Shown: one piece after another, positions 1-64,000 of the stretch
Numbering within the stretch: position 1 is the first letter of the stretch
Layout: the number at the start of each line of letters is the position of its first letter
From: Entomortierella parvispora E1425
Lineage: Eukaryota > Fungi > Mortierellomycota
Reading direction: 5' to 3'
Assembly (NCBI GenBank): GCA_020891255.1
Contig: BQFW01000014.1
Coordinates: 1,178,001 to 1,242,000 of the forward strand
DNA length: 64,000 nt
Notes under the pieces: model-generated
Told to the model about the DNA's origin: nothing
Databases searched by the model: none
Seen by the model: the letters and a program-made list of their open reading frames with translations, nothing else
Translations under genes and position numbers: made by a program

Positions 1-1700
1 AGATCATCCACATCTTCAATGCCTACACAGAGGCGGATCAAATCCTCGGGCATGGCACGCTCTGCGCGAACTGCCGCTGGGATACTGGCGTGAGACATGC
101 GACATGGCATACTATGAAAGAGATGGGACGCAGGCGATATTAGTTGTATATCCAACAATGACTACCGTGGCCAATAGAAATGGCAGCATCAATTGCATGG
201 AGAGGGACCTTACCTGATAAGAGAGTTGACACAGCCAAAGCTTACACTGATACCCCAGAGACGAGTCAGCTCGACCAACTTCTCACTCAACTCCACATTA
301 CCGGTTTCAAAGCTGAGGACAGCCCCTGGTCCACGGGACATCTTTGCGTGCAATTCGTATTGGGGGTGGGTCTTCAAACCAGGATAATGGACCTTGAACT
401 TATGCGCTTGCAAAAAGTCGGCGATCTGAATGGCATTGGCTTGTTGACGGTCCATGCGCACAGCCAAAGTCTTCACACCTCTCATCAACAGCCAACAGTC
501 GAAAGGTCCAAGTCCAACTCCAGTGGCATTGATTGTGAAGTAAATTTTCTAATGATCAGCAACAAACATGGTTAGCCAACTTGCATTTTGAGAAAGGGCG
601 GCGATGCATATGCGCGCGCGAGATTTCATGCCACAGACGCAGATATGTTCAGTCTCTCACCTCGCCAATGGCATCATCCTTAACAGCAACAACTCCTGCC
701 ATGAGATCGTGGTGCCCACTGAGGTATTTGGTTCCAGAGTGGTAAACGATGTCGGCACCCAATTCCAGGGGCTTTTGAAGGTAGGGAGACATCATGGTGT
801 TATCAACGACGACAAGCGCGTTGGGGCATCGTTCGTGCACAATCTCGGAAATGCGAGGGATATCAGCGACCTTCATCAAGGGGTTGGTGGGTGTCTCGAG
901 CAAGACCAATCGGGTCTTTTCAGAGAGGTAAGGGATGATGGTTTCTGAGTCGGTAGTATCGATGTGGTGTGTCTTGACATTGTTGTGTGTAGCCAAGAAG
1001 CTCAAGAGTCGGTTGGTGCCTATGTTGGAGCGAATCAGGTAATAAAAAAAGCGTTGAGGGACAAAGGCAAAGAAGGAGGATGGTGAGTATCGAATCGATG
1101 GGCGACGATTTCCCAATCAACAGTCCAAAGGCTGATCACATCATTTTAGAGCGAAAATTTCCCATGCGATCTATTCGCCGTGGGATCTGGTTTTGGTGTG
1201 TTGTGTGGGTTTCTTACCTCCGTAAAGGTCGTTTCCGGCAATGACTTCCTCACCCGCCTTGACAAGACGAGTGATGACATCCAAGGCAGTCATACCGCTG
1301 TTGACCGCAAAGGCTCTCTTTGCAGACATGATCTTGGCCAAGTGGTTTTCTATTGAAGGAGAAGGAATATGACGATCAGCTACCGAGCCTTGATGCAAGT
1401 GACTCTTTTTTTTTGTCCTGCGCCCGTCGGTCGGAGTAAAGAAACAGGTGCAGGGAGTGCAAAATGGACGTGTAGGGAGGGCTAGGACGACCTACCGACG
1501 TGGGAGCGAGTGGGGTTGCCCGAGCGGGAGTAGTCATACTCGCCCATCTGTGTTGAAGATGACTGCTTGAAGGTCGCTGTTTGGTAGATGGGCATGGAGG
1601 CTGCATTGTAGCTGTCCTTGGGACCCTTGCCATCAGAGTTGTCGACATAGACGAGCTCTGTGGCGGGTCTGTACTTGATACGGGTGGTGGAGTCAACCAT
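1..1700 (-). CDS. STR3: Cystathionine beta-lyase (Cys/Met metabolism PLP enzyme), multi-exon; last ~20 codons run off the left edge
   Basis: ATG at 1700. Exons encode MPIYQTATFKQ..YDYSRSGNPTR, AVNSGMTAL, LLETPTNPLM, VVDNT, PLP-lysine motif HSGTKYLSGHHDLMAG, SFGCVNSL and SHASIP..LIRLCVGIED. Assignment to beta-lyase rather than gamma-lyase is from recalled motif resemblance. Confidence 0.85.
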
Positions 1701-2156
1701 GGTGATATGTGAGTGTCTGCTGTGAGGGAGGAAAGAGAAAGAGAGCGAGTCCAGGAGCAGTTAGGTCGGTGTAGTGGGGAAAGAGAAGAGAGGAGGATGT
1801 GGTTGAAGAACAAAAGAGGTGAGACAGCCAGCCAGCCAGCCAGCCTATATCTCAGAATCAAGGTTCTCCACAGGTGCTCCCCACCGCTGCGAGTCATCGG
1901 CCATCACCCGCTCGCGCCATTTTGGACATTTCACAAGTCACGTTTTTGAGAACATCGGGCAGATATTACACCCTTAAGACACCAAGGGAGTGACTGCTCT
2001 ACTGTTTACCTGTTTTTTCTTTTTTTCTCTTGCCTTGCTGGGCTAAAAAGTCAAAAAAAAAAGACCGAGCTTCGTCGCTTGTCTATCACATTCATCGTCA
2101 TTTTCTCGATTACCTTCTCTCTCCATCTCCATTAATCTTTCACCCACCCCCCGACT

Positions 2157-3182
2157 ATGAACACCGACGAAGTCATCTGGCAGGTGATCAACCAGCAGTT
2201 CTGCTCTTACAAAGTCAAGTACGTTCGCATCCTCCATCCTGGTCTCATTCGTCTTTCGTAGCCGCTTGTTGTGATATCCGGCCCTCCCTCTTTTCCTCTC
2301 AACCAGGGCAAACAATACAAAGGGAAGCGTGGCTCTGGTTTTCTAATCTATACTCTCTTCATTCGTTGACTATGTCCCACCTATAGAACGGCAACTGGAA
2401 ACTTTTGCAGGAATGAATACAACGCCACTGGACTTTGCAACCGTCAATCATGCCCTCTCGCCAACTCTCGCTATGCCACCGTCCGTGAACAAAACGGTGT
2501 GATCTACCTCTTTGTAAAGACACCCGAGAGAGCACACATGCCCGCAAAGATGTGGGAGAAGATCAAGCTCTCAAAGAACTATGCTCAGGCACTGGAACAG
2601 ATTGACAAGGAGTTGATTTACTGGCCCAACTTCTCCATTCACAAGTGCAAGCAGCGTTTGACAAAGATCACCCAGTATCTCATCAAAATGCGTAAGCTGA
2701 AGCTCAAGGCAGATGAGAGACCAAAGTTGGTCGGTATCAAGAAGAAGGTCGACCGTCGCGAGGCACGGAGGGAGGTCAAGGCCGAAGCTGCGGCAAGATT
2801 GGACAAGGCCATTGAGAAGGAGTTGTTGGATCGTCTGAAGTCACACGCCTATGGCGATGCTCCTTTGAACGTACACGAGGATGTCTGGAAGGAGATCTTG
2901 GAGGGTGAGAAGGGCGCTCTGGAGGTCGACAGTGATCAGACTGACGAGGATGACTCTCAGTCAGAAGAGGAAGAAGAAGAGGAGGACGAGGATGAGGAGC
3001 GCGAGTACGTCTCTGACCAGAGCGAGGACGAGGAGGACATGGAAGATATGTTTGAGAAGGAATACGAGGTAAGAAACGATACTGGTGATTATGATATATT
3101 TGACCCAATTGAAGGCTGAAAACTGACATACCTTTTCCTTTCTCTCTCAATTGAACCACAGCACGAGACAGTGGAGCTCTAA
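2157..3182 (+). CDS. MAK16: MAK16, 60S ribosome biogenesis protein (3 exons: 2157-2218, 2387-3068, 3162-3182)
   Basis: [21 protein letters not shown] / [25 protein letters not shown] / [16 protein letters not shown], then an acidic tail. Canonical GT-AG introns. Confidence 0.95.
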
Positions 3183-3403
3183 GCACCAGGTGCCCTTTCG
3201 TAGACCATCCGTCTCCAACACATTTAACACCAACCGCATCAAAGCATTTCAAATATACATACCAGCATTTTTTTCTCAAAAGCTGCCAAACTGTTTTCAA
3301 CCTTTGAGGACGGAGCTCGACACACGTGATTTGTGCATTTTGGTGGCAATTCGCGAGTACATGTTGGCCAAGGAAACAGAAATGCATCGTTAGTTCTGAC
3401 ATC

Positions 3404-6400
3404 ATGGTCCACGGTATCCCTAACGCTAATTCCGAGAAGACGCTCGAGGAGCTTCGGAGGGTCGTCGTGACGCTGCCACACATGCCCAAAAATATTGTCG
3501 ATGACACTCGTCATGAAAAGGTGCTTTCGTATGTGTCTGCATTCATTGCGCAAGCCGATCAACAGTTGATGCAGACCATGCTCAGGGACTGGGCCATTCT
3601 CGACGTTCTACAGGTATATTGAGTAGAGACGTTCGAGCAAAGACATTTTGGAAATGGTAGTTCTTGAAGTGGTCATATTGATAAGTATCTTTCTTCCTTA
3701 GGCCTGCTTGCAACTAGATCAGGACTATCGCGTTGGTTGTGTTGCTTTGAGGCTCCTTGGGTTTCTAATGAAATTCGATCATTCGGAACGAGAGAGCGAA
3801 GAGTCAGTGTGGGGCATGCTGGAGTCAAAGTATCCGTCGATGCTCCAGCACATGATTGACAATACCATGGGAAAGGAGGCCTTGACACGATACTCGTGCT
3901 GGTTTGCACTTGAGCGAGCTGTCCAATACGACAAAGGTGCTCAATGGTAAGCGACTGCCTGCATTATTATCCGTGCACTCCCTCGAATCCCGTTGCTCAT
4001 CTCTAAGACATATCACAGGCTTCTAGCTTCAAAAAAATGTGCCGAGATGGTATCTTCTGCCCTGAGGGACGGCAGTACATACGTAAGTTTACACCTCAAT
4101 CGAGCCAATTAGCACCAAAATGAGCATGAAATTTAATCGAAGAGTTTTATCTCTGTAGGTCTTGGCTGCCGCTTGTCAATTCTTGGTTGCCATCATCGAG
4201 AATCGAAGTGCAGATGCGGAAAAAAATACGGCACACGATACCTTAATGGATACCCTACTGGAGTCAATTGATCTCTACAAACTTATCGAAAGCATGATGA
4301 AGGATCAGAGCTCAGAAAGTAACCGTGTGGCTGGACTCGAGTTTCTATGGATGGTGACAAATACACGATCAGACAGAGGCGCAACTTTTCTTCGACAAAG
4401 TCGATTGGTAACTATTGCTTTGGTTATCAAACATACCATGTACGTACTGTGAGATGCACGACTAACCCCTGCCATCCCATAGTTCCATTCTTACATGGAC
4501 CTACTTATGGACGACTCGAGACTTGTTAGGAGTCGAGCTTTGGATGTGCTGTCAATTCTGCTTGACTCTGTCACTGATCCACTGTCGGTTCTTGGCAGAA
4601 AACCCGATAGTTTGGATAGCATGGACGCGGATATGTCCAAAGATGAAGCAATGGTGAAATGTGAGTAGAGAAGAATTAGGATAGATTTCAAGCCAATATC
4701 TACTAACCACCGTCTTTGAGTAGGTTTTGCTTATATGCTGGACCATGAAGTGTACTCCTTGTTGGCTCAAACAGAGTCCCTGAAGGCCCTGCACGTTGCG
4801 ACGGGAATCCTCGATGCGATGATTATGCCTCTTTGTCACACAGATGAAATGGATGGAAAAGGGGCACATTTCAAAGACACCATACTAGCCGTTGTACTAT
4901 GGATTCTTCAGGCGCTTCAGGATTTCAGTAAAACGGACAGCTCTACTGAGAGTCGCCCAAAAGTCGAAACTGTCATGGTACCGGGTCCAGGAAAGCTTTC
5001 GTCGTTGCTAAATGCGACGGGTTTCCAGAGCACGATGAGGACCCACAGTCGCATTAAGCCATTGCGAGGTGCCGGCACGCGAGGCGGAACTCTCCCGAAA
5101 ACGATCGTCCTATCTGCGCTGAAGGCCCTCCAGAGCTTGGCGCTTTTGTATTCGGAGTCTGTGAAAAATAGTGCAGCCATCGCCATTACGCTCTCAATTC
5201 TCTTTGATCAGAAGCTTTGCTCGGATCAGAGAGTGTTCAAGTCGTGTTTGGCGACTCTCCCCGTTGTATTGAAGACTAAAGTACAGAACGGCCAGTTGCT
5301 GGACGAACAAATATTTCACAGTGCCATGAAGGTTATCCTCGGTCTCATTCAACGTCCAGGAACAGGAAGCACATCACTGAGACTTATTCTCATCGCCATC
5401 CAAGAGTTCTTTGCGGACAGTATTCTTGGCACAATTCTTGTGAACGAGGTAGGCCCAGTTGGTATCCATAAATGTCGCATTTTAGTCATCGCGTATTAAT
5501 ATCTTGATGCTTGAATACAATAGAAAGTGGGCAATGACCTCTCGAACGGCCTTGGATTGAAGCTCTATGATATGGAGTGGGATGTCCGGGATAATGTTGT
5601 CGAATACATTGGAAACCTTTTCGCGTCGGTAAGGCTTTCAGTTACCCTTGCGGTCAATATATCCAGTGTCGTTCATTAGCTGACGGATCTTCCTTACTTA
5701 TAGGGAGGACCAGAGCATGGAGTTGAGTGGGCGCTCAAGCACGACCTTTTAGAATCCATTTTCCAAAAGCTGTCGGATGAGGAGGCGTATGTTCGAGCAG
5801 CAAGCGTCCATGCTTTCGAGCTGGTGATGCGAGACGCTCGTGGCTGGAAGGGGATGTGCGAAAAGAACTTAGACAAGCGACTGAGTGCCCAGCTGCCAAC
5901 TTTGATTCGCGATAGCGAGGCATTCGTCCGTCGAGCTGTCCTGGAGGCCATGATCTGTCTTGTGAGCGAACGCGAATCTGGAACTGTTCTTATGATTAAC
6001 GGGACTGATCTGTTTGTGGAGTGAGTTTTGCCAATGTCAGTACTGTTTTCTTAGAGAAGCAACGATGAATTCTGACAAGAGCTTTTGTATTTCCTCTGTA
6101 GTGCGACCTTCATGTCAAGACTTACTCTGGATGATGCAGACTGGGAGGTTCGTATCCGTGCCAGCGAGTTCTTGGCCGCAGTATGGGAGCATAGTATTGC
6201 TTTGGACGAGAGAGCAGATTACAGAATTCGAGCTTCCAAACGTGTCAAAGACTCTGATCGCGAAGCGCAGGATGATACGATTCCTGCACGGCCCTCTACT
6301 TGGTGGTTCTATGATATTAAAGGCGATCAGATTCTGGTGGAGGCGACGCGAGACTCGTCGAGAATGGTACGACTGACTAGCGTCGAGACACTGAAGAAGA

Positions 6401-6762
6401 TCAAGGCATCCATTGAGCAGCGTCTGCAGTTTGAGCCTATTGCCGCCCACAAAACAGATCAGCTTGAACAGAATGTCGATATGGATCATGGATCATTGCA
6501 CCAACGGAAGCGATTTGCTGGCAACGGTGAAGGTAGTGGCTCGTCTGAAGGCCAGCATATGAAGACTGGAGGTCAGTCGGGCACACATCCTCATGCTGCG
6601 TTCTACAAAGTTCTACAGGGCCTGGATTTCGAAAGACTTGATGCTACAACTTCCGTTGAGCAACTCTACGAGGAAGTTTTGAATGTTGAGCGTGTAGAGG
6701 ACGTTGTGATGGCCGAGAGCGAAAATCCAAATGATGGCAACAATGTTCTGGACTGTTACTGA
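3404..6762 (+). CDS. BRAT1: BRAT1-like ARM/HEAT-repeat protein, ~9 exons, ending in DCY*
   Basis: Spliced product contains WDVRDNVVEYI, KLSDEEAYVRAASV, DSEAFVRRAVL, DADWEVR and terminal VLDCY. These match recalled BRAT1 motifs WEVRDSALEFL, QDPESYVRASAV, DSEGFPRRAVM, DWEVR and terminal DCY in the same order. Start codon is approximate. Confidence 0.85.
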
Positions 6763-7172
6763 GCTGTTTTGGAATAAAAGCAAAAGAACCGCTCCCTCTG
6801 TTTGTTCCCCACCCCCCTGCTTCCTTGTTGTGCATGAAGATAGGATGGACAATCCACCCTCCAACCGTTTTGGACGTCTATCTCCCTTGGGCTTGTTCAG
6901 CATCTTATCTCCAGACAGCGCACAAAAAGTCCGAGGCTGCTACCATGCGCACAAGCACTCCTTCTTCGCACCATGACGATGCTGTGGGACCTTCTGACCT
7001 TGTGCACTCTACTTGTTATTACTGTGCTGACTGGCTGAGTTGCATGTCGGTGTGTAGCAGGTACATGTGGCCATGTGCACAAAGAAAGGGGAAATAGGGG
7101 CGCGAGCGCATGGGACGTGACCGGGGCGACGGATTCAGTGAACAGCACACGGACGACTGACAATGACCGCCT

Positions 7173-7173
<1 letters not shown>

Positions 7174-7205
<32 letters not shown>
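7174..7205. repeat. (CT)n microsatellite upstream of the formin gene
   Basis: About 16 CT units, read directly. Confidence 0.95.
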
Positions 7206-7208
<3 letters not shown>

Positions 7209-7428
7209 CCCTTCCTGCTGTTTAACCCTTCTCTTCCTCCCATCTCCATTACCATTCCCATCGCATTCATTTCCACCTGCTCTTCCATTCTCTCATTCAC
7301 TCGTGTCACATTAAAAACGACAGAGAGACGCGTTCAGAAACCAGAGCCCATAAACCGGCTTTTTTTTTCTTCGACAACAACTTTTTTTCTTTCAGCAGAG
7401 GCACTTATTGCAGTACATAACGCACGGG

Positions 7429-10400
7429 ATGGGGAAACAGGATATCATCCAGGTGTTGACACCGGATCACTCGAGAGAGGCCACGTTCCTGGATGAGGAT
7501 GCGACCGTGGGTGATTTGCTTACGGCCATGGCCATCGACAGCGAGATTTATAGCGATGGCCATTGGGCGTTCGTGGAAGTAGCTATGCCTCGAAGCAGTG
7601 AGTGTCTCTGAGGAGTGTCTTTTGTTTTTCATAGGAAGGACCCATGTTCGAAGGAAGTTCTGACATGCTCTTTCTCTAATCTTACAGGTACACTGACATA
7701 TCGGGAGCTATTTGCCTTGGATCAAGGTAAAAGAGATGAGCATGCATGACAAGGAGCTGAAGTCAGCGCTCAGGAACCAGGAACCAATTTTTTGACCCAT
7801 TTGGACTCTTTACATAGGTGCATTGTCATTCGATACACCCATCAAGGAGATTCAGGAACGCCATCAAGAGTTGCTGAAGAACCCGGATGCAACCGTTCTC
7901 AAAATCGTCAATTTGCAGTATACTTTGCCCGTTGTGTTTCGTCATGTCCCCACGGTCCCAGAGGCTCATTGCCGTCAGATCCATATATTGCCCTCGATGG
8001 ACGTCCGTCAAATCCGTGACATTGTCATGCATGAGATGGGATTGAAGTCTCTGGATACTACTCCACCGGCTAATGCCAGCAGCGGCGGCGCAGCCAGAAT
8101 GCCCACCTCGGCTGATTTCGTGTTGTCACAGGTCAAAGTCAATGCAGACGGTGCTGAAGGTAAAATGAACATGCTAAAGTTATAGCTATAGTGACTGCAA
8201 AGCCCATGTAAAGGGGTAGAAGCCTTACCTAATATTCATCTCGAGAACCTCCGCAGAGGAAAGACAGCTTGGGGACGACGAGAATCCATTTGAACTGCTC
8301 CAAGAGAACAGAGAGCTTCTTCTTCGACATCAGATCAAGGATTATCACTTCCTCTTTACAGTCCCAGACTCGTGGATCTCCAAGGTCGAGTCAGTAACAT
8401 CAAGGATTACAAAGGGATGGACGGCCACAAGACCCTTGTCCATGGCAGTTTACGGACTTTTTGGTGGGGCGCCGTCCTCCCCTCCGCAGGCCACCGCCAG
8501 TCGTGAGATCTCTGCCCCTATTCCTATTGCCTCTACGTCCATCCACCACCCATCGTTCAATAACATGGGTGGCATTAACGATCAAGAGCAGGATGTCAAC
8601 AATAGGAAGGCTCAGAATAGGAGACAGAGCATGATTGCGGGGTCAAGATTGAGCTCGTTCTTTGACCCATCTTCAATAGGCGGGTGGCTGGCTCCAGATC
8701 CAAAGAAGCGATTTTCAATGATTGGCGGCGTAAGCTCCCCCAGCTTAATATCCCGACCCACCGGGTTTGATAACAGTACGGGATCTGGATCAGAATTCCA
8801 CAACATGTCCGACGAAGAGCTGAACGAAACTTTTGTAGCATTGCTGGTAAACAACTGATTTCTTTTTTTTTCTTCATCCTCATTAAGAGGCTCGAGAGTT
8901 CCCTTTGGCGCATACTGACACTCGCTTCTGATAACTTAGAGCGATCTCAATATCAAGGACACTGGCGCAATGATGCAGTTCAGCAGAGAGAAAAGAATCG
9001 CACTTATTGTCCAAAATCAGCAGCTTCAGCAACAAAAGGAACAGAAGGAACGGATTGCCTCGCCAGATCCATACTCGGCCCAGGGATCAAACGCCACTGC
9101 GCCTAGGAATGCAATTAGCAGAAACAAATTCATCGGCTCCATCTCTTCCAGGGTATCTTTTATCGAGCCTGATAGCCCGTCTCCTCAACCTTCTACGGCC
9201 GCAGGAGGCCCACAGAAGCTACATTCTCGCTACTCCTCGTGGTCGAGTCTGGCTGGGTCCTATGATGGCTCAGTGACTGAGACCTCAGGATCGCCACCCA
9301 AGCCAACGACCCTTTCAGAGCGGCCCATGTCTCCAACGATGGCAGCTGCTGGATCACTTTGGTCTAGTTGGTTTGGCGCCACACAGCAAAATGATACCTC
9401 TTCGTTGGACGAACCCAATGACGACTCACCTCAGTACTATGTCGATCAATTGATGAACAAGTAAGTCATTTCGCCAAGCGCCAGTTGCTACAGGCACGCG
9501 AGGCGGTGACTAACCTATCTTGCATATCATCAGGACAACTACTCAAAAGACGCTTGTCAAGCAGCTTCAGGCACTTCGAGTAGCACTCGCAACGGCTAAG
9601 CTGTCGTGGATTCGACAGTTTCTTGACTGCAGAGGGTTCAGGGCACTGGAGACGGTGCTAGACAGGACGACAATCAAGAAGCGGGCGGGCAAAGCCAACG
9701 ACTTGGACGAGACTCTGCAGTCTGAGTGCGTCCAGTGTCTTCGTGTGCTGATGAACACCGAGGTAAGCTCATTGCACTCCCGTTGTTTGATCAGTGGTGG
9801 ACAATTGCATCATCCCTCTTCGATAGCCTTTTTCTCACTTTTCACACCTTTCCTTCCCAGCCTGGCTTTGCTCAAGTCCTCCGCTCACCCTCTCTGGTCG
9901 CCCATATTTCATACTGTCTTTATACGACCAACAGCAAACTGCGGACAAAAGTCGCTGAGGTCCTGGCCGCGCTTTGCGTCATGTCGCCAGAATCGCACCG
10001 ACTTGTGCTGATGGCTCTTTCGGACTTCAGGGTTGCACATGAAGAGAGGTTTCGATTCGAGTACCTGGTGCAGACCCTGGGGGCGGCAACTACGAGCGAG
10101 CAGGAGGCAGGAGGAGCAGACAATCAAGAGAACTTTGAATGGGAATACAAGACCGCTTGCTTGAGTTTGATGAATGCATTGGCCAATTCTCCATCCTTGC
10201 TGGCGGACAGGATCTCGCTTCGAAACGAACTCAGGCGCCGTGGATTAGAAGAGGTGTTCAAAAACTTGCAGGCGCAGTCGCCACCAGAGTCGTTGCTGAT
10301 TCAGATCAACGTGTACGAGGACGAACAACACGAGGACTGGGTCGATCTCCAAGAACAACGCGCCTACGAAACATCGCTAATGCAGCCAGGAGAAGAAGTG

Positions 10401-13400
10401 TAAGGGATATTGCATCCGCTGTCTGAATAAGCTACAACAAGGACGAATTCTTATAATTTTGCTTTGCTTACCGACCATACTCGTAGTGCTCAAGAATCAG
10501 AGCTTGCGATGACGATATCTAGTCTCGGACCTGTGGATGATGAGCTTTACCCTCGAATCGTCAAGGCTTTGCAGCAATATGCGAACGCTGCAGTGTCAAC
10601 ACTTACCCAAGAGGAATCAGATGATGAAGAGGTCCACGACTCGGACCTGATTTCTAGGCAGAGTCCGTAAGGCCATCTTTCCATGTTTTTTTATTTTTTT
10701 TTTTTTATATATATATTGCTGACAATCTCTGCTTCGCATGTGTACCTGACGCCACTTTTTCCTTTTCACAGTCAGTTCAAGGAAGACTTGTGGACGATAG
10801 TCGAAAAGTTTGGAGAACGCGTTTTTCAGATGCGGAATCTAGACAAAGATTGGGCTATTTGTCAAGACGAATTTTTGGAGGGAATCCAACACATTGTGGG
10901 CAAACGGGGAGCCATCCTTTCATTTTCGATGGACCCAAATCTCAGCAGCGCCAATGGTGGCGCAAACTCCAATTCTTCCTCTGCCGCCTCGGTCTCGTCT
11001 CTCTCCCTTATGTCAAGTCGCCGTCATAGCTATATCGACTATGAAATCGACAGTCTGAGGCACGATGTCGATGATCTGAGAGACGACAATGATAAACTGC
11101 GCAAGGACTTGGAGTTGGCGCGCAGTGAGGCTGAAGAAGCAAGAGTTCAGCTACAGATCCAATTGCAGCAGCAGCAGCAAAAGGAATTGGAACAGCAACA
11201 GCAAAAATCAAAATCAGGACATTTCAAGGACCCACGGGATGGATCGGATAGCGAACTCCCAACTTCCTACGGGAAACGAGAGGTAAATGATTTCACTTTC
11301 ATTATGCTGTGTGGGTTTGGTGATGTTCTATATCTCTGCATCTTTGCTCATGCCGATATACTCTCCTCCTGCCATGCATCTGTCTGGGTGACTCTGCTTT
11401 CCTGTTGTGTTACTGTGGGTTTATTTGCCGACATCCAGAACCACGCCGGGGTTGTTCAGCGACTGGTACAGAAGGAGAAAGAAGTTGCCCAGCTTCGTGA
11501 GACTATCGAAAAGATGGAGAAGAAGTACAAGGACAAAGCGGAGCTCGTTACCGTGAGTTTGTCCGGCCCTACAAAGGGAACCAAGTAGGAACGGCACGCG
11601 ATGGCATAGACCGGCCCACTAACTAGTGATATCCTTTGCGCACATAGGATGACGAGCCTCGCAAGTCTGAACGGTCCAAAGAAATTGACAGCACTCGCTG
11701 GAATGCCATGATGAGTGAGGTTCAAATCCAGAAGAACAAGGTACCATGTTGGTTTATAAGGAAAGACAAGAAACAGATCCTATAGTTCATCTTTTCTGAT
11801 AATCGTTTTACTCTCAATCGTTTCTAGACGGCAGAGGTTGCTAGCCTTGCCGACGAGCGTCAAAAAGAAATTGCTTACCTCAAGCGTGCCTTGGAAATCG
11901 TGTGTACTCGCTACGAGAATGCCATGGGCGAAAGACCTCCAGCTGTGACGGATGACGATCATGCCAATCAGCAGAATCAGACCGAAGGAGCCTTGCAATT
12001 GTCCAAAACTTTTGAGGCTTTGGCGAGAAAGGATGAAGAGATCATAGAGCTCAAGGATGAAGTGGAGCGCTTACGAAAGGAAACTATGGTTGGACTGACA
12101 CCTACCGAAGAGGCCCTGTCCCTTCGTGGAAGCCTCAAGGATGTGATGCAAAGAGTTCAGGAACTTCAGATCATTGTAGCGGAGAGAGAAAAAACGATCA
12201 AAGGATTGAAAGAATCTCTGTTCAGCATGGAGGCCGCCAAACTTTCGGACGATAAGGATGGCGTCTCCCAGGCACATGGGCATCACGGTCAACCTGCCCA
12301 ACCTCAGCAGCAGGCCACGAATGGGCGTGTAGACAAATCGCATTCTCGTGGCAACCTGAAGTTGCAGATCAAAGCTCTTTCGGCCAATGGATGGCAGGCA
12401 GAAGAAGCGGACGAGGACCAAGAAGAAACGAGCAGTCAGGGCAGCGCGCTTTCGCCATCAACATCTGATTCACAAATTCAGAATCTTGGCTTGACAAGCC
12501 CTGGCAGACAACGACCCTCCGGAGGGGTGTTCTCACCGATTCTCTCGCCGCAACCCGGAAAGACAAGAGTTCTTGGATCAGGTGGACGACGACCTGCGTT
12601 GCCTCCTCCACCTCCACCTCCCGGTCCCAAGCATCAAATTTACGCTGCTAATGCGGCTGCTGCCGCTTTGGCTGCCGCTGGAACTGCTGCGACGGCTCAT
12701 GTTGCTGAAGCACCAAATGCTTCTACGCCGTCGCCTTCTGGGCCTCCTTCACCTCCACCACCGCCCCCTACTGCAACAGCTGCAGCCACTCAAGTCACTC
12801 AAGTGACGGCCAGTAGCTCAGCTCCACCTCCGCCACCTCCGCCACCTCCATTCACAGCAGCACGCAGTCCTCAGCAATTCAGTTCCCCTTCTGTACAGGT
12901 GGAGACCACTGTCGTCCCAACGAATCCAGTTTCAGCACCTCCTATGAACAGTGGCGCTCCTCCACCACCGCCTCCACCGCCTCCACCGCCATTCATTCCA
13001 GCCCCTCCACCAGGACCTGGAAAAAATGTGGTCCACTTCTCGACACCCGCGCCACCAGCGCCTGCTCATGTCCACTCAGTTGTAGCCACACCTGTGGCTG
13101 CTCTTGTCTTGGCTGCAGCATCTTCGTCGCCCCCACCGCTTCCGCCAATTCCTCCTGGTGTTGGCTTTAGTAAGGAAGCTCTCAAGGTGCCCTCTTACCC
13201 TCTTTCACCCCCACCGCCCCCTCCTCCACCATCCGGGCCTATCCCCGCAGGAGCGCACGGCGCCGCATCGCTTGAAGGCGCCATCCCAACCTTGCCTGTT
13301 TTCTTGGCTGGCAATAGGACAGCAAACCCTTTGAAGCCTTTGGCGATGGCAATCCCACAAGTTGTCAAGCCGACACGGCCAATGAAGGTAAGAATATCAA

Positions 13401-15599
13401 AGCTGCCGAACTCTTTCATATAGCGACCCCGAGGTATCATGACATTCATATTTTTGTCTTTCGTAGCAACTGTTCTGGAACAAGCTGCCAACAGGAACCA
13501 TCACGCAGACGGTTTGGAAGGATATTTGCGACCCTTCTTCAGACCTTGGATCTGTTGATCTGGACTATGCTGAGATTGACGAGTTGTTCTGCAAGAACCA
13601 AACCATTGCTGCTAGTACGTACTTTTGAGCCAGATCTTTATTTGTTTTATTGTCGCTCGCGCGCAAACTTATGGCACTAACGATGTTTCTCCTTCCCTTT
13701 GTTAGATCCCACTGCGAGTGCAGAAAAGAAAAAGACGAGCCTGTTCAGTGTCAATCGCGCCAACAACATTGGTAAGTCTTGGGGCTCTCATCGCTGTTCG
13801 AACTGAAACAACTTCTTACGGTCAACTTACACTCATTGAATGCAATGACAGCCATCATGCTTAGCCGGATCAAGTTGACATATCCTGATATTCGAGTGGC
13901 ATTAATGGAAATCCTGGACGAGAAACTGAGCATTGAGAACCTGAAAGCCATCAAACAATACGTACCGAGCGGTGACGAGGTAAGATCAAACGATTGTTGG
14001 TCATCCCTGTTAAATAAATCCAGGGAAACAAAAAAGTCTGACCGATGTACTCTTCTCTATCTACAGATCGAGCTCATCCGGGAATACGACGGCGACTTTG
14101 AGAGCTTAGGAAATGCCGAAAAGTTCTATCGCGAGGTGCGTGAGGTGGCTAGTCTCTGAAGGGGTTATCGAATTGGACGTCGGAAAGCTTATATGTTGCT
14201 GTTTCTTATTATTTTAGATTATGGACATTCCTCGTCTATCTGAGCGCGTCTCGGCCATGATATTCAGGAGGCGTCTTGAGATTGAAGTCGGAGAACTCAA
14301 ACCAGTAAGTTGATCTGACCTTGAGTCCAAACGCTGCTGCATCAAACAGATGCGGATATGCCAATTTACAGTTTATTTTCTTGCTGATGTTAGGAAATGG
14401 ATGTCCTTCGAATGACCATTGAGGAATTGCACGGCTCAAGGAGACTAAGGAGTTTGCTGAAGGTAACACGCAGTTTCATTCTCAAGCATCTGCTGTCAGC
14501 CAGTTGATGCTTCCAATGCTGACACACGAGAGTGATTTTTTTTCTAGACTGTGTTGCTAATGGGAAATCATTTGAACGCAACAAGTTTCCGAGGAAATGC
14601 TTATGGTTTCCAACTGGATGCGCTGCTCAAGGTTTGTTAAACATGACAAAGTTCTTCTAAAAACAAACCATCATTCTCCATGTTTGTTAAGCGTGCACTC
14701 ACGCCTTCGATTGCTTTTCGTTATCGTCCTATAGATTCGCGATACCAAGGGTGTCGACGGAATCAAGCCTGGCTCGAGCACTTTGCTCCATTACTTGGCC
14801 AAGGCCATCCAAACCAAGGACCCACAACTGCTTCAGTTCTTGGACGAGGTGCCGCATCTGGAAGCGGCGGCTCGAATTTCGGTCGCTACTTTGATGAGTT
14901 CAGTTAACAGTCTTGTGGCTGGTATGAATCATATCCGCGAGGAGATTCGAGTCTTGCGTCGGATCCGCATTTCGCCACCAAATGACCACTTTGTCGATGT
15001 AATGGAGGTAAGTTTTTGTTTTACCAAGTATGTGGTCGTTTCTTTTTCATCGGCAGTTTCTGACCATGGCTTGTCCTGTTGTCCCTTTCGTGATCAATTC
15101 AATCGCTCTATAGAAATTTGCTGATGCCAACGAGGAGGGCATTCAAAGGATTGTCGAGATCGGTCAAGGTGTTGAGCAAGACCTGAGGCAGCTCTTGACA
15201 TTTTACGGAGAAGACCCTGTCGTGACCAAGCCTGAGGACTTTTTCGGAATGCTTGTCTCGTTCTCGACCCAGCTCCAGAAATCCCAAAAGGAGAACGAGG
15301 CCCTCGAGAAACGGCTCAAGAGTCAGGCAGCCTCCAAAAACAATGCTAATAATCTGCGTCGTCCATCCGACACTGTTTCATCCACAAACACCCAGGGCCT
15401 GTCGGTTGCTGCCATTCGCGATGGTCACCTGGACGACGCCATCCGAGGTCTGCGGTCAGGTCTGCGGAGGAATCGACGGGATCGTCCCATGTCCCATCTC
15501 TACTCGGAGCTGAGTATCGAGGCCCTTCAAGCCATCAATACAAGCGTACCCCGGGCTGGCGCCTTGACCCACTCTCGTCAGAGTAGTCGCCAGCAATAG
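7429..15599 (+). CDS. Diaphanous-related formin (GBD/FH3, coiled coil, FH1, FH2, DAD) with extra N-terminal RA/ubiquitin-like domains; many introns
   Basis: GBD/FH3: LRVALATAKLSWIRQFL, ECVQCLRVLMNT, LMNALANS. FH1: poly-proline runs ~12600-13250. FH2: LFWNKL, NRANNIAIML, GNHLN..RGNAYGFQL..L..IRDTK, TLLHYL. DAD-like LDDAIRGLRSG followed by basic residues. Start is uncertain because an acceptor-like site lies at ~7395. Confidence 0.92.
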
Positions 15600-15828
15600 G
15601 GGAGTTTTTTTGTTTGTTCTCTACATTCCTGCTTTTGTCGTATTTGTCAGATATCTATCCTTATTCATAATGAAAGAAAAAAAACAAAGATAATTACCCT
15701 TTGTATTTCCATGTCAACCTCCCTCACAGAGGCATTGATTTGATGAATTATTTTGTTCACAGTTTTTATTCTGCAAAGAAAGAAAAAAGGTGCTGCAAAG
15801 GGATTTAAAGTACAGGGGGGCTGGGTAC

Positions 15829-17116
15829 TTATTCCTTGAGCTTCTTGGAACCGCGGAGCAAACCGGTACGGCGGGCAGCAATGAGACCAGACTTCTGACC
15901 GGGGACGGCATCGCGAGCAATGGTGGAAGCGTGACCAATGTGCTGGTGGTTTCCTCCTCCGTGGGGATGGTCGACGGGGTTCATAGCAACACCACGAGTC
16001 TTGGGCCAAGAGTTGCGCTTGACGCGGTACTTGTGGTAAGCACGACCGGCCTTCAAGAGGGGCTTGTCAATACGACCACCTCCAGCAACGATACCAACGG
16101 TGGCACGAGCGGTCGAGAAGACGACCTTCTTGGCACCGGAGGGGAGCTTGATGCGGGTCTTGCCATCATCGGTGTTGTGGCCGATGACGGTGGCGTAACC
16201 GCCGGAGGTACGGGCAAGAGCACCGCGATCACCGACAGTCTCCTCAACGTTGCAGATAACGGTACCCTCGGGCATAGAGCTCAAGGGAAGAACGTTTCCG
16301 ATGTTCAAGGCAGCCTTCTTACCGCAGTAGATGAACTGACCAGTGTAGGTACCCTCTGTAAGAAGATAAAAGATATGATGAGTATCGAGTTCAGAACAAA
16401 CATAGCACCAATAACGGGTCATCGATTCAATAACCAATCGGTTACTCACCAGTGGCAATGAAGGTCTCAGTGCGCATCTTGTATCTGTGTGAGTGGAGAA
16501 TAGAAGGAGGCGAGGTGAGTAATGATCTCCCAAAAGTCGTCAACTCATATTTGATTCGAGATCCATGCGTCGAAGGCGATTATGGATAGTGTCTGTTTGC
16601 TGCAAAAGAAATTCGGCAATAGTGTTGCCAGTACATATTGTTGAGTGCTGGGCCGTTGCTGCTGTAACTCCTGAATGTCAGACCTCGAAGGTGCTCAACA
16701 ATGTCGCTTAAGAACTGAAAATAGAGTCGACAGGTGTCCTTGTGTGGATATGGAAATGTTGCAACTGCGCCTGTTGTCCATGCTGTGAATGATACTCCTT
16801 GTCGATCCTGATCCAGCTATCTTCTTGAACAACAGCTGTACTCTCTAGGTCCTGTTGTTGATGACGGTTGTTCATATTGACTGGTGCTTGTTAAAAGGCC
16901 TGCTTCCTATTACCTGTAGGGGTCACGGAACTGGACCTTGGCGAGGGGGGCGCCACGACCGGGGTCGTGGATAACCTCCTTGACGATTCCGCGAATGTAA
17001 CCGGTACGCTCGGCGAAATCGAGGGAGCGCAACTTGGCGGCACCCTTGCGCAGACGAGTGTGCGACTTGAAGATTCCTCCGGGACCCTTACGCTGAGCAC
17101 GAATAACACGACCCAT
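15829..17116 (-). CDS. RPL2: 60S ribosomal protein uL2 (yeast L2 / human L8); exons 17116-16914, 16484-16450, 16355-15829
   Basis: [59 protein letters not shown]. Splice phases are consistent. Confidence 0.98.
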
Positions 17117-17120
17117 TTTT

Positions 17121-17722
17121 CTACAAGAAGCGATTGGTAGAATGGAAGGAAAAAGAAATTAGTCCAATGGACTTTTTTTTTCTCTCCCTTCACTGATCGT
17201 TGATGATGAATCAGCCTCTCAAGGACGATCCTGATGTTTGTCCAGCGATTCGATCTGTTGTCCCGAACAATAGATGTTGGTGGTCTCTCTTCCATATGCC
17301 TGCTCCATCCAAGTTTTCCTCTTGCCTGAAGCATCCTCTGCCAAAGCCATTTGCACCAAACGAACAGCCTCCTAACCGGTTGTTCCCAAAGGCTCAATGG
17401 GATCGCAACAGAAGGATGTTGAGGGGTGCTGTCGAGGGTGAATGAGATTGACGTTTGAAAATGACCCCGAGTCCAAAAAGGATGAGTTCAGCGCATGAAG
17501 ATCCTTTGCATGACATGCATCCATGGATGATGATGGATCACCATCTGTCGATAAGCTTTTTCCCGCCGTTGCAGTTTGGCGATAGTCCATGCAGGGTGTC
17601 TGTAAAGGGATGATTGGCGAGCAGGCGAGGTTGGATGGATACGCCGACTCCTTGATGCACCGATGGATGTATGGTCCTCCAGTATGCGGACTCACAAATA
17701 TCGTGGAAAGAGAAGGAAGGAC
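17121..17722 (-). promoter_or_regulatory. Putative RPL2 non-coding first exon (~17722-17696) and 5'-UTR intron (17695-17121)
   Basis: Minus strand reads GGACTAAT (branch) ..TTCTTGTAG|AAAAATG immediately before the start codon. Upstream, a GTGAGT donor follows the pyrimidine run CCTTCCTTCTCTTTCC. Inferred without transcript data. Confidence 0.55.
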
Positions 17723-17789
17723 TGAACTCACACTGCCAGTCATTTTTTAAGGCCGCTCTGAGAGCTGGGCTAGGAATTATTGGATATTC

Positions 17790-18170
17790 CTATTCATCCA
17801 GGTAGGTGGCTTGGATTGCAGACATAAACATTGAATTTATCGTTCTTGGCTTAGAAGTCGAGTTGATTTCCGTCTCGGACTTCTCTTTGATTGCTGTAGT
17901 GGTCATCTTTTCTTGGTGCCACCGCACCAATTTGCTGGCATCTATCAAGAATTTTCTTGTAGGTTTGTAGAAGTTCAATGTTCGATTTGGAGTTGGCCTG
18001 GAAGCCACTTTCGGACAGCCGGATTGTGTCAAATGACCACGACAAAGTACCGAATCTTCTTGCAATTTGCATCGAAGGTAATGTTCCCGTAGAACGTGGC
18101 CGTCGTCTAACTGGAGATGTAGTCAATTGCCTGTGGCATCGACCACGCGCAGTCAATAGAGCACATACAC
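17790..18170 (-). pseudogene. Possible decayed coding remnant, family unidentified
   Basis: Protein-like stretches (TFYGNITFDANCKKIRYFVVVI*HNPAVRKWL; KFLIDASKLVRWHQEK) interrupted by stops and frame changes. No diagnostic motif. Confidence 0.2.
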
Positions 18171-19783
18171 TTCCTCAATTGATAGGCTAGTGCACACTCA
18201 GTCGAGATAGGTGTGTACTCTCCAGGAAGAGGGCCTGCTCGCTCGTGGCTTGATCTTTTGTCAAGGTCAAGGATTTGGTTCTTGGGGAACTACGCGCCTG
18301 CTCAATTTGGACATTTAAAAAGATTGAACGCGTCCCGTTCTATTTGCTACTACCTCTCAATACAAGACGCCCACTATATTCAAGTTGAAAAGCAACGGAT
18401 GACCGATCCGATGATGTATTTTTGACAACTGTTCCCTGTTTTTTTTTTTTCCATCGGTGGATGTGAGAGGTTTTTTCTGTCTCCATTCACCCATGTTCAT
18501 TCTACCCATACTCATAGCCCAAATATCTCTTACTAAATACAGTCCTGAGTGGGCTCAGAGTACGGCGATATTGTCCTGCAATCCGATGACTCCAAAAACC
18601 TAGAATAGGTGGACTGTTCATCTAGGGAAGTAGTCCTCAGGAGAGTTAGACGTCTTGACCTCGGTGCGCAATATGAGCCGAGGAGTTACTGTTCTGTTCT
18701 TGAAAAGTGGACAAGTTAAATCAATTTTTATTTAAAAAAAAATCACTTCCCCGGGGAAGCTGCAACCAGTGCAATTATCAACCCGGGACCCACGGTACTT
18801 TCTTGAGCATGCACGCCTGGGTTTCCACCAAAGAGGAGCGTCAGCCCGCGCGTGCGTTTTGTTGCTACTATCAATCTAGATGGGGGTGTGACACAAAGGT
18901 TCCCTGGAGGAAGCATTCTTACACTATTTTTGGATGAGCCCGTAGCTTGGATCTTGGCATTTGACGGTAATTGACCAATGGGAGGTTGACCTCTGCGCCC
19001 AATGCTCTGGGAAATGTTAGAATCTCGGGAGACGAGGCGTTCAGCGGGTACATGGAGCCATATGACGCGACATAAAGGACTGGGCGTTCAAAGGTCCATC
19101 TGATAACCGTGTGAACGGCGGGAAGAGAAAAATAATCAAGTGCTCAAAAAGGCTGCATGAAAAGGATGAAGACCAAAGAACGCGCTACTGCGTCTGGGTT
19201 TCAAATCTGGGCGCGCACAGCACGTATGCAAAGTAGGGCGTCTTTTCATTTGGGACCATTTTCTTTCACCATGGAGTTTGTTGCACTATACTTGAGGACA
19301 AGAGGGCAAATATTGCGAGAAGAAACGCGAGCCGACTATGCAAAAATTTACCAATTCGGCAGTCGGCGTAAAGCTCAATGGCCAACACACCATTCCCACG
19401 GAGCCAGCAGAGTGGAAACGGGACAGAATGCGTAGGCAAAGAGCCTACCAAGAATATACATTACCCCCTGGCATGAAGACTCGGTGACCAGAACAGGATC
19501 AAACTGGCCATGATGAAATCATGACGGTGTTGCACGAGCATCGGCGAACTCCAGATGGCCCAGTGGACCATAGACCAACGAGTGCTCAGCGGCGCAGGTG
19601 TGAACAAGAGAGTAAAAGTCAGAACATTCTGGCGCCAAGTGACGGGGGCAAAAAAAGATATAAAAAGCAAAGACCCATCTCGTTGTCAACACATCTCAAC
19701 AGTCCTTCTTCCAGCCTTTCTACCCTTGACACTCCTCCACAAGTCCCTCCACTCCTCAAAAACCAAACCACCACACCACCAAA

Positions 19784-20125
19784 ATGCGTATCACCTTTGG
19801 AGTAAGCAGCCCGCAGCTAGAGCTGCTGCCTGACATTGTAATGGGATCTGTTGAGGACAATACTAACTAAGATTGACCACTCATTGGCCATTGCTACGAA
19901 TAGGCTGCTGCCCTTCTCATTGCCGCTGGAGTCAATGCCCAGATCAACAGCATTAGCAAGGACGGAAACACTTGGAGAGTCCCTGATGGATTGGATCTCT
20001 ACCCTTGCATCCGCAGCTGCGGTGATAACTGGAGATGCCAGTCGCACCCATTCGCGTCGTTGGTTCATGCCTGCGGAGGAGGCGAAAACTGGAGCCGCTG
20101 CACTGGGTTCTGCGTCCCCAACTAG
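19784..20125 (+). CDS. Small secreted 6-Cys peptide, 79 aa, two exons (19784-19801, 19904-20125); not in the ORF track
   Basis: AAAATG start, GTAAGC donor, perfect TACTAAC branch at 19861-19867, TAG acceptor at 19903. Product: MRITFGAAALLIAAGVNA|QINSISKDGNTWRVPDGLDLYPCIRSCGDNWRCQSHPFASLVHACGGGENWSRCTGFCVPN*. TATAAAAA lies at 19659-19666. Confidence 0.85.
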
Positions 20126-20317
20126 GCTTCCAAACCAACTGTGAATCGTCAGAGCTTCGAGAATATGTCATTCATCCTCGTTTCACGTCCACGCAACTGA
20201 GCGATGCAAATGGCAGGTATTCTTTTGCTCAAGATTGTTTCTGAACTTGCTGAGTATAGCAATAAAGCCGACTTTGCATCCATTTCATCACCTGCGTTAT
20301 AGGTTTTTATCTTAGAG

Positions 20318-20322
<5 letters not shown>

Positions 20323-20360
<38 letters not shown>
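20323..20360. repeat. (GA)n microsatellite
   Basis: GA run with one interruption. Confidence 0.95.
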
Positions 20361-20361
<1 letters not shown>

Positions 20362-21403
20362 GGCCTCTGGGAGGCTTGTATTGAGCAAAAAAGCAAGCTC
20401 GTAAATCTCAACAGCTCCTCAGCTAAAGTATCTTTCAAACTACCGGTTAAGAGTGCAGTTGGCTCTTGTGCACTTGGAGAGCGACTCCTGCAGATAGCTG
20501 TTATCATCTGGATGAATGTAGGTGGATACAAATTGTGGGCAGATTGTAAACCTGCAGTTCACCAATTTCATGAAATTTTCCCAGCCACAGTAATAGAAAA
20601 TTGAGCTGAGAGTTAATGGGCATCAAAACGGCAGAGGAGCGGGGGGCGCAGATGTGGGGTTTGGTTGGCAAGATTGATAAGATTTATGAGTGGGGATGTG
20701 CGAGTTATATAGACGATCTCTGCTCCTGTAGTAGTTCGTACTTCTCAAATGTCCTGCGAAGTATTTGTTGTCGCATATTCCTCGCAGCACCGAGCATTTT
20801 CTTGCAGTCGCGTCAACACCGTCAATTCCATCGATGGCCGTCCTCCAATCTTTTGATCTTATCAATACAGTTCCCGAAGCGGGGTCCAAGATGTGTATGT
20901 GATTGAAAATATGATCGCCGACGCGTTCTCAGGTCCGTGTTGTATTTGAGATTCACATGACCATGGCCACTGTATTACTGCCTCGTACGGCAAAAACCAT
21001 AGGCGAGAGAGTATGCACACTGGTATTTTGCCTGGGGTGGGAAACAGTCAGTTCCCTTTGTAACATTGGCCTATCCAATGGTTGAACTCGAGCTTGCTCA
21101 TGGTGCAATCATACAAGTCGGAGTAACCGACTCCTATGGCCAGAAGTTTGAAAGTTCAAACCGCACAAAAGAGATTACTTGATCCGGAGCTGATCCACGC
21201 CTGCCGAGGCCGCCACAATCAGACCGATGCTGCTGTCGGCATTTTTTTTTTTTTTTTTTTGGGAAGAGAGATCGTTGACCTTAAGTATCCAACACTTCAA
21301 CTGCACATCTTCTACGGCTGTTCTTTTGTATTGCGTTTGTTGTTATTTATTCATGATAGCCAACTCCAACCACGCCATAGGTCGCGGCTACGGTGTCCAT
21401 AAT

Positions 21404-21769
21404 CTATCCCTGCAGTAGACAGGATGATTCCACACATTTGGCAAAAGAGTCTTTGGCATACATCTCAAGTTCTGGAGGAATGTATGCAGCTCCAAGGTGT
21501 TGACATGTTGTGACCTTGCAGCTCAAGGACGCCAAGCTCGAGTCGTTGCCACATTGATTCAGACACTCTTGGTACATAGCGATCACAGAGGACATTCCAG
21601 AAGCCAGGATTTGTTCTGTGAAGCAATTAACGTCGCATTCAACGACTTCGGTGAAGTCTGTTGGGGCAATGGCATGGACACCGGCTGGAACAGGGCTCCC
21701 AACAGCCCCAGTGATGACGACTCCGAAAGCGGTCAGGAGCGTGGCGAGGGTGAGCTTTTTTGGAACCAT
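21404..21769 (-). CDS. Small secreted 8-Cys protein, 121 aa, single exon
   Basis: Signal-peptide-like MVPKKLTLATLLTAFGVVITGAVG|SPVP, followed by four Cys pairs CDVNC, CLNQC, CKVTTC, CVESSC. TATATAA on the minus strand at 21882-21876. Confidence 0.8.
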   Translation of the reverse strand: MVPKKLTLATLLTAFGVVITGAVGSPVPAGVHAIAPTDFTEVVECDVNCFTEQILASGMSSVIAMYQECLNQCGNDSSLASLSCKVTTCQHLGAAYIPPELEMYAKDSFAKCVESSCLLQG

Positions 21770-22156
21770 GGCTTTTTTTTGCTTGGTTTTGCGAAGTTAG
21801 CAGTTGTTGGGGTGATGAACAAACAAAAGAGTTGGGGTATAGGTAACAAGAGACATGTCCTTCAGATGTACCGAGTTATATAGGTGATCCGAACTTCTCC
21901 ACTATTTGGTACTTCTCCAATACCCCCTCGATTTCACTGTCGCACATTCCGCGCACGCTGCATCTCCTTGCAGTCGTGTCAGCATGATCACTGACCGTAC
22001 TTTCTTGTCTTTGATTCTTACTTGTGTGCTATTTCGCGAGACCATGTGCGAGAAATACACGATCGAAACTACGATAGTCAAGGCGTCCTTCATGCAACCA
22101 CGTTCAATTTATTTTCTGCGACTGCTTCCTTTGGAATCACGCTCTACCTTCCACGC

Positions 22157-23328
22157 CTACGCCCTGCTGTTGACCTTGGCCCACTGGGCCTTGGCTCCCA
22201 TAATCGAAGTTGCGGTTCTACATATAAATAAAAAGAAATCACAGAAGAGGTCTTGTGCATTAGCTTTTGGCCACGGGTAAAGGACTGTGCCCTACAGAAT
22301 ATTAGCGCATCCAAGACCCCAGCCCAGGCTTACCCGATGAGACCAACAGCACCATCATCCAGGTCAACGTAACCAAGTCCTGTGGCTGGAATAAAGAAGT
22401 CCAAACCATCCTGCAGCAATTGTTTGTTAAGGACATTCTGCTCCCTGAGGTTTCGACAGGTTCGGCGCCCAATCAAAAATATCCAAGGGTGAGTACATCA
22501 TTTAAGAACGACGTCTCGCTTTGCTAATTGATTTTTTTTTTTTACCTGTCCAAAGCACTGATTTCGGTGCGGGCTTCAGACTTTTCGGATTCGCCTGAGT
22601 GCTTCAAACCTCGACTGGCAGTCTCGCGTCGGATCTGGATCTGTCGCGTCTTGTACAGACCAGTCAAGAAACTGAAGACGATTCCTGCCAGCCAAAACTT
22701 GTTGGCCAACTCATTGTAGCGTTTGATGTTGGCAAACTTGTAGGCTCCTGCTCCATCCAACTAAAAATGAGCCAAAAAAAATAGAAAGGGTTGTCAGGAG
22801 AATGACGAGGAGGGATGCTCTTGTTCGCTGTTGTTGTTGTTGCTGTTGTTCCGCATTGCACAAGGGTACATTACAAAGATTAGAGCATCATAGGTGAGAT
22901 ATCCTGCATAGGAAAGCTGCTTTCCCACAGAACAGAAGCGAATGAACTCGTCCTTGACAGCCGTGGCAGCGACAGCCATTTCAACATGCTCCACTGGCTT
23001 GCCAATGCGCATCACTACAACAGAGCATCAATGCGAATGGAGTCTGCGCATTAGTATCCATGACAGAAAGATAAGCGGGCAACAAACAAGGTCTTTCATT
23101 CATGCGAAGAAATGATGCCATGCTCATTTTCTTTGTACATTTGCGAGACAGTCCCAAAGTCTTCTTCAGATTGTTGAATCGAGCGACCGTCTCCTTGGTC
23201 GCTCCCTGACGTAAGAGGTACCAGGCCAAGAACCGAGAAAAGTACTGGACCGCTCTGTAGACTTTATCACGACCCACAGTGGTGGCCGAGAACCTGAGCC
23301 AAGGTTGAACATCGATGACGGTTGACAT
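22157..23328 (-). CDS. PEX11: Peroxin 11, 5 exons
   Basis: TTVGRDKVYRAVQYFSRFLAW, LGLSRK|LMRIGKPVEH, FWLAGIVFS, QLLQDGLDFFIP, DDGAVGLIG|TATSIMGAKAQW. Confidence 0.93.
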
Positions 23329-23556
23329 TTCAGTTGAGTGTTTGTGAACAGTGAGATACCGGTGTGGGTGGAGTGTTGGCGTTGATACACAGAGAGATGG
23401 ATGAAAAAAAGGGAACGAGGAGAGAGGGCAGAAGAGAGGTGGAGAAAGAGAATCAAACGCGACCCGGAAATCTGAGAGCTTGACCGAAACAGCAGCGAAC
23501 CGTGCACCAATCTCTTTGTTCCGTTCTCATGTGACCCCACCGAGAGAGACATCTGT

Positions 23557-25710
23557 TCACTTGGACTTGCGCTTGATGAACGCGTCCAGCTTTGTCACCA
23601 ATCCTTTGGCCAGTCGTCCATCTAGTCTTGACTCACAAAACTGTCGCATCTTCTGCAGGCTGCCGAGGTCCTGGCAAAGCGGTCCTTGCCGCACAACCCA
23701 GGTCATCAGCAGCTGAATCAATTTTGCATTTGATAGTAGAATCGAGTTTTGATCCGTCAGAGCAGTCTCCCTTACCGCCATCCCTTTCGCATTCCCTACA
23801 TCGGCACCGCAAATCGCATCCCAGAGGCTCGGGGTACAATAAGACTTGAGGATAGAAGCCTGGAGTCCCTTCGACTGCAACTCGGTTTTACCGGACGTAC
23901 ACTCCACAGTGACTATAGCCGATACAACGTCCCACAATTGCTCGAGCACCGAACTGAGTTTTGTCCACATTCGGGTCGGTACGGGGCATGGCACGTTTTT
24001 AAGCCCCAAAATTGCCTGCAGTGCTCCGAGGTGAAGCTCTGTGACAAAGACGATCGAGAGCCGCGAGAGGCTTGCCGAAGCATCAATCTTTGCGCTGGGA
24101 TCCTGATTTTCTAGCGAACAATCAAACAGTTGACTGCAACAGAGAGGTCCATTCATGTTAGTGCGACTATTAACAACTAGATCTTTAATACAGACATCCC
24201 ATTGTTACAACTGTACCTCAAAAAGTGCACCATAGTTGCCGAAGATTGCTCTTTCATGACCTTCTGTACCAATTCAGATACATATCTTGAATATCTTTCA
24301 TAGTCATGAATTACAGGTATAAGTACCCCATCTACCATGGCTCGGCCATGTGCCTTTCCCGCGCTCATCATGGCATCAAAGAAAAGCCGGGTGGATGTTG
24401 ACTTGAGTTGTAGTGTCTATTGGTTCAATGATTCAACGTTAGTCCTGGAAATGATGTTGATGTCCCGTGTGGGATAATCTCAAAGTAAACGACTTGCCTT
24501 CTTCAGAAATAGAACTTGGTAGAGACATAGACTCAGTCCGTACGATAAATGCCCAGGCACATTCATGGGTACTTCATGTAAGGCCAAATTGCCTTCCTCT
24601 GGGATATCAGCGCTCACTCTAGGATCTTCCAGGAAAATCTCGTTGACACATAGTCGGTGTAGAGCATTGTCGTCCAAGTCCTCAAGTCCAAGAAGAGATA
24701 TCTCTTCTCTTGCCTTGTTTTGAGATGTTTCGACAGGAGACAGTGAGATGAGTTATACTTGTCACACATCATCAGTAACGGTGATCAATAATATCCAAAG
24801 GCTCCACCCTACCTTTGTCGAGATTTTTTCTTCTCCTGAGCACGCCAGTTGGACAAGGATATGCATCTCGTCCCAAATCAGAATCGATTGTTGTGAAGCC
24901 ACCGGTTGAGACAGCAAATCCTCGTCATTACTTGCACCTTCCTCATTAGGTGACTTTGACGACGCTTCCAATCCTGTCCTGTTGGCCTTTTCGATATCTG
25001 AAGGGCGTTTGCCCTCCGGTTGAAGTATCTCTAACTTTTCTCTGAGTGATTGGACAGCCTTTAGGAGGTCATGCAGCTGCTGCTCATACTGGTGCCTGTC
25101 CTCTGCAGACCCCCTCCTTTCTTCTGATTTTGTGGCGCGTGATGGATCGGGTGCATTGTCGAGGTCCATCGGAAGCGACTGGGTGCTGGAGAGGTGGTTT
25201 CCTGTGTTCGCTTTTAGTTTTCGCCGTTTTTGGATCCTTCCTCGGACATCTTTTGCAGATATTATTTCTGCAGCGGGTTCCTGCTGAACGCCCTCATGGC
25301 CCTCCTGACTTGGAACCAAATCACATAGCTCAGGTCTTTTGGGAAAGGGCAAGAGTTGATGGCAGACGTGGACTAGTACAGCAGAAAATCGGTTGTTAGC
25401 GGCATGCCCAGCCATGATCGGATACCGGAGCTATTTGAAGGACTGACAGCCTACCCGAGGAGTCTCCTGAAGCGTTCTTATCCAGGTCTCGAAGCATTCT
25501 CTTCCATGACTCTATAGTCTCCTGATGCTTGACGGTGGGATCTCTCCATGTGAGAGGAGCCATTGCACGATTGGCTGGATTCCTGTCGACGCTCCCGAGG
25601 CGATGGACATTCAGAGGTGGGTTTCTAAGAGAAGAAGGAGAAATGAGAGCGGTCGGTCGTTTGGGAGCATCATGACCCACATCTTTCAATTCAGTGGCGC
25701 TTTTTGAAAA
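23557..25710 (-). CDS. FANCE: Fanconi anaemia group E-like protein (FA_FANCE C-terminal helical domain); multi-exon with a GC-AG intron; first exon unresolved
   Basis: Spliced LGLEDLDDNALHRLC..LSYGLSLCLYQVLFLKKTLQLKSTSTRLFFDAMMSAGKAHGRAMVDGVLIPVI..SELVQKVM..SNAKLIQLLMTWV aligns by eye with recalled human FANCE [88 protein letters not shown]. Confidence 0.8.
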
Positions 25711-26201
25711 AGAAGGAAAAAAAAAAAAAAAAAAGTCCCCTTCCTTCCTTCGCTTCCCAGGGACACAGGGACGCAGGGACACGAATCAGCGGTTCAGAGC
25801 ATTGACCGATCCTCGCGTGCTTCTTTCTTTTTCTTCTTCTTCTTCCGCCCCCGTCTTGGCATAATGGCCACACATGTTCGCCCCCCGACCTCCCCTCGCT
25901 TCTTGGCTTTTTCGATCTTTTTGGGGTGGTGGTGGTGGTGCATCCATCTCCCCCTTGATTCCCAGACCCTCCCCAGTGTCCCGTTTCTTTCTTCTCTCGC
26001 TTTCCCGCCCCCCTATTTCTTTCGATGCCTTATCAATCTCTGCCCGCCTCTTCCATCTTCTCTGGAAGCATAAAAAGGGCGAGAAAAGGCTGCCCCCAAA
26101 AAGAATTTGAACCTCATCTTGGAACTCTGCATCGACACCTAACCCCCACGCCCCTTTAGCTCGCTCCTCGCCAACGTCTTTTAACCTATCTGGAAAGAAC
26201 C

Positions 26202-28108
26202 ATGACCAAGTTTTTGAACAAGTAAGTGATTTTCGTCTGTCATTGTGCATTCAGCCTGTCAAAGAGAAAGAGTGTCTGTCAACTTTTTATTAATACCTTG
26301 TGTTGTTTGGAATCGAAAGGTTGGTTGGAAACAGGTCACCGGGGATTCAGATGCCCTTTATCCACCACACAATCAACAGCGACTATGAGCAGTCGGACGA
26401 CATGCCCATCTACAATGTTCTTCTCATTGGTCAATCTCAATCGGGCAAGAGCACGCTTCTCGAGGCCATCAAACAATATGCCGATCCAAACTACAAATAC
26501 GACACAAGTCGGATAGGCCATGGAAATGTCTCGCTGACGACTGAGGTCCGGATCGAAGAGGTTGTTACCTGTCTACCTTCCTATCGTATCTACGAATCCA
26601 ATCGTTTTGGACGACAGGAGATTGACGTGGAACGTTATATGGAAGAGACAACCTTTGATGATTTCAAGGCCTTGTTGAACCGTCAGGATGTCGAGGTCAT
26701 GGCGGAAGGCGGAACCACCTATTCAAGGTTTCGGATCATAGACACGCCAGGACTGGATGATTCTGAAGGAAGGGATATCGAGAACCTGGGCAAGATCTTT
26801 TCGGCCATTTCGGGTCTAGGGCATTTGCACCTGGTTGTTATCACGGATCGACATGGTACCACACTTTCCCCAGGTTACCAAACAGCCCTCAAGACGTACT
26901 CGCGACTCTTTTCAAGCATGCAGGGACTCATGACCTTTGTCATGACCAGTATCCCGTACAAACAACGCCACCCTGGTCGAAAAAAGAACCTCGGATTGGA
27001 CGCCAAACTCAAAGAGAGGGCCGATATCATCTCAGAGATCATGGGCCGTCGCTTTCCATCTTTCAAGATTGATTGCAATTTGGTGGAATTTCGACCTTTT
27101 CATATCTGCCTTGTGCGAAACACTCTTCGCGATCTCCTCAGTACCGCAACGATCAAAACGCCAGTGGGATTGAAGCTACAGGTATACAAGACACCGGCCA
27201 TGAAGGCCGTAGACGAGGACGTCTACACGACTTACGCCGAGTTCTTTACCAATCTTGAACTCAACCGGGCCACGCTGGACTTGGCAGATCGACTTCGGTT
27301 GGACATCATTCAAACTGAATCGATCATTGCCAGCAAAGAGGATGAGCTCTGGACGATCGATACGGAAGAACTCCTTCACCTGTATGAAGTCCGGTTCTCT
27401 CAGGACTGGGAACATTTTTACATCATCAAACCCACTTTACTTCAATATTCAACCTTTGACTGCAGCCTCGCCGCTGGCAACTCGAACTTTCCTGCTGTCG
27501 AAATTTTGACCGATCTCGGGGACGATCTGGTACAAGTGGGTGGAGAAGCAATGGACAAGATTGAGGAGAAAGGTGGGGAAGTCGACGGGTCTGTGATCGA
27601 CAAGGTGATGACGACACATTCTTCTGTGGACATCTTGGAGGTGTCAGGGGGCGAGGAACACAAGTACTGGAGAGTCATGTTCCGGAGAAAATCTTATACA
27701 AAGGGATATTTCCATGCTATTTTGAGCATTAAGAGCTGCAACAAGTATCGTACAAGGATTGAAACCCTGAAGCAGGAGATTAGCCAGCTGAAAGAAGAGC
27801 TGGATACTCTGAAAAAAGATCGCAACAGGAGACTAATTGAGCTGGAGCTGCAAGGTGTCCCCATCACGACCGCGGTGGATCCCAAGGCCTACCAGTCTTT
27901 GCACGACCGCCTCTGCATCTATCGCAAGATGATGGAGGCTACTGAAGGTTGGTATCTCCGACTCGAGGTCTTTCTGGATCTCGCCAAGAGTGGCGTTTAT
28001 CATGGAGGATCCGCAAAGGCTAGCGCCCATGCTCTCGAACAATTTTGGGCAAACAAGCTTGGGTTCGACCCCAAAAATCATTCAACATACAAGGGACAAT
28101 CCGAATAA
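26202..28108 (+). CDS. P-loop TRAFAC GTPase (AIG1/septin/MMR_HSR1-like G domain) with C-terminal coiled coil; exon 1 26202-26221, exon 2 26335-28108
   Basis: G1 NVLLIGQSQSGKST, G2-like SLT, G3 FRIIDTPGLDD, then LHLVVI. Coiled coil RIETLKQEISQLKEELDTLKK. The intron GTAAGT..ACAG keeps frame. Confidence 0.8.
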
Positions 28109-28605
28109 ATAATGGACATAATAGCCCTCTATCCTCGCATAGTACAGCTTTGAACGAACGGACTTTGTATTTGCATGAACTGCGTTGATGATTTACTTCT
28201 TTGATGAAGCAATATTTTTCTCTCTTCCTTCAAGAGACGTGAATGCAATCAAGAGATATATGATACAAGGACATGAAGGGGAGATAGTATGGTACACAGC
28301 TGCACACAAATCTATAGACTGAAGCAAAAAAAAAAAAAAAAAAAAAAAAACTGCGAAAAGGATTGCCCCGGACATGGACGCAGTGTGTATATAGCGCACA
28401 TCGGAACCCCGTGAAATATGCTAAGTTCTTGACTGAAATAGTTGTAGGGGTATAAATGTGAGAACGCGTGCATGTCCAGCATTCGAAATGATTGAGAAAA
28501 AAGCGGAGGGAAAAAAAAGAGTAAACACGAAACAAAGTGAGAAAGAAAGACCCGGTGGACATTGACAGAATCAACGATGGCCCTTATAGAATGGCCGTCG
28601 TCGAC

Positions 28606-31027
<2,422 letters not shown>

Positions 31028-31255
31028 TATCGAATGAATGAGTGAATGGAATGGGGGAATGAAAGAGAAGGTGAAGAGGAGAGGATGACAAGGAAGAAAA
31101 AGAGAAGAAGAGGTGAGGAGGGAGCAAGAAAGGGCAGAGCGAAGGCGATGTCACGAGCGAGCAAAGAGTCTGTTTGCTGACACTTGTTTGGGTGTGTGTG
31201 TGTGTGTGCAGTGGGAGTGTGCGGTGAGTGAGTGTGCAGTGCGAGTGTGCAGAAT

Positions 31256-31314
31256 GACAGACAGACACACAGACAGACACACAGACAGACACACAGACAG
31301 ACAGACAGATAGAC
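31256..31314. repeat. Compound (GACA)/(CA) repeat with 12-nt period ACAGACAGACAC, upstream of DED1
   Basis: gacagacagacacacagacagacacacagacagacacacagacagacagacag, read directly. Confidence 0.9.
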
Positions 31315-31640
31315 GCGTCCCTGTCTCCCTCTCTGGAGGTGTCCTGTCCTGTCCTGTCTGGCACCCCACCCTGCTCTCACTTCCGACAGACACCGGCCAG
31401 GACGCGTCTCCGCCTCGGCCAGGTCGCGTCCCGCCCCTCCTGTCCATCGGTGGTCGAATCACACACACACCGGTGCCTGTTCTGTTGGTGCTGCCTGTCT
31501 TGTCTGCCTTGAGAGCACCTCTCCATCTCTCTTCTTCGTTCTTTGTCCCCAACCCAACGATCGCCTCTTTCTCTTCTCCCACCCTCTTCCTCCTTGCTTG
31601 TCCCTCTCTCCGCTTCTCTTCTTTTTTTTTCTTTTTCTTT

Positions 31641-31686
31641 CTTCCTTTCCCTTCCTTTCCCTTCCCTTCCCTTCCCTTCCCTTCCC
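31641..31686. repeat. (CCCTT)n-type pentamer repeat in a polypyrimidine tract
   Basis: cttcctttcccttcctttcccttcccttcccttcccttcccttccc. Confidence 0.9.
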
Positions 31687-31842
31687 GCTCGATTCCTATA
31701 TTCTTTCATTCTTTCATCCACTCTCCTTTTACTCCCTTGTCGCTCTTTTTCATCTACATTCCCGTCCTCTCTTTCACTGTCCCCCATTATCCTGCTTAAT
31801 CAGCTCCTCTCATTCCAACTGCAATTCAACAAGCACGGCCAA

Positions 31843-31845
<3 letters not shown>

Positions 31846-31873
<28 letters not shown>
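31846..31873. repeat. Poly(T) tract, 28 nt; a poly(A) tract of 25 nt also lies at 28326-28350
   Basis: Read directly. Confidence 0.95.
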
Positions 31874-32896
31874 GTGTCCAGTCCATTCATTCAATCTCGA
31901 CGCCCCAAATTGCATCAGGCATCTCTTTTACCTTGGGAATCGAACATCCTCTGACCTCCTTCACGACCCTGTGGACGCTTGCTCTGCCATGCTCAGACCG
32001 GCACACCTCTCCCACAGCCGTAACCATTCGTTCGAGGTAGGAGAGAAAAACTTGACCGCTCTGTGCATACGAGCTACGAGCCCCAGAAGCAGACAACGAC
32101 CACAGCAGACCAGGGCCGATAGGATAGACACTCGCGCACCTCGCATCCACACCACACCCATCTGTACGCAAACACGCTCCACACAGGCAGACCACACACT
32201 CAAAGTCAAAGGCAAAGATAGCACAAGGGTGAACTTTTGGATCTGCCAAGAGCGAGAGAGATTGCACAACACTCCCTCTTCTCCGGCTGACACAGCGCAA
32301 AAAAAACTACAATGATGACAAAACGTGGATGAAATGTGATATCAGGATGTGGCACAGCGCAATCTCTCTCTGCAGTAACGGCCCTGACAGAACATAAAGA
32401 ATCCTCCGTGCGTGGGCGATATGGGCCATAAAAGATGTCAAGATAACTCTACTAAACATTCCTTTGTCCTTCTCGTGCCATTCTCCATAGAACAACACGC
32501 CTTGTCCTCCGCCATACAACCAGTCCGCAGATGATACGTACACGGGACAGAATAGCACCTCTGGAAGGAGAGTCGGTAAGTGCATTATAGAGTTATCAGT
32601 CCGGGAGTTGGGTGCCGTTACAAAAAATCTGCTGTCAAAATGTTCCTGTGCATAAATGTGGAGAAGAGACGAGGTAGTAACAAACGGGGTGGTTTGGAAG
32701 GCCCGTGAAGACGTAGGAAGAAAGAAAAACCTGTCAACGGGAATACGGGAATCTTTTTAAAATACTCGAGGACTCTTTTGCCTCCTCCCTCCTTCATTTG
32801 CTTCCGCTTCCACCTCCCTGCCCCAACTCTCTAACCACTCTGTCAATCTCCACTTGTTCTTTTTTTTTTTCCAACCTTTTCTAACCATTTCCCGGG

Positions 32897-35729
32897 ATGG
32901 TTTTCGACCGCCGTTCTTCTTATCGCAAAGTCAAGGAGCAAGTTCAAGACTTTGAGGACGACCTTCTCTCTCAGGTGGATCAGATTCATGACCCCGTTCT
33001 CCTCAAGCGACTCTTGATCCAAAAGGAACAGGAACGGATTGGCTTGGCCTCGAATTTGGACTTGGCTGCCCGCCTAGGACTCGATCTTCATCAGCAAATG
33101 CAACAGATGGAGCAAGACTCGTATACAAAGGTAATCTTTCCTGTCGTATCTACCCCTTCCTTTTTTTCTTTATCCTCTCCAACTCTCAGGCGACCTATCG
33201 TACCAATTATGTTTCAGTTGCATTTGCACACGAGGGCGGCTCTGCGTACTTCTTTGGTTTGACGAAGCTATACTCACCAAGCCCTACGCCCTACTGCCTT
33301 TGTTTTTATTCTTCTTTTCTTTTCGACTGTTAGTTTCAGTCCCTCCAGGATGAGAATCTTGCGTTGCAGGTTAAGGCTAGTCAATCTCAAGAGTTGTCAT
33401 ACCAACTCGCAGGATCCGAAAACGAAGTCAAGGAGCTGACAGGACATAATCGGTTTCTTCAACGGGAGCTGGATTCTTGTCGACATGAACTCAAGTCTTT
33501 TAGAAGGGAGCTGGACGAACTCTCGGAGCAGATGGCCGAAATGGGGGCCGAGATGGTCGAGGCCAAGACAAAGGTCAACTCGTATGCACGTAGGTTAGGA
33601 GAGGTCGAACAGGAACTGGCTGCCACTCAGGAATTGAATGTGAACTTGCAGCTTCAATTGGAGAATGCACTCCAGAAACAAAAGCAGACCCATTCTACTA
33701 CGACTCAGGCGGTCAAGCTGATCCAATCCGATCTGGGCAAGGTAAGATGAAGAACAATCTGTCAGATTCTCACTCAACTTTTTTTGTCCCTTCTTGAGAG
33801 ATGCTGACAATCAAGCTCTGATTTTCTCGACAACCACTGTAGGTTTTCTCGGACAGTGATACCATGCGATTGACATTGGAGGAGCTGGAGTCCAGACAGA
33901 TGAACTGCGAAGGAAAGGTGCTGGAGATGATGACCAACACCCGAGAGTATGCTCAGTTACTGGAAGAGGCCCAGGAGACGATCACGTCTATGCGTATTGA
34001 ATCGGATCTCGAAGGTCGCAACTGGGCGTCTGTCAGAGGACCACAGGCTGTTATCTGGGATCAAAAGACGGGGACACCACCTTTACCTCCTCAGCATTTC
34101 AAGGAGCGGTCCTCTCCTAGCGGCGTCTCTGGCAGTGGATCTGCTGGGAATAATATGGATGATCTTGAAGGGCACCCCGAACATACCCTTCAGCAAGAAT
34201 TGGACCCAATGTTCGACAATGGCGATTGGGATCAAAATTCTGGTGTTGTCAACTCTCTTGGATCCGAGCTTGGCTTCAGTCACATGGGGGCCACACTTAG
34301 CGAGGAGCTAGAAGGATATTCCAGGAGACTTGACCAAGAGTTGGGCGGATTCCATGGTGGGCTTGACCACGAACTGAATGACTTTCCACGAGGTTTGGAC
34401 CAAGAACTCAGGGATTCGGAAGAGCCAAAGACGCTTGATCTAGAGATCAAGAGCACCGAACTTCACAGTGAGGCTGTGGCTCCATCTCGTCAGCACCATG
34501 TCACTTTTGACGATACCGCTTCACCAGTGGATCCAAAGCCTGAGCAGAACCCCTACCATCGCCAACAATTCGCAGAACGTCCTGTGGAACCCACACCGGT
34601 GGAATACACTTCGGATCCATTAGCGGAATTAATTCGGCGAACCGGCAGTAATCCTTCGACACCGACCCCACCTCAACAGCGCCTCTCATTATCCGCGGAG
34701 CTCCATCAACGACTCGAGGAAAACAATATTCTCCAGACTGTTCTCTCTGGAGCACCTCGATCCACTTGGAACGCCAACGCAGCAGCAGCGGTTTTGACTA
34801 GTGTTTTGATGAGTCCTACGCAGCAACGGTCTCCGAACGCCCTTCGGGATGTGGGTATGGGCTTGAGTTTGGTATCCATGGCAGCCAGGACCTCAAATCA
34901 TATGGGCCATGGTTCAGCTTCTTCCACACCGTTGCCGTCCCCGCTGACGAAGACCCATCTCGATAATACCCAAACCCAGTCTTCTTCTTCCGATTCGACT
35001 TTATCTCATCAGATAGGGCACGACACTTCGACAGCTTCAACAGCAGCAGGGTCGGGACCAAATGCCACCCCTTCGGCAACATCATCCCGACCCCCGGGAC
35101 GCTCTGGAGTGTCGGCCGAAACTCAAAACAGCTTGGGATTGAAATACCTGCTCTCCGCGACGAGCTCTGCAGATTTGTCGAATGTGGTCACAAAAGCAAA
35201 GGCCGCCAAGGGCACCAAGGCTCGATCCAATTCTGTTGGTAGAGCCTATCAGCCCAACTTCCCCTCTGGTAAAGGAAAGAGTAACCCCAGTAGCGGCAGT
35301 GCTGGTAACCAGGATTCGGACAGAATAGGTCGACCACGAACAAGTTCCGTATCGTCAACTACATCCTCTACTTCCTCCAACTCCACCGCTCGAGGAGGAT
35401 CCTATTCGAACAGTGGACGAACTACACCAACAAAGCCAATTGCAGTCCCCAAGGGAAAATCCACCCCATCCAACGGACGAAAATCGCCCGCTGCTTCTTG
35501 GTCAGCTGCTTCTTCTTTGACCTCGTATATGATGAACCATTCGACGACTGGAAGGTCTGCCTCGAGTACCACAGGGACTACAACGGTGACAGGCTCTGGC
35601 GTGGGTATGACTTCTTCGGAAACGAGTCAGAGGCGACCGTCTTTGCCACCGCTACCTTTGCCTTCATCGTTCACGTCGTCGTCTTCATCCTCCCATGGAT
35701 CCTCCAAGCCCCGTCCTCAGTGGACTTGA
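32897..35729 (+). CDS. Long coiled-coil protein with CC1-box-like motif and Ser/Thr-rich disordered tail; 3 exons
   Basis: N-terminal NLDLAARLGLDL, followed by ~250 aa of heptad-rich sequence over exons 1-3 and a low-complexity C-terminus ending PRPQWT*. Confidence 0.8.
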
Positions 35730-36041
35730 GGTCTTCCCTAGACCCCAGACACTCTTACATTTTTTTGTACAATAACACTCTCCCCGAAATCGCCTACCTA
35801 AAAAAAGGTCCCTTCAATCCCATCCCCCCTTTCTCTCCTCCCCTCCTCTGTAACTATACTCTTTCTAATAAACATCCACTACCACCACCACCAATGCCTA
35901 TCATGTTCATCATTGCTTTTCCTTTTTTTTTTTCGTTTTGATTTTGTTTTAATTGAATTAAGACAGATACTGAGAGTGATAATTTTGATATACATGAGGA
36001 GAAGCAGAGAAAAAGATCTTGCACAAGACCCAGCAACCACC

Positions 36042-39000
36042 CTAGTTGGCGACATTGGGCTGGATAGACTTTGTCCTGCTGAACATGGTCTTCATGGTGG
36101 GGATCATGTTCAAGCCAATAATCTCTTCGCTCAAGGGTGTAGGACGGAATCTTCTCATGATCAAGCGACGCATGGTGGCGTAGAAGATGATAAAGACACC
36201 AAAGGCCATGGGGATCAACAGGTACAAAAACTCGGTATGGGGCGACGTGCCAAAGACCACCTTGAGACCAGGGCAGTAGACAATGAAGAAACCGAGACCA
36301 CCACCAAAGGCGAGACCGACAAACGTGCGCTTGTTCTGAAACATGTACTTTCCAAAGGGCAATCTATAACGGGTCTTGCAGGCAAACAAGTTGAACATTT
36401 GCATAATCATGATACCCAAGTAAAAGCTGGACTGGGCCTTGGCCAAGAGCTCCAGGTCCTCCGCGGTACCGTTCGCACCAAACATGTTTTTCTTCTGCAT
36501 CATCACAGCCTGTGCGGGCGAAACACCGCCTTCGTTCAACACCACAAAAAAGGTCACCAAGGCTCCGATCGTCTCAATGATACCGACTTCGAGGTAGGCC
36601 CAGGACAACAAACCGCCATCGACCAAGATCTCATCATCAGTGTGCTCAAAGCGCTCGTGCCAGTAGACAGAGGTGAACATGGCCTTGAAATCATGGTGGA
36701 ATCGAGTGAGCTTCGAAGGTGGGATCTCCTCATTGGTCTCGGGATCCAAGACAGGGGGCAAGGCACGGGTGGCGAGACGGCGGCGACGTTCGATCGAGGC
36801 AGGAGTGACGGGCTTACGGGGGAGAAGACGCATCAATCCGTAGCTGGATTCAGGGGCATCCCAGGCAAAGGTCAAAGACATGAAGAGCTCAAAACCAAGA
36901 TCAATGACCAAGATCAACATGGCAGAGATGGGTAAGGGGATGGAGGCAATGACATAGAGCAAGTTGGGAACAACCTCGGGCATCGAGTGGGTGATCGTGT
37001 ACTGGATGGACTTCTTCAAGTTGGTAAAGATAAGACGACCCTCCTCGATACCGCGGACAGTGGAAGCAAAGTTGTCGTCGAGCAAAATCATGGCGGCGGC
37101 CTCCTTGGAGACATCGGAACCAGAGATGTTCATGGCAATACCAAGATCAGCCTTCTTCAAAGCTGGGGAATCGTTCACACCATCACCGGTGACACCGACA
37201 ATGTGGCCCATGGCCTGAGCATGCTTGACAATCTGGAGCTTGTGCTTGGGCGAGGTGCGGGCAAAGATGACCTCGGGCTTGGAAAAGATCAAGTCCCAGT
37301 CCTGCTCTGTCAAAGAGTCGATCTGTTCACCATGGATAACAATAGCATTGTACTCGTCGTCGCCGACCTCATCCACAGAGCAACCGCGCTGCTTGGCCAC
37401 CAACTCCTTTGTGTCCGACAAGATCAAGTTGATCTTGCGTCCAATAGCTTCAGCGGTCAAGGGGTGATCACCAGTAACCATCATCACACGGATACCAGCA
37501 GAACGGCAGCGACCAATGGCCTCACGAACTCCGTGCTTGGGGGGATCCTCCAAAGAAACAAGACCGACAAAGGTGAGGTTGGTGGTGGGGTAGTTCTTCT
37601 TCTCCTTGTCAAAAACATGGTCATCAGGGTACTGGTCGCGTGGCAACAAGAACTGGGCAAAGGCAAGGACGCGGTGACCCTTGGAAGCCATCAGGGCATA
37701 CATGTCATCGTAGGCCTTCGAGTGCTCGATCGTCAAGGGAACAGCCTCACCGTTCATCAAGATGGTGCTGCAGAGTCTCAAGATACGTTCGGGTGCTCCC
37801 TTGATCAAAAGGGTAAACTTTCCGTTGGCGTGCTCCTTGTTGTGAATGGTCATGGCCCACTTGTTCTCAGAGTTGAAGGGGACCTCAAAGACCTTGGGGT
37901 ACAAGTCACTGAGCTGGTCAAAGTTTCCAATGTTGGCAGAGGCGAAACGGATCAAACCAGACTCAGTGGCGTCTCCCAGAACCTGACGTTCTGGAATGGG
38001 CACATCGGTACGGTCAAACTTGGCACGGGAGCAAAGGGCGGCGATGGACAAGATTTCAGGAATACCAGGCGAGGAAGCATCAAAGGGGCTACCAGCGTTG
38101 GCGGCACTACGGAAGGCCGAATACAAGTTATGGGAAGACCAGATGTTGGTCACGGTCATCTGGTTACGGGTCAATGTACCAGTCTTGTCAGTAGCGAGCA
38201 AAGTGATGGCACCAAGGGTCTCGACTCCAGTCAAGTCTTTGACCAACACGTTCTGGGCAGCCATGCGCTTGGCGGCGATGGTCAACAACATGGTCACGGT
38301 GGCAGGAAGACCCTCAGGAACCCAAGCGACAAAGATACCGATTGCAAAATTGAGGGTGCTCGAGATTCCGCCCGCCTGGGAGCGGTAGACAGCAAAGTAT
38401 CCGATGAGGAAGAAGACAATGGCAGTGGTGATGGCAATAGTAGCAATAATCTTGACAAAGTCATCGATCTCACGCGACAAGGGTGACTTTCCAGCATCCT
38501 CGCCTGCGGTCAATCCGGCAATTTGTCCCAAAACGGTGTTGTCTCCAGTGCGGATAACCAAACCATATCCTTCACCGTTGACGACCAAGGATCCGTTGAA
38601 GCAGAGGTTACGGGCCTCCAAGGGGTTCTTGTGCTCATTCACGGGGTTGCGGTCCTGGGGGTCGGTCTCTCCAGTGAGCGAAGAGTTGTCGACCTTCATG
38701 TCCGTGCAGGCAAAGATCATGATATCAGCTGGAATCTTGTCTCCCATACGCGCAAAGACAACATCGCCCAAGACCAATTCCGCGGCGGGGATTTGAATCG
38801 ACTTTCCATCACGGACAACATAACACTTCTGGGGCATCAAGTTCAAGAACGACTGCAAAACAGCGGCCGACTTTTGAGCCTGGTAAAACTCGATAGCAGC
38901 ATTGATAAAGGCGACAGCAATCAAAATAGCCCCAAGGTAAGTCTGCAAGGAGAGAGATGGAGAAGTGGAAACAGAAAACTGTGGTTAGCCCATCGCTCCT

Positions 39001-39750
39001 CCCGCAATTACTTTACCACCGTCTCAAAGGACAACCACTACAAGACAATAGAAAACACCACTTACGTTCACTTTGTTTCCTTGAGGGTCAACAGCCAAAA
39101 GGATGTAGTTGAGGATACCGGCGAGAATCAGAAGCAAGTTGAACAGCGAAGTCAAGCAGTGGAAAAACTTCATGAAGGGCGAGATCTGCTTTGGTGGCGA
39201 AAGAATGTTGGGTCCGTTCTCGATCAAACGCTGGGCTGCCACAGCAGAATCTAAACCTCTGCTGTTGCCAGCCTTGGCGACGTCGATGCTCACTCCATGC
39301 CGAGCAGCGATCTCCTCAATTGGGAACAGATGCTCCGTCTATCGTGTCCAAGAAGAAGGGGGAGGTGAGTTGGAATCTGCGCCTTCTCCATTTTCTTCCC
39401 TTTTGTTTGGCAGCGCCTATTATGGCTTTAGGGAATTGCATTTTTTTTTCTTCTCTTCAAGTCTGCGTTCTGAAGAATCAACTGATAAGGTCTCGATCTT
39501 TGACTGACACGAGACAAACGAGAGCGAGAGAGAGAAGGGAAGGAGGGGCAGTCTGTTTACTTACAATATCTAGGGACTTTTCCTTCTGGGCAATGGCATC
39601 CCTCTTTTCCTGCTCCTTTTCGGACAGAACAGGCTTTTTGCCTTGGGTATTGTTGGTGGAGGGCACAGTTCTGGTCCTGGACATCTTGAGAGGCTCGTTG
39701 AACTCCAGCTTCTGCTGCTGGATCGCGTCGGGGCCTTGGCTAGAGGCCAT
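36042..39750 (-). CDS. P-type ATPase, P2C (Na,K/H,K-ATPase alpha-like); 3 exons
   Basis: GPNILSPP, KVDNSSLTGET, VPEGL, phosphorylation motif [72 protein letters not shown]. Confidence 0.93.
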
Positions 39751-42700
39751 GTTCGGTACAAGTCGATAGGGGAACGAGAGGAGTGAGTTTTGGGGAGGAG
39801 TGGAGAGGGGAAAGAGATTGGCAAGTGTCCTTGCTCGTCTGTCAAGGGTCAAAGAGGGAGCGGGGGGGTTGGTGGAGAAAGAGAAAGGCAGAGAGGAAAG
39901 AAAAGAAAATAAGGACGGACAGGAAGAAACAAAAAAAGACGAACAGCGCGGACCAGAAAAACTCATCCCAAAATAAACAAATTTTTTCATCTTTTGTGCG
40001 TTATTTTTTTTTTTTTTTTTTTTTTTGCGCTCTCAGCGACATGGAGCAGGCCAAAGAGTTTGCTCTTCCCCGGGAAAGGTATTGTTGATTGCCACTGTTA
40101 TCGGCTCTCCTGCTTCGTACCCCGATCTGGACATCTGGACGGGGGATGCAAAAGCAAGGAGGGCCCTGTTCATCACCCAGTCTAGTCCACAGCCCCTGGT
40201 AAAGGGAAAGGGGGATTGCTCTCGACCGTATGTCACGCTGTTCCATCGATGCAGATGTCGCGGCAGACAATTTTCGTTGGTCCGCCGTCAGCCTGTCAGA
40301 AGTTCCAGCCCTTCTTGCCCCACTCTTTCACTTCTGGGCACCCGCTTCACTCTGTACCACCTTACTTGTGTCTGTGCTCTCGCGCCCAATTGCGCACAGA
40401 TTACATACTCTTTCAAGCCTGTCTCTACTCTGCCCGCGTGTTGACATGCAGTTAGTAACGCTAACATTGTAACTGCCCACGCCGATTACTGTCAACCGAA
40501 ACCTTACACAGTGCAAGGCATCACCTCCGACACAAGAAACAGGGAAACAAAAGCAACCACAGACCAGGCAAAAACGAAATATGAATTAAAAACAAAGGTA
40601 CATGGATCAATTGACTCTCTCTCCTCCTTTCCTCTCCTCTCCCTCCTCTCTGGCCTTTTTTTTATTGCCACAGTACTGCTGCGTGATTTGTTGTTCGCCG
40701 AAACGCGAAAAAAAAAAGACACGAAGAGAAAGGCCGTTGCAGTAGAAAAAGCTGAAATGAGTTACACCGTTTCCACCCCTTTTCCTTTTTTTTTTATTTT
40801 GCTCCGAGATGATCCCTGTCCCCACCGGAATTATCATCTCCATTGAGATGCTTATTCCTGAATCAACGGACAGGTTTTTTTCTTTCATTTATTTTTCACC
40901 AAGATCAAGAGAACTCGCAAAACATGCACGCCGACCATGAGAACCACACAGCAGAGTCCCCGTGGGTCTCAATTTCCTGTTTAGACGTAGTCCGTTTTAG
41001 ACTCAGCTTCTATGGTCCGTTTTAGATTTTTTAGAAGGGGTCCGATCTGTGAAACTGAACGAATGCCAAAAAGGCCTCGCTGCTAACTTTCCGAATGACT
41101 TTTCTAAAAACTTGTTGGACGTCCAGGCCAGGACGAGTGAGGAAGGGCATTGTGAAGGACTGCTTTCCAGAATAACGAGAATGAACGTGTCCGCTTCTGT
41201 GGCACCGCGTCCCTCTTAAAACAGGAAAAAAATGAAAACACACGGTGAACTGGGACTCTTCGGATCATCTACACTGTATGTAAATTAGGCTTGATAAAGG
41301 TTGGTGAGAACTCCTTCACAAGGAGTGTAGGGACAGCTCTTCAGAAGACATATGTGGAACAATACCTCTGTACGATTGTACCACCAGACCTTGCCAATGC
41401 GGCAAGCCTCACTCTGACCACACCACTACCGGAGCCTTTGTTTCCTTGGTTCGGCATAGCAAATAACAAAAAAAAAAAAAAAAAAGGACCACCCTGGTCG
41501 GTCAGCGAAAGGCATGTCACAATCAGACAAGGCATAACAAGGAAGAAAGGCCAAGGTTTATTGTGAATTGCAGACTGAGGAGAACAGGGGGCAAGAAGGC
41601 CAGTTATTTATCTTGAATCGAGTGGGCTGTGATGAGGCCGACACGTAGTGGGGCTGGATCTGATACTGGGGTCTGGATCTGACACATCGTGGGGTGGTGT
41701 TTTGGGCTCCATGGTCTTGACGTTTTATAGTCTTCATCAAACTACAGAGCGGGAGTCAAGATATGAGGAACGCGAGTCGCGCTCCAGTAATTGATAATCA
41801 TGGACTGGGGTCCGTAGTGACCAATTTGTGCCCAGTACGGCACGCGACAGGGCGATCCAGTTTTGCTGTCGTTGTTGCTCTTTCATGTTTTGTCTCTCAT
41901 TCCTTCTTCACCTATATCTGTGAGCGCTATTCACAGGTCATTCACCGTTTGTCTCGGCAGACCATTCTCTTCGCAGTCTCGGATTCATGGTCGGACAAAG
42001 AATCTTAGAACAACAAGTGAACCGGAACCAACGGCGCGATTTGCTGGTAATGATCGCAAGTACCTGGTAAAGTAGCCCAAGTTTAACGTTGGAGGCCTTC
42101 ATGAGATAGCCAGGGCTGTATATCAATAACATCGAGGAGAATCGCTGACCAAAAGTCAATCGGCCGCTCTAATCCTCCATGTGGCCTCCTGTTCGGATGC
42201 TTTTGGAAGTGCAGTTTTTTTTTAAAAAAAAAACCAAATATCTCAACGGACATTTGGTGGCGGCAGCAGTTATGATGGTGAAAGTTACAATGCTGATGAT
42301 GGTGATGACTTACGGCCTAACGTCAAGGAATCTAGCATCGTTGTCGTCGCGTCTCATTGTCACTTTGGGCTAGGGCGACAATTGAGGGTGTGGATGCAAT
42401 CCAATTCAGGCATCGTTCTTCAGGAATGGAGGCCCGTTGGAGAGCCTGCCTAAAAACGGACGACCGTGCAAAGTTATCTCACCTGAACTGCCTTGCAGAC
42501 TCGGAGACGCACAAAACTCAATTGAGGAGATGCCAGAATACCAGAACAGGGGGGAGGGGTTGGACGATGGTTCGCCCCACGGCGCACGAAAGGACTGTCC
42601 AAAGAAAACGAAATCAAGTCACTCTTTCTCACGCGTGAACACCCGTGGCCGAGCTGCGCAGACCCCTCTTGGGGTTACACCCCCGAAGGTCCTCCTGGGA

Positions 42701-43122
42701 GTTAGACTATTCTTGATTAGCAGGTCGGCGCACGGCCTTCAGCCCAGCTTTTCGGATTTTTTGCAAGCAACACTCGCCTTCCGATTCCGAGGGGCGATTT
42801 TAGGATTACCTATTTTGGACGAGATATAAGAGCGACGACGTCGATGGTCCCACAAACACACCACTGTGAACATCTAAACAATCAGGACACGCGGGACAAC
42901 GAGAGAGAGGGCTCGGATGTTGCTTGATATTCCTTGTTGATCTTGTTGACATTGTTTGTTCTTATCATACCTCCGGTCCTTGGACTGTCGGTTGTCCTCT
43001 AACAGCAAGAGAATTCCTATAAGTATCAGCCAAAAAAAAAACATTTTTTTTTATCTCAACCTCATCTCATTCTCTCATTCTCTCCACTCTACCAACTACA
43101 ACCAACCCTCTTTTGCACCACC

Positions 43123-44179
43123 ATGGCCACCACCACTGTTGGAGCACCCAAGCAAAAGAAGGATGCCAAGGCCTTCTTGACCGATTTTGCCCTCGTACGT
43201 CTCCTCACCTCATCTTTCCACTTGACTTATATGATTTTCAGTTAAGTATTGAACTGACATGATTTTCCTTTGTGTGTGGGGCATGTTCATCATTTAGGGA
43301 GGTGTAGCCGCCGCTGTCTCAAAGACCGCTGCAGCTCCCATTGAGCGAGTCAAGCTTCTTCTCCAGAACCAGGATGCGTTGCTCAAAGCCGGTCGACTCT
43401 CTCACCCTTACTCGGGCGTCACGGATTGTTTCCGCCGTGTTGTGGCCGAGGAAGGTGTGGTCCCTCTCTGGCGAGGCAACGGTGTCAACGTTCTTCGTTA
43501 CTTCCCCACCCAGGCCCTCAACTTTGCTTTCAAGGATTATTACAAGGCCATGTTCAACTTCAAGAAGGACAGGGATGGTTACGGGAAGTGGCTCTTTGGC
43601 AACTTGGCCTCGGGTGCCCTTGCTGGAGCGTCTGGACTCTTGTTCACTTATTCTCTGGACTATGCGAGAACTCGTCTCTCCGCGGATGCCAAGAGCGGTG
43701 GTGTCAATGGCACTCGGCAGTTCAATGGTATGATCGATGTCTACAAAAAGACCATTGCGGCCGATGGTTGGGCTGGTCTTTACCGTGGCTTTGGTCTCTC
43801 GGTCGCAGGCATCATTGTCTACCGAGGTCTGTACTTTGGATTGTATGATTCTGTCAAGCCCCTCATGCCGGAATCTATTCGTGGCTCCTTCTTGGCCTCC
43901 TTCATCCTCGGATGGGGTGTGACCAACTTGGCCGGTTTTGCTGCTTATCCTGTTGACACTGTTCGTCGTCGTATCATGATGACCTCGGGTGAGGCCGTCA
44001 AGTACAAGTCCTCGGCCGATGCTTTCTCGCAGATCATCAGACAGGAAGGCTTCAAGTCCTTGTTCAAGGGTGCTGGTGCCAATGTCCTCCGGGCCGTTGC
44101 CGGTGCCGGTGTCTTGTCTGGATATGATCAGCTTCAGGTCCTTGTCTTTGGCAAGGCCTACAGCGGTGGATCTGGATAA
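43123..44179 (+). CDS. AAC: Mitochondrial ADP/ATP carrier, 2 exons
   Basis: [82 protein letters not shown]. Confidence 0.96.
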
Positions 44180-44547
44180 ACAGCCCTACCCCTTCTGTGG
44201 AACTCCCCTCTCTTTCCTAGTGACTTTTTGTTCACTCTTGGTTCTTGAGGCCCACCAAACAAACCTTACTCCCCACTCTTCCAACGATATCTTTCTTTTA
44301 CATTTACCGTCCCCTAGGACTGGTGAACACTCCCCACTCTTAATGATGTTTACGTTGAATGACTTGTTCATCCTCACAATAAAAAAAGCTCAGAAGCTTT
44401 TTGGCCAACCAAAAAAAAAAAAAAAAATCTTGACCGTCCTTCGTATTCAAAACTCAGGAACATCACAGATAACATGGTAGTAGCAGAGACGAGGGAAAGG
44501 TATCTTCTAGATCGCTAGATTTATAATATCTGGGGTATGAGGTCTCC

Positions 44548-46207
44548 TTATGCTTGCTCGTTGGTAAAGTTGAGTATCCTCCAGAAGAACTTTGACTCAT
44601 ATTCTTTCTCGAATTCAATGTCTACAGTCAGATAATTAGGCAGGAACTGCAACAACTCTGCATCTTTCTTGCTGTCAATCTTGGGCGAATATGTGACAAG
44701 GCTGCTGGTGGTACTGTAAGTCAACGTGAATCTCAATGCTATGGGGTAAGAAAGGGAGCAACTTACGAGTCAGCATTGACCCCTATCATTTTCTGCTGAA
44801 AAGACAGTGGTCTAGAGGATCTTCGCATAGACTTACTGCCTCGTTTCCCTGTATGTTCACAGTCCCAGATTGAAGGCACCCGTTCTTTGGCAGAACGCGA
44901 GCTAATATCCTTGGGGGTGATCTTGAATCCGCTCAGGTTCTCAAACATGTGAAGAGTGCTTATGGTAATGGCTGACCTAGGCGTGACGTCTGGGCTGGCA
45001 AGCACCGAGACTATGGACGCATCCTTGGTTTTGATTCTTTCTTCTCTCTCCTTCTGCTCAAGTTTCTTGCGTGCATCCCGCAGTTCCCGTTCAAGTGTCC
45101 GTACTGTGGTATCCATCCAATAATAAAGAACAAATATTAGTAATATTAGTTTTTTGTTCTGAGTGATGCTGTTTGCATGGTTTATCTATCCTCCATACAT
45201 ACTGGTAGCAAGCCCTACCTTTGGCGTTCAAAGTCTCGTTAATATCCCTGAGTACCTGTTGTGATTGTAGGGCGGCTGTTGGAGATAGCACAAACTGAGT
45301 TAATAACCTGGAGAAGACTGTGCGATAATAGTTGAGTTGCGGTTGAAAATACATACACTGCAGCTGTGGTTCGATCTGCCTCCTGTAGTTCTCTGCACTC
45401 TCAGTGACCTCCTCCAATTTTGCTCTGCATTCGCCCAAGTGAGTCTCTGCCTCCGTATGTCGAAGTTGCTTCAAGAATTTGAACCTCCCTTGAACATCCT
45501 GCATTGCCGCTATTACCTGTTGAACGGACAAGACAAGGCGAGCTCGTCAGTAAGTCAAAGAGACTGGTGGAAGTCTACAGCAAAATCCCCGCGAAGAAAT
45601 GCCCGATACCTCTTCTTTGGACATGTCCATCATATTCCTGATCCGTTTTTGCTTTTGCTGGTCATTGCTGGATGAGGACTCTGTTACAGCGTAGCTGTTG
45701 TTGGTACTTCCGTTGGGGTCGTTGGACCTTTTCAAAGATGACGACTCCTGCTGCGATGATTTTTTACGTGGTTTGGGCTGTGATTTCTTCTTGATCAGGG
45801 TTTCCTGTTCTTGCTCCTCGTTCTCAGAGTTAGAGGGCACTGGTGAGGCATCCCTGCGGACAGTCTTGCTCGGTCGTTCTGTTTTTGACGCGTTTTGGAT
45901 TTTTTTTTTTTTTTGTGTATTTGTTTTGAGAAGGTCATGGTTGATTAGTCGCTTGGAGGAAAGAGTAAACAATTGCGAGGCGCGATGCAACGGGATCATG
46001 TCGAGGGTGGGTACCTGCATGTCTACTGCCAAGAGAAGAATAAGACTCCGAGGTGCTTTTCGTACGCTGGAAAGAGATGGTTTGGATGGGGATTAGTGGA
46101 TTAGTGAGTGGTGGCGCAATTGTGTTGTGTAGCATGGTCGAGGGAATCCATCGTACCTTGACGGCGGCGACCGAGATCTTTGAGCCAGTAGAGCGTTTTG
46201 GTGGCAT
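44548..46207 (-). CDS. CSM1: Monopolin subunit Csm1/Pcs1-like (basic disordered N-terminus, coiled coil, C-terminal RWD-like domain); multi-exon
   Basis: C-terminal MFENLSGFKI..WDCEHTGKRG..LRFTL..VTYSP..LLQFLPNYLTVDIEF..KFFWRI matches the recalled Csm1 domain pattern, preceded by coiled-coil exons. Confidence 0.75.
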
Positions 46208-46683
46208 GAGTTGTAGGTATGTCTATGTGTGTGAATGCTGTGTGAGAGTGAGTCTGCCGTGATGAAAAAGAGAAAGGAAAGAGAGAGGGAGGGAAGGAAG
46301 GGATGAGAGACCCAAGGGACAGAGAGGGAGAGAGAGAGAGAGAGAGAGAGAGAAGCAGAGAGAGGGAACACAAAGTGAAAAAAAAATTGACTCTCTCTCA
46401 ACTCTCTCTTCTGCGTGTGCAGTCTGGTCTCTCTCACACGCTCTTTCTGCCAGGCACGGCACACTCTGCTCTCGGTGTGCTTTCTCCTTGTGTTGGACTG
46501 CAACTCAAACACACTCTGTCCATTCACCCGCATCGTATCCTTTGTCCTACTGTACTTTGTTTGTTCCTGCTTCTGTTTCTGCCTGTGCTTGTGCTTCATC
46601 GCTTCTTGACTTCATCCTTCTCATTCCTTTTTATTCTTCATCTCTCCCTCTCTCTTTCTCTCTTTCTCTTTCTGTCGCTTTCC

Positions 46684-46684
<1 letters not shown>

Positions 46685-46756
<72 letters not shown>

Positions 46757-46759
46757 TCT
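46685..46759. repeat. Long (CT)n microsatellite between the divergent CSM1 and ABCC genes
   Basis: About 75-nt CT run with one TA interruption. A further (GA)-rich run lies at ~46320-46370. Confidence 0.95.
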
Positions 46760-47066
46760 GACTCTCTTGCTCTTATTCTTCTGTGAATGGCTTTCTTGTG
46801 GGCATAACCTCTCGCCCCTCCCCTCCCTCCTTCCCACCTGCCTTCCTTCCCACCTTCCTACCTTTCTCCTTTCTCCGGAGGGCTACCGAGAACAACCGCA
46901 ATCAGCATTCAACAATCTTACTGATCCTCCAGATTCAGATTCAAACAACAGCGTCTCCATTCTCCATTCCTCTTTTTCCGAGCACCCGTCCAACGCCACT
47001 AGACTGTGAATCGCACCCCTACTTCTTCGACCAGATACCATCCTCGACTGCATTCTTATACATCCC

Positions 47067-50000
47067 ATGCCCCTGTCCCCCCAACGGTCCCAACGGCGCC
47101 ACAAGGGTCGCCATGACTCCACCTCGTCTTCTTTGGACGATACCCCCATTCTCCTGAAAGGTGGCCACTCCTTCAACGTCGTCTCTCAGTGGTTCTTCCT
47201 CTGGGTAATCCCCCTCTTGCGCCGCACCCGGTCTGATCCAGATTTCGATTCAGAGTCGATCCAGCTACAAGAAAAAGAATCAGCCCAATATGCTGGCGAG
47301 CGTCTAGGCGATCGTTGGCAACAGGAGGAGCTTGACCACAAAGAAAAGTAAGTAATAGAATCCCTCTCTTCTTTCCTTCCCATCTGCATTTTCTCCCCTT
47401 CCCTCTATTTCTGCGGCATTCTTCTGTTCCTGGTCTAAAATCAGGCATGGCGGAGATGGGGCAGTAACCAGACAGGCAACCGAAAGGTAGATCTTGGGGC
47501 CCCCTTTGGATCTCAAAAAGGAACAAGTTCCACCCTTCGACAGGGAGACGATCGACCCTGCGCGACGTCTTCAATCCCCTATTTGCGGCAAATCTTCTGT
47601 CCTCTGGCCTTACTGCCGCCGCACCAGAGCTCACAGGTCTTTCTTTTTCCCTCCCCTGCCCCCTTCGTTTTTCCTGCCTGTCCATCTGTCTTCCTGCCTG
47701 CCTGACAACACCTTCAGATAATGACAATCCGACTGCCCCCTCTAAAAACACCTCCTGGCTCTGTTGTTCGTTACCGGGATTGCCAACAAAAGGCAATCGG
47801 CCCGTAAAGAGAGTCGAGAAAGAGGAGGGTTGCAGTTGTACGCGTGAAAAAAAAAGGAAAACGGCACAAAAATGGTCCTTGGAGTCTTTTGGGGTGGGAC
47901 CAGAATGGGTGCCTCCGTTGCCTATGGACATGTGGACTACGTTTTTGACAGGATACCCCTGCCTCGGCCTGCAGCTTCTCTGACAGTCGATGCAAAGTTC
48001 GGGGGACAGAGACGATTGCACAGGACTGGGGGAACCATAATTAGAACTTGGTGCTCCATGTGCTTTTGCGGGAAAAAGACACCCTCAAACTGGACGCATC
48101 ACGGTAGGAGAAAGGGGGTTCATCTAGGGGAAGAGGGGGCGTGTCTTTTCAATTGCGTTGCGTTGGGCGAGAGGGGAGGGAAGGGCTCATGTTTGTTTTA
48201 TCCTTCTCATGTTTGTGGTTGTCGGTCATCATCATCGAGTATGTCCACAGAGTGGACCAAGAGGACTTTTAATCGTGATATTACCAAGTCAGGGGAAATG
48301 GTGTCATTGCATCTTGGAGCTGGGGGGAACTACGAACGCCTCCGGATCCTCTCAAAATAGTGCTTCTAACAAACGACCCAATTTTTTTGTCTTCACTTCC
48401 ATCTCATCTCTTTGAAAAAATGCGCGCATTTGTTTTATTATTGTTGGCTGCGTGACCTTTAGAGCGTCCATCAGCAGAGCCTTGATGAGCGCCTTTGGGA
48501 GACCTTATCTCATGTTGGCTTTTTACAAGGTCTTCTGGATCATTTTTACGTACCTTGGCGCGTATTTCTTTGTCAAGCGGATCATCATCCATGTGGAGTC
48601 GGCGCCCGTAGTCGGTCCAGATACGAGATCTATAACGTCCGGATACCTTTACGCCCTGGGCCTCTTTCTGACTTGCGTCTGCAGCAGTGTCTGTATTCAG
48701 CAGGTTATGGCCGAGTGTACTCGGATAGGAGTTCAGGTAAAGCGTCTATTTGTAGCTTAGACTGAGGGTGTCTCTCTGAAGCATTGGGTCTGACATGCCT
48801 GTCTTTGTATTTAGGTCCGCGCTGGGCTCATGGTTTTGATCTATCGCAAATCCCTCAAATTATCTTCAGCACATGGAGGAATTGGCAACATCATCAACCT
48901 TATCTCGAACGACTGTAACCGTGTCGCAGAGTCCTTTGTCAACTTTCACTTCCTTTGGAGTTCTGCACTGGAGATCCTCGTGGTCATTGCACTGGCGTTT
49001 GTGGAACTTCAAATCGCTGCTGTGCCTGCACTGGTCATCTTGGTGCTTCTCTTCCCTGTACAGTACTTTCTCTCACTCTATACCGCCCGCGTGAACGCCA
49101 CGGCCACCAACTTGACCACAGCCAGGATCCACATCATGTCGGAGCTCCTCACTGCCATCAAGCTCATCAAATTCTACGCATGGGAATCCTACTTTCGCGA
49201 TCGTGTTACTCGCGTCAGAGCAAAGGAGATGAAAGAACTTCAGAGAGGAATGTACCTTAAGATCACCTCGTTCGCCGTCGTGTTTGCTGCGCCCGTCGTT
49301 ACGACATTGGCTTGCGTCTGTGTTTATGAGCTAACTGACAACAGGGGAGCGACTGGCAACGTCAAGGCGAGCGTCGTGTTCACGATCCTGTCATTGTTCA
49401 ACACCTTGCGCTATCCTTTGATCATGCTCCCCATTGCGGTCAAAACCACTCTAGGTGCATTCCTCAGCTTTAGTCGATTGGACGGTTTCTTGAGTCTGCC
49501 AGAAGTAGAGCCTCTTCCTCATCGCGGGGGAGAAGGCTCTGTGCAGGATTCAGACAAGGATGGCTACAGGATGACATCTGTTGTGGCGGATGGACTGGTC
49601 ATGAACGGTTCTGCCAGCAGCAGCGGAGACGCTAAAGAGATGGAACGACTTGCGCGACGTCGGGAGATTGCTCAGCTTCGGATTTATATCAAGGATGCAG
49701 ACTTTGGCTGGCCAGAGTCTCAAGAGTCGAACCCCACTCTAAAGTTTATCAGCATGAGCGTAAAGCCCAGGCAGCTAGTGGCCATTGTCGGCGATGTCGG
49801 ATCAGGAAGTATGTTTTTCTGAAAAAAGTCTGGATAGTCAGAATGATATTGTATCGATATATTAACATGTTGTCAATCTGTATTCTTTAGAATCTTCGAC
49901 ATTGGCAGCTATTATGGGTCAAATCAGATTGATGGCAGGAGACAAGGAAGTTCATGGATCATTAGCCTATGTCCCTCACGATGCCTGGCTTTTGAATGCC

Positions 50001-53000
50001 ACTCTCAAGGAAAACATTTTGTTTGGTTCACCTTTCAATCGCCAAAAGTACAACGACATTATTCGCGTTTGCGCCCTTACGCGTGATTTGACTCTCTTGA
50101 GCGCTGGCGATGAGACTGAGATTGGCGAACGAGGAATCAATTTGAGTCAGGGGCAGAGACAACGTGTTAGTTTGGCTAGAGCAGTCTATTCGGATGCCGA
50201 TATCATGCTTTTGGACGACCCTCTCAGTGGCATGGATGCTCAGGTCGGAAAGCACATTTTCCAAGAGTGCATCAAGGGCTACCTTGCCAACAAAACGATT
50301 GTCTATGTCACGAATCAACTTCAGCATCTTGCCGACTGTGACCACGTCATCGCAATGAAGGCAGGATCGATCGAGGTTCAAGGAACCTTCCAAGAGCTGA
50401 TGGCCAAGGACGTTAACTTGGCGCGTATCGTGGACGAGTCAATGGAAATCGAGGATCCGGATCAAATCCATGAGCTGATGAACGAAATTCGACTTGAGCC
50501 CACGGACGAGACGGACATTGGCTCATCAGTCACAGCGGGCACCACAGAGAAACCATTTGACAACCACCTGACAATGCCAAGGACAGTCACTATTCAGCAA
50601 GGAAGCAATGGAAAGGGCGCTAGTGCGCATTTTCCCGATTTCGAGAAAAAGTCTGAGGGTGAGGAGTTGAACAACATCAGTGTCAGAGGTCTCGCAAGCT
50701 TTGCCAAGGCTGCTGGATCTTCTGTCCATAACCGACCGAACCTTCTCTCGGCACGCTCTCACTCCATGTCGCATGCAGGAACTTCCAACAGTGCCTACAA
50801 TACTGCTGCAAATGAGCAAACCATCCACCGTCTTCGAGAACTCAATGCGCACACAATCCAAAACCAAATGCTGAACGAGCAGACTATTTCCAGGATGATC
50901 GAGCGCAATCAGATGACTATCCTTGGAAGTATGGGACAAAATCGTCTCACCTCGGCGCCTGTCAACCGTGAAGAGAACACGATGGCGAGGGCCGTGGAGC
51001 GGAATCAGTTGACAATTCACAGTTTGAGCGGTCGCGAGGGAGGTATGCTCAGTGGCGGTCGTGGCGAGAGATTGGATCTCGGCTACGGTGTTAAGAGTCG
51101 CGATGTTATTTCTGGATGGTCGGTAGCGAAGGCATACCTCCGCAAAGGCACCGGTATTGGACTCTCAGTGGCTGTGGCGCTTGTATTTTTAGCCACTCAT
51201 GGACTTCGCATCTTTTCCGACTACTGGCTCCGCTTTACTGCAGGAAAGGACGAAAAACCGGATTTCCACTATTATCTCAGTGTCTATGGTGGACTGGTAG
51301 CGGCTGTAGTGGTCGGCGCATATGGTCGTACTTTCTTCCTGTCGTGGGTCGTGTTCAAAAAGTCGTTGACCTATCACGACCGCATCTTTCGCAAGATCAT
51401 GCGAGCTCCCATGAGCTATTTTGACGTAACTCCTTTGGCTAAGATTCTGAACGCCTTTGCAAGACACCTCTATGTTGTGGATGAGGTCCTGCCTGACTCG
51501 ATCCTCCAGATGCTGCAGTACATGCCTTTGGCCATCGGAACCACCATTCTCGTGATTGTGATCGTACCTTGGTCTGCAATCACCGTGGTGGTGCTTCTTT
51601 TTTTTGTCTGGTTCCTACTTCATGCTTCCAATATCGCGGACGAACGCCTTAAGGGCATGGAAGCCGTGACAAAGGGACCTATTTTCGCGCACATGGCTGC
51701 TACCCTCGACGGCTTGTTTTCGATCCGTGTCTATGGTGCAGAGGAGCGATTTGACACCTTCAACTTGGTAAAGATTGACGACAATCACAAATCATTGTTT
51801 GCAATGATGCAAGTTCGTGCTTGGTTGGCGCTTTACCTGGATTTGGTCTCATCTCTTTTTGTGTTGGCGACTGCTATGTTTGTCATCCACTTTTCCCACG
51901 ATGGCTCCTTGGACGCATCACAAGCTGGATTGGCTATCACTAATGCCTTGCAGCTGCTCATTTTTGGTCAGTGGTCTGTTCGCATGGCTGGTGAAGTCAA
52001 GTCTACCAAGGAATCTGTCTGTCAGTTGGAACTCTATGGTATGAATATTCCCGCAGAGGCACCTGATCATATCCCCGGAAACGAACCCCCTGTTGACTGG
52101 CCAAGTCAAGGAGAGATTGAGTTCAAGAAGGTAGTCCTCCGCTACCAGAATTATGGAGTTGCTGTGCTCAAGAAGGTCAGCTTCATTGTCCGGCCGGGTG
52201 AGAAGATTGGTGTGGTCGGAAAGATGGGTAGCGGAAAGACAACTTTGCTTATCAGTTTGCTTCGAGTCGTCGAGGCTGCAGAGGGCAAGATCTTGATTGA
52301 CAATCTGGATGTGCGCGAGATTGGCTTGCAGGACCTTCGCAGCAAGATTGCCATCATTCCTCAGGAGCCTGTACTGTTTGTTGGAACGATTCGTTCCAAC
52401 CTGGATCCTTTCCACCGCCGTACCGATCAAGAGATTTGGGCCGCCCTGGACGCCGTCCATCTCTCGGAGAACATCAAGGCCAACATGCCCGCCAAGTTGG
52501 AGACGCCCATCATTGAGAACGGACGCAACTTTTCCTTGGGTCAGCGTCAGCTGTTCTGTATTGCCCGTGCTATCCTCTTTCAGAGCAAGATTCTTGTTCT
52601 TGATGGTAAGACTTTTCAACAACACGATTACCTCTGCCGTTTGACCGACTGTTCATGACTATCGATACTCATCTTTATTATTATTATCTTGTTCCCTTTT
52701 TGTAGAGGCCACAAGTGCTGTTGATCTCCAGACGGATCTTTTGATCCAAGAAACAATCAAAAAGAACTTTGCTAATTGCACAGTTCTCATGATTGCGCAC
52801 AGACTGAATACCATTATCGAGTGCGACAAGATCCTGGTCATGGAGGATGGACGCGTCGTTGAGTTTGAGCATCCTACGAAGCTGATCGAGAACAAGGATG
52901 GCTATTTCCACAGTCTTGTCAGTCAATCAGGACCGGACTCTGTTGCTCGCCTGAAGATCATGTTGAGAGAGCATGGACAGACCGTTGATGGCGAGCCTCC

Positions 53001-53388
53001 AATTATCGTCGATCGGTCCGCCCCCATGAGGACCACAGATACAGTCCTCGAGGATGAAGAGAATGAACCTTCCTCTCCATCTTCCTCTACTGGGTCTTCA
53101 CCTTCCTCTACACCTGCTGGCTCATCAAAACAACTCACGAGTCAGCCCTCAATATCCATCGTTGGCCCAGCCGACGACTCGCTCAAAGCCACAGGCAGCA
53201 GCAGTTCTTCCGTTCGCGCTGGTCAATCTGTTCCTCCTTCTCCTACCGCGCCGTTCGTCACTGCAACAACGGCCTCTAACACCCTGTCCTCTGGACCAGC
53301 CACGCCGACGACAAGTCATCAAATGCCCAGGTCCTTGGAGGATGTCTTTGCACCTCGCAACCTCCCCTCACCGCGGAAAGACGAATAA
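47067..53388 (+). CDS. ABCC/MRP-family full ABC transporter without TMD0
   Basis: Lasso-like SQWFFLWVIPL, TMD1 (IYRKSLKLS, GNIINLISNDC, IKLIKFYAWE), NBD1 (GDVGSGKSS, LLDDPLSGMD), TMD2 (RAPMSYFDVTPL), NBD2 (GKMGSGKT, IIPQEPVLF, FSLGQRQ, LDEATSAVD). Confidence 0.95.
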
Positions 53389-53525
53389 ACACAAATAGCG
53401 CAACGCATCTAAAATCTTCAAAATTGGTGGCACATGCTCTCGAAGTCATTTTTATTTGCTCACGTTGCTCCGCGTCCATCTTCTTTCTTCATTCAGCCTT
53501 TTTCTTCTTCTTGCCAACCAACAGG

Positions 53526-55393
53526 ATGAGCAGCAAGAAACAACATGGTCGGCTAGGCGGCAGTAGCAACAGAACATCTGGCCGCCCATCAGCCAATGCC
53601 TCATCACCCAATGCGTTACAACAGAAGTCATCTCTTAGCATCCTTCGACCCATTGACCTTGTTTCACAGCTCCTTTTCAACCACGACCATTTTTGGAAGC
53701 TAGCAGGACTCTTGTTTTTGGGAGAGGTCTTGCTGAACGTAGTCATCATCAAGAAGATTCCTTGTATGGAACAGGATAGTGGATAAACCGAAGACACGTT
53801 ATGTTTTTGGTGATCTATCCGCTAACATTTTGTAACTTTACCTTGCTCTTTCTGTAGATACAGAGATTGATTGGGTGGCATACATGCAGGAGGTGTCTGG
53901 ATACCTCAAGGGCGAGACTGACTATATGAAGCTCAGGGGAGATACAGGACCTTTGGTGTACCCGGCGGGATTTGTTTATATCTACTCGGCGCTCTATTAC
54001 CTGACGGACCATGGCACCAACATCTTGAGAGGCCAATGGTTCTTCATGGGATTGTACCTGGTCACGCTCGGAGTTGTGTTCGCCATATACTCCAAAGACA
54101 AGACGGTAAGAAAACCCTGTACAGGACGAAGAGGGTCCTTTACTTTGATGGATCACGTCCTAACCGATCTTTTACTTAATTTGCTCCGATGTCAGGTTCC
54201 GCCTTACGTGATGATCCTGGTGTGCCTGTCCCGGCGATTGCATTCGATCTATGTCTTGAGACTATTCAATGATCCTGTCGCACTGTTTTTCATGTATGCA
54301 GCCACCCTTGCATTTCTCTCCAAACGCTGGACGATGAGCAGTGTTTTGTTCAGGTAACGAGATCCTCAATGTTTCCAAGATGTTCATTTTTTTATTTCTT
54401 TTTATTTCAAGTAATCTTTGCACTAATTCGCTATACCTTGACGCCATTTCTTTCTTCCGTCCTATCAGTCTTGCTGTATCGGTGAAGATGAACATCCTCT
54501 TGTTCTTTCCCGCATTTGGGTTCTTGTTGTGGCAAACTCAGGGCGTCGTCGGAACCGTTGTGCAGCTTGTACTCATGGTTTCGATTCAGGTACGAAAATC
54601 AACTCGAGGGTGGAAAGTAACCCGAAATCCGAAGGGAATCCGTTGAAATCGTCCTGACACGTTTCTACTGTCGGGTTCTATTTTGTCTTATTATTTTTTA
54701 TGTAGGTGCTTCTGTCGCTGCCCTTTACCCTTCATCATCCCGAGAGCTATCTTAAGAAGGCTTTTGAGTTCTCCAGGGTCTTCCAATACAAATGGACAGT
54801 GAACTGGAAGTTCTTGGATGAGAAGACGTTCTTGAGTGAAGAAGTCTCCAAGATGTTATTGGGGGCACATTTCGTTGTCCTTTTTGCGTTCGTCTTTTTC
54901 AGATGGAGCAGGTACGAAGATGCTATTGTTATTCTCTGTCGTTATTATCCATATGACTGGTGCTCTGCTGGTATTCATGCTGTGTGTATGTATTGTTTAT
55001 TCTCTGTTCAATAGATCTGAGGGTGGTATCGTTGCAGTCATCACGCGTGGACTTAGGGCCTCCAAGACTTTACTTTCGATCCATGCACTGTACCAAAGTC
55101 CCAACCATGTGATCAACTTGTTGTTCACGAGCAATTTCATTGGCATTGTGTTTGCGAGATCGTTGCATTATCAGTTCTATGCCTGGTATTCAATGACACT
55201 GCCGTTTTTGCTCTGGCAGACACGGCTACCGATTGTGATCCGGGTCTTGATGCTTGGTCTAATTGAATGGTCCTGGAACGTGTTCCCGGCCACGGCTCAG
55301 AGCTCTGGTGTCCTGTTTGCTAGCCATTTGCTTCTCTTGGCGGGACTCTGGGTGGGCAAAGGTCCTGAAGCGAATCAAAAGCGCAGGGAATAG
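53526..55393 (+). CDS. ALG3: Dol-P-Man:Man5GlcNAc2-PP-Dol alpha-1,3-mannosyltransferase, multi-exon
   Basis: TEIDWVAYMQEV, GDTGPLVYPAGF, SRRLHSIYVLRLFND, AVSVKMNILL, FQYKWTVNWKF, ARSLHYQFYAWY. Confidence 0.96.
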
Positions 55394-55646
55394 GTGAATG
55401 AAGCAAAAACGTTGACCGTTTTCTTTCCAATAAAAAAAGCTCGAATAAAAATTTAAAGAAACCAAGCCACTTGACGTTAAATTCCATGCATGTCTTTTTC
55501 TCTGCTTTTCTTCATTCCTCAGGAACCATGTCACCGCGTTGCATGTGAGCAAAAGGACCAGGAAACACACCCATTCACCTACACAGAGAGCTAAGGAAGG
55601 CCACTTGCATCCCAAACAAGAGTCGCTGGTGCAACAAAACTACAAA

Positions 55647-58600
55647 ATGTCGTCAAACGCCCTGGACCATGACACGGACATGGACTCTGATTCGGCTTCA
55701 GACTCGGCCTTGACCTTTCAGCAAGGCGATATGCACACAGACCTGGACGATCTCTTGAGTGACGAGAGTGATAACGACGACCTGGTTGAAAATGAGGACG
55801 AGCTTCAAGAACTTCTTGCACGCGAGAACATTACTATCGAGCATACCGCCTTTGTGCCCTCGAAAGCTGCAGATACCAACGCCTCCGCAGCCCCTGCTGT
55901 CGCCGTCGTTGTCACCACCAGTAAGAGTCATGGAGAGCCTAACGCAGAAATATCAACAAGCACGAGACGGCCCTCTGTCGCCACTAGCAGGAGCACCGGC
56001 GAATCTCTCCAACAAACCTCAACGAGTATGATGCAGACTACGGCCTCCTCGGATCACAGGCTACTGGATACGCACCTGCTTTCTGAAGCAGGAACGTCTA
56101 GTCTCCCTACGTCGCCATGGGAAACAGAAGAGTGGATACGTCGCTTACAGGGCCACTCTCAACAGGAGCTGGGACTGGACCACGGTGTGGGTTCTTCATC
56201 ACTCGCAGCCATGTCGCAATTTGAACAAGCACCGGGACTTTCAAACGCCCTCGAGATCATGACTGGCAACAAGAGTAACACCACGGACGACAGCTCCTTC
56301 GACAGTGAAAACCTGCATATACCCATTATCAATATCGCCCATCCAGCAAGGCTGGCTGTCAGTAAAGAAGCAATGCAACAGGCGGGAGCTTATCCATCAG
56401 CGGTAGATGCCCCTGGTCCTGAGGCTCCCCCAAAGAGACGGACTAGAGGTCCCCTCAGAAAGACGAGGAGAACTCGTAAGCCTGTCTATGGACAATTCCC
56501 TATGTCTGTCTCGGATCAAGAGAATGCACTGTTAACTGCAGAGATCAAGGCACAAACGGAACGGGCCCTGGAAGTCAATCGTGCATATCAGGAAGTTCTC
56601 AAGAAGCACTTGAAGGATATTGAAGAGGCCCGCGAGCGGAATCATAAACAACGGGTACGACATTGAAAGGGGACACCACGATGATTGTTTTCCTAGGGTG
56701 CAGCAGAAAACTAATTTTTGCGCGTTCATTGTTCATAGGCTGTTATCCAAAATTTGGTAGATAGGCAGGAGCAGTTGAGAAGGGCACCAGTGCAGCTTGA
56801 CATGACAGACAAGCGGATTGGCCCTCCATACTTTGTTGATAAGAGCATGAACGTACGTTTGGTCAAGGGAAATGAATGAGCTGATTTCTACATAGGTGAT
56901 TCTAACATTCTTTTCCTTTGTTTTGTTTTCTAGACTCCACCGGACAACGAGGATACGATCAAGATTAATGAGAGACCTCTCGTGTCGAAGGGTGGTGTTA
57001 AATATTGGAACCGGGCTGAAAGGAGGAACCTTTTGATGGGTGTTATCTCAGAAAACAAGAGACTCCTCTTTGAGAAATATGTGGCAGAAGGGGATGTAAG
57101 GGCCATCGAGGCACTGTCATCTGCCCCTGACTCGGAAATGACTGTGAATACCATCGGACTCAACTGGGAACGTATTTCCAGACAATTTGTAGGTTTTTTT
57201 TTTTTGAATGATATGTACCGCATAGAGGAGGGTTTACCCGCTTCAGGTATTTTAACAATGTGCTCATCGTTTTAAACTTATTGTACCTTTTAGGTCGTGA
57301 CACGGACGCCAGCAGAGTGTCTCATCCACTGGACTGGTCGCAGCCATCCCGGTATCAACAAAACAGTCTGGGAAACGAGAGAACTTCATCAGCTTGAGCG
57401 ATTGGTAACAAAATACAACGGTCGTAACTGGATCCAGATCGCCTTAGAATTGGATACCAATCGAACTGCAGCCCAATGCTTCCGCATGTACAACTCGAGA
57501 TTGAACAAGACCTTTTCTACCGAGTAAGTGGCTCGAGAACAGACCGGGTGCAGGAACCAAAGGGAACGCGAGACCGGCGCTCTAACTGACCATCTCATTT
57601 TTTTTTAGAATGTGGACCCAAGAAGAGGACAATGTTTTATTGGAGGCAGTTCGGTTGATCGGAGACAGGGATTGGAAAAAGATTTCGTATTGCTTTGAGA
57701 ATCGGTCCCCTGCTCAATGTCGGGTTCGTTGGGGCAAGGTGGTCTGCCCTTATAATCGGCGAGGCAAATGGCTTGAGGACGAAGATGAGGCCCTTAAAGC
57801 AGCCATGGTCCTCTTTGGAGACAAAGGGTGGGTACGGGTTCAGGAGCACGTGCCCGGCAGGACAGATGTCCAATGCCGTGAACGTTACTGTGACTATTTG
57901 GACCCATCCCTGAATCATGGACCATGGAGTGCAGACGATATTCAAAAGCTACGAGATTTGGTCAAGGAGTATGGCACTGCGAGATGGTCTGAAATCGCAG
58001 CGAAGCTTGAGGGCAGGACTGATAATAATGTCGCTCGCAGGTGGAGGATGTTGGTCAGGGAGGATGAGCAGGCCGCTCGCCAAGCGGCAAAAGCAGCCGA
58101 CCCCACTGAGGAAGCCAACCGACCGAAACGAAAGTATCTGTCTTTTAGTCGTCGGAAAGGACAATCGACCTCTGCGGCCAAACCCAACTTGAAAGAACAT
58201 CGCGAGGAGATCCGGAGACTTGCCCGTCTAATACAATCACAGGATCAAAGAGACCGGGAAAAGAAGGCTGTCTTGGAGCAGTACCGGCGACGACTTCGGG
58301 GTATGCAATCACAAGAGATTCAGCGGTACTATGAAGATGCAACAGAGAAACAGCGCGAAGTCTACGACGCTTGGGAGGAAGCCTGGCCTGAGGAAATGGA
58401 CCCCATCGAAAAGGTTTTCAACCTTGGCATTCCCCCTGTGATTTCAAAGACCGGCAAGCGGAAACGAGACGGATTCGAGCACGATGACGAGCTCGAGAAT
58501 GAGGAGGATGATGGTGAAAGTGGAGACGAAGAGTCAAAGGAAGAGACGCCGGAAGAGCTGCAGCAGAAGCTAAAGGTGCAGGAAGCAAAGGAGATGAAGC

Positions 58601-59046
58601 GACTCGAACAAGCGTACGAGGATGTTCAGGCAGTCATCAAACCGAAAGTGCCAGATGCAGCGTCTGTCATAACACCTGGTTTGATCCGTCCAGCTCCACC
58701 CTGTGTCGCGACTATGGAGGCATTTTCCAATGTTCTTGATCAAGGAGAAATGCTCGGGGGTCGTTTCCGCCTGAAAAAGACTGTCGAAAAGGATGAGTTC
58801 AAGATTCGACCATTACCCTGCGACATTTTGTCACCTCAGGACCAGATGAGACCCGAGTACAGGGAACTGGCAGAACGATTCGAGGCCACGTTTATGTGGC
58901 CCATGTTGATGGGGATGCTTGATCAAGAGACAGGACACTCTGAGCTGAACCTGCGCTCAGGGAGAAAGTTCCGCGGTCTAAAGAAGGAGGACAGTTCGAG
59001 CACCAATGGCGGGGTATCCCGATCTCCTTCTGTCTATCCTGAATAG
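55647..59046 (+). CDS. SNAPC4: Myb-repeat protein, SNAPC4/SNAP190-like (about 4.5 Myb repeats)
   Basis: ALEVNRAYQEVL coiled coil, GPPYFVDK..PPDNED, a half repeat and then four repeats (RTPAECLIHW..HPGINK.VW, RTAAQC, RSPAQCRVRW..RGKW, GRTDVQCRERY..LDPSLNHGPW, GRTDNNVARRW). This is the architecture I recall for SNAPC4. Confidence 0.78.
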
Positions 59047-59228
59047 GATCTACGTCTCTTTTTCTTCTTTCTTTTCAATTTGTCCTTGGGTGAGCTAATA
59101 AAGCACAGCGTCGACTCTGTCTGCAAGACACTCCATCGACCATGAATGAAGGATGACGTGGAAGTGTGGATTGGTCTGGTATGAAATATATCCGTGAATT
59201 ATTTATTTCCATGAATGATTGTTGATCC

Positions 59229-60384
59229 TTAGATGTCAACCACTGTCTTCCACAAGCAGTCGTTGAGGTAATGAGCTGTCTCGACACCAATGTTCTTGTT
59301 GATGCGTTTGCTAGAAAGAGAAGAAAAAAAATCGAGGGTTATTGTCAGTTAAAAAAAGGCTTCTTGTGTGCTGTTGTAACTTGGTCGGTCATATATAGAT
59401 TCCCTCGCTTACATATCATCCGTCGACATCTTTGTGGTGCCGACAGCCAAGATCTCGTGCTTGCCCTCGGCTGTGATCGCCACAACTGAATCTGCAGGCA
59501 CAGACACGTCCATCCTGGCGCCCTTGGAGGTCAATCCTGGACACATAATGTTGGCTCCAGCCATGACAAACTTGATAGCTCCGCGATCCACTTGCAACCT
59601 TGGCAACATGTTTGGATCTAAAATGTGAGGTGACGAGGAACATATGTTTTTTTTTAGTTTCACAATGTCCAGTAGTGCTGTTGCAAGGGTCGCAATGCCA
59701 TCGTGTGGTTTTGATTCCGTCCTTTTTAAATCCTGCTCTGGCCCTTACATTTGTGAAGCAATCTGAGGGTAGGGAAGTATGGTCCATCGAAATGGTTGAA
59801 GAAAAGAACCTCGTTGTTCATGACAATCAAGTTGATGTGTTCGTGGCTATTTCCAAAAGGTTCAAAAAAAATATGAATGACAAGTTTTGTGTTAGCGCGT
59901 GATTGTCTCCCCATTGAATTCTATCCCATGAACTTGCAGAATAACAGGCCGTCGTAAATGAAATTTCCGTACCAGCGCATGAGGATCAGAGGAGTCTTCT
60001 TGGGCATGACATCATCAATGATGCCCTCAATACCCTCCTTGTACTGCTCCAGAATCTTGGCGCGGATCGCGCGTTGGACCGAGGACTTGACCTGGGTATG
60101 TCCTGTAACGTCTTCTTTCACACTGAACCTACAGGGAGCGGGCAGCAAAGGTAGGAAGAGGTAGGTGAGAGGGTGTACACAAAGGTGTGTGGTCAGCATC
60201 GTCTTTCAAGGAGGACAATGTTTTGTTGTCTGTTTCTCTCTTTTCGTTGTTTAGATCGTGTCGCTGTCCTGAATCAGTCGAGTCGTGAATGTCTCTCGCC
60301 TGTGAATCTCCCTCTTCTATAATACTGGTTCCAGTCGAGTGTGGTCTAGTGGCTGCATCTCTGGTGGACATACTTCTTGAACAT
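59229..60384 (-). CDS. TMA20: Translation machinery-associated protein 20 / MCT-1 (PUA domain), multi-exon
   Basis: MFKK|FSVKEDV..QVKSSVQRAIR, YFPTLRLLHK, QVDRGAIKFVMAGANIMCPGLTS, NKNIGVETAHYLNDCLW. Confidence 0.95.
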
Positions 60385-60711
60385 GGCTGCTGAGATTGAG
60401 TAGGTGGTTGAGTTTGCGATGCAATGCAGTGAAGAGAAAGTAATAAAATAAAAAAAGAAAAAGAGGCGCACAGCGCATGCGATCTGGCACCCTTCCAGAT
60501 GCCCTGTGTTAATGCAACCAATGACATGCACTCTACAGAGGGCAGTGCTCCCAACGGACAATCTTCCCCCTCATCCTCTTTTTTCTTTGTCCGTCGCACA
60601 TCCCCGCATCTCGTTTGTCTGTCTGCTCTGCTCTTCTTTCTCTTTGTTCCCATCCATCGTCCCTCCTGCCACTCCTTTCCCTTCCTGTTTTCAGACCCCT
60701 GGAACAACACG

Positions 60712-62411
60712 ATGGCGAAAACGACCTTGAACCGATTCAAGAACTTTGATGCCTATGCCAAAACCCTCGATGACTTTAGAGTCAAAACCTCGACCGGTGC
60801 CATCGGTAATGTCCCTCGCTGAAGGATCCCAGACCTTACTTTCCTAAAACTTTGAAGCAAGCACGGATTGTTCTTCTAGTGTCCAAAAGTTGTATCTGCC
60901 AAGGAGAGCGTCAGGACAAAGTCGAGGATAGCCACGCGCACTGTTCACCCCACCTTTTGCTAACCATGCCCTGCAACTTCGAATAGTCACCCTGGCCAGT
61001 GCGCTCATCATCTTCATCTTACTGATTGGAGAGTTCATCGACTACCGGTCCATTCATCTCGAGTCTTCTCTGATCGTCGACGGTGGTCGCAAGGAAAAGA
61101 TGGCCATTGAATTCGACATCACATTCCCAAAGATCCCCTGCTACAGTAAGGACCCTTTTTAGAGCCAACGCGTTCGCTGACTTGAGTTTTTTTTGGTCCG
61201 ACACGCATTCCTGTTCTACATTCTTGTGGAACCCTGAAAAACTGATCTTCTGAACTCGTACCTTTCTCTGCCGACGTGGCAACAGTTTTGACGCTGGACG
61301 TGATGGATGTAGCCGGTGAGCATCAGAGCGATATCTCTCATTCCGTCTACAAGGTCCAGCTGTCCCCTGACGGCTCTGAGATCAGACGCGAGCGTAGTCC
61401 CAGTAAGTTCATCAGGAGGGTCAGAACGTTTGATATCCGTAAAATACCAAATGGGATGACTTTTGTTTGTTAACATGTCTTGTACTCATTCTTTTGTGTT
61501 GTATTTTAGACCTGGGTAACACTGGACCCGACCCAAAAGATGTGCCCGAGGACTACTGTGGTGACTGTGGTGGAGCCAGCAAGCCAGAGGGCGGATGCTG
61601 TAACACGTGCGAGGATGTTCGACAGGCGTACGCTCGCGTTGGATGGTCCTTTGACAAGCCTGACACGATTGAGCAGTGTGTTCGTGAGGGATACATGGAA
61701 AAGGTGAAGGAGCAGGCGGACCAGGGTTGCAGGATGCACGGTCAGCTCACGGTCAACAAGGTTGCAGGCAACTTTCACATTGCACCCGGTCGTTCCTTCC
61801 AGATGGGCAACCGTCACGTCCACGATGTGGCCCAGTACATGCAGCACGGATTGGACTTTTCTCACCACATCAAACTCTTGAGCTTTGGACAAAAGGTTCC
61901 CAACATTCACAACCCACTGGATGACCAAAGGGTGACCGAAGCCGAGGGTCTCTACATGTTCCAGTACTATGTCAAGGTCGTTGGTACAAAGTACCACTAC
62001 TTGAACCGTTTGCCCGTCGACACCAACCAGTACTCTGTTACTCAGTACAACCGAAACTTGATGGTCAAGGACGGATTCGGACGGACTGTTCAGACAAACG
62101 ATGGCTTGCCTGGTAAGAAATGACATCATTTTATCTTTTTTGAGTGAGAGAGCGCGCACAGTGGATTTTGTTATGAGGTGTACTGATCGGTTTTTTTCCC
62201 AACTGGTGAAATCATAGGTGTCTTCTTCAACTTTGACATCTCACCCATGTTGGTGATTCAGAAGGAGGAGCGCAAGTCCTTCTCATCCTTCCTGACTGGA
62301 GTCTGCGCTATCGTGGGAGGTATCTTCACTGTGGCCAGCATCTTGGACGGCGCCATTTGGCGCGCAGAGAGATCTTTGAAGAGAAAGATGGAGCTCGGAA
62401 AGGCTCTCTAA
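60712..62411 (+). CDS. ERV46: ER-Golgi cargo receptor Erv46/ERGIC3, multi-exon
   Basis: FKNFDAYAKTLDDFRVKT, DITFPKIPC, LDVMDVAGE, YCGDCGGA..CCNTCEDVRQAY, VNKVAGNFHIAPG, MFQYYVKVV, PGVFFNFDISPM, and terminal KMELGKAL. Confidence 0.96.
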
Positions 62412-62709
62412 AGTCATTAGATGCTGAAATGCAATAGACCTTGACATACCCCCTACTCAATATCCAACGTACTCTTCTTTGTCCCTGAAAACGATTAAAT
62501 TGCAAAAATCTGCTTCCGACTAAGTGTGTGAATGTGTGTGTGTGTGTTTACGTATGTTTTACTCAAAAGAAATGCAAAGAGGTTGGCTGCGGCGATCATT
62601 GTCCATTTATTTCCGGGAAACTTGACTACAAGACGTAAAGAATGAAAGTTGGAGCCAAAGGTTAGTCATTATATCATTCAGCACGTTTGTCTTCTTTCTG
62701 CTTTCACTC

Positions 62710-64000
62710 TCATATTTCATACCGCTTCTTGGCATCTGCTTCCAGTGCTTCTTGGATCAAGGCCGTGAGTTCAGTGACCTTGACGACGGCAATCTTTGTA
62801 CACTGCAAGATTTGATCCAGCTCCATGGGGATACCTCCTGCCTTTGACATGGCGCAAACCTCCTTGTGAACATTGAGCGTTAATGTCATATCGCCTTCCT
62901 TGATTTGCTCCTCCAGATATGTGGGGTCTACAAGCACACGTTCACTAGATTCAAAACATAGAAATGTCAGAAATACGTCCCCTCTGTTGTGGAACAATTT
63001 CGTAAAAATCAACAAAGATGAAAACTTACCCGTTGTCAAAGAACGCAAATGAAATACAGATAGGAATGTGATGAATACTAAGGGGAACAGGGTTGCGCTG
63101 CTCCAGGGTATGCTAATAGCGTCGGAGAGAAAACAAGAGATTGTAACGTCCTGTCAGTTTACAAGGTCGTGTTTGGCTGATTCGTTTCCATGATCTTCAC
63201 AGAGATCGTGCTATTCTTCTGTAGCTTTCGCCTTCAATGTTCACACGTACAATAGTCACGTCCTCGCCAACGACTGTCACGTCGGGTCTCCTGAAATGAA
63301 GCAAAGCTGTGATGGCCGCGATACAAGCAGCATCCACCAAGTTTCCGTCGTGATCCAAGAAATGAATGTCGACACGAATCGACCAGACCTACGGCGTGAG
63401 AAACAAAAACAATCATCTGTTGAGTGGGAGAGAACACAAATGTACGAAAACTCCTCGTTAAAGCTATGGTCCCTGTTACTGTCCATACCTTCTCTCCTGC
63501 AACAATACACAATCCTTCGGTATCCAGAGCTCTGCTTCTTCTCATTGCCTTCTCGATCAGTCTGCTCACAAGAACTTCCTCATCCGTTTGTCTAAGGCAC
63601 ATCACGATCAGAAAAACGTTAATCTCGACATATTCAACCCTGTGCTATCCTGTCCATAGAACTGCCTCCTTCTCTGTCTTACCTTCCAACTTCAAATGCA
63701 GAGGAGGCCATTGGGGACAACTCGGTGTTGAAGGTAAGGAATCCCTCTGTTGGCTTGTCGGGGAAAGGCCTGATCACCTCGCATGAAACCTTGGCCAATA
63801 CTCTATTGAAAAGGGAGCGAGATAAAAGCCATCGCGTGTCAGCTGGTGAGGGCGATCTTCCATAATCAAAGTATCCAAGTATCCAGTAGGCCATCCATGC
63901 CCGTTGCTCCTGACCTAGTGTTGCCCAGCTGGACTTCGACTGCTCCATAGTCCGACCCAAAGGAAAGGCGAAGGGTTCTGAAGTCGTAAAACTTGCGTCC
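62710..64000 (-). CDS. RRP45: Exosome core subunit Rrp45/EXOSC9; 5' end beyond the right edge
   Basis: GRKFYDFRTLRLSFGSDYGAVEVQLGNTR|VLAKVSCEVIRPFPDKPTEG, ELSPMAS, LDTEGLCIVAGEKVW, DHDGNLVDAACIA, SLLHFRRPDVTV, LVDPTYLEE. Confidence 0.95.

What the first reader, a model, noticed from the sequence alone, without database searches (positions are those of the whole stretch)
3404..6762. Fungal BRAT1 orthologue retaining the C-terminal DCY plug, implying an Integrator endonuclease in this fungus
Seen: an ARM-repeat gene with four BRAT1-like motifs in order and a terminal Asp-Cys-Tyr-stop (6751-6762). Established: metazoan BRAT1 chaperones the INTS9-INTS11 nuclease module, and its terminal Cys inserts into the INTS11 metal site. 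Budding yeast lacks Integrator and ends snRNAs via Nrd1-Nab3-Sen1/Rnt1. Inference: exact conservation of the plug suggests a working INTS11 partner and Integrator-type RNA 3' processing in an early-diverging fungus. I cannot tell whether this is already annotated.
Basis: partly seen in the sequence, partly recalled or inferred. Interest (0 to 1): 0.75.

Follow-up and report, generated by a model that had tools for sequence, protein, structure and literature searches.

The report
Fungal BRAT1 gene with DCY tail
This soil fungus has an intact gene for BRAT1, the helper protein that in animals escorts and plugs the RNA-cutting enzyme INTS11. The enzyme is annotated in the same species, but sister species already carry both labels in GenBank, so this adds a member and not a new kind.

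Summary
A nine-exon gene on the + strand (3404-6762, 917 codons) encodes a HEAT/ARM-repeat protein ending in Asp-Cys-Tyr-stop at 6751-6762.

**It is a BRAT1 orthologue.**
- A profile of 24 fungal homologues hits human BRAT1 first in the PDB (E 1e-31).
- That profile aligns collinearly over 706 columns with frog BRAT1 (99.2 % probability).
- An AlphaFold model of the Mortierella alpina orthologue has the four BRAT1 chains as its top four PDB matches.
- Human BRAT1 ends ...EADCY and frog BRAT1 ends ...DADCY.
- Of 87 fungal relatives that keep the tail motif, 72 end in (D/E)-C-Y.

**The partner exists.** GenBank holds "integrator complex subunit 11 [Entomortierella parvispora]" (GJJ75832.1). It scores 832 bits against human INTS11 and 367 bits against CPSF73.

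**Not tested.** INTS9 and INTS4 were not searched for, and binding and expression were not tested.

**Novelty is low.** About 25 Mortierellaceae orthologues are already named "BRCA1-associated ATM activator 1". I found no held paper that discusses Integrator in early-diverging fungi.

The scan had not noted BRAT1 before. It had noted INTS13 and an ICE1-like gene elsewhere in this genome.

The joined spliced protein was never sent to a search or fold tool. Exons were searched one by one, by reference.

The parts
3404..3613 (+). Exon 1 (70 codons), start ATG at 3404. Holds the N-terminal BRAT1 motif IVDDTRHEKVLSY at 3494-3532.
   Evidence: It aligns to residues 1-70 of P0037. The motif aligns to human BRAT1 23-35, VADDTCLEKLLDW.
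3702..3946 (+). Exon 2. It ends in phase 2, and its last codon is completed by G4019.
   Evidence: It aligns to P0037 71-156.
4019..4082 (+). Exon 3
   Evidence: It aligns to P0037 158-178.
4159..4407 (+). Exon 4. The donor is GTAACT.
   Evidence: It aligns to P0037 179-261.
4483..4660 (+). Exon 5, with the motif DDSRLVRSRALDVL
   Evidence: It aligns to P0037 262-318. The motif appears in the family consensus.
4724..5448 (+). Exon 6, the largest. It covers the middle of the solenoid and a probably disordered linker.
   Evidence: It aligns to P0037 322-562. The matching stretches of the P0001 model have low pLDDT.
5524..5628 (+). Exon 7. It holds the motif WDVRDNVVEYIGNLF at 5578-5622. Glu 5602-5604 aligns with human Glu522.
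   Evidence: BLASTP against frog BRAT1 509-525, E 2e-4. PMC11161795 reports that E522K abolishes binding of INTS9/INTS11.
5704..6020 (+). Exon 8. It holds two HEAT motifs: LSDEEAYVRAASVHA at 5770-5814 and IRDSEAFVRRAVLEA at 5905-5949.
   Evidence: Pfam HEAT E 4.4e-5. BLASTP against frog BRAT1 533-612, E 2e-4. Human counterparts are DPESYVRASAVTA and DSEGFPRRAVMQV.
6102..6762 (+). Exon 9 with the stop codon. It holds the HEAT motif LDDADWEVRIRASEFL at 6127-6174.
   Evidence: Pfam HEAT. It aligns to P0037 704-920, to the last residue. phmmer against 1.84 billion representative proteins gave 34 hits, most of which align the end of the query to the protein's own C-terminus.
6622..6759 (+). Conserved C-terminal tail, LDFERLDATTSVEQLYEEVLNVERVEDVVMAESENPNDGNNVLDCY
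   Evidence: In alignment A1, N882 and C886 are invariant. G880, L884 and Y887 are at least 90 % conserved. The tail has pLDDT below 50 in the monomer model of P0001, so it looks free in isolation.
6751..6762 (+). Asp-Cys-Tyr-stop, the candidate active-site plug
   Evidence: Human BRAT1 ends EADCY at residue 821 and frog BRAT1 ends DADCY.
6773..6778 (+). AATAAA, a likely polyadenylation signal 11 nt after the stop
   Evidence: Read. This is a consensus match only.

Best explanation
The gene encodes the Mortierellaceae orthologue of BRAT1, the assembly chaperone and temporary inhibitor of the Integrator nuclease pair INTS9-INTS11.

**Shown here.**
- The gene has an intact nine-exon reading frame.
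- It is homologous to animal BRAT1 over its full length.
- It keeps the residue equivalent to human Glu522.
- Its terminal -Asp-Cys-Tyr-COOH is identical to the human and frog ends.
- That end sits on a tail that is conserved from chytrids to Mortierella and looks disordered in the monomer model.
- An INTS11 orthologue is annotated in Entomortierella parvispora. It is about 70 % identical to human INTS11 over the catalytic domains, by my estimate from the printed alignment. Every motif I checked is identical: HFHLDH, AGHVLG, YTGDYN, ESTYA, FSAHAD and LVHGE.

**Inferred, by analogy with the human and fly complexes (PDB 8UIB, 8UIC, 8R22, 8R23).**
- The HEAT solenoid wraps the INTS9-INTS11 dimer in the cytoplasm.
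- The free tail reaches into the cleft between the metallo-beta-lactamase and beta-CASP domains.
- The Cys thiolate binds the two zinc ions, so the nuclease stays silent until nuclear import.
- In the nucleus BRAT1 is exchanged for INTS4.

If so, this fungus runs an Integrator-type cleavage module that budding yeast lacks.
For: - **Profile against the PDB.** Human BRAT1 at 1.1e-31, fly dBRAT1 at 1.5e-12, INTS4 about 5e-9.
- **Large protein database.** Frog BRAT1 at 1.9e-34. The next non-family protein is at 6.7e-5.
- **hhalign.** 99.2 % probability, E 8e-20, 706 columns, positions 26-795 against 23-793.
- **Structure.** AlphaFold model of the orthologue P0001 has pLDDT 78.5 and pTM 0.71. Foldseek ranks 1-4 are all BRAT1 chains, with TM 0.47-0.64.
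- **Tails.** Of 87 relatives with the tail motif, 59 end DCY, 13 end ECY, 8 end DCY plus one residue, and 2 chytrids end xCYDC.
- **Exon collinearity.**
- **INTS11.** P0107 is from E. parvispora and scores 832 bits against INTS11 versus 367 bits against CPSF73. About 55 Mortierellaceae entries are named Integrator complex subunit 11.
- **Literature.** The bioRxiv paper 10.1101/2025.03.05.641556 states that BRAT1 blocks the INTS11 active site and escorts the dimer. PMC11161795 reports the E522K effect.
- **Earlier scan notes (not checked by me).** INTS13 and an ICE1-like gene are noted in the same genome.
Against: - No expression data: no RNA run was listed.
- No binding data, and no multimer model could be made.
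- INTS9, INTS4 and WDR73 were not searched for.
- Outside the last three residues, the fungal tail (GNN[IV]L[DE]CY) does not resemble the vertebrate tail (...(D/E)ADCY).
- The detail that the Cys coordinates the metals comes from my memory of Lin et al. 2024 (Mol Cell). That paper is not held in the library.
- The species assignment of the window rests on earlier scan notes. This species' own BRAT1 record did not appear.
- Single exons against the PDB give only designed HEAT proteins. Homology is visible only at profile level.
Confidence: 0.85

Rival explanations
1. It is a true BRAT1 orthologue, but its main job in the fungus is not Integrator assembly. It could act in the DNA-damage/ATM pathway that gave BRAT1 its name. 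Alternatively, its tail could plug the other beta-CASP nuclease, CPSF73/Ysh1.
For: - BRAT1 was first described as a BRCA1/ATM partner (background in PMC11161795).
- The same window and genome hold Fanconi-anaemia genes, according to unchecked scan notes.
- CPSF73 and INTS11 share their active-site motifs.
Against: - INTS11 is present and highly conserved in the species.
- All fungal BRAT1 hits whose taxon I looked up come from non-Dikarya lineages. The top 120 INTS11 hits come from most of the same lineages.
- In animals CPSF73 has its own partner, UBE3D/Ipa1 (titles).
- The Glu522 equivalent, which is needed for INTS9/11 binding, is kept.
Confidence: 0.1
2. It is an unrelated HEAT-repeat protein that resembles BRAT1 only through generic repeat similarity, and the terminal DCY is coincidence.
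For: - Pfam gives only generic HEAT hits.
- Single exons hit only designed alphaRep proteins in the PDB.
- Designed HEAT proteins also score well against the family profile, at 9e-18.
Against: - BRAT1 beats every other natural protein by more than 20 orders of magnitude.
- The alignment is full-length and collinear, including the non-HEAT N-terminal motif.
- The four best structural matches are all BRAT1.
- The CY end is kept in 82 of 87 relatives.
- An independent annotation pipeline at NCBI named the orthologues BRAT1.
Confidence: 0.02
3. BRAT1 and INTS11 are retained, but the fungal Integrator is a reduced or repurposed remnant. It might be a cleavage module used for general transcription attenuation, while snRNA 3' ends are still made by a yeast-type route.
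For: - Only INTS11 (shown here) and INTS13 (an unchecked scan note) are known for this genome.
- Plants use divergent Integrator-like complexes (mentioned in PMC8938319).
Against: - Nothing here speaks directly against it.
- An ICE1-like gene, which points to animal-type snRNA transcription, is noted in the same genome (unchecked).
Confidence: 0.25

Closest known systems
Human BRAT1 (BRCA1-associated ATM activator 1; PDB 8UIB chain T, 8R22/8R23/8R2D chain A)
   Same: - It is a HEAT/ARM solenoid of similar length, 821 aa against 917 aa.
- The alignment is collinear over the full length.
- The motifs DDT..EK.L, WEVRD..LEF, D.E.YVRAS, DSE.F.RRA and D.DWEV are shared.
- The Glu522 equivalent is kept.
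- The last three residues, Asp-Cys-Tyr, are identical.
   Different: - Identity is only about 17-18 %.
- The fungal tail carries a longer conserved motif, EQLYEEVL...NDGNNVLDCY, which is absent in vertebrates.
- The fungal protein has extra low-complexity inserts.
Drosophila dBRAT1 (CG7044; PDB 8UIC chain T)
   Same: The fold is the same, and it is bound to IntS11 in the solved complex. It is Foldseek rank 4 and hits the family profile at 1.5e-12.
   Different: It is longer, at 974 aa, and more divergent. I did not see its C-terminus.
Mortierellaceae proteins named 'BRCA1-associated ATM activator 1' in GenBank, for example Dissophora ornata P0037 and Mortierella alpina P0001
   Same: They are direct orthologues: 72.5 % identity to P0037, the same exon-collinear layout and the same NDGNNVLDCY end.
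   Different: They come from other species. No record for the window's own species appeared in my searches.
INTS4
   Same: It is a HEAT-repeat partner of INTS9-INTS11, and it is the best natural non-BRAT1 hit of the family profile, at about 5e-9. It binds an overlapping surface (PMC11161795).
   Different: It is a stable Integrator subunit and not a chaperone. I know of no terminal Cys plug in it.
UBE3D / yeast Ipa1
   Same: It is the cytoplasmic partner of the paralogous nuclease CPSF73/Ysh1, and so is functionally analogous (papers listed).
   Different: It has an unrelated HECT-like fold. This comparison rests on my own knowledge and was not tested here.

Membership tests
BRAT1 | Full-length, collinear sequence homology to animal BRAT1, with BRAT1 as the best hit | tested here: met
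   The family profile against the PDB puts human BRAT1 first at 1.1e-31. Frog BRAT1 scores 1.9e-34. hhalign gives 99.2 % probability over 706 columns. The window's exons are collinear with family members and with frog BRAT1.
BRAT1 | Alpha-solenoid of HEAT/ARM repeats whose closest solved fold is BRAT1 | tested here: met
   This was tested on the orthologue P0001 and not on the window protein itself. The model has pLDDT 78.5. Foldseek ranks 1-4 are 8r23_A, 8r22_A, 8uib_T and 8uic_T. Pfam HEAT hits fall in window exons 7-9.
BRAT1 | C-terminus ending in Cys-Tyr preceded by an acidic residue (human D819-C820-Y821) | tested here: met
   The window has GAC-TGT-TAC-TGA at 6751-6762. Human BRAT1 ends ...EADCY at residue 821. 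Frog BRAT1 ends ...DADCY. Of 87 fungal relatives, 72 end in (D/E)CY.
BRAT1 | Conserved Glu equivalent to human E522, which is needed for INTS9/INTS11 binding | tested here: met
   Human WEVRDSALEF aligns to window WDVRDNVVEY, with the Glu at 5602-5604. The role of E522K is reported in PMC11161795.
BRAT1 | Physical binding to INTS9-INTS11, with the terminal Cys in the INTS11 metal site | not testable with these tools
   No multimer prediction is available and there are no experiments.
BRAT1 | Co-occurrence with an INTS11 orthologue in the same organism | tested here: met
   P0107 (GJJ75832.1, E. parvispora) scores 832 bits against human INTS11 and 367 bits against CPSF73. The link from the window to that species rests on earlier scan notes. 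Every Mortierellaceae genus that appears has an INTS11.
Integrator cleavage module | INTS9 and INTS4 present alongside INTS11 | not tested
INTS11 (for the partner P0107) | [quoted passage not shown] | tested here: met
   Precomputed Pfam domains are listed. The alignment to 7cun_K over residues 3-466 shows HFHLDH, AGHVLG, YTGDYN, ESTYA, FSAHAD and LVHGE all identical. Many Mortierellaceae orthologues carry IntS11_C, PF21386.

The most novel reading that the evidence does not exclude
Early-diverging fungi (chytrids, Kickxellomycotina, Glomeromycota, Mucoromycota, Mortierellomycota) keep a working Integrator cleavage module chaperoned by BRAT1. Its plug is a fungus-specific extended tail, GNN[IV]L[DE]CY. 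On this reading, Integrator-dependent RNA 3' processing was lost within fungi only on the way to Dikarya. Mortierella-type fungi could then serve as a simple fungal model for a complex that is usually called metazoan-specific.
Probability: 0.6. Interest if true: 0.5.

Novelty: new member of a known kind. Interest (0 to 1): 0.3.

Why it matters
Papers still describe Integrator as metazoan-specific or as conserved in metazoans (PMC13335351; PMC11161795). Yeast, the usual fungal model, lacks it.

This gene, together with the INTS11 annotated in the same species, shows that the nuclease and its dedicated chaperone both survive in an early-branching fungal lineage. Even the three-residue plug is kept.

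That makes the plug mechanism look ancient. It also offers a microbial system in which BRAT1 function could be studied. BRAT1 is mutated in lethal human neurodevelopmental disease.

The gain is modest. Automatic annotation already names the orthologues in sister species, so what is new is mainly the comparative picture of the tail.

Tried and rejected
- **Pfam on single exons and on whole orthologues and frog BRAT1.** Only generic HEAT families came up. This Pfam copy has no BRAT1 model, so Pfam cannot decide membership.
- **phmmer of exons 6, 8 and 9 against the PDB.** Only designed alphaRep proteins and noise came up. A family profile was needed.
- **RNA evidence.** No sequencing run was listed, so read laying was not used and the splice model is not supported by reads.
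- **Literature.** None found a held paper on Integrator or BRAT1 in early-diverging fungi. Lin et al. 2024 and Sabath et al. 2024 are not held.
- **Exact look-up of four window ORFs.** None is in the collection, so I could not confirm the species myself.
- **This species' own BRAT1 record.** It did not appear.
- **Route to INTS11.** It served only to fetch loci, and everything taken from it was checked afterwards. I took none of the 120 metagenome loci for human. The motif context I compared does not match human INTS11, and the other loci did not look like human genes from my memory of CPSF73.
- **Rejected readings.** A generic HEAT protein with a chance DCY, and a pseudogene. The frame is intact, the splice sites are canonical and identity to orthologues is 72 %.
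Full report
**1. What is in the sequence**

Between 3404 and 6762 on the + strand lies a nine-exon gene. The exons are 3404-3613, 3702-3946, 4019-4082, 4159-4407, 4483-4660, 4724-5448, 5524-5628, 5704-6020 and 6102-6762. Every intron is GT..AG and 73-88 nt long. The coding sequence is 2754 nt, which gives 917 codons plus TGA.

The last codons are GAC (6751), TGT (6754), TAC (6757) and TGA (6760). AATAAA follows at 6773-6778.

I checked the model without joining the exons. Each exon translation aligns to consecutive stretches of the 920-aa Dissophora ornata protein P0037, from residue 1 to residue 920. Overall 657 of 906 aligned residues are identical (tblastn). The upstream neighbour is MAK16.

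No RNA run was listed for this stretch, so the model rests on orthologue collinearity and not on reads.

**2. What it is**

Pfam sees only generic HEAT repeats in exons 7-9. Single exons hit only designed HEAT proteins in the PDB.

The last exon was searched alone against 1.84 billion representative proteins. It found 34 relatives, most of which align the end of the query to their own C-terminus. Their tails share the motif ...EHLYQEALD..VE..LM.E....N.GNN(I/V)LDCY.

I built a profile from 24 full-length relatives (alignment A1). Several tests on this family point to BRAT1:
- Against all PDB sequences, the profile puts human BRAT1 first (8uib_T and 8r22_A, E 1.1e-31). Fly dBRAT1 scores 1.5e-12. 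The best natural non-BRAT1 protein is INTS4, at about 5e-9.
- In the 5.8-billion-protein collection, the profile finds frog BRAT1 at 1.9e-34. The next outsider scores 6.7e-5.
- Profile-to-sequence alignment with frog BRAT1 gives 99.2 % probability and E 8e-20. It covers 706 collinear columns, positions 26-795 against 23-793.
- The window's own exons align to frog BRAT1 in the same order. The hits are weak singly: E 2e-4 for exon 7 and for exon 8.
- An AlphaFold model of the Mortierella alpina orthologue P0001 has pLDDT 78.5 and pTM 0.71. Its top four Foldseek matches in the PDB are the four BRAT1 chains: 8r23_A, 8r22_A, 8uib_T and 8uic_T.

GenBank already names about 25 Mortierellaceae orthologues "BRCA1-associated ATM activator 1".

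**3. The tail**

Human BRAT1 ends ...GDEADCY at residue 821. Frog BRAT1 ends ...HDADCY. The window protein ends ...NDGNNVLDCY.

Among 87 fungal relatives that keep the tail motif:
- 59 end in DCY and 13 in ECY;
- 8 end in DCY plus one more residue;
- 2 chytrids end in xCYDC;
- 5 lack the end, probably through gene-model errors. For example, P0058 differs from P0037 of the same species only in the last stretch.

In alignment A1 the Cys and one Asn of the tail are invariant. The tail is predicted disordered in the monomer model, as expected for a segment that docks into a partner.

Human Glu522 is also kept. Its E522K change abolishes INTS9/INTS11 binding (PMC11161795). Human WEVRDSALEF aligns to window WDVRDNVVEY.

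**4. The partner**

No INTS11 sequence was available by reference. I therefore scanned metagenome contigs with a short degenerate pattern for the beta-CASP motif HFHLDHCGALP.

One soil contig, L106, carries a 650-aa open frame with Lactamase_B_6, Beta-Casp and RMMBL domains. Used as a query, it returned 120 listed relatives, and every one that carries an organism name is from an early-diverging fungus. About 55 are Mortierellaceae entries named "Integrator complex subunit 11".

Among them is P0107, which is GJJ75832.1, "integrator complex subunit 11 [Entomortierella parvispora]". Against the PDB:
- P0107 matches human INTS11 at E 2.7e-249 and 832 bits, over residues 3-466 against 4-467;
- it scores 367 bits against CPSF73 and 304 bits against yeast Ysh1;
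- every catalytic motif I checked is identical to the human one.

The species name for this genome comes from earlier scan notes, and I could not confirm it myself. My own data place the window within Mortierellaceae, and every Mortierellaceae genus that appears has an INTS11.

**5. Distribution**

I looked up the taxon of 30 of the 34 BRAT1 representatives. One has no name, and P0001 and P0003 carry names. All named ones are non-Dikarya fungi:
- Mortierellomycota;
- Glomeromycota (Gigaspora, Acaulospora, Ambispora);
- Endogonales (Jimgerdemannia);
- Calcarisporiella;
- Mucorales (Spinellus);
- Kickxellales and Dimargaritales (Coemansia, Kickxella, Linderina, Spiromyces, Dispira, Dimargaris);
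- chytrids (Chytriomyces, Obelidium).

INTS11 appeared in most of the same lineages. Coemansia and the chytrids were not in its top 120, but the list is truncated there.

**6. How it most likely works**

Sections 1-5 are shown. The mechanism below is inferred from the animal complexes.

BRAT1 binds INTS9-INTS11, blocks the INTS11 active site and escorts the dimer to the nucleus, where INTS4 replaces it. The bioRxiv paper 10.1101/2025.03.05.641556 says so, citing Sabath et al. 2024. The PDB holds the complexes 8UIB, 8UIC, 8R22 and 8R23.

The detail that the terminal Cys coordinates the metal ions is my recollection of Lin et al. 2024, which is not held.

**7. Novelty and score**

The finding is correct but adds a member to a known family. 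Sister-species orthologues of BRAT1 and INTS11 are already named in GenBank. [quoted passage not shown] I found no held paper on Integrator in early-diverging fungi.

Two things appear not to have been described in the held literature:
- the plug is kept from chytrids to humans;
- fungi have their own extended tail motif.

**8. Limits**

Exons were used by reference, and orthologues served as proxies.
- INTS9 and INTS4 were not searched for, and binding and expression were not tested.

Noticed in passing
window 2499-3119 (+): The upstream neighbour encodes the C-terminal part of MAK16. Pfam gives Mak16 at 1.9e-29 and Ribosomal_L28e at 1.6e-17. This is an ordinary ribosome-biogenesis gene.
   Followed up: partly
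P0024, P0027, P0014 (Chytriomyces, Obelidium): Chytrid BRAT1 relatives end in xCYDC (TCYDC, CCYDC, HCYDC) and not in DCY. That adds two residues, and a second Cys, after the Cys-Tyr. I cannot tell whether this is a real variant plug or a gene-model artefact.
   Followed up: no
P0006, P0007, P0026, P0071 (Glomeromycota); P0045, P0055, P0056 (Podila); P0005 (Spiromyces): These relatives carry one extra residue after DCY: DCYF, DCYA or DCYN. The terminal carboxylate of Tyr may therefore not be essential.
   Followed up: no
L067, L076, L041, L116 (metagenome contigs, GC 0.63-0.67): These beta-CASP nuclease genes have a run of about 13 glycines directly after the HFHLDHCGALP metal-binding motif. 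That is an odd insertion at a catalytic motif. The organism is unknown.
   Followed up: no
cluster of P0011 (Coemansia spp.): The 90 % cluster of a Coemansia BRAT1 relative also holds proteins named 'DASH complex subunit ask1' (715-718 aa) and a 1734-aa Coemansia mojavensis protein. This suggests neighbouring genes fused in some gene models.
   Followed up: no
window 26300-30504, 36045-38948, 49902-52655, 57610-59043: Other long ORFs in the window match ordinary families: a P-loop GTPase-like protein, a DEAD-box helicase, a P-type cation ATPase, an ABC transporter and a Myb-repeat protein.
   Followed up: partly
family profile A1 against the PDB: INTS4, the subunit that replaces BRAT1 on INTS9-INTS11, is the best natural non-BRAT1 hit of the fungal BRAT1 profile, at about 5e-9 over some 335 profile positions. 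This may hint at common ancestry of the two HEAT partners. It may also be plain HEAT-repeat similarity.
   Followed up: no
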